A DNA stretch of 63,999 nt, the filler included, from Basidiobolus ranarum (Eukaryota), in assembly GCA_040143965.1 (NCBI GenBank). It is 7 parts of 7 records of this genome, joined end to end, with 100 filler letters (N's around TTAATTAATTAA, not from the genome) between each part and the next. Parts side by side here need not be neighbours in the genome. Positions count along the whole stretch, not along the records: positions 45,953 to 55,013 come from JASJQH010007752.1; 6 more parts are not named here. One strand, written 5' to 3'. A model generated the notes under the pieces. It was given only the letters and a program-made list of their open reading frames with translations, did not search any database and had not been told where the DNA came from. Shown here piece by piece: positions 1-63,999 of this stretch. Numbering within the stretch: position 1 is the first letter of the stretch; every line of letters begins with the position of its first letter. The translations under genes were made by a program, and so were the position numbers.

Positions 1-1285
1 AAGCAGATAACTTCAATAAAAAAATGACTAACCTGCTCATAATATTCAATCTCATGGATTACTCTTCCTAGTGATCGTGAGTTCTCCTTGAATATCTTGC
101 GTTGATTCTTCTCTAGTTTTGGTAACCTATCAATCAACGCATATATTCAGTCATGGAATCGATTTATTCTATCTCAGGTTTGTAGGTAAATTACTGCTTC
201 TGTAGCCAAATGCCCGAGGCTTTTTCCAACCACTTTTGAATTATCTCTTTAACAGCGGTGAGTGGAAGAGCACTGACCGAAGCAGAATCCGCTCTAGGCT
301 TTTTCGATATTTGTGAAGTAGTATCCGATTCATAATCAGAACCGCCGAAAGCCTTTAATACTTGATTAGTTTGGCGATTAAGCATGTCATGATTTCAGTG
401 CAATAGGCTACCGGAAGAACATCTTGATCAGAGATTTCCTTATATTCTGTTGACTCTTGTTAGTGAAGTGTGGCGTAAAATAGTTAATGTCGTATAGATG
501 GCCAGTACCTTCTTCCCATACACCAAATTCCCGAAATCTACGCTCGTTAACTAAATACAGTTTCATGAATTTCTAAGGTATGTTAACTTGAGGTCCACCA
601 GATATGGTGTGGAACAATTAAAACCTGCATAATACGATATTCTCCATGCAGCTTTCTTTCGCCTACAATGAACATTGGTAGGGATTCCCAGTGTAAGTAG
701 GCAATGTGACTATTCGTGAGGATATATCTTGGCCATACCTTTGCTTTGCTTCCATACAAAATTGATACTATCTACACTCTCAATGTAATTAGGAATCTTC
801 CGAATATCGTCAAAAGCACCAAAGCGTCTCTGAGTCTCAAATATACTATTTCTACTTAAAACACGCAAAGGTAAATATCTTTTGGCTTTGTGACATTTTT
901 CTTGCAAAGTGCTGCGCTTCTCTTGATTTTTAGATGGTAAATTGGGAGCTTGTAAAGGAATTCTTTTCCGCTTTTCGTTTATCGAAGGATGAGGAATATT
1001 GGAATTCATTGCTTCTTTCCCGGAACAGATATCTACAATCTCGGACTCATCATCAAAGACATCTAAACGCCGTATTAATGGCTTTTTATCCCGAACAAGA
1101 GGGATAAGAATGAAAGGAGTTCCCGTTGAAAGGAATGGCTCGTCCTCGTCCTCGTTTAGTGAGGAGAAGGTTACTTTGTAAGTAGGTGTTTGTCTTGTCA
1201 TGGAAATTGAAACTGAATTATGTGGGTCAAAAAGCTCTGGAAACTCCGCACCTTTTGCCAGCGTACAGTCAAGATATGGCGACAA
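1..1285 (-). CDS. Multi-exon hypothetical protein, partial (runs off the window start; 5' end uncertain)
   Basis: ORF 710-1285 plus further GT-AG-bounded exons read ...DQDVLP/AFGGSDYESDTTSQ...LPLTAVKEIIQKWLEKASGIWLQK/...LPKLEKNQRKIFKE. It loosely recalls an uncharacterised fungal family ('VLP.yG.S....D...W..k.LPKL'). Family identity is not established. Confidence 0.5.
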
Positions 1286-2769
1286 TTGACCAAGTTAAAT
1301 ACAAATGGACTGCTAATCAAACCAGTCGATGTATGTCTATCACCACTTTTTTTATAGAATCTACCAGCAACAACGTCTACACAAATACTAGATCTAACTT
1401 TCATCAACTACCATTTGATGACTGTATTGCACATAGGAACAAGGTTCCAAGTGCATTTCTGACGTCTCTGGTCAATACAATTAATGAAACAGATAAGAGC
1501 TAGACTCAGCATGTCATGGAGTTAACAGTTTGTGAAGTCTTAGTACTATAAGGTTCTCAAGGAATGACTTAACATAGATATGAGAGTTTAAGCTTGTTGG
1601 CTAATGGCCAGTCATACTACTTTCGAGTGGTTTCTCGGACATACCGCAGACTACATCCCTAGCCCTAGGGCTGACATTTCAAGTAATCTGGTTTGTTTGA
1701 AGGGTGATAGGAGCCTATGGTCGGAAAACAAGGATTCATCAAGTCACAAACTCTTGACACAGCTCAGATAATAATCATTAATCTCTCTGATAACTTATCC
1801 TTTTTGAATATGCCGATTAAAAGTCAGGAAACCCACCTACAATCTCAGCATCAAAACTTGTGGTCTTCTAGTTACTATGTGAGAATTTTTTGAATTCGTT
1901 TCTTATTCACCATGCAATGTGGCGAATTGATGAATACACAAATTATCTTAGGGAAGCTTTGCTCCCGAGTCTCAGCTTGATGAATAAAATAGTTGACCCC
2001 CAATTTAAACTTCAAAATTTGAGGGCTTTTGATAGCACTAGAATTCCTACCACCAAGCTAACTGTTATGCAGGTGTACAATAAAATACTATTGTCGTGAA
2101 CAGAAGACCGAAAGATCTATACAATGAGTTGCTTTGATTTGAAGTATGATGAATCCAGTTGTATATTTAGCACTCATCTCTTTCTTCGCTTTTGTCCTTG
2201 ATAACTTCACCAACCATCATGCTCTGGGAATGTCAGTGGTTTCTAACTTTCGCCACGTATGGTAATAATACAGTCTACAGTGGCACCTTCACTTTATTTA
2301 AAGAAATACTGCTTCTTATCCGTAATAGAAGCCCATATTAATCAAGCCTGCCTCATCTTCAATATTTAAATGAGATTCTTGCCTCGACTAATTTGTGACA
2401 AGCACCAGTAGCTTAAAGTTACGAGACCTTCATTCCATTGAAAAAAGAGCAACCACTCGAAAATTTAGGAAATCTCTAATACTTGATGGGCTTATGTTTG
2501 TACCGGAGCTATAAAAACTCACTTTGAACATAATAAGCATCCGATAAATCAGGATCAAATCTACCATAATGGATTAGGTTTAGATTATTTACAGTCATCT
2601 TTGATCCACTGTTAAATTACCCGAAAAAATCTATTTCAAGCGTGTATGAAAAAGAAAAAAAACGTCCGAGATTTCTTTTGCTATGGTTGATGAACATGTT
2701 GATTTCATGTCTATTGAATGTACAATCCTTTTTAATTTTCATTTTGTACCTTACTAGCCGTCATCACAA

Positions 2770-3731
2770 ATGGTAAAGGAGGTGGAGCCTTCGATTAACG
2801 AACGTAATTTCTTACTCCAAGCTTTAAGAGAGGGACATCGTATTGACGGTCGTGGACCTTATGATTTTCGTAGTTTAAAAATCTCACTTGGCCCTGAGCT
2901 TGGTCAAGCAGAAATTCAACTTGGTAGAACAAGGTACTCATCTCCAGATGACATTAGAGTAAATCTCCCTCGTTCTTTAAACAATGCTAATTTGTATTCT
3001 GATAAGGGTCTTAGCCAAAGTTTCTTGTGACGTTACTCGTCCATATCCAGATAAGCCAACTGAAGGCTTTTTAATCTTTAATACCGAACTTTCTCCTTTA
3101 GCGTCACCTGCTTTCGAAATTGGAAGGTAATTTGAATATTTATCCACTGTAAGGAGTCAATGCTCTCAGACTGACCTTTCCTAATTTCCCCCACAGACCT
3201 TCAGAAGAAGAGATCCTTATAAGTAGAATCATCGAGAAAGCTCTTCGTCGAAGCAGAGCCATTGATACAGAAGGTTTATGTATAGTTGCTGGAGAAAAGG
3301 TGTGGTCAATTCGGGTAGATATTCACTTTCTTGACCATGAAGGAAACTTGATTGACTGCGCATGCATTGCTGCTATATCAGCACTTTTACATTTCCGTAG
3401 ACCTGATGTGACTGTTGTTGGTGAAGATGTTACTATTCATCCCGTTGAAGAACGTAACCCTGTACCACTTAGCATACATCACATTCCAATCTGTATTACC
3501 TTTTCTTTCTTTGATAATGGGGAACTGTTGGTTGTAGATCCTAGCTTACTTGAAGAGCAACTTCGCACCGGAGATATGACCATTGCTATGAACGCTCATC
3601 GTGAGATTTGCACTTTGTCAAAGGCTGGGGGTATACCCCTGGAGCTAGAACAAATCTTCCGTTGCTCCAAGATTGCCGCTGTTAAAGTTCAAGAGATTAC
3701 CGAGCAGATTCAAAATGCTCTCAAATCATAA
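2770..3731 (+). CDS. RRP45: Exosome core RNase PH-like subunit Rrp45 (EXOSC9); exons ~2770-2933, 3007-3126, 3197-3731
   Basis: Motifs RIDGRGPYDFR, PYPDKPTEG, SRAIDTEGLCIVAGEKVWSIRVDIHFLDHEGNLIDC, LLHFRRPDVTV and PVPLSIHHIPICITF. Both introns are canonical GT-AG. Confidence 0.96.
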
Positions 3732-4643
3732 TTTATTGGAATATTGTTGTTACAATAGACTCTTTGATCCTTTATTTAGCTCATTCTTCTGATTAATTAC
3801 GTGTACGTGAATCATCTTCAAGCTATAATGAGTATGTTAATAAATTAGACATTATTGAGAAGTCAGTGAAAGAGAGATAAGAGTGCTCTAATGTCTATTA
3901 CTGGTCCCCTAACCCTAAGAACCTCATTGAATACTGTCGAAGCAGGAAGTACCATGCAAGAACAGACTTAACTTTGCAGTACTAGGGTTTAGAGCAGTAC
4001 ATATAGGTCACTTTTCCAAACCCGAACCAAGCGAAAGAGTGGTAAAATAGAGCTTACTCAGTCTCTACCATGTGGTAGTGGCGAGACTGACAAATAGACA
4101 AAAAAATGCCGCTCTGAAATTCATTGAACCTGTAAATATTCCAGCTTGGTATACATCTCAGTTGGATCATTAGGATATCACGAAAATCTCGACAAAGAAA
4201 CCAAATAAAAGCAATCTTGAGACGAAGATACCATTCAGCAAACTTTGAATACTGAACGAAAGACTGTCGATGCAGCGAGCAAAGAAGCATTCGCAAATGC
4301 CTGGGTACATCAACATGCACATAACATAGTTACTTCCAAAGTATATTTAAAACGCATCAAGGGAGTATAAATATTAGGAATAAAGAATAACAGATATTGG
4401 GTGTCTAACTTTTGCTGCAATACGTGTAATGATATATTCATCAAAATGGTAGTAAACAGATGTATGTCTAAAAACAAAAAAGCCGCAAGAAACACAAAGA
4501 CAGCGAGTACTCGATGTCGTTTACGTGCACTCATAAATTATATAATACATTCGGAAGTTTAAGAAATCTTTCGATATCATACAAGGTGTCAATCACTCCA
4601 TCTTCTCGACAAAATCAACGACCAACAGTGTAATGGAAAATTT

Positions 4644-7600
4644 CTATGTATTCGTCGTTGAGTCGTGCCGCGTCGTATAGTCTCGCGTCAGATCATCAAT
4701 GATCGTCCGTATCTGTGCTCTTTTCCCTTGAACCTCCTCTTTTTTAAACCAGGCTAACTTGTTATCGACACGGTTCTACAAAAGACAATTAGTGACTAGC
4801 AATTGTTACAGAATGTACATACTCTTACCGCAACAATGTCTAGATATTTGGAAGGGTTCGTCAAAAAAGTCTCCACATATTGCAATATGTATAATCCGCA
4901 GTCACAGTAGTTTGTTTGGCATGGAACCTACAATCAATCGAGTCAGAAGGTTCATGAAGAACAGGCAAAATAATGATACCAGCTTTGCGGAGCGGACCTT
5001 AGCATATACACCAACTGCCTTATTCTGAATATCCGTGTTTAGTTTTTCTTTAGCCTCGTTGATCAGGTAGGTATTCAAAGTTTTGAAAACTGTGTTGTGC
5101 CTGGCTCCAAGAGAATCAAAAATAACGATCCAAGGGCTAGATAGAATTTGCAAAGATATTAGAACACATAGATTCCGATTTGAGGGCTTAACAGAAGTCA
5201 GACCTTTGTGAGCCGTCTTCCCACTTTCTGTTACCGCCATTGGTACTTTTCCCACCAGTGGAAACATCATCAAGTTCAAGAATTTCTTCTACATTAGGGT
5301 CGCCAATCTCTTCAACTGAATTAGGTCCCCAAGATTTCCCAGCTTGCCTCTCAGGTGTTTTACAGGGTTGTTCCTTCTCGGACACAGGTTCAGTAGGAAG
5401 CAACAAGTAAGGATTGCAAACCAATGCAAGATACCAATGAAGGCTGGCAAAACAGAAAGTTAATAGAAAATTCCATTTCGAATGTCTTGGCTGTGACTCT
5501 TACTTCTCATTAATTGGGATGAATATGTAGTTTTTGCTGAATAGGTTGATTTTGGATGTCCACTTCTTAACTTTGTCATAAATATTCAGCGATTTGCTAT
5601 TAAAGGAGTAAGTGGCCGAAGGTTACGAGAATATATGAACGCTAAGAACTAACTTTGATTTATCCTTTTGAGTTAGACGTTTGTAGAAAAATGGATTGAA
5701 GAAGTGGACTTGCTCTGCCAAAGTTGGATTGGACTCGATAAGTTGATTCTGAAAATATCTACCAAGCGAGAAATGATAAGAGACTACTCGAGTGGTCGCT
5801 ATTTATCTGAGAAAGACTTACTTCAAATAAAATTCCACCAAGTTGTCGTTCAAAAACTCTCCATCCGAAAGTCGATACACATCATCGCCAGTAATTGTAA
5901 TAGAGTTCACTCCGGTAAAGGGATAGACAAACAAGCTAAATATACATTCAGAGATTAATCCTTTAGAGCCATAAAGTACAATAACATTGCGACATACTCT
6001 TGGGAAAGGGGCTTCGGTGAGCACTTGGTTTGTTTTGTGATACGAGTAGATCTTCTAGGAGTGCTAATTATAGATGTAAAAGAGCTTTAACTAAGTCTTA
6101 TTCGAGACCATCAATGAAATATTGAAAATTTACGTCTTGGAGTCGCTGGTCAACATTATCTCATCCTTTTTGTCGTTTTGAAGTTGATTAGTTTGGTCGG
6201 TCTCGACAATTTCGTTGCCTAAAGGTGTATGGTTCGAATCCTCTGGTTTGCTCTCGATACTCTCTGATTCTGGCTCAGTTTTCTCTTGAGTTAGTTTGCA
6301 TATGCCGTTGATAGCTTTTTGAGGAGAAATAAGTGCTTTTGGCTGATCGAGTGATACTTCTTTAATAAAAGAAGTCCATTGTTCACGCCTAAAAATTGGT
6401 TATTGTTAGGAGGGGTATTTTGACACGGGTATTTCAAATTTACGCATACTTTTGAATGAATATTTCGCATTCTGGCTGCACACAAACAACTAAACTCCTA
6501 CGTAACCTCGCAAATTGGCTATGCGAATCAAAAAAGCAGAGAATTCGCGTTTTCTTGTCTATATATGAATCTGTTTGTAGGGAGTTCGATCAGCTGCAAG
6601 ACCATATTATCCCTCAAAGTGGATGCACTTACCTGGGTTGTAGGAATCAAGAAATCTGTCGTTTTCGAGAGCATGCGTAGTTTTGAGCAGGAGTAGCTCA
6701 GGTTGGTTTTGGTCGTAGTACTGTATAGAATACATAAGCAGGTTGGACACGAATACACTGCGCACAGTTAAAAAATACCTCAAGTTTGAATATATCCCCT
6801 ATATTCATGGAACAGATTTCCTTTGAATCTGCTAGAAAATTCAAAGTTTGGTTACGATAGCTAATTTCAACTACTTGCTCGCGACCATCGCACTCATATG
6901 TTCCGATCTTCAGGAATTTCAATGGTAGTGTAAGGTGCCCACTAGCAACCCCTTGACTGGGTGACCCTTGTGGCGATGTCAGAATTGGCTCTTGGGAATC
7001 AACTTTAACCTAGTAATTAGAAACCAATAAGCCGTCAACATTGCAATGTGGAAATTGGATTTGTATTTATTGCTAACTCTAGATTCGGACTGTTCTATAG
7101 CGGGAATGCTTTTCTCTACTGGTGACTTCGACAATCTATTCCCTGGCACTTGAATGATATAAGCTTTCTTTGCTACCAGTTTGGAGGGAGTTTGTCCTGC
7201 TGCAACCAAAGTTCAGTAATACAAATCGATACCTATTCTATTGAATCTATGTGTTACCTGCTTCGTCAAATATATCAGACATTGCTCTCTTCGTTGGAGT
7301 AATAATCTTAAGAGAAGAGTATGAACAACAGATCGGTTAAAGTTGGAAATCAAACATCTTACTTGTTCTTTGATTCCCAATATCTCTTCAGACGATTGAA
7401 CTCTATCAGCTTTCATTGCAATCCTGTTGGATTCATCACTTTTGATGTTTTCGTTGATCTGTTTATCCGAATCGCATACGAGTTTATCGATAGTCCGCTT
7501 CGACCTGTTGGCCAATGGAGATACTTGAACTCTCTCTTCATCGCTTATAATGAGTATAGAATCATCACCTTACAGAATATCAGTAAGTGTTTGTCTTCGT

Positions 7601-8241
7601 GGCTTTAAGCATTTAAAGAATTGAAGTTAAAAACAATGATTACCACTCTTTTGATTAAAGTTAAGCCCTATAGGGGATAAAACCGGGCCAGAAGGCTCAT
7701 TGTCGTTAACTATCTTTTGTCTCTTTGTCGGGGTAGCAATAACCTATCAACAAGGGAAAGCCACAATAAATACAACTAAACAATGAAGCATTTCTCCCTT
7801 GTGTCTGAAGGACTCATGATGCCAGGTGTCAGATAAAGAATGCAAGTTTACCGGGGTAGGGGGTGGATTAGATGGTATCGCTATCGGTATTCCTCGTCTT
7901 TTGGGTGGACCTTTAGCCTTCAAGTGGCTCAATAAGCTTCTATCATCCCAATAAGTTAATATATGAATAGACGTGACAAACTCAGAAAAGTCCAAGGTAC
8001 CTTGTAAGGGGAGGTGTTTTGGTTTCATGTTTACGTGAATCTGGCCTCTGCCGTCGTTTACGATCCGATCTGTCTGGCAGCAGCGTCTACATAAATGTAG
8101 GAACCAACATGAGAAAAAATAAAGATGGTTTAATTCTCATAGAATCTTATGTAAAATAGCACCCCAACACAGAATCAACTAAAAAGAAAGTACTTTATAC
8201 TCAACCAGTTGAGTTCTATCGTCTTCGTCTTCTGTATCCAT
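4644..8241 (-). CDS. ULP2: Ulp2/SENP6-7-type SUMO protease (peptidase C48), many exons; start approximate
   Basis: LFVYPFTGVNSITITGDDVYRLSDGEFLNDNLVEFYLK, HFFNPFFYKRL and VKKWTSKINLFSKNYIFIPINE. Catalytic His (LHWYL), Asp (IFDSLG) and Gln/Cys (QTNYCDCGLYI) are present. Long low-complexity N-terminus; stop TAG at 4644-4646. Confidence 0.9.
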
Positions 8242-9105
8242 TTCTTTATTCTCTCTATGGAAAAGTATGTGATGAGCTAAAACCGGGTAAAAAATGAAGA
8301 AAGATCAATGTTTGCAGAAGAGAGGCTCACTCGACGAACTTCACTCTCTTTCAGTATCTATTGATATATTCATATTTCACTACCCGTATTAATAACTCGC
8401 TTAAATGGGCCAATAAATCAGTATCCTATTCTGAGCATATCTTGAAATATTTGCATCTCTTCATTGGATATCAAAGATAAGAAAAAAAAACCAATTTTAG
8501 TGATGATTTCTTGTCATAAAAAGGCGGTCACATCGTATTACGGAATAAACAATGATTTGGCTAAGCATGTTCAATTCATACCTGTTGGAATTGCATAGCC
8601 ATGGGAGGTGTCATATAGTGACTCCTTGCTGAACGAGATTGAGCTGCCGCTACCCTGATTCCATTGTACTTGATGACGAATACGTCTTGGCCTAATTTTG
8701 GGAGCATGGCCTTGCTCAGCGGTGCAACTGCATCCCCTTTGAGCTTAAATACATGCTCTTTGTTTGACATCAAAAGCGCTTGGATACGGCACCAATACTT
8801 GAAGTGCTGTGTAACGGCCACTCTCTATCGAAGCAACAAATCATGAGTCCACAGAGAACGCATCACATCGGAACTACTGCTCTAATTGGGAATAGCCTAT
8901 TATGGTGGGAAGAATCTGATTCTGATTCTAATGCTACCTTGGCTTTCAGTCTTGAGAATTCTCATGAACCTTTGTTTAGGCTTTGTGCCATTCTCCACTC
9001 TGAGATGCCACCTCACCTGTTGGAAATCAATCCTTATCAGATCTTTGGCATCTCTACTTCAATCTTGATATCAAATTGGCCTTACTATTGGTGGGCTGAT
9101 AATCA

Positions 9106-9205
9106 NNNNNNNNNNNNNNNNNNNNNNNNNNNNNNNNNNNNNNNNNNNNTTAATTAATTAANNNNNNNNNNNNNNNNNNNNNNNNNNNNNNNNNNNNNNN
9201 NNNNN
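9106..9205. other. Artificial contig spacer N44-TTAATTAATTAA-N44 (also at 18301-18400, 27491-27590, 36675-36774, 45853-45952, 55014-55113)
   Basis: Six identical 100-nt spacers containing a palindrome with stops in all six frames. The intervening segment lengths decrease monotonically. Confidence 0.97.
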
Positions 9206-9267
9206 TTAGGATCAAGTGATCGTTTTGTCCATTTCTCTGTAGGATTTCACTTGTATTTTTCATAAAG

Positions 9268-9797
9268 CATACTAGAAGTAAGGATATAAATATCAGATAT
9301 TGCTTTATTAGAGAGACTATGGAGAATAAGTTTATTAAACTGACTGATTATTCTATAGAAAACATGATTGTTGATATATTAACCAAACCATTAGCTAAAC
9401 AGAAATTGGAGAAATTTAAGCTTTCTTTGAGATTGGCTCCACTGACTATTTAGTTGGGGGAGAGTGTTGAAATTGGCATTGCCTAAGCACCTATATAGTC
9501 ATATATAGCTTAGTATTTAGTTATTCTGTATTTCACTAAGATATCACCTTAAGAGGAATATACTAAGAATATTAACACCAACTTATAAGTTTACAGATAT
9601 ATAGATTTTCAAACTTGTGCTAGAAGCCCCAGGCACATATTTCCAGGACCTTCCTTAACATATACTACATGTTAGTTTGCTTATAACTTGATAAGACTAC
9701 AAATGTCAACTTTCAATTCAATAAATCAAGAAGTGAAAAATACCAATTTGTCTAATTCTCCAAACCACTTCCAACAGGTTCACAAAATACTTAAACA
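9268..9797 (+). mobile_element. 3' end of a degenerate Ty1/copia retrotransposon: RNase H C-terminus (9268-9453), polypurine tract (9456-9464), 3' LTR (9465-9797)
   Basis: Reads HTRSKDINIRYCFIRE...ENMIVDILTKPLAKQKLEKFKLSLRL*, matching the copia consensus H.RtKHIdiRyHfiRe...m.ADilTKpL. GGGGGAGAG is directly followed by TGTTGAAA. The LTR is homologous to 39239-39497. Confidence 0.9.
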
Positions 9798-10140
9798 ATT
9801 GGTGCTTGTAAGCACAAGAACTATCACTTGTCAAATTTGCTTACTTCAAAATATGTTTTGACATCCATACATCAAACAAGTATAAGCATATTACAGAGAT
9901 GATTGCCAATATTTGGAGAGCTGGGATAACATAATAATAGACCAATTCAAAGATGACCAAGTTTCCAAATAAGAGATTTATTTTGTATCAATGTACCATA
10001 TTTGTGAGAAAACAACAGGAACACACTTGTACTTATGAATCAGAAAAAATCATATAGAAAAGATTTCTTTAAGATATATACGCATATACCAAATCATGTA
10101 TCAATATACATTAAATCGGTAACCAACACCATTATGTTGC

Positions 10141-11210
10141 TTATTGAGTTCCGGCTGGTTGTTGGCTGACAATAGATTGTCCATAGGAGATAACGCTGTC
10201 ACGAATAAATGTGTACGCCTTACCAACGACGGCAGGAATCTTTTGGTTAGCAGTAGGAGGAAGGAGGTGTTTGTCCAAGACTGCACGAACTTCAGCAAAG
10301 GTTTGACGAATATGAGGGGAAAGATGATAACGGATGCGAAGGAAGTTTGCATAGAAGAGTACACCAAAAGGAGAAAGTTGGAACCTGTTGCATATAAAAT
10401 AGACGTTTAGAACACTACACCGACATTAAGTAAAAAAAAAGCAATACTGACGTAATAACACCAAGAATCTGAAGACCCATAACTCCAATAACTTCGACTT
10501 TAGCAACATTCTTCATAGCAGCATCGTAATAAGTATCCTTGAAACGCTTAATAGCCTTGGCAAGATTGGCAGCGTGGGTGGCACCGGGAGAACGAGTGGC
10601 AGTATTCATATCAGGGAAAATGGTAGGAAGGAATGTAACGCGGGCAAAATCGATTACATGGAAAAGGGAATAAACGGCGAAAGGGACGATTGTAACTATA
10701 CAACATAACATGTCAATTGGGAAATTCTCAATATTCGAAATATATATCGATAAGGCTTACTGAAGAGGGGAGCGGAGACGTACCACAAGAAACCCATGAA
10801 TAAATAGTGAACGTTGTCATCCATAAAGATACGTTGTAAAAACGCGGTATTGAATTGGGGCATCTAATAAGAGTAATATATGTTGAGTCAAGTAAAGACG
10901 AAAGAATATGCCTGTCGAAAAAACTTACACCATAGGTTTTCCATACTGTGATGCCATAGCTAAGCAATACACCAATATACAATCTATAATACCAGCTTTG
11001 GGCAGAGGCGGCAGAACCAAAGATCTTGTTGAAGGAATAGAAGAAGAAACTGAGAGTAACAATACAGTGACCGATCCACCAAGCAAATCTAGGAGTCTAA
11101 AACAGAATTAGAAGATATCAATCGTAAGCTAACCCTATTCAGCTACTTACAAGGACCAAAGGCTTGAGGCGCTCAACCAGTGTTGTGGGAACTTGAGGTC
11201 TAGACGACAT
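10141..11210 (-). CDS. POM33: Pom33/Per33/Tts1 (TMEM33, UPF0121) ER and nuclear-pore membrane protein, multi-exon
   Basis: RFAWWIGHCIV, YYRLYIGVLLSYGITVWKTY, LMDDNVHYL, PFAVYSLFHV, YDAAMKNVAKVE and FLRIRYHLSPHIRQTF are typical TMEM33-family motifs. Confidence 0.85.
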
Positions 11211-11694
11211 ATTTTATTTAGCTAAGGTGGAAACCGAAGCAACAGGATAAGATGGGGAAGTAAAAAGTTAGGCTTTCAGGTGGATTTTATTCACTGACCG
11301 AAGTCGAACGTAATTTTAATGAGCATTTACCAAAAGCAGAGATCAATAGATTCAATTTCGACCAATGAACAACACAAAATAAGAGCTGAACATTGACCCG
11401 GTTGACGAAAGCAATCCGCAAAACAAATGTCATATGAATAGTTACAAAATCGCCAACCTAGAATTTAATGCACATCCACAGTAAAACGAAACAAAGTGGA
11501 ATTAGATGAGCGTAACGAGATAAGCGTAGCAAGCACCAGAATATTCCACAGCTATCGATTGGTCAAACTCTAAGTATATAGAACATCACTTATTACAGAT
11601 TTGATATCAGAATTTATTTGTAAGATGCAATTTGAAAATGGCCAAGAAAAGTATTTGTAGAAATGAGGTGTAAAGGAACATGTATAATAAATAT

Positions 11695-12529
11695 CTACTG
11701 AGATAATTCTACGTTCTTGGATAGTAGGCTCTTTTGAATGATTTCTTTGGCAACCTTGGCTCCCTACAAGACACCCCAAATTAGTGTGTGCATTCAAAAT
11801 AATATATCGCAAGACAACATACCTTCTCATGGAAAACGGCTGCAACTAAGGCGCTTACAGCTTTAGCGGATACGGTGTTCAAGCCAATCTTACTTTCCTT
11901 CTGGTTTGAGGCAGGTTTCCATCTCATGACTTCATCAATACCATTATCAAGGCCGAATTGAGTTAATGCGTCTTTACCGACATATTGCTCTAGAAGTTCT
12001 TCAAATTGTTGAGCGTTGATATCGGCATGATTTTCATATATATGCTGAGCAGCATACATATCCAGCACCTTGTTACCTATGCGAGAGAAGAATTAAAGTT
12101 AACAACACATACTACTGAATGCAAATTACTCCAGTGACTGATTCAACCATAAAAACAAATTTAGAACATACCGACAAATTCTAGGCGCTCATTAGTTGGT
12201 ACTCTGGCGTGGTCATATGATTTGTGAGTCAATGACTGTAGCAAAAGCTCAGTATTGGCAAGTTTAAGCCCGATTCTGTCGCTGAACTTCTTAAGCTGTG
12301 GAGAATCGGGAGTTAGTTCTTTTCCATAAATAGTTTTGCCATCCTCCTGAGACCAATGAGCAGGTGTCGTATGGAAAAGAGCAAAAGAAATTCTAGAAGC
12401 TAAATGAATAATAATAGAAATATATCTAAGTACAAATGAACATAGAAGGTGTAGTAATGGAGGTGTACCTTGAATTGAGTTATTCAGAGCAAAAGCACGA
12501 GAAGTTCCAGTACGAAGTAAAGCGTTCAT
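11695..12529 (-). CDS. MRPL15: Mitochondrial ribosomal protein with a degenerate RNase III domain (mL57/Mrpl15-like), about 4 exons
   Basis: N-terminal presequence, LLLQSLTHKSYDHARVPTNERLEFVG, VMRWKP and ALVAAVFHEKG. No C-terminal dsRBD, which favours mL57 over mL44 or a true RNase III. Confidence 0.72.
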
Positions 12530-13153
12530 TTTATGCCTTCAAAAATGTATGCTGTATGCAGATTATTTAGCAAGTCGTAGATTGTAGGATAGAACAATAA
12601 AGACCACCCACTCTAGTAGTTGGAGAATACAGCTTCACCTGGTCAAAAAAGTTTAGTACAGGAGATTTGTCTTGATTCAAAAACAAAAATTTTCGGACTA
12701 CCCGCAAATTTACATATATATTTGATCTGTCTGACATGTGGAGATGATTCTAGAATGAATATTTCTAGAATCTTTGTAAATCGATAGACACTTTCGTTAA
12801 TTGTAACATTTAATCCTGCAGCTTATTACAGTTAGAACTATTATTTTCTTGATATACTTTTACACCTAGATGACCTTTTCATATTGCCCTAATGACGGAA
12901 AGAAATTTCTGAGAGATGAATCGCATTGTAGTGTGTGTCATGTTGAGAGGTAATGGCTTTTTTGGCGTCTTTAATCCTCGCAATGAACTAATATTTCTCG
13001 TTATTTCCTATAAAATATTTGTTCAAAAGGGATACAACTATGGTATACTATGAGTCATTTGAGCTTTAAATATTTTTTATAATTAGACGATATCAATACT
13101 GAACTGTTATTACTCTTTGTTGAGAAACGTAGTTAAAACCTGGTCCTCTTTTT

Positions 13154-14385
13154 ATGCAACATAATCCGATCCCACTTAAACCTAAATGGCAGAAGCTATT
13201 ATATGTTAAGCAAGATTATCCAGATAACTATGTTGACAGTTCTTTTCTTGAGGAGATGCAAAAGAATGGTTGCTTTAAAATTACATATTATCCATTATCA
13301 TGACACTTATATTGGTACATTCTAACCGTCATTTCACACAGTTAACGTAAGATCTTATGATTATTGGACCGTGGTTCGTGAATCTACGGTGATAACACAG
13401 CATATTAGTAGTATCGTAGTCTTTGTCGCAGTATTTATTTCGCTATACCATGAAGCACTGTCGGCACAAACATTAATTTGGAGTGGGACTTTGTTTACAG
13501 GAGTTGGGTATATTTTCTGGGACTTTAGCATCAGTAGAACTGATCCACTCTACCAACATAAGAGTAAATATATTTAAAGGTCAGAACTAATTCTAGAAAA
13601 AGAGTTACTAAAGGGATATACATTTTACACAGGAATGCAGACTACGAAAAGTGCAGTTCTTCTGTTCGTTGCATTACTAGGATTCTCTCCAATTTTGAAA
13701 ACATTAACTAGGGATACTAGTAGCGACACGATATGGGCTTTGACAGTCTGCTTGTTCTTAGCAAATATGCTTTTACATGACTACGGATCTGGAAACCGGA
13801 CTAATATTAAGTACGTATTATCTTTTTCATTCGACTATCAGTTAATCATTTGAATGCCATTAAGTTAACTTGGTTTGTTGCGTAGATTTCCTAGTTCATT
13901 ATCAACAAATGCGGCTATCTTCGCATCCGTCTTGCTCGCATCGCGGTTACCTTCTAATATGGATGTTTTTGGATTGATGTCATTTGCTGTAGAATGGTTT
14001 GCCCTGTTCCCAATCTTTAGACGTCATATAAAAGTATGTTGAATTGCGAACCTTCAGTAGCTCATGCGCCCACTAACAATCATCTTTAGAGTCTCTCTAG
14101 TGGCTCTAACATCATTCTGTCGTATTTGCTGTTCTCTACGGCCGCCGGACTGTTTTACTTTATCTCCAAAGCGCTAGCTATATTCTATATCATAGCCATG
14201 GGATTCATCACTTTTGGATGTCCCTTCTGGCTTATTTGGATTCAGAAATATAAAAAGTATGTATTTAACATTGTCATTTGGTCACTTATTTCATTCTAAT
14301 GTTGGGGTGTTTTTATTATTACAACAGTGAGATTCACGGTCCCTGGGATGAAGCTAGACCAAAGCTTCAGCAATCTAGAAGTTGA
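13154..14385 (+). CDS. GPI2: GPI-GlcNAc transferase subunit Gpi2 (PIG-C), about 6 exons
   Basis: [59 protein letters not shown] and C-terminal [11 protein letters not shown]. Confidence 0.96.
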
Positions 14386-14543
14386 AGAAAGGTTCTCCAT
14401 GTATATTTTAGAATCACTTTGGAATTATAATAATAAATATAATGGTTGTTTACTGGTTTGGCTACTTACTATATGTCAAATCCGTAAATTCCATCAAATT
14501 CGAACAAAGTCGATATTATTTTGCTAGTGTGACCAGTGGAAAG

Positions 14544-15992
14544 TTAAGCCAGTTCCATTGGAGCATCAACTGCAGCATCCATTGGAATATCATTAGGAGT
14601 GTCTATCGGGATATCCATTGGAGTGTCGCCTGAAGCATCTGCCGCAACCGGCTCGAGTAAGAGTCCATTGAAAGCAGACTCGATATCGCGGTTATAGGTG
14701 AACTTTACTAAGAAGCCACCAGCTTTAGCAATTTTCTCTTTTTGTGCTGGCTGTACTAGACTGTTAAAAGGGTCAATTAAAATGCGCCGCATAATGTGAA
14801 TGTGAAGTAAATATAGAACGTACGGGTCATAATATTGCTCCTGTAAAGTGAAGTTGGATACATTTGCATACTCCGTGTCGACCGAGTCGAAATCATCTAG
14901 AACTTCATCCAGCTGATCTTCATTGTGAAATAGAAACCAATTCTGTTGATTAGGCATTGCTCGTGAGTTGGAATTGGTGAAGTCTTGTCTGCGCATGGAT
15001 GACTTTTTAAGCGATAAGGCGGCCCTACTAGCAAGAATATCTTGTGCAGATTTATCGGATGAAGCCTACAGAGTTTATGTTAGTATACACTTCCAATTCC
15101 AACAACCTTAATACCATGAAATACCAGTTGATTAAGAACTTCTTCTTTCTCAATCTTTTTCAATTTCTCTTCTTCCGTCATCTCTTGAAGGTACGCTTCC
15201 CTTTGTAGTTGCTTTTCCTTCTTCTCCTGAGTCATCTTATACTGTGCCAATCTTTCCTCGTTTAATTGTCGAGCAGCATTCAAAGAAATGATTTCTTTAT
15301 TTTCATCTGCGAATTTTTGGATTTTCTCTTCGGTGGCCTGAACATCCACTTCATTTATCAGATTGAATGCTTAAAGGAATCGAACCGTTAGGTGGGAATG
15401 TAATGGGGAATACTATTAAATACATTACAGAAAAAAACTCACTAATTTCCTCGAGTTCTTCCAAATAATCATTATATGCTCGTAAAGTTGGAAAATCTTC
15501 TTGACGTTTGTTAAAACTATGAAAAATAGTCAGTTATCATTGATAAATTATTAAATATAAAACCATATACTACTAATTTATTACTTACAATTTCGCAATT
15601 CTTTTACGTACCCTTACCTCTTTTTCAACGTGTAAATCTTCGAAAGTTTGAGAAGCAAAGTTTATCTTTCTCAGTACTTGTTGACAAATTGGACAAGGTG
15701 CTGGACCTTGAGTGAAAAGTCGATCTATACAAGATTCACACCTAATAAAATCAAATAAAACCCACCCATAAGATGTTGAGTTAGATGAGTTGAAAGTGAA
15801 ACTAGTTTGTTTTAACGGTCTTTCTTACATCTTATGGAAACAGGTACTAACAAGTAACTTCATGTTGGGATTTAAGTAACGGTCACTCTTGCATACTGGA
15901 CATACCGCATTCTCTTCTTGAAAGTGATTGGTATCTGTGAAAGGGGTTTTTCCAGGTTTGGCACCATTCCTTCGCATTGTGACGGCTGACAT
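14544..15992 (-). CDS. TFB3: CDK-activating kinase assembly factor MAT1 / TFIIH subunit Tfb3, multi-exon
   Basis: RING CPVCKSDRYLNPNMKLLVSTCFHKMCESCIDRLF..GPAPCPIC, FEDLHVEKEVRVRKRI, FNKRQEDFPTLRAYNDYLEELE and AKAGGF. Confidence 0.96.
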
Positions 15993-16065
15993 TTTACCTT
16001 TGATAACACCTTGGTCCCGTTTCAACTTTCAATACTTGCTCTTACTATCTGTCATCGATGCGGCG

Positions 16066-16073
16066 TCACGTGA
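16066..16073. promoter_or_regulatory. TCACGTGA palindrome (Cbf1/bHLH E-box type) about 75 bp upstream of the TFB3 ATG
   Basis: Exact GTCACGTGAG in a short GC-rich patch of an AT-rich promoter. Function is inferred only. Confidence 0.3.
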
Positions 16074-16648
16074 GTGAATTGAAGCGTTATGGATTACAAA
16101 TATTTGATTGCGCACAGAATGATCACTGATCTATATGACACACAAGACAACACACTATAATTTGAATGTAACATATACACTAGTTACAATTTTAATTCAT
16201 AGTCATGTTTATGATTAGTACGGGGGAGGGGGGAAAAGTAGGAAAAAAGTTCGGAAGCAAAAAAAGCATAGGGAAGCGGGTGGAATAGGAAGATAAAAAA
16301 AAGCTCATTTGCTTAATCGAATGTTAATCACGTAAAAACTAGGCATTGATAAATGAGGCAAGCCCTAAGCATCAAAGAAATATAAATGAACCTAACCCTA
16401 AGCATTGAAGAAATATTTGGAACATAGAATGAACATTAATAGAGACTGGTGCAGTGTGAAAGTATAATAGGTATAGCATCAAATCAAATGGTAATCCAGG
16501 AAAACCTAACGAAAGAAAATATCACGCAAGTCACTCTCACTTCTCGCATAACTTAACAAAAAACACTACAAATTGTTGACAGCATTAGGGTTAGGGCTGT
16601 GAAAGGATGGAAAGTACATAATATGAAATGAAAGTTCAAAAAGAATAT

Positions 16649-18298
16649 CTATGAGTCTTCAATTTCGGTGGAATCGACTTGAGGTGACGTTACAAGCTCA
16701 TTTGAACCTTCAAGTTTTGGTGAGCTTGAGCTACTAGTAGCATTAATCTGCAGTACAACGGGTGACCACGGCTTCAATTTGAAATTGCTATTTTCAATGG
16801 ATTCTAGCACTTCTCTGGCAAGCTGTGAATTTTTGAATATAGCTAGAACAATATTTTCCTTCGAGATGAGCTTTATGGTAGCACTTGGAAGAATTTCACT
16901 CCAATTGGGCTCCCCAATAATATCGTAAATTTCTAGGATATGTGTTGGTTTTTGTGGTTGGTCCGTTGGCTTTACACCTTCGTATGGCTGAATAGTATAG
17001 TCAAATAGCAACTGATTTTCCTTTTTGTTGCGAGTGCCTTGGGAATTTGTACGAGATGAGGAGGCAATTGATATTGACTTCATACCAGCTTCCAACGGAG
17101 CCACATCTAGATTGGCACCTCTGCGAGGTACTCGACTAGGTACATTTCCATATACTTTTGCGGCCATAGGTTTGGTCTGCGAAGTGCTAGAAGAGGATAC
17201 CGGATTGTTTGGGTCAAAAAGCTCCTTGGTCTTGGGTGGGCGACGCTCAACATCATAAGCGGATGATACATGGGGATTTACGAATTGATTCCCTACCATA
17301 GGCCCTCTCATATTCATCCTAGACATATGTAAAAATTCAGGTGATTTCTGCCTTTGGAATGCCATCTGTGCTCCAAGGGCAGGATTGTTCTGCTGGAGTG
17401 GGTTTCCGGTTAGTTGAGGATGCATTGGGTACTCCGAGTTATGACCTTGAGAGGGTCCATAACCCATTACGTCCGGGCCTACCCAATTGTGATTGAATGG
17501 GAGTCCGGGAACACCAGGTTGCCCCGCTAAAGTTTGAGTGTTTGGATCCACTTTATCGGAGTTCTCTGCAGATGTCGAGCCCATCATACCAGCATCAAGG
17601 GCATTGTTTGGTAGAAATCCACTTGGCTGGTAATCCTGACGACCTTGAATTGGTGCTTCTTTACCGTTGTACTCATTCCATTTGTTTCCCCAGAGTTGGT
17701 GGTGAGAGTTATCTCTGGGTTTGTCAGAATACATCGAACCATGAGGTGCAAACTCTTTGTACCCGGGACCTGAACGACTCGAGTGTTGATACGTATTGGC
17801 TTGTCTACCTTGGACAGAAAAAGAAGGATCATCTCTGGCTAAATTAGGGTTGGAGTTCGGGAGATTTGGATATTGTGGACCTTGATTGTAAAAGAATCCA
17901 TTTTGCGCCTCTTCTTGAGTATTCCAAAGACCAGGGAGGTTTTGGTAAGAGCCCATATTAGGATTCCAATCTCTGGAAGGAGCGTTATAATTCATATTGG
18001 AAATGTTGCCACCAACTCTGTCATTAATACGTCCTTGAGATGAGACAGGAGTAAGTTCGTAAGGATTCATGAAACCAGGATTAGCTGGGTATACATGTCC
18101 GTTGGAAGGAAAGGGGTTATTTCCGGAAGGAGCGTTGTTATAAGGGAAAGATGGGTTTCGTGTCCATTCGTTGTTGTAGTTGTTCACTGGAGCAGAAGGG
18201 TTGAATGTATTACGTGTGTATCGTGTATTTTGGTTCCCGGGTCTGGGTGAATTCGATTTCGTACCCATATTATTCCCACGAATTGAATTATTCTTCAC
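16649..18298 (-). CDS. 3' part of an N/Q/P-rich low-complexity protein with a C-terminal RRM-like domain (R3H/SUZ-family or R3HCC1-like); 5' truncated by the contig end
   Basis: 549-codon open frame with prion-like N/G/P/Y composition. Motifs KELFDPNNP and LLFDY, then HILEIYD...LAIFKNSQLAREVL...FKLKPWSP. Confidence 0.6.
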   Translation of the reverse strand: MKNNSIRGNNMGTKSNSPRPGNQNTRYTRNTFNPSAPVNNYNNEWTRNPSFPYNNAPSGNNPFPSNGHVYPANPGFMNPYELTPVSSQGRINDRVGGNISNMNYNAPSRDWNPNMGSYQNLPGLWNTQEEAQNGFFYNQGPQYPNLPNSNPNLARDDPSFSVQGRQANTYQHSSRSGPGYKEFAPHGSMYSDKPRDNSHHQLWGNKWNEYNGKEAPIQGRQDYQPSGFLPNNALDAGMMGSTSAENSDKVDPNTQTLAGQPGVPGLPFNHNWVGPDVMGYGPSQGHNSEYPMHPQLTGNPLQQNNPALGAQMAFQRQKSPEFLHMSRMNMRGPMVGNQFVNPHVSSAYDVERRPPKTKELFDPNNPVSSSSTSQTKPMAAKVYGNVPSRVPRRGANLDVAPLEAGMKSISIASSSRTNSQGTRNKKENQLLFDYTIQPYEGVKPTDQPQKPTHILEIYDIIGEPNWSEILPSATIKLISKENIVLAIFKNSQLAREVLESIENSNFKLKPWSPVVLQINATSSSSSPKLEGSNELVTSPQVDSTEIEDS

Positions 18299-18451
18299 TC
18301 NNNNNNNNNNNNNNNNNNNNNNNNNNNNNNNNNNNNNNNNNNNNTTAATTAATTAANNNNNNNNNNNNNNNNNNNNNNNNNNNNNNNNNNNNNNNNNNNN
18401 CAAGAGTTACTCGATATCAAGGCATTAATCAATGATTTGGTTGGAAATTAG

Positions 18452-19132
18452 GATGCCAAGCTTCAGTATAGCTGTTCTCTATGTCGATGAAGATATCAGC
18501 ATAGCTAGACAGTTAAAGCGGGGAAAGCAGATTCGAGAGCATAACGAATTGGTAATTACCATGGATTATCCGATTCATCCATTCCAACATCAATAACCTT
18601 ATAATCTCTCCTACAGGTAAGAAAGACTGGAAAGGGACAATTGCTAGAAGAACGTGCTACGGACTTTGATGAAGAGGTAAACTAGCCATCTTAATCAGCA
18701 CCTGTTTTCCAAGCTAACCTGTTGAAACGCTTTAGATCGTTCGTAAACGCTACCAGGTGTTCACTCAGCATTATAGTGCCTTAATGGAACTTGGTAGGTG
18801 ATGAGATGACCACGTTGAGATTAGAATGAGTCATTGATATGTTTTGTCTAATAGGAAAATACTTCCCGTTCCACTTGGTAAACGCGTCATCGACGTTAGA
18901 GGATGTTGCTCGTCAGTTCAATGCTTTCTTAGGTAAGTTTGAGTTCACTAGGAAGCATCAGTAGCCTATACAACCCTATGCTTACTCACTACTAAACCCC
19001 CTTGTAGATCCAAGCAGTATTCCCGATGCAAGCACTAACGTAACCAACACTATCAAATCACCTCTAAATGAGCATCCAGGAGCCCAATCCAAGGCTCAGT
19101 ATAACTTGCAACCTCACCAATCACGCCATTAA
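18452..19132 (+). CDS. 3' exons of an atypical adenylate/nucleoside-monophosphate kinase; 5' truncated
   Basis: Five spliced exons read PSFSIAVLYVDEDISIARQLKRGKQIREHNEL/VRKTGKGQLLEERATDFDEE/IVRKRYQVFTQHYSALMELG/KYFPFHLVNASSTLEDVARQF. This matches the C-terminal half of an ADK subfamily I recall from Verrucomicrobia and some protists. The P-loop is not in the window. Confidence 0.7.
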
Positions 19133-19374
19133 CCTTAGTTGCCAAGTAACCATTCACTTTACCTAATAGTCCCCCAAGTTAAGACAATGGTACCATATCA
19201 CTCATTCAACTGTCCCAAATAAATATAGAATTATATTATACATCTTACGTTATATGCACATATGGGGGTGGGGAATGAGGATGAGGGTACATGATCCTGA
19301 TTAAATGCTTATCAAAGTGACTGGGCATCGATGAAACAATAGCATACATGTGAGAGGGGACGGGGCATTCAACC

Positions 19375-20669
19375 TCAATAGATCTCGCTAAACACAAGTT
19401 TCCTGCAATCATAAAAGAACAGCGTCCCTTTTCGGAAAGGCTCTTTCCACGCAACACCAGCATACTGAATGGCCATGAAATTGTACCACCAAAACAAAGT
19501 GAATGCCGCGCCAATACTCACCATCGAAGGAACAACGAATCCAGGGAATCGCGAGATATCCGTCTCCAAATCGAACGAAATCAATCCTTTGATTAACAAA
19601 TGATTTCTGGATTCCAAATAGAATGGCCGTATACATTCCCATATTAATATTACAAAGAGCGACGACGTTCCGTTGAAGCCTCGATATTTGAGTAGTTGCT
19701 TGGGTTTTAGGCCTCCATCATGCTCCCAAAATATGATCGACATCAGATTTCGCTGTAATACTAGAAAAACTAACCAATGTACGATTGGCATCCAAATGGT
19801 TGTCCAATCTCCATATTTAGAAAATCCAAGCAGTGATAATTTCTCCGCATTATCCGTTAATCCATAGGTCTCAATAATAGCACTGGGTTTACGATTTGAA
19901 GGGATTATCCAAATACACAACCACAGAGAGCCATTTACAAAATGGGTTCCGTTAAGAATCACAAAGCGTAATAGTTTGGGAGATATCAAGGAGCCAATCA
20001 AGAAGAGCAGATGATATAGTGTAGTAAGAAGAAAGACGAAATGTACAAAGGACTGTATATAGAGTGAAGAATTACAAGAACGTAGCAGAATGTATAGACC
20101 GTTGTATACAAAATACATTTGGAAGCTTAGGCTCAAAAATCCTTGACTAAGGCGGCTGTAAAGTGAAGGGAATTTAGCTCGGGTTGGAATCTAACAAGTT
20201 TGTAAAACATTCGGTTATCCGATATACGAGGGGGTATCACTTACGTTGGTCTAGCTTTGCGATAAGTTTTTTTGTCTTTGGAGGTATTTTTTCGCTTAAA
20301 GCTCGGCTTTTGGTTACTCTGACTCTCTTTTTGGGAATTTGCTTGTGTAGTACTTTCCCAACATCTTTTTTGCTTTTCGCGGGTTTTTGGTTGCTGATTA
20401 TGTGCATCTGTAAAAGAAAACAGTGTGTTAGTTCGTCTGTGGTTTTCTCGATAAATAATTCAAATGAACTTCGGAAGCAAAAACTCTATAATACCTTGAA
20501 AATATTTAGGGGGCTTTCGGTCAAAAGTTGGACAGCTTTTTGGTCTCTCTTTAAATGAATTGACCCTCTGCCCGTGTGGTGTTTTATGTAAAAAATTATG
20601 ATTATTGGGGAACGTTGGTATGGGTTCCTCCAGGTTTACTTGGCTCTTTCGAGCTCCAAAGCTATGCAT
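19375..20669 (-). CDS. Uncharacterised multi-pass membrane protein with a basic soluble N-terminus, about 3 exons
   Basis: 253-codon hydrophobic terminal exon with several TM-like segments. Upstream Lys-rich exons are joined by GT-AG introns. No family recognised. Confidence 0.6.
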
Positions 20670-21103
20670 GTTAATGAAAGAAGTAAAGGAATACAAGCAA
20701 TATAAATGGATTTGCTACGAAGAAATAAACTGAGGTATTGATTGTTGATAGAAATTTGACAATACAGAAACCGGATTGCTTTAATAAATTAGAAACAGGT
20801 TTTAGATTAAGATAAGCTGCAATCACTGTCAAACTAAGTCATATCTAATAATATGAAGAACATGCTTGCAAATTCCAAGGTTTGCACAATGATGATTGCG
20901 ATAAAGTGATATATAAATTACATAAGCAGGAATTGCTGCATACTTGGGATACGAATGGTTTATTTACGATCGTTTCCATTCCATTCGTCCAGTTCACGAA
21001 CAACCTCAAGAACTCAAGCGCATACCAAGTCAATATATATATAGCACGAGTTGCGATGCTAAATCTACTGGTCATATTTTTAAATATCGATGAGAGCCAA
21101 GAA

Positions 21104-22358
21104 CTACTTTTTGTTGACGTGATCTAAAGCTTGAGCTGCTTCACGTTGACATTCTTTGTACCCAATTTTACGAGCGTGATTCAATGACTGCGTGTAATAT
21201 CTAACGGCGCTTTCAGTCTCATTTTCCATCTAGAAATTGAAAATTCAATTCAACACAGGCCTTAGAAGAAGATTATGAATAAGTAAGAAATGAATTTACC
21301 TCGTGAATCACTCCCATATTGTACAGTAGTACACCACAGCTTTGATCACATTCAGGTGAGTTTTTTCCTTGGCGCGCAACAGTTAGCCCCTTTTTTGCCC
21401 AAATTTTAGCCTCCTTGTGTTGACCTAAACCGGCAAACGCTTCTGATATGTTGCACATAATGACCGACGCGTGACAATCGGATTCTTTCAAGGTGGATAA
21501 AGCTCGAATGTAAAGAGGAATGGCGTATTTGTATTTTTGATCCAAGGCATAGAAAGCTGCTAAAGATTCCAGTGAAGCACCTATATCGGTAAGAGCGATC
21601 CATTCAGGTAATTCAAAATGCTGTCCAGAGCCTTGACTAATGGGAGTACTTTTAACTATCTGATGCGAAAGTAAACATTCCACTGCCCAAACGTAGCATT
21701 TTTCAGCCTGCGCCTTATCACCAATTTTCTCATAGAGTTCACCCAATTTTTGGGCAATACCTACTGCTCGTATTAATTTCTCACCCACAACGTGAGTTAC
21801 TTCTTTGGGTGCTTCTAGCTCTTCTTCAAAGTTACTAAGTTTTTCAATTGAACTCTCTTTATCGCTATCGGGGATTAGAATATCGAAAGCTTTCTTATAA
21901 ACTTGTATCGCTTTGACCCAGTTTTTCTGGTCTTCGTAAAATGAAGCGTACTGTATAATGAGTCCAGTTACTTCAGGAGAAGTGACTTCTAATTGAGAAC
22001 TATTCAAGGCCAAATCAACAGCTACTTCATAATAAGGTAGAGCCTTCTCAGGGTCCTCCTTATACTTGTGAAATAAAAGCGCTTTCCTTAGTGGGGTACG
22101 AATCTCTGAAGGATATCTACGTACACCGCGATATTTATACTCATAGTATGCACTCCCAAGTAAACCGACTGAGCATAGGCCAATAAAAGTATTTCTCAAA
22201 AGGGCTGAATCATTCTTTGCTTCTTCCTTAAGAAGGTTGGGATATATGTGCAATTGTCGAAACTTACTCCCCAGTAAACCACGTCCATTACCACAACTTC
22301 TCCACGCACTACAACGAATACCTTGGGTATTTCTAAGAATAACTCGACCAAAATTCAT
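21104..22358 (-). CDS. Mitochondrial inner-membrane TPR protein (Mgr3/TTC19-like), 2 exons
   Basis: Presequence, one TM segment (FIGLCSVGLLGSAYY), YPSEIRTPLRKAL...PEKALPYYEVA...SPEVTGL and TPR-like repeats (LESLAAFYALDQKYKYAIPLYIRAL). The last exon ends ...ALDHVNKK*. Confidence 0.7.
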
Positions 22359-22729
22359 TAGATAAAATGGGGAATTATTTCAAGTAAAATTCATCATTAA
22401 TGGTATTTGTTTGATCAGCGCCCTCATTCTCCCCCAGTAATAATAGGTAACCCCTTCAATCGAGGTCATCATTCTAGTTTGCTTGTCCCAGAGATTACTT
22501 TTGAAATGGTCAGATTGTGATCGAAGATGGGATAAATTAGGATCTACCAAGGTTTGAAAAGGTAGGTAAATTCATTTATTAAGGCAACGAATTTCGATCA
22601 AAATTATAACTCTTACTAGAGAAGTGTCATTGAGTGGTTGTATGAATTCAAAAATGAACTAGTAATGTTGAAGATAAAGGTAGAAGCAAAGCAAAAGGCA
22701 AGGCAGGGCAGGGCAGAGTTCAGAGCAAA

Positions 22730-23239
22730 TTATTTTCCAAGCACATCGTTTCTGGTGGACTCTGCTGAGGATAGTATCAACTTAATTACTGGATCACTTA
22801 GTTTGATGTCCTTCATAGCCTTCGTCAGGTTCTTTAAGATGCAGTCGAAATGCTTATCCTTGAGATCCAAAAGACGCTTGTGTGCAGCACGCATACTACG
22901 ACCATTGTACGGCTTACCACCGAGTATGTGCAACAAATACTTGGTCATCATCCACTTTAGATGTTCCATATTAACTCCCTTGAAAAATTGCTTGATATGG
23001 CGATCGCGGAGGTTGTATTTGTAGAATCTGTCTACCAATACCTCTATCATCCTTTCACTAAATAGATCTAGTAGTGTTGGGACACTAGAACAATTGGGGC
23101 CTAATTCCTCCACATGCTGATACTCAATACCGCTGGAGAGTCCTAGACTTGCTCCAAATGGACACCCAGTGAATGCTGAAGATACGTAGTGGTTATTAGG
23201 AGGCATGTTGACTTGAGAGAGGAGAAATGTTAAGGTCAT
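22730..23239 (-). CDS. Group I truncated (2/2) haemoglobin, TrHb1/GlbN-like, intronless (alternative start 23206)
   Basis: VDRFY (Phe B9-Tyr B10), IKQFF (CD1), LGGKPYNGRSMRAAH (EF Gly-Gly and proximal His F8), HFD and AESTRNDVLGK terminus. Confidence 0.93.
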   Translation of the reverse strand: MTLTFLLSQVNMPPNNHYVSSAFTGCPFGASLGLSSGIEYQHVEELGPNCSSVPTLLDLFSERMIEVLVDRFYKYNLRDRHIKQFFKGVNMEHLKWMMTKYLLHILGGKPYNGRSMRAAHKRLLDLKDKHFDCILKNLTKAMKDIKLSDPVIKLILSSAESTRNDVLGK

Positions 23240-24185
23240 CGGAGACTTTCGATATCTTTATGTAGTCGAGCAATTGCCCCTGAACACTGTATAACAAATA
23301 ATTGACAGATCGTACCAAGTGACAGTTAATTTATCTGGATGCTAAGTAACGGCTAATTTATTTCAGTCATCTCCTTCTTTCTTTGACCCCTAGTGCCTTA
23401 GAAGAATGCAGCTATTGATGCTTACTAAAAATGTAGCTATCCAAATTATCTGGCAAGTTGGCAGTTTCGGACTTTCGATCGTTAATTAATCTATGGCTTA
23501 ATAAGATCGATTGCTGATACTTTTCATGTAGATATGGGGAAATTTCGTGTCAAAAAGAATGCGAATCTAGCCTTGACAACAAAGTTTTACCTGTTGATTC
23601 ATGCACTGTATTTCAAGTCTTATTTCGTGATATATTTACTGTGGAAAAGCTAGGAGCGATGTTTGAAATAAATGGAACAAATGTGAAATGAGTGAAGATA
23701 ACTCAAGAAATGATTCGCCCTCTTCACTTTCCTGGCTTCCTAACGTTCCCTATCACCACTAACCATTGCTACCAGCCATCACCATTGCCTTAATCCAAGA
23801 CCATACATATGATTATTGTAATCGATGGAAGCTGAGTGCTTTTCTGAGTACTTTGCATAATCTATTGATCTGATGCGGAGTGACCTAAGATGTACATTAA
23901 TTAATCTCGCTATCATTGTTTCATTTCATTGTAGCACTCTCTATTATCTTTAAGCATTGCAGCCGAAGTTCGAATTGGCGTTCTGACTGCTGACCACTGA
24001 CCAGGAAGGCCACTTGCTGTAAACTCATTTGGTGCTCTGACTGAAAAAAGATTATTGGCTAATGTGGTTATGGGGTAAATCAAAAACTTCTCTAACTCTT
24101 CCTTGTATGAATTCTTAATCATGCCACATCCATCCTTCCACAATACTCCTTTTAACAAGATACTTGTCCTAATCTTAAACCTGTT

Positions 24186-24207
24186 CCTAACCCTAACCCT
24201 AACCCTA
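24186..24207 (+). repeat. Interstitial telomere-type repeat (CCCTAA) x ~3.7
   Basis: CCTAACCCTAACCCTAACCCTA read directly in the trHb-medA intergenic region. Confidence 0.8.
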
Positions 24208-25768
24208 CTCGCATCAATCATAAAGTAGTTGGAAATGCAAATTAAACTTGGTTCTTTCTTCATCCAAAGTGCAGTCCCAAGTGTAGTGCACACTATTTAC
24301 ATAACATCCATATGTATTCTGACTACAAATATACTTCATTGCACCTGTGTTGGTGATTAGTCATTCTGAGCTAAAACCACATTAGAACATATACCATAAT
24401 TCCAGCGAAGATTAGGCCATCTGATCCAGATCCAGATACATGGCTGTTTGCTGTCATGCTATTCACTCTCTCACCCGCTATTTTTAGACACTTGTGAACT
24501 TTCCTAACCCCCTCTATTTAACCCTCAACCCTCCATCTTACCCCTTTCTGTTTGCTATTCTTGTCAATCGAGATCAAAGAGGCTTGGGCAGTCAAACGTC
24601 ATCCTAATCCCCATTTAGATAAAGTGGAACGTACACAGTGATTTTGTTGATCACTCAGACACTAACTTTCATCTTTACTTGAGTGACATACCACATTGAT
24701 GTCATTTATAATACCAAGACAGAACATTTCCAAGCACTTTCTCTTCTATTTCTAATGACTGATAGCATCTTTCTCTAGTGTAATGACAGATAACCTCTCT
24801 CTAGTGACTGGTAATAAGCTAACCCCAAGTCACTGTTCTTAACTAATGTGGTTTCAAGTACATATGTGAGAATCTCGGTTGAGTGGTGAGGTTTTCACTT
24901 GTAAGGGGAATAAAAGTTCATTTGCTGGGATGTGGACCAATCCTCATCTCCAATGCGGTTCTTCTCATCAACTAGGTTAAATCCAAAAAGATCAGGTTGC
25001 ATTCCTAGGTTGATTCAATATGTTTTGGCTAAATTCAATGCGTTCTGGTTAAATTCAATGGTGAGCTCAGCTTGTTTATTATATTACTTCGAATGGATCA
25101 TTGCCGATCATTTCAGATCGTATTGCCATCATCATGAATGGGTCTTGGGAGGATCCTTGAAGTCTAAGACAATAGTACGCTTTTGGCTTGTAATGTCCTA
25201 AGCGTTGCCGAATCAAGGATCTAACAAATAGTGATCCTGATCCCGCTCTCCACTCATGACTCAGCCATCAACAATTAGCAAAGAGCAGACACAAGAGAAC
25301 AATAGAATCCATACAAATACAAGTACAAATGGCGGTTGTCAGCCTAGCGCTAATTGTTTATGGGGATCGCATTTGACTAGAATGAGAGACATTATTTGAG
25401 TCAACGTTAGACCCGCTCATGCTGGTAAAGAAATCTGAGACAATCCAGTCTTTGCTCAAAATATGAATTATGTTGAGATAATCCATTATATGCCATACGC
25501 GATACGATATACGATAGTTCTCTATTTGGTGTGAATGTGGGCTCTGATGGTTAAAAGAAACAACCCAGTCCTCATTGAATATTCGTTCCAATACTCCCCA
25601 GTGCGACCTCGATCTATCTTAGCTACAATTCCCTGCTGATATATTCTCCCCTTTTAGTGCTTGATCAATTCTATTCTCTGTTTGTCACACTCACACTCAC
25701 ACTCACGTTCACCGACTCAACACTTGACCTCGCCTCTCATAAAGTAGTGTACATTCCTCCCCAACCCA

Positions 25769-27490
25769 ATGCTTTCTCCACATCAAACACACTCTCATCA
25801 TCTCAGAAATCTTTACTCGCCTGCTATTTTTTCTCAAGGTGGAACTGGTCACTCGGTCACACCACCCTTGACACCTGCTTCGATGCAAAATGCCTCTGCC
25901 TGCTATCTACCCAATTCATCCCTACCGGTGGATTATGCACCATCCAACGCGTCTATGGCGACGATGCCGCTGATGTCAAGCAATACCTACGCCTCTCTCA
26001 TGAACAAAGTTTCATTGAAGTTGAATGGCGTCGTAGAGGAGATGACTATGGGATGGTATGTTCTTCCAGTATTCTCTTGTCTCGTTCACTATTTAACACC
26101 ACATTTATAGGACAAACGAAGAAAAAGAATGTAAACGAAGACTTGTGCAGTTCTGGAGAAAACACGAGAACAATGTAATTCACTGTGGATTTCAAGCCGT
26201 CTCGCCCTCTGATAGAGCCCCTAATAGTATTTGTGTATCATGCATATATTGGGAAGAAAAAGATGACTATTTCATCACCAGCGTGGATTGTATATATCTT
26301 TTGGAATCATTGATCGCTGTGAGATTTTCAGTCGAAGAAAAGAATCGGATACGTCGTAATTTGGAGGGATTCCGACCCATCACTGTGTCAAAATGCAAAG
26401 CGGATTCCACCGAATTCTTCAAATTGATCATGTCCTTCCCCAATCCCAAACCTAGGAATATTGAAAAGGACGTGAAAGTATTCCCATGGAAAGTGCTTTT
26501 AAGTGCCCTTCGAAAGATCATTGGCAAGTATACTACCAACAACCCAAACCCTGCCAGTAATGGTAACTTCGGAGGCTTCCCGGGATGCTTTCCATCAAAT
26601 GCATCTCAGTACTCACCATACGAGAATCATGCAGGCCAAGTGTATTCATCTGGATTTCCTGATCAGCTCACTCCTCAGGCATATAATGCGCAAATGTCTC
26701 GTTCTCGCTTTTATTCTCAAGATATGAGTTCCATAGAGAATCGAATCTTAAACAATTCTCAAGAAGGCTACAATATGGTCCCTACTTCAAATCATTTTTC
26801 TGAACAAGGACAAATCAACCCACAAGCATTGGACCCCAGCTTTTCTAACCAAGGACCAATGGGTAAGTTTTATAAATTTTATTGAAACATTTCCTTATCT
26901 AACCTTATTATTAGGTGTAGCTTATCAAACTCCTTCTCAGGCCGGCCCTCATCGTCGTCACTTGTATTTACGTCGCCATTCTCTCGCAGATCCCTACGCC
27001 GTCCCTTATCATTCGGATGTGCGTCAGGGCGACAGAAGTGGAATTGAAAGCTCAACTCAGCCCAATCATGTAACAAACACACCAGCTCCAATTCCTTACC
27101 CTAGTCACCCATACATGCTGGACAATGGCATAGATCTGAAGCATGAAGCTTCTTACTCAAGAGACTTCCGTGATGATTTGAATAACGGTAACTCAGCCAT
27201 CATTGCACCTACTGTTGATCACAACAACTCAGCATCTGTCAATCAAAATGGCGGTGCTGGTGGCTACCAAAACCACGAGATACAAAATGATTATTCTCAA
27301 CCTTCTAACATGGGCGAGACACTTACTTTGAATCAGGTAACTTGGCCTTTTGTGCTCATATTTCATTCCAAATTAATCCTAATGTGTTGCTTCAATGAAC
27401 TTGTTTAGGGCTTTAATTTCCGAGAGTTCGATCAACCTGGAATGTATTCCGTAGATAATCAAAGCAATCTAAACGGAAGTAACATCAACG
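25769..27490 (+). CDS. medA: MedA (medusa)-type developmental regulator, multi-exon; 3' truncated by the contig end
   Basis: RRLVQFWR, ICVSCIYWEEKDDYFITSVDCIYLLESL, FSVEEKNRIRRNLEGFRPITVSK and FFKLIMSFPNPKPRNIEKDVKVFPW form the conserved MedA domain. Confidence 0.9.
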
Positions 27491-28102
27491 NNNNNNNNNN
27501 NNNNNNNNNNNNNNNNNNNNNNNNNNNNNNNNNNTTAATTAATTAANNNNNNNNNNNNNNNNNNNNNNNNNNNNNNNNNNNNNNNNNNNNCAAAGGATTC
27601 AGCAGTCGGCATAACTTACAAGGCTTCCAGTCCCATACTATACTCCTTATGACAGCTACTCAAAATAATCACGATTGCATTACTTTACTGCGGATTTAAT
27701 TGCTCAACTGCTTCTCAGCAAGTACCTAAGTGAAGGGTATATCCTTGGTAAGCAGTTCAAATAATACCATCAATAGTTAGGCCAGAAATAGACCTTGAAA
27801 CTCGGCCCACTGGTCTAAAAGACATTGGTAAACGGGTGAAGAATAGACTTGGTTATATCGAATTGAATAAAGAGTGTAACATCTAACAAATATGAGTTTT
27901 ATTTTCCCGGGCGAAATATAAAAAAGGTATGCTCATAAAAAATGGATTGACTATGATACAGTAATGTAAACAAATAAATTCAGATGGCAATGATCGCAGT
28001 GGTAATTCGGAAAATTCCACGAAAATGAGAGATCGACATGAAAAAGTAACAATGACTATCCTAGGATGTAGAAGCGAGTTTCGATGATAAATTCTGGATG
28101 CC

Positions 28103-29207
28103 TCAAAAACTGCATATTTCCTGCTGAGATATTTGATTTAAGGGAGGAAGAGTGGGAATATATGCAGAGAATAGAGTCGAAGACCCTTCATAAATTGGAG
28201 GGGCGAATTGGCTATAATCAGGGGGAGGGACATCGGCAAGTGCTTGAAGGTTTCCTGCAGGACGAACAACAATAGGGAAATGAAGTTGAACCGATTCCAT
28301 AGGAAATCCTTCGGCAGTACGCAAGAAGATTCGAGCTAATAGAACATGATTGACTTCGATGTATTTTGTTTCGCAATCGAGTTGAATTTCTTGAGGAAGA
28401 GGAAGATTAAAAGAAGTTGACCATGTGAGTCCCATCGGTTCAGCAAACTCCTTGACAGTGTTCGAATATTGAGTATTCTGCACAAATGGATTTTCTGTGG
28501 CACGTTTATATATAGTATACTCTATAACATCCAAAATAACTTTTTCTACTTGAAAAAAAGTGTCTAATGGATGAAACTTGAAGGCTATAGGAATACTCTC
28601 ACCGGGAGAGTAAAGGTAGGTAGGCATATCAACTTCGTAAAAAAACCGGGAAGCCCACACTCCGGTTATGGATGTTGTTGGTGGCTCCTGATACCCAGAA
28701 GAAAGCGGGGATGGCAAACGCTGGATAATAATAGGAAGAGTGGCTTTAGTATCATGGTTGAACCCAGGCCGCTCCACACATGCGCTTAATTTATAAGATA
28801 TGTTCCCATGTGTTGCCTTCACACTTTCAGGCAAGTCCCCACTAAGCGGGATTTCGAAATCAAATTGATGCATTTTGGAACCAAGAGTATATATGTGTTC
28901 CGAAGGTGCAAGTACGTTCCACTTGTACTTAATAAGTGTTTCTTTCTTATGGCACAAATCTATAATACAATTGTGGAAAATTAAGGAATTATTCACAAGA
29001 AACAAAGTCAGGTAGCCTCAATTTACCTGATACAAGCTTAAACTTTACCACTCCTTTCAGGCGGAGAGTAATGGACCTTACTTTGAGTGATTTCTTGAGG
29101 TTTAAAATTACAGTACCACGAAGAACGCAACCGGTCGAGTCTTCTGGAGAACCATGCATGGTAAGACGAGGCTCCAAGAGCTTTATTTGTAGAAACTGAT
29201 TCGCCAT
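28103..29207 (-). CDS. Alpha-arrestin (ART-type Rsp5/Nedd4 adaptor), 2 exons
   Basis: MHGSPEDSTGCVLRGTVILNL, FDFEIPLSGDLPESV, ISYKLSACVERPGF and IEVNHVL. C-terminal PPxY motifs PPDY and PPIY. Confidence 0.9.
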
Positions 29208-32065
29208 GTACAATGTTTTGATAGAAGTAGAGTAAAGTATGAAGAAACAATAATCAGTTTAACGGTTAAGATACGAAGAGAAGTGTTTATATTATGTTAC
29301 AATCGGGTTAGAAATGATAATCTCGTGGCTCTTCTGGGGAAACCTTTGCATTAAATAGGGCAGGTACAGAGTGCCACCTCAGACTCTCGGAATTTTCCAC
29401 TCCGTCGTGGCCAAATTGTTTTAATCATCCTCCGGGTTTGTAATCTCATGAACGAGAAAATTGCACGCAATAGGATGGGCCAAAAAAAATAAATTCCACA
29501 GTACTGACATCGGGGCTTCGATTGATCCGTGTAACTACGGTACAACAAGCCTGGATTTACCCAAACAGCATCTCGATAGTTTTTCAGCGATATTAGCTGA
29601 TTTCGGATGAATTCTCTGTATATCATCGAAATCGTTACCGAGAGCATATTACCTGGATGCCGCTTGAGCTTTTTATTCGCTATGAGATATTACAAATAGT
29701 GTATGCAGCGCCGATTTTTGGAACGAAATACGCCGGAAACTCGAAGGACGGGATTGGGAGCCTTGGATCACGGTGTCAAGATTTGATCTGATGTTTTACT
29801 GATGCCAGTAAACAATGCTAGTCACTTCACTCAAAACAACGATGATTCGCAAGAAAGCTCTGCATCTGGCAAAGATAGATACCTTACAAATATAGAGAAG
29901 CGCTATATACAAGCTGAGATGGATGCACGCTATGCCGATTCCAAGAATACTTGCAGTTCAGGTGATATTCAGCTTGCAAATGATGACATGTTGCCATTAA
30001 GTCTGGCAAAACATGAATCAGCGGCGCTCAGTTAGTGGGTTGGTGACTGTGGCTTAATTAGGCTCTAAGTAGGATTAAATTTATTCTAAAAATACACTTC
30101 CATACTCTAAATTGTGTTTACCTTTTTATTCACATAATGTTAAATAGGGCCATGTGATAATTTTTTTCCCTCTTCATTTCTGACTGGTTGTGTACAAACT
30201 TCAGATTTCCAGCCACTCTCAGTTGGTGACAGTGAATCCTGATTCGACTCTACACAGCAACTGGATTATGTGGACATTCTGAGACAGAACCTACACGGCG
30301 CATCCACCATTCAGGCCTAGTAGTAATGAATGCTGTGGGAGTGCCGTTCTTGGTGATCATGAAAACGGTTGTCAAAGGGAATCTTCCATTATGCCAATCT
30401 TGTGTATCCGATGGGCCAACAAATATGGCAATATATCTGTCTATTTTTAAGGTTACACTTGTTATTCGCTCTATGAAATGAAACACGTGTGATTGGAATG
30501 CGTGATCACCAGATCTGGTGTTACTCTCAGCTCTCAGCTCGCAAAGATTGCTGCATTCATCCTAAAATCCTTTGGTTGCTGGTGACTCTATTGGTAATAC
30601 GGGCTTTACATGTCGAATGCTGTATATTGAAGGTACCTTGTGTCTCTGTATGCGCATACACGCAGTATATTTACTTATGTACAGGCACCTAGGTACTATC
30701 AAGAAGCATATTCAACCTACAACTTCGAATGAAAGCCCATAGCTAAGTTTCACTCAAAAACTCCCTACTTTTAATAATAGATTTTCCTTTGACGAACTGA
30801 GCATCCAATGTCACTGCCACAATGTGACTTTCTCATTCGAAATTCAGAATCAAGGTTTACCAGGTTAGGGCTGCTTGAACATTAGTTCAGATATATTTTT
30901 ATATGATAAATCTGGTCACAGTATTTGCTTACTGTTGCGGGGGTGAGATTGAAGAGCACTTTCTAGAGTCAAATACTGACCTCATGTAGGTCACAACTAT
31001 AAGTGACTATTGATAACAGCATCATAGGTTCCAGAACTAGATCTACACTGTTGAGTTATTAGGCTTTAAGCATACCAACCTATGGGATCTGACCATGAGG
31101 TACCATCCTCTGAGTAGGTGACCCTTGATCAGTAGGTATCGACTTTCATGTCAGTTCCATAATCTTCCTCCACATTGACATTGATACTATTCCTATTTAT
31201 TAAGTGTTGGCGCACGGATCTCTAACATATTGATGCATAGGTAAGTTTTACGCTATAGTTAAATTTATCTTCAGTCAACTTCTACGTTGTCTTAACGAAA
31301 ACCCATGGAATCACACCATGTGGAATTGCTTAGTGCGGGTGATACTTCAGTTATATCAATTAGTTTCAGTAATTGATTGTTGGCCCTTTGGGTGTAGACC
31401 TTGCATTCAATACTCGTACAACGTTCCTTTAACAGTCGACAAATCGTAATATGAAATCACGAGCAATATCCCAGAAACGAATTGGTCTGTAAGGGTTGGG
31501 TTGTGTCTCCCATAAATCTTAAATGAGAAAGTGTAGTGACTGATAGTTATAACAGTCAAATCTAGGTGATAAAGTTTATTGGTGTAATGAATTCTTGATT
31601 GTATTCTACTTGGGGGGTTGGGTGCCGGGAATATTAATATTCAGCATAAGAAATTACTTCGATGTCTTTGAAACAGCCAACCCTACCCCTCCACCCCCTA
31701 ATTCTAGTTCCACATTCATTTGCGCATTATGCAGTAAAGCCCCTTCGCCCCACCTGAGGCCATTGTTTGGAGTTATCCTTAATCTTGTTTTGCTCCACTC
31801 TTCACCAACTTCACTTTTTATTCCCCTCTCGTTTTTAGCATACGACGTTTCCAATTTTCTTTCAACCTTAAACTCTAAATAGGCTAGCTAAAGTTCGTCG
31901 GATAGTAGTTTGAAGTAAAATATACTTCACAAGCGTTGGCCTATTTCTGGAAAGTTGAAGACGGTACCTGCTATTGCAAATAGCAGACATACGTTTTCCA
32001 TTTCTTTTCATTGGTTCTCTTACAAGGTCTTTATTCCTCCGTACTGCCATTCTTAAGTATATACG

Positions 32066-34619
<2,554 letters not shown>

Positions 34620-37499
34620 AGGACAGATTCCCAAGATCTCCATACAATATTATATTCGATTTTTATTGCCTAATTTGGTTTTCCATTAGCCTCACTTTAA
34701 GTTCGACGCGTTTCCACTTTTAGTATTTTGTTTTATTATACATTTTCGAAGAATTGTAGACCAAAACATGTTACCACCTCTCTTTTCAATCAATTCCAAC
34801 GTTTAGTTCTCTTCCACTAAGGAACAAACGGCTTCAATGTACAGTCTACACAATATACGTTGCTTTAAACTCTCTTTGTCTTGATATTCTTCAAATGAAA
34901 ATATCACCCTTTCCTAGTTATCCCTCAATGTCTCTATACACAGTAACCAATCTGGTTTTCAAATATCAACTTTCGACTTTTTTTGATATTTATGTCTTGA
35001 GACTACAAAACTAGAGTCTTTGATGTTCTCTATTCTCCCGAGAGTCTTGATATGAATGATATATTCTACTTCTTTGGTTGAATAAAATTACTTCCTCATG
35101 TTTTTCGTTAATGTGATTGGACTTAGAAGTACACTCAAAAGAGTTAACTATCCCCCCCTCAGTAATTATGTTTTCATTAAAAAATTTCCAAAGGTCAACA
35201 ATATTACAATGATGAAGGGGTATCGTGATTCACTCTTCCGGATCATAGTGTGTGGTCAAAGATGCACTCCTCACAAAAGAAATGACACGGATTCTATATA
35301 GTGCTTTCTAACTTGGAATTATTATATTTTATTTCTGTATCTTTGTTATTTTAAAATTCTTAAACGTTAGTTCCACTTTAATCCCCCTTCTTATCATAAG
35401 TGGATTCAACGGTACTAGGATAATGTATTTTAGCCCTGTCAACTTTCTCCATCCGTCTATACAATATTTATGTGTTCATCAAGAGGACTGAACCTTGCAG
35501 AAGGATACAGAGGTTCTACTGAATATACGACGTCTCAGTGAAATTTCCGAGAAAGAAGAGCTCTTCGGAAACCAGGGGTTGTGTTTGGCAGGAAAAGAAT
35601 ATTCGACCAGAGTTTAAATTCAATATAGTTTCAAGTGAACTCGGCAACAACCATGATGTTTAAGGAGACCGCTCAGGTTCAGAGGAAATGATATGATATT
35701 CATCTAGCATTATTTTAACACACATCGGGATAAATACACTTAATGACGATCTGATGTCACTATTATTGGATGAATATTCGTCAAAATTAGGCTAACCCCT
35801 CAGTACCTTCTATTGGAAAACCACATTCAAACACGAACTGAAATATTTAAAGTTTGTTACAAATCTTATTGTGAAGGTTACCTTCCAAGAGAAAGTCTTG
35901 GCAAGCTCGGCAATTCGTATCTAGCTAATTGGTGATTTACACAACTGACAATATGACGTCACCATCTGGCCGATGACGTGATGAAATAGATAGTCTTTGT
36001 CCACGTGAGACGAGAGGTGGAAGTGTTCGAAGGCTTAAATTTTAGGTTTGTATGTTGGTGATCCTAATACTGAGACAAACTGGTTCGTAATCAATTAGTT
36101 TGAATACACTTGTGGACAATCATGGACTTGGATGGACTTGACAATGAACGCGTATGCGACTAAATTAGACGCAACTACTCGGGACCTATGGCAATAAGAA
36201 ACGTAGTGGCCACTCCTCTCCTTGAGATATACATGCGAAAGTTGATTGGCACGGTCCTGGGCATGGCCATGGCCTGACAGTAGAAACCACAGTTTCCTGG
36301 TAAGGACGACTGGAACGTCTCACTGCTTCCATAAATGTACAATCGCCATCGATCCACATCGGCATTCCTATCTTTCAGGCCATTCCTAAAGCAGTTATAC
36401 GTTAGCCATCCCTCCTTTTTCGTAAGTAATTAATTTGCTAGATAATGTGACTTGACACTCAAACTGGTCCCACACAATTCTGAGTTAAGGTGACACCGCT
36501 TCCAAATACTGTCCGTGACATTAGCCAAGCCATTCAATTCTAGAATAGTGGCACAGGTTTGTCATGAATGAAGGAATCCATTGCGCAAACAATTTGGACT
36601 CATCTAATCACCCAACAATGCCAATAACGTGATATATACTGCGCAACATGTTCGAAAGCGGGCTGATAAGCTTCNNNNNNNNNNNNNNNNNNNNNNNNNN
36701 NNNNNNNNNNNNNNNNNNTTAATTAATTAANNNNNNNNNNNNNNNNNNNNNNNNNNNNNNNNNNNNNNNNNNNNCGGATACTCAATATATGCCAAAATAA
36801 GAACCATCATAGATACCCGATTATCATTCAGCATACCTCCACTTCAACTGTTTGTACTCTAGCTACAACGAAAATGGTTACCGTTTTTGACTTAAATAGC
36901 ATGTGCACACTCAGCTATGGAGCCATAGATTAATAATACATATTGATGCAATAAATCAATTTGAAATGTACTACAGACTCAACAATATTTGGCCACTAGC
37001 AAGCAAGCATCGGTGGGATTTTGGATAATCCCGCTCCAAGTGATGTAAACTTGTATTTCCAGGACAATTCATTTACCAACTGAATTAGCACAGAATAGGC
37101 CTCAATTTATCATCGGGTGGACTTACGTGTTGGTTGTAACATGTGTGCTTAGGAAGCCTTTGCTACAGGATTCTCTCGAGTTAAAGATGTGTAGTTGTTC
37201 TAGTGATTTAGAAGGACAGCTATAATGAATAGCATGTACTGTCAAGACTGTGCAGTATATTTGTGAGAGTGAAAAGGCCTGTGGTGAATGATTTGTTTGG
37301 CATTGGCTACTTGCTGATTACAATTGGAAAGTACACTCAGTGAATAGAGTTACGAACTTGCTCATACATTAGTGGTCTAAATTGATTTACTTTTTTGATG
37401 TTGACTTTCAAATTGTGATACCTTGATAATTACTAGGCTAAGTGCATTACGACATCTTTATATGACCTAATTGCTCCAAAGACTTTTCAGCTGCTATAC

Positions 37500-37800
37500 T
37501 TCGTCAGCAAGGTATTTTTTTCACAATTTCACAATTACACAAGTACTCCTACAGGCTTAAGCCAAGTGATATTTATAGAGAAAATACTACCTACTTACTG
37601 TTTCAATTATATATTATGGCGAAAGGAAAAAACTCTCTTGTAGAGTTCATTATATTCTATATCCTACAGTAATAGTATTAGATCAGCCTATAGTTGATGG
37701 TTGATACTGTATTATGGCAGTCATAGTCCATGTTATCAGAAATTCCATGTAAAGAAATAATGTAGTTTCTAACAATTCAATTTTTAACTAACGACATCTC
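37500..37800 (-). mobile_element. Possible highly decayed LTR-retrotransposon (gypsy-type) integrase remnant
   Basis: AT-rich, stop-riddled sequence with IISLHGISDNMDYD (cf. IvrlHGiP..ivSD) and QYQPSTIG*S (cf. AYHPQTDGQS). Weak. Confidence 0.3.
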
Positions 37801-37922
37801 TTATCACGAATAATTTTGACTATCACACCATCTATGTGAAGACTTCTTCCACATGCCTATCTATGCTACCTATCCTCTGTGTAGACCACAATGCAAATCA
37901 ACTTCTTAATCATACTACTTTC

Positions 37923-38195
37923 TGTTGAAGTACTTTGAGAGTTGTAGGAAGTGATTTGGAGAACTTTTCACTTACTGATTTATTTCATGCAAGTTGACAT
38001 TTATACTTTTGTCAAGAGGCAGATAAACTAGCGTATAGAGTACAAAGTTTGAGAATATCATATAATCTTCAAACTTCCAAGTTGGTCTCAATATTGAGCG
38101 TAAATTCCTCATGAAGATATTGAATAATAACATAGTGAAATTTAGGTAGCTAGCTATATGACCATATGAATACTTAAACCATACCATTTTCAATA
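37923..38195 (-). mobile_element. Diverged solo LTR of the same copia family
   Basis: The reverse complement runs TATTGAAA...TATAAATGTCAACTT...AATAAATCAGTAAGTGAAAA...TTCAACA, collinear with 9465-9797 including its internal segment. Flanks CTTTC/CTTCA form only an imperfect TSD. Confidence 0.8.
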
Positions 38196-39238
38196 CTTCA
38201 CTTTCAAGTAATATTTCTTTGTATATCTATTGCCATAGCTCATCTACTCTAAGCACTTCTTTTAAGAATACTCACACTCCATCGTCAACATGAAGTATAA
38301 TAAAAAAGTTAGTAAAAATAAGAGTATGGTTATAAAATATCAAAATTCTTAATGTATTTACAGACAATATCATGTTGTGGTATAAGGAATCTGAATAATT
38401 GCATAAGAAGTGAGAACTCTGAAGTCAACATGTAATGATACAGCTAATGATGAGGGTCAATGAATGTAAAGCAAAAAAATGGCATTTATGAGTGAAAGCG
38501 GGAGAAAATTGCCATTATCCTAGATATTGCAACCGTAGCCTTACTTACTAAAGCTTTATCTTACAAATCGAAAGTTTCAATCATTGTTGGCGAGATGGCT
38601 AGAGCCCAAACACTATCATAGTTTTAATGATAGGTTTTGCATGCAAATCGTACCATATACGAATATTCCCCTTGATTTATAACGTGGCAGCTGAGATATA
38701 ACAGCTTGTGAAATACAGTAAATCTGTCATTAGCTTCAGTATTATGCTCATGATGCATATATTTTTTGAATATTTGCAACGCTTCGAATATTTCACATTC
38801 AGACTATTGTAACGCACATCAAGTACAGGCAATAACCCACTACAGGAATAGTAAACTATTCAATATTTAATATGGTTCGATAAGTCTTCGTAATCACTAA
38901 GCAAGAGTTTCAGATGAGCTTGCTTAGCAACATCAATATTCTGATCATAATCAGCTCGGTGAGTTTTTATATTCCCAAGGATAATAATGCTACCAAAGTA
39001 ATATTGTTGAAGTGTTCAATATTTTACTTCCTTTTAAGTCACTTCTCAGATAATTCGAGTGGTTACTGATCTATACAATAGATGTTTGAATTTGGCCAGA
39101 AGGAAAGTATATTTGAAAGAATGTGACTCTACAATCTACATAAAATGATTTTAACTTGACCAAAAATCATTTGGTTTAGGTTAAGTGGGTTAATTACTTG
39201 GTTTTTATGGTTAAAATCGACTTTTTGTATGGAGTATC

Positions 39239-39497
39239 TGTTGAAACTAGCATAGCCTAAACACCTATATAGTCATATATAGCTTAGTATTTACTTATTC
39301 TATATAAGTGTGCTAGAAGCCTCAAACTTTGCACACATCTTTCTGGGACCTTCCTTAGCACATTCTACATGTTTATTTGTTCATCTCTTGATAAAACTAT
39401 AAATATCAACTTTCTACTCAATAAATCAATAAGTGAAAACCACCAATTCTTCTACTTTGAAACACCACTTCCAACAAACTCCCAAAATATTTCAACA
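39239..39497 (+). mobile_element. Solo LTR (259 bp) of the copia family with a 5-bp target-site duplication
   Basis: Inverted termini TGTTGAAA...TTTCAACA and GTATC on both sides (39234-39238, 39498-39502). Internal TATAAA and AATAAA. Homologous to 9465-9797. Confidence 0.92.
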
Positions 39498-39752
39498 GTA
39501 TCAACTGCTTCTCTGGCTTTAATATCAGGGTGAAAAATTCTTACTGTACTTTGGGAATTTCAGTTTAGTAATATAATGCTAGGCCTAATTGGATAATTAT
39601 GTGGTGAGCAAAAGACCCACATTTTCATGTGATTACAAAAAGCTAAGAACTCCTATTATATAAAAAGTGATTGAATCTATTCAATTGCTCGATTTACATG
39701 GTAAATATCTCGATGGATGATTACAAAGAAAACTCATTCAAGATTAGTAGCC

Positions 39753-40388
39753 ATGCCTCCCAGCTCCGATCCCTACAAAGTAAAGATAAGTAAATAAACA
39801 AGTCGATTTATTATGTATCCATATCATGAGAGTTTTACACCCATCTGTCTTGGTTAAAACGTATTATGGTACTTGGGATTTTATCTAATGAAGAGAATCG
39901 ACATCAATCAATCCTAAATCCATAGTTAATTAAGCTTCAAACTTCTACCTAGTCTATTTGAGAGCTACTAGCGGTGGAGTGAGTGCTTTCAAGATTGATC
40001 TTGGTCTGTCTCCAAATAAGGTTAGTGAAGATATTGTCTAAGCTACTCATGGATGGAAGGGTCGTCGCATCATCATTCAATTGACTATCCAAAATCGTCA
40101 AGCTACCCTATCTGTTGTACCTTTTACCTCATCATTTGTTAACAGAGCCTTAAAGGAGCTCGACCGTGATCGTAAGAAAGAAAGTATATCAAGCACCGCA
40201 GTAACATTACAAAAGATGACGCTGTAATGTTGTAAAGATGGCTAGACAAATTTTCAAATCCTTGATTCGTGGATAAAGGGTACCGTCAAGGTCCTTACTT
40301 CTCTGTTGGCTGTACAGTCGATGGTCCAAGCACTAGAGATCTTTCAGATTCTATTGATGATAGCGAAGTCGAGATTCTGGTAAGTTGA
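39753..40388 (+). pseudogene. RPL12: 60S ribosomal protein uL11 (RPL12) pseudogene retaining its intron (39790-39952)
   Basis: MPPSSDPYKVKI/IYLRATSGGVSA-FKIDLGLSPNKVSEDIV*ATHGWKG...QLTIQNRQA...DRDRKKE...SVGCTVDG. In-frame TAA at 40039-40041, plus deletions and frameshifts. Confidence 0.92.
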
Positions 40389-40873
40389 AAAATTCGTTAT
40401 ACTTTTCTCTATATCCAGTACGTATAAAGCCAACTCATTTAATAGGAAAATTAAATTCTTATGAATTTATTCGCAATGGATTCCAAACCATTCCCTCTTT
40501 CTTCACCAAATACTTTCACTCCAACGGCTAACTAGTGAGCAAGCGATATAATTGTACGCTAGCTAGTTATATTTTAGTTTCACGATATGGATGAAACAGA
40601 ACAGTGTCCTTATGACTGGTGATCATATGGGATGTTGTTTATGCTGAGATTTAATGACCTTATTTCGTTCAGCTATTGATTGATAAAGTAGTGCGATATA
40701 GTGTAGTGGTGACTGTACAAACTGGACAAGCTGGAATAAACCTTAAATGATTAAGATGTCGGACAGTAACAAACTTACGGAAGAATGTAGCAGCTAGGCA
40801 TTGATTTCCCGTAGGTTTCACTTTCTAACTGGTGGTAGAGAGAACTTGGAGAATCCAAGTCCCTACGAAGTTA

Positions 40874-42048
40874 CTAGAGGTAAAGCTCGTTTGCTGAGAT
40901 ATATTCAATTACACAGTTCGGTAGAAGGTAGTTGATGGACATCCCTCGTTTCACAAATAACCTAATCGGATGAAATATTAGTACATGTTTGTTATGTGGA
41001 TTAGCAAAAACATTACCTTATTTTGGTAGAGCTAATATCGTTGTGAATCAGTTGCTTTACCACTCGGACATTTTTCTATAATGGAGTGAAGTAGCATTAT
41101 ATCAGAATAAATCTCGATGATTATTTGGATTCGGTAGGTAGTGTGATCCTCTTACTTTGTATTGATTCAGCACATCGTGGGTGAGTAAAAAGTTGTAAAC
41201 GTCAGCTCCAGTTCGCTCAATAATCATACAGCCATATTTTCCAAGAATGTGATTAAGCTAGCATCAAAAACTCAATCAATCAACAAAATCAATTAACCCA
41301 AAAACCAGAAATGTTTACATCTTTTACTGCCCAACAGCCAGGGATTCCAAATGATTCGATCAGATCACCACCCGCAAGTAGCATAATTCGAATCTGCTTA
41401 ACTTCACCTAAATAAATCAATTAATTGTATGCACTTTGGAGATCATACTATGCACTATACCATTTGATAGCAGAACTCCTCCACCCTCTGATCCATTTAG
41501 CATCTGGTTGAAATGATCCAGTACTACCGCAGTTCTTTGATATTTCGAATTCATGGCTTCCCAAGTGTCTACCATTAGCCAATCTGAGGTCGAATCCACT
41601 GCCAATTCACACATACGTGTTCTATGCTTGGCTGGGGCCAACCCGACCTTTCCATAGTCATCGTTCACAGGAGAAAAATAGCCGCCGAGTATCTCGTATT
41701 TTCCTTCCTCCTCGACCTCGTCTTTAGCCATCTCTATTTCGGTTAAAAGAGCGTTTAAGTATTAAAGGTAACAAGTCGAGGAGAATTGTAAATATATCTT
41801 TACCAAACATACGCAAATGAAGGTAGGTTATGGGTGAGAAAGAGCCGCAAGCTATAAGTACTAAAGGGATCTTATTTTCGTCTAGATAAAGTGTTAAAGT
41901 AGAAGTGGTCAACAGGGATATTGCTAATTAGAATTCATAATGGGCATTCTAAAATACCCTTCAGTGTAGGCCTGAGCTTGTGTCTGGGGAACACATATCT
42001 CTGAGAAAGAACTTCGCCTATAGGTAACTTCACTGAATGACCCAACAT
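40874..42048 (-). CDS. NMA1: Nicotinamide/nicotinate mononucleotide adenylyltransferase, about 7 exons
   Basis: ACGSFSPITYLHLRMF, GGYFSPVNDDYGK, SDWLMVDTWE, MLLAGGDLIESF, NDISSTKIR and MSINYLLP. Confidence 0.96.
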
Positions 42049-44581
42049 GTCAGAAGTCCACGATTAGTTTGGTTGTGTTCTTAAGGATAGAGTAAGGCGA
42101 AAGGATGTCTGTTTGAATGCTAGCGAGATAAAGTAGGAAATTAAATGTTTGAAATCAGAAAAAAGGTGATACACCCAATAAATGATTAGTCAGTGTTCAA
42201 TCTATCAAAAAAGTCACTTTCCAACGAATAAATTACAATGAAGGCTATATATGAAATTTGTAAGAGCTCCACACGGGTAATTCAAGCAGTCACCGCCTCT
42301 TATTTATAAACCATGCGTACCTGTAAGGATGCTTCAGAACCGACGAACAGGCTTTGAGTTTCTTTAGCCAGCAACAATAATATCAGTATGCCGAATAATA
42401 TCCCATTGTTGGGTTTCTCAAGCAGTGTAAAGGCCGAAAACATCCATCATTGATTGATCCACCTCAGATGAGTCACTCCGCTTACTACAGTATTGTGGGA
42501 CAAATCTGACATTGTGCGAAGCAGTTAGATACCTGATCTGACTAACAGGATCCCATCAGTTCTTACATGTGGTTAGGAGATCATGCGTTTCTGTCCATAT
42601 GAAGCCTCATTATAAACCAGCCTGGCCCAGTTCTGATCCAATACAGGAGCATAGGAGCAAAGCATCGCATCAGTTCGCAAGTGAAGATCACCGAGAATTG
42701 TTGAATGATATTAAAATCTTGATCTGATTCTTTCAAGGCACACTACACCCCAAATCGAAAGATGCTCTCACAAAAATCTCAAGTGTGAACATCTGAATAC
42801 AGCTGTCGGTGTACTTTCTAATTTAGTTGGTTGAGTATTTCCAAATATACTCGCATCTTTTCTCACACGGGCCGGTCATCATCGCCCCAAGAGTATGCTA
42901 CTGTTCGAGTTGTGATTGAGTGTTCGATTGCTAATTATGCATTACGATATATGATATACACCACACAAAACTACGTCTCAGATGCTTTGGCGAATACCCT
43001 TGCACTAGTAACTCAGTTAACATGGAACTTGGGTGATGGCAAATATCGCCGATTTACCATCATGTCCCTAGCATACTTGAAGAATGTGGGATGTGCTTGT
43101 TTATAATGGAGGAGGCTATATAATCTAGATAAGGTCAAATACTTGTTTAACGGTCCGCGCTGGGACTGGAGGTAATTCTTAATAATGGCCTGCTTTCACC
43201 TCACTTTTAGGATTACAGGAATTATCTCTAAAATGGAAGACATCATCGCGTCTAAGGTAAGCCAGGAGTTAACAAATGACTACACTAGACACATCCTTTT
43301 GGTCAAGTAATATCTTGACGGTTGGAATGACCATATATTAGACGCCAGCATTGAGAGCATGATCCATGCCGTGCTCATATGCCAGTACAGTAATGCTGTC
43401 ACAATTTGTCAGTCATTTTGGGGACCAAGTTTATACGAGCTTTTTTACTGAAGATTCTTCAAGTCCTAACATGAGGTAGAATGTCAGTGACTGTATGGAG
43501 GATGAGATTTCGACAATATCAATACTATCAAACACCTATCGTAAAGCATAGCCGCAGTAATAAGAGATTAATGGTGTTAATCTAGAGGCACGCTTCATAA
43601 AGTGCATTTGAAACTTATAAGCATCAGATAGGAGCTACCAATCCATCCTACCAAGAATCCCATATCTGATCAACTGGCTGATAACTTCAATGGTTGCATA
43701 CAAGGTGTGACGCAATATTTCAAACATAAATCGAATACATAGCACATTTAGGTATAAGGAGGTGTTAGAGAGGGAGAACAAATATCGTTGCACACAACAA
43801 CATTCATGCACCTTTTTCATACCCTCTCATCTTTACAGAGTGCATTGTAGTCGGCACTTTTGAAATGCTTTCTTATACATAAGGCATTACATTTCAAATA
43901 ATGGTTTTCATCTAACGCCACAATGCAGTCATTCCATTCAATGACTCTGAATGATTATTAAAGCACTAATGTTGACTGGATTGCAGATCTTTCCATGTAA
44001 TGCTTACACAACTATTTATTACTGCCATGATTTCTATTATTATTATCCATTCAGTAGAATAAATGTCTTGAACGCCTGTATATTCGCGATGCTCACCACA
44101 ACTGACTACAATTCACCCATCTTCACTACCAATTCAAAGTATACTGATACTACTAGTAAAAGAAACATTTCGATTCACTAGAGAATAGATGCCAAGTTCC
44201 CATTATCATATGCTTAGAGCTAGGTTATTTCGTTTGATTTATGAGTTAGCATTTAGCATAAAACCTAGTAGTATCATGGATTGTGATCACTTCACGCCAA
44301 AAGGTTTCCCATAGAGATAACGTACCAAGGATCAATTCGAAACTTCTCAATATTTACGAAGATTTTCAACAAAAATAAGCCTGTTCTGAGGATTGTATTC
44401 ATGCAGAGATATGGTAGGTATGGATGGATAGGACAAATGATAAAACGGTGAGGATGCTATATGTGGATTGCTTCGGCAATGCGTAGATCGTTGGTAAATC
44501 AAGTGATAGAAGAGTCGAGGTACAAGATAGGTGGTTTCGGAGTATTGGTTGGAAAAGTTGTCGAACCATACATTAAACTAT

Positions 44582-45243
44582 TTACAGTACGGCCAAGCCT
44601 CTGTTATCAGAAAAAAGGCGGCTTAAAACCAGCTCGAAACCTTGTCTTCCGATGGTGGCGTGGTCTCGGAATCTATTTAGGCAAAACTCCTCAACATAAC
44701 CTGAAACTCGAGATAGCGCACCCAAAGCGTTGAATTGAGCTGTTTGAACAAAAGAAGTTTTGGAAGGATCAGATAGCTCTGGTCGATATACTACTTTTTC
44801 TTCAATGGCCAACAAGTTGCTATAGGTGATATTCTTAGTTGTAACAGTAAAAGTCATTGTTTTGGGGTCAACTTCGATAATTTCGTGTGCGTAGGAAATC
44901 TGATCCCCACCCAGAAGCTACATAATAACTCTTTTAATAAGATAGACAAAAAATAACGGAAATATAAACAGTTACGTACTTTTCTCATAATTGTGGGTGT
45001 ACTCTGCTTGGCTGCCACCAGCCGTTCAGTGCACAACACTCCAGTTTCTGGGTTTATCTTGACACCAATGATATCCACATGAAGTATATGAGGTGCATTC
45101 TCGTTGGGATATTTTCGCCACCAACCGGAAGAGACTTGAGCCCAGCTATGTCTACGGTGATAGTAAGTATTTAAAGAAATCACTTGGAGATAAGTATGAT
45201 TGAGGCTTTACCCGAACGTATGGCTTGTTTCATAGAATTTCAT
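44582..45243 (-). CDS. UPS2: PRELI/MSF1-domain mitochondrial lipid-transfer protein (Ups2/PRELID3-like), 3 exons
   Basis: MKFYETSHTF, WWRKYPNENAPHILHVD, GVLCTERL, EEKVVYRP, TSFVQTA and GRQGFELVL. Confidence 0.85.
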
Positions 45244-46223
45244 TGGAGATACAAAGTGAAGCTACCGCTGAGAAATGACTGCAAATAGGAGATGGCAAGC
45301 TGAAACGGTAAAACGAAGCAAACCCAAGACTCTTACAAATATCACCCGTCGTTTCCAAGAGAGCAGGCTGTCTAAATAAATAACAATATGCCAGTTTTGG
45401 TCCCAATCAATCGGAGAATCTATTGGGGGAGAATAGGGCACTCATTAAACTCATTACCTCTCTCAGATCACCCCACCTCTTTTTCGGAAGTTATATCTAC
45501 ATAATAGATATAACTTATGGCTGATGCCAAAATCTTGGAAATTATCTCGAATCGTTTCAATACCCATAGAATTCCCGAGGGAAAAAGTGAAAAAAGAAGA
45601 GTAATGGGCGCTTCCATTGGTAAAGAATGAGGAATCAAGAAGACAGCACCTATCTAGAAACTCAGTTGCGGGAAACTGGATCTAGTAGTGTTGTACACAA
45701 GTCAATAACTGCCCCAAAAAGTCAATTAGGAGTAACAGTTGCCCCAATATACCATGCGTTAAGTTCAGAGTTCAATGCTGTACCATTGTACCGCCGTCTC
45801 ATCGATAAGTTCTACCGTGCCTACAGAAGCTCTAATTGGTCGAGTTTAATTTNNNNNNNNNNNNNNNNNNNNNNNNNNNNNNNNNNNNNNNNNNNNTTAA
45901 TTAATTAANNNNNNNNNNNNNNNNNNNNNNNNNNNNNNNNNNNNNNNNNNNNGGATGAGGCCAAGCAAAACGCGAAAAAAAAGTATGCACCACAAGGTCA
46001 AGACTACCTAGTAACCCACCAGGGGACTTTTGAACTGAACATGTTAGGGCTTGGAAAGCGTTACCCAAATAGACCAAGTGGTAAACATCTTGGCAAAATA
46101 ATGAACAAGATGGTGAAATTCATTTACATAAAAAAAATTTAAAATATATATCGATGGAGTACCCTCATACTTGCTATAAACCAAAATATCTTCAGACTGT
46201 CTGGGACTACCTAGAATAGCAGC

Positions 46224-48567
46224 TCAAGGTCGCTCCTTTTCCGCCTCCATGTTCTCATCATAATATTGATCCATCAACAATCCTGCTTGATGCTTCAAGT
46301 CTGCATCATCGACTAATGAGACTGATTCCAAAGCATCAATGCCGTTAAACTGGTCTAAGAGAGCTTTCCCATTAGGTACCTCCCTTAGAATATGATCTAC
46401 ATAATGTAAACCAAGGCGGATTGTTTCTGGATCCTGGGTTCGAACAAAGTCCAAGAACCCTAAATTGGTATCATTTAAATCATTTGTTTCTGATAAGGTA
46501 TACAAAGTGGAGGTGGAAATAAGTTACGTGGTAAGAGATCTTCATGCGGAAGTAAATCCAAATATTTTTGTCCATGAGAGGCAATATTCACGATGCTATA
46601 AGCGGCCTAACATGACATATAAGTATGGTGGATGAGGTAAGAGTGTCTATAGTAATTTCACTTACTTCTTTCCTGATATCAAAGTTGCTGTGTGTTGCTA
46701 TTTCTAACAAATATGGTAAGTACCCATTCTCTAACACGGCGTTTACATGCTCAATTGTTCTACAGACAAGAAATGAGTAAGATACGACTCTTGAAACGAT
46801 ACAGATATTCATTTAGATAGATCTAACCCAGCAGTAATATTGGATAAGACCCAGAGACTTTCTTTTTTTATGGCCCTAGAAGAAGTTCAAGTCAGTTACC
46901 ATGTTGAGGGTAACTCCATAATGCAAGTCTCAAACCTGAGTTCCGATTTGATGTAAGGGATTAGGTTTTGAAGAAATGCTGGTTGTTGCATCAAAGTATC
47001 TGCATGCCAGTCAGTACAACTGGCAATATTGCCAACCGTTCGAATAAGAGGAATCGCTAGAGATCCTTTATCAGCCATTATGGGCATATGTTTGACCTAG
47101 AGAAGATTTTGGATTAGCTGTTGTTTGAGATATACTCCAATATGCAAGGATTGTGTTTGATTACCAAGAGTGGAGCAAGTCCGTCTTTAAGGAGAGCTGA
47201 GCTGTAAAGCTCATTTCCACATGTCAAGTAGGTCAAGACCCATGTAACTTCAGATATTTCCTCGGGGACCTAATAAAAGTGTGGCAAGTGAGTTAATTTA
47301 AGTTATCTCATAACTTTCAATGTAAACCAGATCACCACATACATTATCTCGGTCAAGAAGCTGTAAAAGAAGTTTTGAGATTCCAGCGCCGAAAAATTCC
47401 TCGAAACGAGTATGGTTACGTGCTAAACTTGAAAGGGCAAAACAGACTGTCTGTACTAAACTGGGATTCTATCATATGTATGTTAAAATGGCTCACTTTC
47501 ATTAATATAGTGAATTATACGAACATCCGATTGTAACAACTTGACAAGAGGAGTTATGGCACCGTTGGCCGTTAGCCTCTCGCGAAATTCGGCGCCTTCA
47601 ACAGCAATATTACCAAGAGCCCAGGCAGCTTGCTCTTGCAGTTGCTTTTAATGCAAGAGAAGAGAATGTAAATATTCAATTCTTTAGTTACAAGTAAATA
47701 ATAGCGTACCGAATTAGGCTCTTCCAGAGATGATATCAAATATGGAACCGTAGAAAGAACCTTAGAACAAAGTTCAGGAGTTCCAGCTGCGATGTCTAAT
47801 GTTACAGGGGTGATCAGGCTATAGTTCAATCTCACGTGTGAAAAAGAAAATGCGGATATTTACTAGTGATACACCAGGTGGCTTGGAATCTCTCGTCAAA
47901 GTCAGTGCTTGTCAAAAATTTCTAATGTTATACAATAATTAGAACTACTTGTTGACATCAATTGCAGCGCGAAAAGATGTCAAGCTTAATGTAAAATTTT
48001 AACAACCGATAGCAAGTCAACAGCACCACCTTCCAAAACGAAATCGTTCAGGGCCTCGGAGGGGTCTACTAAAAAGTTACTAAGCTCCTTCAGTGCTTCA
48101 ACGCGAACCCCGCGGACAGAGCTCTGTAGAGATAGTCAGTATGATAGAATTCCACCAAGTTTAAAATGATGTAAGTAAATAATACATTGAGTTGTTCTCG
48201 AAGCTTTTCTAACTCTTTCGTAGTTAAATCGTACTCGGCCTCTATAACCCAGTTAAATTTGATTGGTATATATTTTATAAAAAGGTGTTTCAGCAGTGAA
48301 AAATAGCGTACCACCACGATCACTCAAAGGTGTATCTTCACGATGACGGAAGCGTTTTCCCATAACCAATTGTTCACGACGTAACTTTCTCGATTGTGAA
48401 TCTTGAGCTATTCTCTTAGCCTTGGCTGCGGCAGAAGATCTGGGGATTGTGGTGGCTTTATAATATTCCTTGTGTCTCGAAGGTGAGGTACTTTTCCCAT
48501 TGTCGGTACTAGTCCTTCTTTCGATACTAGCTCGTCTATTCTGCAAGCTGTTTCTTCTATTCTCCAT
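46224..48567 (-). CDS. Atypical importin-alpha-like ARM-repeat protein (TMCO6/IMPA9-like), many exons
   Basis: IBB-like SRKLRREQLVMGKRFR. ARM repeats QATWCITNIAAG, EQAAWALGNIA, PLIRTVGNIAS, ESLWVLSNITA and FDIRKEA; ends GIDALES. Confidence 0.85.
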
Positions 48568-49479
48568 GTTTATCTTGTGACCAGGGGGTTGGCTTAATTG
48601 TTACTTGAAGTGAGATAAATTTCAAGGTAAAATCACGATTTATATGGCTCACTTTGAATGCCACACTTTAAGGTCAAGGAAAGAGTCACGACTCTCATTT
48701 GATTGGATGTTTGTAAGTCCCATCTCGCCCATAACAGGCATCCACTTGGTATAATTTCTGAATCCCGTTGTATATTTAGGTCCATGAACACAATAGATTA
48801 TAAATATGCTCCCTAAAATTTGGAATTCGTGGAACAAATCATATCAGTATAAACTGAATTGTTGCTCAGATGATCTGTACTCGTGCCGTCTCAATAACGA
48901 TATCCCATGGCCTAGAATGACGCAAGTCTATTAGATGATCCGTGGATTAAATAATACGATTCAAAAGTAGGTGAATTGGAGACCAATGCATTCCAAAGTT
49001 ATACGTGTGTAATTTACCCAAAATTCAAGAAACGTCCGTTTTGAACCAGGTGTTTACAGTCTAGACTCTTAGGAGAATCACTGCTTACATCTGGTTACAT
49101 TGATCTAGGTAAAGATAGCATTCCGCCTTTCTAGATTTGACACACATTTGGTGTGTTATAGATCAACAACACTAGTCTAATTAAGTTGGCTGGTTTTGGA
49201 TCAAATAATGATAAAATTGTTCTTAATTATTAAATATGTTGAAGGGGTGATATATCTGGAGTACTTCGGACTAGTATTTTGAAGAGATCTTATTTACAGA
49301 ATGGTAAAAATGAACAAGAGTGGCATCCGATGGTTTGTAGTAGAATAGGTGGATACGTATTATTAAACTCGGATGGACAAAGGCGAACGGACGGAGGGAT
49401 TGAAGGATGGTGAACTTGTATTAGTGGGCCAATGTAGAGATTATTGATTTCGATAGCCAAGAGACTTTTTCTAGAAGGA

Positions 49480-52400
49480 TCATGCTTCCTCGTTGTTGGT
49501 TTTCCGTCTGGTGGTAGGTGTTTCCTGAACAACGCGTTTTGTAAAAGCTTCTGTCTTCTTGAATGCTTGTATTTCCTGCTCAACTTGGTCTCTCATCTCC
49601 ATCGCCATGTTGTAAACTTCCGAGTCAGTTTTATTGTACATCAGCGCGTTCTGAAACATCAATAGAATATCCCGATGAAATTCGTCTGTAGTTGTGATAA
49701 CGCCTTCTCGAATCCGCTGTTTGATGGATTTCAAGTCCATTGGCCGTTTTATAACATCGTAATACCCCGGTGCGGCTTGCTCTTTGATCGGATGCATGAA
49801 AACAGCACCAAACCTATGATTCGCAATTTCTCGCCATATCATGGAAATTAACTTCTTCCAACTCTGGTGCTTTTTATCCTCTGTTGTAGGTGAGGAAGCC
49901 TCTTTTTTTTCGAAGTAAGCTCCACTGTCGGAAGTTTCGGCATCTGATACCTCATAGCCATCATTCTCATCCTCCGACTCGTGGTTTTTTGGCTTTCCTA
50001 TACTATACTTACGAGAATGTCGCACAGGTGTGCTCTTCGTTAAATCCTCATCTTCAAGTTTAACTTTTTTCTCAACAGACCCATCTTGAGACTCTTCAAG
50101 AGTTGGTTTTGGATCCGAGTCTCGAGGTCGTTTACGACTAACCGACGATGATGGTGAAGGTGATTTGATATCTTTAGGCCTATCTACAGTAGTTAAACTG
50201 ACATCTTCAGAAGCCTCCTGTTTTATTTCGTTGACTTCCAAAATAGTCTTTTCTTGAAAGACTTCTGTTTTTACTTCAACTGGTACTATTTCCGGATTGG
50301 CAACTGAATCTTCACATGACGAATTATTCTCTTTCGTCTGAGTAGCAGGATCAGATTCTACAGTACTCGAGAAAGATTCTTCTGCGGGAGATTGCTCTTT
50401 CACATGTTCTTCTGATACATCTTCAGGGTCAACTTCGCTATCCTCGTTAGGTATCCCGGGCGTCTCTTCATTTACAACTATGTCAGACAGTTGATCGTCA
50501 ATCATTTCTGAAGTGGCCTCCACATCCAATTTCTCATCTATAGGCGATGGCTCAACAGGTTGACCATGTGCTTCTGATTCTATCATAGGAACTGCCTCTT
50601 CATCTTCATTTCGTAAAGTTTCCTGTTCGGTACGAGTTTCTGTAATTTCTGGTGGAGAACTGTAACTTTCTTTAGTATAATCTATAACCGAGACAGCCTC
50701 ATCTGTTGCTCCAGTTTGGTCTGTTTCTATCGGAGAAACTGGCTTACTCTGAAGTTTAGCTTCCAACTGGTCCGATTTTTCGAAAGTATTGGTATCTTCA
50801 TTTTCAGAGGGTTCATGTAGAGTTGTTTCTACGTTTGCATCAAATGAATTTCCCTTGTCCTCCTGCTTTTTATGCTCAACTGTACTCGTCTCCTCATCTA
50901 CGTTCGCATTTTCCGGATGTGATTCATCTTTTGCACCTTCATATAGAGTAGGTATATCTTCGAGTAGACTAGATTCCATGTCCGGTAATGTTTCTTCTGC
51001 TAAGGTCGGTGTGGAGATATCTGTTGGCTTGGCGATCTTTTCAAAAGAATGATTGTGAATTGGAGTGATGGAATCGGTACCCTCCAATTGAGATGCATCA
51101 AGCTCTGGTTGGGATGAAGGATCGTCAATAATTTCCTTTGTCTCAGGACTAAGGTCGCTTTGTTCTTGAATAGCCTCTGTCAGACTGGAATAATGAGGAG
51201 ATGTATCGAAGTTGGATGCTTGTTCCACTTGATTAGTCTCAGGTACATTAGATCTTTCTAGACTATTGACTTCGACACTTGAATCCAGGATAGAAGGCGC
51301 TTCAATTTCCGCATGGTATATAGGAGAATTGATTGTTCGAGTTTCTACGTTGGCCAATTCCTTGTTTGCATCCAGAGTATGGAGAGTTCCCTGGTCCAGG
51401 CCAACTATATCCATACTATCCTTATTACCTTCACTATTTAACACGACGTCTTGATCGGTGGTGGTTTCTTCAATTGGGTTGTCATCCTCACTTTTGGTGA
51501 GGAACTCCTGTTCAGTCGTTCTCTCTATATGTGCTTTTGCACTATCCACGATGTTATCAGCATTTGTGCCAACTTCGGCAGATTCAAGAGAAGCATGATC
51601 GTTCGTAGGTTCCGTATTGGGAGTAGATTCTATTTCATTGGGGCTTTGAGTGTCTGGGAGTCCAGTAGTATCTGGAACAGTTTCCTGAAGGGATTTTTTA
51701 GGGGATTTTACGCTCACAGCTTCTGAATAATCTTCAGATACGATTGATACGGTATCAGCCGGCAAATTGCTGTCCGGCGGTGACTGATCAACTAGGGCTT
51801 TAGAATCCTCTGGAGATTTGAATTCTGTTTGATCTACTACTGATGATACATTAGGTAACTCATCGAATTTCGGTTTTTTGGCCATGCTGTGAACGTCATG
51901 AAGGTCTTCTCTAGAGCGTTTGGATGATAAAGCAAAAGCAAGAACGCCCTCACTCGCAGATTCTTCTGGTAGATTCTCTACACTAGAGTGACTTACCAAA
52001 CTATCATCTGGCATTATATGGGTGTGGGGAGATTTCTTAGGAGATATATGGATGGAACTATCATTCAATGTAATATCTTGATCCAGTGAGGATGGCAAAG
52101 CAATGATACTATCTTCATCACTTGCTAATTTGATTTCTTCGGATGTTGATCCTACCATTTCCTTAGTGGCAAGAGTTTGAACAAAGTCTGAACTATCCTT
52201 CTGGTCTGAAGGTAATGTGGGCACAATCCTTTCGTCTACCTGCTCTTCCATCGAATCCTTTTTGGGAGAACCTATCTTAGCTATCTGTTCTTCCGACTCG
52301 ACAGCTTGAGTAGATTGTGGTTCCTCTTTGATAGGAATAGTCTCTTTTGGCCCGTCGAAAGGAATCAAAGTATCACCCAAAGCTTCGTTTAGTGCCTCCA

Positions 52401-54146
52401 CCTCCGCTGGCTCATCAACTTGAACCACTGATTTCTCAGGCTCTTCAATAAAAGTGTCTTGACGCCCCTCTACTACCTCATCCATGACCTCTTTTGGAGT
52501 TTGTTCATCAGAAGCATGACTCGCATCTTGAGTAATTTCTAATGATGTTTGATCTGGGGTATTGGTAGTTGCTAGCTTGGTTGTATGGATACCCTCCCCT
52601 TCTGATTCGTCCAAAGGCGTAATATCCTCTGATATCATTAGGTCTTCTTTCAAAATTGCATCACTCGGCTTATCAAGTTCATCTTCACCTATTTGATCCC
52701 GTTTCGATGTTTCCAACACTTCATTTGATACGAGAGCATTATGTGAGTGAGAATCCGATGTCTCCGCCAAATTGACATCAGAATGTATGGGATTGGAAAC
52801 TCCAGTAGCAGCCACATCTTGCGGAGGATTGGTTCCTAGCTCGGTTAAATCTTGATCTTTCATGATCGGATTATTTTTTTCCACACTTGCCAATTTCTCT
52901 GAGTCTAGTTCGGGGAGCAGGGTCAACTCATTATCAACATTATCTTCAAGATTTGATAGTGGATTTTTCTTCAATTCGATAGAGTCTGTGGCCTCTTTAA
53001 TGTCACCTTCAGTTGGCTTATCCATCTCTGATAGTGGACTCTTCGATACATATGCAGACTCAGCAGTTGCTACATCTACGGATATTTGGTGAGGTAACAT
53101 AGTATCGTTATTTACGTCTGTAATTGGGAGTAAACTTTTAGGAGTATCAGGTGCCGATACTACGTCTTCTTGCAACACTACTTCATCGGATTTGATGACT
53201 TCTTTCAGGTCATTAGGTTTTGATTCTAACTCGCTTTTTGGTTCTGAAATTTGTTTGATATCGGGAGATGCTTCCATCATATTGGTGGATAAAGTTGACT
53301 CATCCAACTGGAGAGTTTGCTTTACCGTAGTAGACCCAAGTTGGTTTTCAAGGGGAGGTGTAGATATTTCCGAAGTAGCTACTAGTTTGGTAGGATTATT
53401 CGTTTGATCAATTTGTCCCGATTCTGAACGATGTTCGTCGAGATTTCTCTTAAATCCTTTATACTTGTCTAACAGCTGCTTATCCCATTTTCCGGTTCGA
53501 ATATCTTCTACTTCCCTCTTCAAATGACTAAAAATTAAATTAATATGAGTTCCATATCTAAGTTAATGCTTAGACAAAGCATAAAAACGCTTACTGATAT
53601 TTTTCAACATCCACTTTCAAAGCAATCTTGAGCTCTTTGATTCGTTCCATATATAATTCCCTGGCAAGTTTCAGCACAGGTGGCATTTCTATATTCGCGT
53701 CTAGAATGCGTTGAGTAAAGTATACAAAAATATTATTTAGTGAGGTAATTACGTACCTGAATTATTGAGGATGAGCTGCTTTCTACTATGTTTAAGAAAT
53801 TAGCCTTCAAGTACGATCGTTATCTGAGAGCAGTAAGATAGGTTACCTTTTATCCTCCAAATCTTTTATAAGTGAAGCGTATTGAAGAGCGCAGCTCTAG
53901 TAGAATATAGAATAGGTTTGAGGTAAACAACATGAACAATAATAAGGTGACATAAAGTATTCAATAAAAAACAGAAATCCGCGTTACGTTTGGGGTAAAA
54001 AAATCGACAGATCGGGAAGCTGAACGGTGAAGATTTAGTGTTCTAGCGATGGCTAACCAGTTACCATCCCCATATTTGTACACTGATTGGGCCAGCAATA
54101 GTTTTTCTAAAACGGTCCAATTTGAATTTATTTTTGAACCGTCCAT
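49480..54146 (-). CDS. BRD8/Bdc1-like bromodomain protein (NuA4/TIP60-type subunit) with a very long acidic linker
   Basis: N-terminal SANT-like WTVLEKLLLAQSVYKYGDGNWLAIARTL and coiled coil ending EDIRTGKWD. C-terminal bromodomain IANHRFGAVFMHPI...PGYYDVIKRPMDL...LMFQNALMYN. Confidence 0.88.
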
Positions 54147-54432
54147 GTACGCATTATCCACCTTGCGAAAGATGTACAAGTACTATTTTGTGACCAAAAT
54201 AAATAAGGTAGACTTGCACTACTAAGAACTGAACAGTTTCTTCTCAAAAATGTATCTAGAGTACTACGATCCTTTGAAAACAACTTTGTAAATTATTTTC
54301 TTGATCCATGAAAACTTTGCTAAAATTTGGTGACGTATTGGAGGGAGGATTCAATTTTGGAAATTTAGTAATAACCCCTGCTAACTCAATATAGATTATA
54401 TTTTGTTACATATTGTATAAAATATTTCAGAA

Positions 54433-54523
54433 ACTAAATGTCGCAGTTAAAAGAGATGATTGGATGAGGGTTCATAGTATTAAACAATCCTATTGTGGAA
54501 CAGCTTGAATAGGCGGACTTAGT
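54433..54523 (-). ncRNA. Candidate omegaRNA-like structured 3' end of the Fanzor-like element
   Basis: 91 nt closed by an ACTAA-GTC-c-GC / GC-GAC-at-TTAGT stem, with nested GATTG/CAATC and ATGA-accc-TCAT hairpins. It lies downstream of the fragment on the same strand. Confidence 0.45.
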
Positions 54524-54622
54524 ATTAAATATTCTAGAATCGTGATGATGGTGATTCATGCTTTTTTTCTTTACAAATGTATCATCGCATTGATGAGGTT
54601 TTGGTTTTTTTCGTTGCGTGAA

Positions 54623-55006
54623 TCATTCATATGAGGCTATTTGATGTGCATACTTTAAGTTAATTGGCTCATATAAACTATGTTGAAAGTATAAATCTCG
54701 ATGGTTGTTGATAAGCTCTTAGTAGGTTCTTGGCTTTGACGATGCTGTTTGTTTATTTGGTTTGTAATTCTGGAGAAGCGACAAGAAGACTTCTCTGTAA
54801 AAATCAACGTTGGAAAAACTTTCCAGGGCAAAGGCAGGGTCATTTTCCAATTCTTGAATAAACATGTACTTCAAAAAGGTGAACGTGTGCGTTACAAGGA
54901 TATGGACATTAGCCACGAGTGATATGAGAAGCGGAATGTACCGTGGCTTCCACCCAATACCCGCCATAGAGCTGTTGACTGCTATAATCTTTAATGGTGG
55001 TTCCAT
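54623..55006 (-). pseudogene. N-terminal fragment of a Fanzor1-like (TnpB-derived) transposon protein, disrupted
   Basis: AGIGWKPRYIPLLISLVANVHILVTHTFTFLKYMFIQEL...DFYREVFLSLL...TY*ELINNHRDLYFQHSLYEPINLKYAHQIASYE*. This resembles the N-terminal region of the multicopy Mucoralean Fanzor1-type family as I recall it. Stops at 54719-54721 and 54623-54625; no RuvC motifs remain. Confidence 0.68.
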
Positions 55007-55113
55007 AAAGAGANNNNNNNNNNNNNNNNNNNNNNNNNNNNNNNNNNNNNNNNNNNNTTAATTAATTAANNNNNNNNNNNNNNNNNNNNNNNNNNNNNNN
55101 NNNNNNNNNNNNN

Positions 55114-55200
55114 CACAATGCCGCCCATAAATCTAACGGCGCTCCTGGTGCCCTCATTGCAGGGTTCGCTATTGCAGGCTATGCTCTTAATGGCTTGTAA
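55114..55200 (+). CDS. C-terminal end of a probable GPI-anchored protein; 5' truncated
   Basis: HNAAHKSNGAPGALIAGFAIAGYALNGL* has a small-residue omega site, a spacer and a hydrophobic tail. Confidence 0.45.
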   Translation, partial: HNAAHKSNGAPGALIAGFAIAGYALNGL

Positions 55201-55614
55201 AGCATTCATTTGGAACGTACCCTTGAGAGGAAGAATTTTATTCTGGAACCATTCAAGCTATCTTTCAAATATCAAATTTTGTTACTACCAATAGCCATTG
55301 AATATGGCAACCTTATTCATTAAATAAATTATCAATATTTTGCTGACTACATTTGCCACAATGAATAGGTATCTATCTGTATGTAGTGCCCAACGGAATG
55401 AATGAACTAAGAAGATTTTGTGTTGTCACGCAACCGTACTTTATTCGCTAGTGGATGAAAGGGTGAAATACATTGTGCAAATAGGTTGTATATGCTTGGC
55501 GTTCACAGTAGCTATCAGAAGGTCGGTATATGAATAGTGCTTATCATGCGAAATATTCTCATGTCACATTGTGATGTATCATATAGCCAGGGGTTTGTTG
55601 CAAACAGAGAAAAA

Positions 55615-56040
55615 TTAATACCTGTTAAATAGGAGTGCTACGATTATGATCAGAATGGCTATGTTTGAGGGCTGACTATTCAGAGAGGTAGTATTCGGAG
55701 TGGGTGTTACTGGATGTGTTCCACTCACCACTGGGCTTGCTTGAGCGGTGGTAGTTGGTGAAATGGAACTGACTGAGGCAGAAGCCACTGAGGAAATAGA
55801 GCTCACTTTAGAGCTGACTTTGGAATTAATTGACGATACAGCTGAAGAGAGCTCTGAAGAAATGGATTGTAAAGTAGACGTGACTTCTATTGAAGTTGTG
55901 GGTTGTCCATCTGGCGATGAGTTGATCGAAGTAGGCTCTCCTCCTATAGATGTAGGGGGGACTGTGGTAGTTATAGTAATACCTCTGGCAAGTATGCAAG
56001 TAATGAAGATCAATATTCCGATGTATTTGCACAATCTCAT
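55615..56040 (-). CDS. Small secreted Ser/Thr-rich surface protein with a hydrophobic (GPI-like) tail, intronless
   Basis: Signal peptide MRLCKYIGILIFITCILA, S/T-rich body and tail NIAILIIIVALLF. Confidence 0.8.
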   Translation of the reverse strand: MRLCKYIGILIFITCILARGITITTTVPPTSIGGEPTSINSSPDGQPTTSIEVTSTLQSISSELSSAVSSINSKVSSKVSSISSVASASVSSISPTTTAQASPVVSGTHPVTPTPNTTSLNSQPSNIAILIIIVALLFNRY

Positions 56041-56767
56041 TTCAGATTCTCTTAATTCTTTAGATAATGTCTGGTCACAAGGTAACCTATGCTGTACCCT
56101 ATTAGTTTATATATCCTATGTGAACAAGTCATTATTTCTTGGATCATACATCTGGCCGACTATCAGTTGAGGTGCAGAGTATCTGTGAGACAGATAGAAG
56201 CTCTGTACAGTCATATTGACCTTGGTGACTTGATTGGAGCATCATTGTTTAGTTTGCAAAACCGAGTTTTAGATGGACTAACTTCAACTGACTACACACT
56301 ACGTATATTGTTGAACATTGTCTTGATTGATTTCCATTTTTCGATAGGGAAAGTAGTGACGCTATGAGCCAAGTAATATTACTAGATGACTATAAGGTTT
56401 ACTTGGGCTTTCGTCCTCAGGCAGCAAGCCACCATTTGACAATAAGGTATAATCAATAAGCATATCTCTGACTATAGTTTAGGTATTGGTCACCGAAGAA
56501 CTCATGCTCCATATCTTGAACAGGTTTTTCATTTATCAGTCATCAAGCAGCAGAGAATCTCTCGAAGTTTTATTTCTTGTGTAGAATGCAAGCCTATACT
56601 ATGTCCATGGTTTTCTATGTCATCATGACTTCAACGGTTTGTTCTTTTTGAGTATTCATAGTATAAGACATTCTGGACAATATATAAACTGCTAAATGGT
56701 ACAATGGAGGCTCAGGTCAAATTCAGACAAGTTTCCAGCAAATACCTTTTTTCACACATTTTTCACC

Positions 56768-57133
56768 ATGAGATTTAACATCGTAGCTCTCCTTGCTCTT
56801 GCTACCTTTGTTTCTACCCAAAGGATAGTTACTGTTACCACCACGGCCCCCATTGGTTCTACTCCTACACAAAGTAGCACCGCAGTACAGAGTCCATCGT
56901 CTGCTGCTCAATCCGTATCTTCAGACGTCTCCTCGGCATTGTCCTCGATCAACTCACAGGCCAGTTCCAATGCAGCTTCGGCATCCTCGTCAGTTCTCGC
57001 TAGCGCTTCATCGGTTTCGTCCTCTGTTGCTAGTGCACCAACAAAAACTCCTAGCGCAGCTGTATCTAATGTTCAATCCTTTGATATAATGAAGATTGGG
57101 GTGGTCGGACTGCTTGTTGCCTGGAATCATTAA
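56768..57133 (+). CDS. Small secreted Ser/Thr/Ala-rich GPI-like protein, probable paralogue of 55615-56040
   Basis: Signal peptide MRFNIVALLALATFVST, TATATAA at ~56681 and tail IMKIGVVGLLVAW. Confidence 0.82.
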   Translation: MRFNIVALLALATFVSTQRIVTVTTTAPIGSTPTQSSTAVQSPSSAAQSVSSDVSSALSSINSQASSNAASASSSVLASASSVSSSVASAPTKTPSAAVSNVQSFDIMKIGVVGLLVAWNH

Positions 57134-60100
57134 GCTGACAAGGATTGGACCTAACTGAACGGATTACCTAATTAGTTGATTGATTTTGATATTGAATTGA
57201 ACCAAGTTATTGAAATGTATTGCTATGATTGTTAAAACCCCAACTTTCTTAACCCCGGCCACTCTCCAAATGATTTAAATACTAAATGAAACCATATAAA
57301 CCATACCAAATAAACCCGCTTCGTATGCAGACTTCCAATTGAGTTTGGATTAAGACACCATTCCAGAGTGTCTGTGATTGTACGTTTACATCACTCATCC
57401 ACCATCGATTGGCCGAAGAGAATTATTGATTGAAATTTGGAATGATTCCATTAAATTCTGTAAGTGCAGCAGCTCCTGGCAATGCAACAACTTCAATGAA
57501 TTGGGTAAATTATACATACAATGCGACCAACAACCCAACGGCCCCAATCACTATTCCGAATTCTGAAATTCGGAGGATATTACCTGCATTAGGAATTGGG
57601 ATAGGATATGGATCATACTAAATCGATATCCGGTGACGGATGCAATGGTGCTACCTGCACCAGAGGTCTAGGATATATGTATGTAGAAAGTTAATGCCTT
57701 ACGAATGAAAACCTGCTTTCTAGGCAGATTTCTAGAATCTGCGATTCACTGATTCCAAAATATGGATTGGAGCCACTTCAATAATAATCAACTCATAACG
57801 CTAGGAGAGATTTCTTTCTCATATGCAAACCCCAGAAAGTATTTCTCGTGCATTTTGTTTGGATTTAATTCCAGTTAAACTTTGAAAGACATCTACAATT
57901 ATCAAATATGGGACCTATTACTATATATAACCAACACTAGGCTTAGCTTCAATTTGGACGGCATGCTTTCGTCCTTCTTACGAATCTTTAGTACAGAAAC
58001 GATTAAGTTATCGAGCCAAACATTAAATACAGCATCAAGTAATACTATCTCTACAGCCCGCTGAGCGCAACTCCATGTTATCTAGATGAACGATACGATA
58101 ACTGGCCCTTGCTGCTATTATGAAGCCCCCGCAGATAAAATGCTAGGGATTTCTCCATGGCCTATAGGCAACATTACTTGGTATCGTAATGACAGCTGAA
58201 AAGACTCGACAAGGCTAGCTAGAAGAGTAAATCTTAAATTCATCAATGTTGAGTCAGCACGCGCTTCGGCGATTCCATGGAAGAGAGTGATTTGTTATTT
58301 GTATGTGACGACACTCGGTCTAGTCATAGATGTATTGGTACCTAGTACACTAGTTTCGTGTCGTGTACATTCATCACACCTACTGCTTTTGGATTATTCT
58401 ACCCAATCGATTTGATCCATCAGTAAATGGGATTTTGGACAGATACTACATACGTTTTATTCCTCGATGGAAGACGTCAAGTCACGAGTTGAAGATGCAA
58501 TCGGAAAGAATGAAAAGTGCACTTTTTGGAGTTCGGAAGGTGGCGCTCTACAATGGTTATTGCTTGCTATCTATTGCAACATCGGCCTACAAAGAGCTTT
58601 CCAACAAGTACGTTTTAATACGGGATAGTGTTTAGTGTTCAAGAGTGTCCGTTTTTCAAAACCATTTAGTCAAAGCGCTCAGTATCAGATATCGATTTTT
58701 CGACCTTCCCATCGACGGTGATTCCTCTTAATCGGTCTTGGTTGATGGTGTGATAGATTTGGTGCTCTAAGGCATTAAGTATTTGCGCAGCATGGCAAAT
58801 GATCTATGCATATCTAGAGCCTATTCAGACCTTCAACTGGTTAAGAGTTGACAGCAGTTGATGAGTGGTGACTCCTTCAATTGTCATGAGCGAAACGACG
58901 TCAGACAAGAGATAGCTGACCATCTTAATAGCATTTCCACTTCAGCACAATGGTGCACCGTCCTTAATCATTGCCTAACTCTATCTAGCATGCTATGTAA
59001 CTATATTGGACCAAGCATGAGTTCTTCGATAATTACCTAAAGATTGGCAGATGCAGCAAACATGATTTCAACCATCTCCGCATGCTCCAAATTGGTACGA
59101 TACTACGGAAATGAATATGCTAATGAATCTGTTTGTGGATGGCCAACTTAGATGGACAGCTGACTATGGAGATGATTGTAATCTAACTTTTAAGCCAATG
59201 TTGAGGATTTGCATGGTGGAATGAGTATTCTAGCACGCTTATGAATGATATCTGTCATCTGCTCCATTTTATCCTGGTAAGCCATTTGAAATCTGTTCAC
59301 TTGGTGTCTCAACAAATGCAATCTAGCATTGCTCTCTCTGTAATCTCCAATATTAGTAACTCTGCTTCTTCACTTTACTATCTTGCCTTTTAACTAAAAT
59401 CATATGCCCATACATCTAAACATTCTTGTGTTGTAAGCCATGAACAGCCAACTGTAGATGAATAGAAAGCCAATGTGGTAAGGCATGTAATGAAATGGAT
59501 GACTTCGTGTAAGGTGCCTCAAGCCTGAGTATACAAGCTATGAGGTAAACAGCAAATGAATGCAATGGCATAGCCACAGGCTTGTTTGAAAGCCTTACTC
59601 TACAACAAATATACCTATACCATGTCACAGGCTCTACACAATCTATACATGTATCACCATACAACAGCGCCAATCCAGTCGCCATTTACGTCGCTATCTA
59701 ATCTTACTTAATTTGGGAGTGATAATCTTAGAAATTGGAGACCATTGAATGATCATCCGGTAGAAATTCAAGAACAACGAAGTCACTTGAACTGAAAAAG
59801 GCAATATCCTTCTTACTGCCAGTCTTCAAGCCATCAAGATGGACCCAATTACTACCAGTACATTGTGACTGCCACATCTATCCAATGATACCTTCACATG
59901 TAGAAAAAGGAATGTGCCATACAGAGCAGGATCTAATCTAATTTTGTGCATACCAGTGCGACTTTCAAGCATACCTTCTATTACATGTAGAAGTCGAAAT
60001 GAAATGGGCAGAAGAGTGACTGCTTAAAATGCTGTAAAAAGTTGGATGATTTGGAACTTCTTGGTGCATTAAGAGTAGCCAACACTCCAAATCAAAGAAG

Positions 60101-60303
60101 TCTCACAATGGCAATCTTTTGCCAATACACGTAATTTTTGATTGCGATATATATGTTAAACGCGCACTTTACTGACAAGAGAGGAATACTTTACGATACG
60201 TTTTTGGTATCTGAAGAATACATACTTTTCATATTGAAGTGTGAACAAACATAACCATAACTTGGGTGTTACTGATGGTTTAAAGTGGACATTGATTTGG
60301 CAT

Positions 60304-61026
60304 TTAATTGGCCTCAAATTTACGTGCCTAATAAATAAGAATTAATCAACAAATTCCACTTTCTTTTAAAAACGTTGACTTACACTTCTAGATAGATCTT
60401 CGACGTCATTAGGGTCACTACCCATCTCGACTCTTAAACCATCAAATGGATAATCACGAGGAACCTTAGATTCGTGTAAGTTCAAGGTTGGCTATATCAT
60501 GCAGTGACCAATACATGTGGATTACTTACCGCAATCTCGCGATCCGGTAAAGCATACTTTGCTAACGCAATGGCACCTCCCACGATAACCGAACCAACGA
60601 CTAATAATTCAGCAAGAGCCCTCCAAGGGTTAATTGGATTAGGATCAGTAATCCAAATACCCAGGATTTCGTCTTGTTCAGGAATCTAGCTCAATACAAA
60701 TATAAGACGGTAAATGTGCAGTCTCAGAGCGAACCTAAAATTTTTTACTAGTCAAAAATACTCGGATTAGAGAGACATACAGTTTCTCCAAAGTTTCTTC
60801 TTTCAGTTTGATCCCAGTAATCACGAGGATACCTTAATTGCTTATTTTCCCAAGGTAAATTAGGATAGTCACCAATTTGTGGGTCGGGGTCAACATAAGG
60901 AGGTTTGGAGAAAGAATGGGCAAGTCTAGCCTCAGAAGGCTGGATAGAAAGTAGTTGTAACTTATGGGTACTCTTTAGTAAAGAAGTAGTAGGACGAACA
61001 CAACGTTGAAGTTGACGAAGAGACAT
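60304..61026 (-). CDS. NDUFB8: Mitochondrial complex I accessory subunit NDUFB8 (ASHI/NIAM), 4 exons
   Basis: Presequence, DPDPQIGDYPNLP, YWDQTERRNFGE, one TM segment and VPRDYPFDGLRVEMG. Confidence 0.92.
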
Positions 61027-61634
61027 ATTGATTGAAATTGGAAAAGGTTCTACGACATTTCTCAGTAAATGAGTTGTATTACTGACTTGACCCTGATCAA
61101 TCACGACATTGAATATAGCTTAGTCTCAGTCTCGCCCTACCCCACTCTTAAGATGTCATAGCTTGACCCCAAATCGGCATTCTCTCCCCCAATCAGGAAC
61201 TTGCAACCTATAGGAAGGAATAGGAGTATCATACTGTTAACAGTCATCAGTTTTGGGATTTGGAGTTGGCAGCAAATAAAATATCAGGCTTCCAAGATAT
61301 ATCTATCGAGATTGAATATTATGTGTGGATCAGTAGCGCCCATACATTGGCCAATATAGTAAGAAAAGATGTAAATTTACCGATAACGAAGGCAAAACTC
61401 AAACTGATAATGTAAGGATATTTTATATTGATAAATCAGGAGACATCTCAACAACAGTGCAAAATAGCATTGGTTTGGACCATCAATGGACGATTGTTAG
61501 GCAATGCTTCACAATTGATGGTCCAGCATTGTAATAATATCTACCACCACCCATTTGATAAGTAGTAAAGTCCTTATATAAGATTCATTGCGGGAGTAAG
61601 TCCTCACTGAATACTACTAACCCTCCCTAACATA

Positions 61635-62270
61635 ATGCAACTAATCCACTCTCTAACCCTCAGTTCCCTCATAATCGTCTACCTCCTAAAGCAGGTTCAC
61701 GCTGAAGTTGTTACCGTTACGGTTACAAAATTTGCTACAGTTACCAATGTAAATCCAGAAAAAGATAACAGGTATAAAACCAAAGGGCTAGAATCCAGTA
61801 GTCTGTACAGCCCTAGTGTCGATAACAACAAAGAGCCACTAGCTAACAAAGGATCAGGCATAAATTCAATATATCCTACCTCTGCTCTTTCAAATAAGGA
61901 TGCGAAGGCTTCATATTCGGATGATCAACCACGAGCAACTTCAGGAGCCAAAAACTCTGATCCCCTAAACGCAACAACTCAAGGCTCTTTAGCTTCGTCA
62001 GGTGCTCCTGGGACCATGAGTTCTCTTTCGGGGACGGCCAAAAATACACCCACACCTACTAATGCATCTCAAGCTTCATCTAGTTCAATATCATCAACAA
62101 AAATTCCCTCAGCTTCGATGAATCCCAACATCACAACTACTGCATCTAGATCTCCGAGCCTCAAAATACCAACTGCAACACTTCAGCCAAACTCTGCTCA
62201 GATCAATGGCAATCTTCGGGGGGTAGCTCTTGCAAGTCTACTTTTAGCTTTAAAAACTTTACTGCTTTAA
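61635..62270 (+). CDS. Secreted Ser/Thr-rich GPI-like surface protein, intronless
   Basis: Signal peptide ending VHA, EVVTVTVTK start, S/T-rich body and PNSA...GVALASLLLAL tail. Confidence 0.82.
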   Translation: MQLIHSLTLSSLIIVYLLKQVHAEVVTVTVTKFATVTNVNPEKDNRYKTKGLESSSLYSPSVDNNKEPLANKGSGINSIYPTSALSNKDAKASYSDDQPRATSGAKNSDPLNATTQGSLASSGAPGTMSSLSGTAKNTPTPTNASQASSSSISSTKIPSASMNPNITTTASRSPSLKIPTATLQPNSAQINGNLRGVALASLLLALKTLLL

Positions 62271-62535
62271 AATCAAGTAACAGAAGATACTAAGCCTCTA
62301 TCGTATTGTACTTTGAAAAATAAAAATTCAACTTGAAAGCATCCAACAAAATAAGGGAGCTGGCAATAGTGGAAATAATTTAATCAAACGTTGAAGTTTT
62401 TAATGGTTTACAACTGCTTACATAGATATGTCAATACATACCACAGCATCAAGAAATCACCGAAAATGTTAAGAGAAAATCCGGTTTTTAGAAGGTTATA
62501 CAATTATCCATCGAGAACTGACTCTCCAAATTGTT

Positions 62536-63606
62536 CTAGATAATTTGGAGTTGATGAACATGCTCGTCTACATCCTGAAACCGGACGCTATTTTCTAGGT
62601 AAAGCCACGCGGTTTCTCTCATGCATAAGCGATCACGAAAAGGTAACATAAATCCAAGAGCTGGGTCAAAGCAAAATATCAGCCCGTGAAGAATACCACT
62701 CATGGCACTAATGATCTCTATGATGCTCAGTAGAGGACTTGTTGTAGACGGATACACTAGTAAATAAGTGATGGCAATCAACCGCGGAATTTGGGTAATT
62801 CCCACGACTAATATATAACCCACAATACGACGGGCGGTGCGTCGAATTTCGTCATTGATCGCAGCTTGTGTGGATATAATGAAAGATGGTGTTCGTGCTG
62901 TATGTCTCGGCGACTTTCCACCACTAATACTTCTATTGAAGTGAGGTGAGGTTTGTCCCGCGATAGACTGGATCATCTGTGGCGAGCGAACTCTGCTTCG
63001 CGTGTTATTGGATGCTAACGCCCAGGGCTGTTGCTCTTCCGCTGTTTTTTTTGGTAATCGAATATGGACTACAGAAATTAACAATGAAGCCAGTAGGACA
63101 CTCAAGATTATCCATATGTATTCACCCAAGTACAGGTGAGCCAGAGACTTGGATAGATTTGTCGAGAGAGTGGGCGCATCACAGGTATTGTTGCTGGCTA
63201 ATATTGAAATCACCTCAGCCATAACTACGCACACTGTAAAGATGATAGAAGTAATAAAGTACCACTTCGTTCTACCAAAGCCTCGTTTACCACGAACAAT
63301 GACTGCGTACATATTCAGCGCCAAACAAAATGTCAAGGTGGCAATCAACAGATCGGTTATTTGAATTATTATGCGGACAAATGAGCACCCAGGTAGTAGC
63401 AAAGTGACAACCTGATGACTTGATATTTCCTCCATCATCATAGATATCAAGTCTAAAATGGCAATAGCTGAGATGATGTAGATGGATACACGATCAACTA
63501 GACTTGATCGATATCTGGAAAGCAGAAAGATGATTAATAAAACCAGCGCAGCCGACAAGAAAGACGCCCACCGCACTACTGTTTCAATCACATCTAGGGC
63601 GGCCAT
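62536..63606 (-). CDS. Seven-transmembrane receptor (cAMP-receptor/Git3-like GPCR), intronless
   Basis: Seven hydrophobic segments, DRVSIYIISAIAILD in TM2, Cys before TM3 and CLALNMY. Long basic ICL3 ending RRTARRIVGYILV; TM7 SGILHGLIFCFDP. Confidence 0.82.
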   Translation of the reverse strand: MAALDVIETVVRWASFLSAALVLLIIFLLSRYRSSLVDRVSIYIISAIAILDLISMMMEEISSHQVVTLLLPGCSFVRIIIQITDLLIATLTFCLALNMYAVIVRGKRGFGRTKWYFITSIIFTVCVVMAEVISILASNNTCDAPTLSTNLSKSLAHLYLGEYIWIILSVLLASLLISVVHIRLPKKTAEEQQPWALASNNTRSRVRSPQMIQSIAGQTSPHFNRSISGGKSPRHTARTPSFIISTQAAINDEIRRTARRIVGYILVVGITQIPRLIAITYLLVYPSTTSPLLSIIEIISAMSGILHGLIFCFDPALGFMLPFRDRLCMRETAWLYLENSVRFQDVDEHVHQLQII

Positions 63607-63999
63607 CTTTTAGTTGGTTTAAGAGCGTTTAAGAGCGAAGGGTGGTTGAATAACGTAGAGGTTAATGGGAAAGATTTGAAGAAATGACAAAAGACCTGTG
63701 TCTAGTTCCTAGGCAAACGAAATCAGCTTTATTGTAATGTTGTGTTCGATGCTACTAGTGAATGATTTTATTTATATGGCCTTAGATACTGAATTAGGAT
63801 GCTAAGCCAACATTTCGGAAATTCATGGTTTTTTAACATCACCATGCCCGTGACTTGCATTCCAGGGCTTATTCCTGGCTAAAATTAGATATGTGGCCAA
63901 GCCCAGTTGAAGTCTGTGATCTTTCAATTCCTCATATTGAACCTAGGGAATGCTTTCTGTGAGATGCAACTGAGCCAAGCATGTCTTATTCTTAGCATT

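What the first reader, a model, noticed from the sequence alone, without database searches (positions are those of the whole stretch)
54433..55013. Internally deleted Fanzor1-like element (eukaryotic RNA-guided TnpB relative) upstream of the BRD8-like gene
Seen: a minus-strand frame starting MEPPLKIIAVNSSMAGIGWKPRY stays protein-like through an in-frame TAA (54719) to ...YAHQIASYE* (54623). It then switches abruptly to a basic tail (FTQRKKPKP...KKKSM) that runs in the same frame to a stop inside a structured 91-nt segment. Knowledge: Fanzors are transposon-encoded eukaryotic TnpB descendants guided by an omegaRNA from the element's 3' end. Inference: the N-terminal motifs (GIGW, THTF.FLKY.F.QEL, F..EVFLSL, YA.QIA.YE) match my recollection of the Mucoralean Fanzor1-type family. 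This would be a non-autonomous copy that lost the rest of REC and all of RuvC but kept its 3' end. It hints at a possibly uncharacterised Fanzor family with intact copies elsewhere in this genome.
Basis: partly seen in the sequence, partly recalled or inferred. Interest (0 to 1): 0.85.

Follow-up and report, generated by a model that had tools for sequence, protein, structure and literature searches.

The report
Dead fragment of a Fanzor1 gene
This is the broken front end, about one sixth, of a Fanzor1 gene (an RNA-guided DNA cutter carried by transposons in Mucor-like fungi), left beside a bromodomain gene at the edge of an assembly contig; it is an ordinary relic of a known family.

Summary
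The observed frame is real and it is Fanzor1. Minus-strand 55006-54626 (127 codons, in-frame TAA at 54719-54721) matches Parasitella parasitica Fanzor1 in the PDB (E 1.9e-23). It gives 126 HMMER hits, the best a Rhizopus microsporus protein (68% identity, E 1.2e-49). Its model superposes on PpFz1 (TM 0.78).

A metagenome locus, L001, carries a nearly complete relative (76% DNA identity) with DPGRRD, DEFRTS, a zinc finger, NRD and 135-bp inverted ends. MEPPLK is the family's true start.

The window joins seven contigs with N/TTAATTAATTAA linkers, and this contig ends 7 nt upstream of the ATG. Homology stops sharply at about 54624.

The downstream tail shows no likeness to L001's 3' end (8 of 100 shuffles score as well). 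It has no significant RNA fold (z above -1 in all seven folds) and no Rfam match above threshold. No RuvC or zinc-finger sequence occurs anywhere in the window.

Verdict: a nonsense-mutated, 3'-truncated relic of a known Mucoralean Fanzor1 transposon. The "kept 3' end / omegaRNA" and "uncharacterised family" claims are unsupported. Interest is low.

The parts
54626..55006 (-). Fanzor1 ORF fragment, codons 1-127 (ATG 55006-55004 to GAA 54628-54626). It covers the N-terminal stretch plus the first helices of the helical (REC-like) part.
   Evidence: PDB phmmer hit to PpFz1, E 1.9e-23. 126 HMMER hits, best E 1.2e-49. 76% DNA identity to L001 2215-2601. AlphaFold model pLDDT 89, TM 0.78 to 9cf1_P. 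dN/dS 0.08 against L001.
54719..54721 (-). In-frame TAA nonsense codon (codon 96).
   Evidence: The codon aligns with K, R or Q in relatives and with AAA in L001.
54623..54625 (-). TGA stop at the homology breakpoint. Relatives continue here with V/M-x-K-I-x-T-A-Y.
   Evidence: In the DNA alignment, identity ends after TATGAA. Protein relatives continue past this point.
55007..55013 (-). Last 7 nt of the contig, just upstream of the ATG. They are still homologous to the 5' leader of the L001 gene.
   Evidence: TCTCTTT against TTTCTTT.
55014..55113 (.). Artificial contig linker (44 N, TTAATTAATTAA, 44 N). It is not genomic sequence.
   Evidence: Six such linkers lie about 9.2 kb apart.
54147..54622 (-). 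Tail, or intergenic stretch, between the breakpoint and the ATG of the bromodomain gene. It is A-rich, which explains the 'basic tail' when translated. It has no detectable Fanzor, TIR or RNA-family signal and is most simply the promoter and 5' leader of the neighbouring gene (inference).
   Evidence: tblastn with the 126 relatives found only one match reaching below 54600: P0118 (E 2.7e-10, 54865-54584), which overruns the breakpoint by about 13 codons and which I read as alignment overhang. Local alignment to the L001 3' region scored 29 against 23.6 +/- 2.9 for shuffles, with 8 of 100 shuffles as high. Folds are not significant. The only Rfam match is below threshold, E 0.59. It holds a 30-nt imperfect direct repeat, 54460-54489 / 54505-54534.
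49480..54146 (-). Neighbouring host gene on the same strand: a first exon with a Myb/SANT-like domain (ATG about 54146), then a long exon ending in a bromodomain (BRD8-like).
   Evidence: Pfam Bromodomain, E 1.4e-23. Myb_DNA-binding, E 1.2e-4, below the curated cut-off. ORFs are listed.

Best explanation
A DNA transposon carrying a Fanzor1 gene once lay upstream of the BRD8-like gene, in the same orientation. This kind is known in Mucorales: a TIR-bounded element whose only gene is the RNA-guided TnpB-like nuclease. What remains is the first 127 codons of that gene. A deletion or rearrangement with its breakpoint at about 54624 removed everything from codon 128 onward: the rest of REC, WED, RuvC and the zinc-finger/TNB domain. 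It most probably also removed the omegaRNA region and the 3' terminal repeat. A single A-to-T change made codon 96 a TAA.

The fragment cannot encode a nuclease and there is no sign that it encodes a guide RNA, so it is inert. The contig stops 7 nt upstream of the ATG. The likely reason is that the assembler could not resolve repeated or variable sequence there (inference), so the 5' leader and 5' terminal repeat are unassembled rather than shown to be absent.

Shown here: homology, breakpoint, nonsense codon, absence of the C-terminal domains from the window, and the contig edge. Inferred: the order of events, loss of the 3' end, and the reason for the contig break.
For: Family:
- PpFz1 is the only PDB sequence hit: E 1.9e-23, query residues 5-129 on chain residues 512-635, running through the TAA.
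- HMMER gives 126 hits at E <= 1e-3 and 54 at E <= 1e-10. The named closest relatives are Mucorales: Rhizopus microsporus, Gilbertella, Helicostylum and R. arrhizus.
- Of the 13 hits of at least 550 aa, 12 carry a DPGxRD-type RuvC-I motif and 5 carry the [TS][TS]xxC4...RD C-terminus.
- The fold search ranks 9cf1_P and 9cf0_P first (TM 0.78 and 0.77), then SpuFz.

Reference element:
- The L001 ORFs hit PpFz1 at E 5.6e-136 and SpuFz1 at E 2.6e-41.
- They contain DPGRRD, GNWS, DEFRTS, CPSC, CKNQQC and NRD.
- The gene lies between 135-nt inverted repeats that are 89% complementary.

True start: the M of MEPPLK aligns with the start M of P0001, P0004, P0006 and P0019.

Decay: TAA stands where relatives have K/R/Q. 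Homology ends at about 54624. tblastn with all 126 relatives finds no other significant match in the 64-kb window.

Past coding constraint: differences from L001 number 24, 13 and 54 at codon positions 1, 2 and 3, and dN/dS is 0.08.

No 3' end.
Against: - The test for a retained 3' end rests on one reference element that is only 76% identical in coding DNA, with saturated synonymous sites (dS 1.7). A diverged terminal repeat or omegaRNA could escape it.
- The 5' repeat of this copy, which would allow a direct self-comparison, lies beyond the contig end.
- The junction at 54624 is seen in a single draft contig and could not be checked against reads.
- The copy number in the genome is unknown.
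Confidence: 0.78

Rival explanations
1. One reading: an internally deleted, non-autonomous Fanzor1 element. It would have lost codons 128 to the end but kept the element's 3' end (omegaRNA scaffold plus right terminal repeat) in 54430-54622, and so could be mobilised or loaded in trans by intact copies.
For: The switch from Fanzor to unrelated sequence is abrupt and lies inside the ORF, as an internal deletion would give. The negative similarity test has low power at this divergence. A weak 7-bp closing stem bounds 54433-54523.
Against: The tail shows no similarity to the L001 3' UTR or TIR in either orientation: score 29, with 8 of 100 shuffles as high, and the best match is an A-rich 17-mer outside the TIR. 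No fold beats shuffles; z runs from -0.77 to +1.25 over seven stretches. The only Rfam match is below threshold. No second copy of the tail occurs in the window.
Confidence: 0.12
2. Assembly artefact: the last 390 nt of the contig are a repeat read-through wrongly joined to the unique BRD8-like upstream region. The truncation at 54624 would then not exist in the genome.
For: The fragment lies at the very end of a short draft contig that is joined to the others by linkers. Transposon copies often cause such breaks and misjoins (general knowledge).
Against: A misjoin would more often occur at an element end than inside the ORF. The copy also carries its own private nonsense codon, which fits a real decayed locus. 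No reads were available to test this.
Confidence: 0.06
3. The N-terminal piece is retained for a function of its own, for example a short REC-like protein or a regulatory upstream ORF of the BRD8-like gene.
For: dN/dS against L001 is 0.08. Several Mucorales genomes annotate short (115-216 aa) N-terminal Fanzor1-like proteins.
Against: The TAA at codon 96 cuts the frame inside a helix predicted with high confidence. The low dN/dS is explained by divergence between once-active lineages. Short annotated relatives are most simply partial gene calls or other decayed copies; 6 of the 10 clusters looked up have their longest contig at or below 5.9 kb.
Confidence: 0.04

Closest known systems
Parasitella parasitica Fanzor1 (PpFz1; PDB 9CF0-9CF3; PMC11423790)
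   Same: Same family and the same fungal order. Query residues 5-129 align to chain residues 512-635 at E 1.9e-23, with 42% identity in the structural alignment and TM 0.78.
   Different: PpFz1 is a complete, active nuclease with an omegaRNA that the paper gives as 75 nt (passages). It has a longer N-terminal extension; I estimate about 140 residues from the MBP-fusion numbering, and did not read this from the entry. It also has an FRI insertion that is missing from the closest full-length relative L001: chain 986-1092 is unmatched. The window copy holds only 127 codons and a stop.
Fanzor1 families of Mucorales in Bao & Jurka 2013 (ROr, MCi, PBl elements; PMC3627910)
   Same: Fanzor1 genes carried as the only gene of non-autonomous DNA transposons in Rhizopus, Mucor and Phycomyces, some with TIRs (passages read). 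L001 has this layout, with 135-bp inverted ends.
   Different: I could not compare with the Repbase sequences, so which named family is nearest is unknown. The superfamily of L001 is undecided: TA lies on both flanks, and I saw no clear 9-bp duplication. The paper's additional files were not seen.
Rhizopus microsporus hypothetical protein CEG74287.1 (P0001, 173 aa)
   Same: It is the closest named protein: 68% identity over residues 3-129, with the same MKPPLK start.
   Different: It continues for 46 residues past the window's breakpoint with the family's conserved VTKI..YL..FGNKLR stretch. It is unannotated as Fanzor.
Spizellomyces punctatus Fanzor1 (SpuFz1, PDB 8GKH) and bacterial TnpB
   Same: SpuFz1 shows the same fold in this region (TM 0.62, probability 0.96). 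L001 matches it at E 2.6e-41. Descent of Fanzor from TnpB is stated in the literature (PMC3627910).
   Different: Identity with SpuFz1 is only 17% in this region. The fragment itself has no sequence-level hit to SpuFz1 or to any Pfam model.

Membership tests
Fanzor1 (eukaryotic TnpB-like RNA-guided nuclease) | Sequence and fold homology of the N-terminal/REC-like region to experimentally characterised Fz1 | tested here: met
   PpFz1 at E 1.9e-23. TM 0.78 to 9cf1_P, with SpuFz next. 126 HMMER relatives.
Fanzor1 (eukaryotic TnpB-like RNA-guided nuclease) | RuvC catalytic motifs (D ... E ... RD) | tested here: not met
   They are absent from the window: tblastn with 126 relatives finds nothing beyond the N-terminal fragment. 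They are present in relatives: L001 has DPGRRD, DEFRTS and NRD, and 12 of 13 long hits have DPGxRD. The locus is therefore a remnant of a member, not a functional member.
Fanzor1 (eukaryotic TnpB-like RNA-guided nuclease) | C4 zinc finger / TNB domain after [TS][TS]xxC (motif given in the abstract of PMC3627910) | tested here: not met
   Absent from the window. Present in L001 (CPSC ... CKNQQC) and in 5 of 13 long hits. Pfam PF07282 matches below threshold in 3 of 10 long hits.
Fanzor1 (eukaryotic TnpB-like RNA-guided nuclease) | Intact open reading frame | tested here: not met
   TAA at codon 96, and TGA plus loss of homology after codon 127.
Fanzor1 (eukaryotic TnpB-like RNA-guided nuclease) | omegaRNA encoded at the element's 3' end | tested here: inconclusive
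   No fold is better than shuffles. No Rfam family above threshold. No similarity to the L001 3' region. There is no model of this family's omegaRNA and only one diverged reference, so absence is likely but not proven.
Internally deleted non-autonomous transposon copy | Both element termini (TIRs) present and flanked by a target-site duplication | tested here: inconclusive
   The 5' terminus lies beyond the contig end. The tail holds no match to the L001 TIR. No TSD can be defined.
Internally deleted non-autonomous transposon copy | Several copies sharing the same deletion junction | not testable with these tools
The window has no second copy.

The most novel reading that the evidence does not exclude
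The tail 54430-54622 could be the diverged 3' end of the element, with omegaRNA scaffold and right repeat. The locus would then be a miniature Fanzor1 derivative that still makes a guide RNA and can be served in trans by intact copies elsewhere in this fungus. Those copies would belong to a compact Mucoralean Fz1 lineage: the nearest full-length relative, L001, is roughly 700 aa, has no long N-terminal extension and has no FRI insertion. The low dN/dS (0.08) would then point to recent activity of that lineage.
Probability: 0.1. Interest if true: 0.4.

Novelty: new member of a known kind. Interest (0 to 1): 0.14.

Why it matters
It matters little in itself. It is a decayed copy of a transposon-borne nuclease gene whose family has been described in Mucorales since 2013 and solved structurally in 2024.

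It has some use as a marker. It shows that this fungus has hosted a Fanzor1 lineage that was under strong coding constraint until recently (dN/dS 0.08). A search of the full assembly for intact copies, which in the nearest relative are compact and lack the FRI insertion, is therefore worthwhile for anyone cataloguing Fanzor diversity.

It also shows that the window is a chain of separate contigs. Any feature that touches 9106-9205, 18301-18400, 27491-27590, 36675-36774, 45853-45952 or 55014-55113 must be read as cut by an assembly edge.

Tried and rejected
- Pfam on the fragment (97, 129 and 192 aa read-throughs): 0 families at E <= 10. Pfam has no model for this N-terminal region.
- Word-based search for longer homologues: none among 118 candidates. 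The full HMMER scan later showed this was a sensitivity failure.
- ESM Atlas: no usable hit.
- Whole-genome search: no genome is held. Copy number, read support and intact copies were therefore not tested.
- Earlier findings by place and by sequence: nothing.
- IMG/VR viral contigs: 105 pattern matches, none confirmed.
Repeated with 6 close sequences, it gave 198 pattern matches and 1 confirmed locus, L001.
- I first thought L001 resembled the Crypton-associated MCi-2A element, because a tyrosine-recombinase-like ORF lies upstream (Pfam Phage_integrase E 6.4e-4, below cut-off). I rejected this: the 135-nt inverted repeats (1721-1855 / 4446-4580) enclose the Fanzor gene only, and the recombinase ORF (1-906) lies outside them.
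- An intron after YAHQIASYE was considered and rejected. There is no GT at the junction, L001 has no intron there, and no continuation exists downstream in any frame.
- ATAATT (the MCi-2 target pattern) occurs once in the tail near 54291-54296, by my reading. About one is expected by chance in AT-rich DNA (my estimate), so I dropped it.
- I did not compare the tail with the published PpFz1 omegaRNA.

Full report
**1. What the sequence shows**

- The ATG is at 55006-55004.
- The in-frame TAA is at 54721-54719, which is codon 96.
- The TGA is at 54625-54623.

It is 44 N, TTAATTAATTAA and 44 N. The same linker occurs six times in the window, with spacings of 9195, 9190, 9184, 9178 and 9161 bases. 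The window is therefore seven draft contigs of slowly falling length joined by a six-frame-stop linker. The finding lies at the very end of contig 45953-55013, and only 7 nt precede the ATG.

**2. Is it Fanzor1?**

Yes.
- Pfam gave nothing, a word-indexed search for longer proteins gave nothing and the ESM Atlas gave nothing.
- phmmer against all PDB chains gave one hit, the MBP fusion of Parasitella parasitica Fanzor 1 (9cf0_P). Its E-value is 1.9e-23, and query residues 5-129 align to chain residues 512-635 straight through the TAA.
- A full HMMER scan of 1.84 billion representatives gave 126 hits at E <= 1e-3, of which 54 are at E <= 1e-10 and 4 at E <= 1e-30.
- The best hit, P0001 (68% identity), is a Rhizopus microsporus hypothetical protein. 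Other named relatives are from Gilbertella persicaria, Helicostylum pulchrum and Rhizopus arrhizus. The window is thus from a Mucoralean fungus or a close relative (inference).
- Of the 13 hits of at least 550 aa, 12 carry a DPGxRD-type motif and 5 carry the [TS][TS]xxC4...RD end. Pfam's Cas12f1-like TNB model matches 3 of 10 long hits below its cut-off.
- An AlphaFold model of the 129 residues, built on a 51-row alignment, has pLDDT 89.2 and pTM 0.78 and is almost all helical. It superposes best on PpFz (9cf1_P, TM 0.78, rmsd 1.8 A over 108 columns) and next on Spizellomyces Fanzor (TM 0.62).

**3. A reference element**

One metagenome contig, L001 (4815 bp), encodes a relative that is 73% identical in protein and 76% identical in DNA over window 55011-54626 = L001 2215-2601.
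- Its gene starts MEPPLKIITVKSS.
- It has a one-base insertion in a T-run near 2430. This is either a frameshift or a sequencing error.
- It runs on through DPGRRD, GNWS, DEFRTS and CPSC.
- It has a GT...AG intron at 4038-4096 by my reading.
- It ends with CKNQQC ... WNRD ... and a stop at 4361.
- Its long ORF matches PpFz1 at E 5.6e-136 and SpuFz1 at E 2.6e-41. About 105 residues of PpFz1 (chain 986-1092) have no counterpart, and this is where I place the FRI insertion described in PMC11423790.
- The gene lies between inverted repeats of 135 nt, 1721-1855 and 4446-4580, which are 89% complementary.

L001 is therefore a roughly 2.9-kb TIR-bounded element whose only gene is Fanzor1. Bao and Jurka described this layout for Rhizopus, Mucor and Phycomyces (PMC3627910, passages).

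**4. What is left in the window**

- The TAA stands where relatives have K, R or Q and where L001 has AAA.
- DNA identity to L001 ends after TATGAA at about 54624. L001 goes on to encode MVKIVTAYLNG, while the window reads TGATTCACGCAACG.
- tblastn with all 126 relatives found no other significant match in the whole 64-kb window. The best match elsewhere has E 0.015. One hit, P0118, overruns the breakpoint to 54584, which I read as alignment overhang.
- Only codons 1-127 survive, about one sixth of a roughly 700-aa protein.
- Against L001 the differences fall 24, 13 and 54 on codon positions 1, 2 and 3. dN/dS is 0.08 and dS is 1.7. The sequence evolved as a working gene for nearly all of that divergence, and the damage is comparatively recent.

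**5. The tail**

The 'basic tail' is the translation of A-rich DNA.
- It has no likeness to L001 downstream of the breakpoint. The best local score is 29 against 23.6 +/- 2.9 for shuffles, with 8 of 100 shuffles as high. The match is an A-rich 17-mer outside the repeat. The reverse strand and the 5' part of L001 score below the shuffle mean.
- blastn of the L001 5' repeat-plus-leader and of its 3' UTR-plus-repeat against the window gave only chance-level matches.
- The 91-nt stretch 54433-54523 folds no better than shuffles (z -0.09). None of the seven folds made has z below -1.
- Rfam gives one match below threshold, on the other strand (E 0.59).

The tail ends 478 nt downstream at the ATG (about 54146) of the neighbouring gene. 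That gene has a Myb/SANT-like first exon and a bromodomain (E 1.4e-23). The simplest reading is that the tail is that gene's promoter and leader (inference).

There is a caveat. With synonymous sites saturated, a diverged terminal repeat or guide-RNA scaffold could escape a comparison with a single reference. This copy's own 5' repeat is off the contig.

**6. Explanation and rivals**

- Best explanation (0.78): a nonsense-mutated, 3'-truncated relic of a Fanzor1-bearing transposon. It is inert.
- Internal deletion with the 3' end kept (0.12): not supported but not excluded.
- Assembly chimera at 54624 (0.06): not testable here.
- A retained function for the N-terminal piece (0.04): the TAA argues against it.

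**7. Comparison with what is known, and novelty**

Fanzor1 families in Mucorales are in print: 4 in Rhizopus oryzae, 10 in Mucor circinelloides and 3 in Phycomyces (Table 1 passage of PMC3627910). A Mucoralean Fz1 has been solved with its omegaRNA (PMC11423790, passages).

I read passages of these two papers and of PMC10530073. For PMC10711439 I saw one passage. I saw no supplements, so family-level assignment against Repbase consensus sequences remains open.

The locus is a new but degenerate copy of a known kind. Interest is low.

Noticed in passing
window 9106-9205, 18301-18400, 27491-27590, 36675-36774, 45853-45952, 55014-55113: The window is not one stretch of genome. It is seven contigs of about 9.1 kb, in order of falling length, joined by 44 N + TTAATTAATTAA + 44 N linkers. 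Neighbourhood across these points means nothing.
   Followed up: yes
L001 1721-1855 and 4446-4580: 135-nt inverted repeats (89% complementary) enclose the Fanzor1 gene of the metagenome relative. TA lies directly outside or at the tip of both repeats, so a Tc1/Mariner-type TA duplication is possible. I saw no clear 9-bp duplication. The superfamily is undecided.
   Followed up: partly
L001 1-906 (+), with inverted repeats 908-1017 / 1192-1234: An ORF open at the contig start resembles a tyrosine recombinase (Pfam Phage_integrase E 6.4e-4, below cut-off). It is perhaps a Crypton- or DIRS-like element lying next to, but outside, the Fanzor1 element. Perfect 43-nt inverted repeats follow it.
   Followed up: partly
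L001 2356-4041 against PDB 9cf0_P: The closest full-length relative lacks about 105 residues that PpFz1 has between chain positions 986 and 1092. This is where I place the cyclophilin-binding FRI insertion, which the Cell 2024 paper says it found only in Parasitella and Rhizopus. This lineage also lacks PpFz1's long N-terminal extension.
   Followed up: partly
proteins P0001, P0003/P0128, P0007/P0129, P0131-P0144: Several Mucorales assemblies annotate short (115-227 aa) 'hypothetical proteins' that are only the N-terminal part of Fanzor1, some on long contigs of 210-580 kb. They are probably decayed copies or first-exon gene calls. I did not examine whether they share breakpoints.
   Followed up: no
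window 54460-54489 and 54505-54534: An imperfect 30-nt direct repeat (70% identity, 45 nt apart) with a shared TAGTATTAAA core, in the tail upstream of the BRD8-like gene. Its meaning is unknown; it may be a promoter element or chance.
   Followed up: no
window 55615-56040 (-), on the next contig: A 141-aa ORF with a hydrophobic N-terminus, a long Ser/Thr-rich middle and a hydrophobic C-terminus. It looks like a small secreted or GPI-anchored mucin-like wall protein.
   Followed up: no
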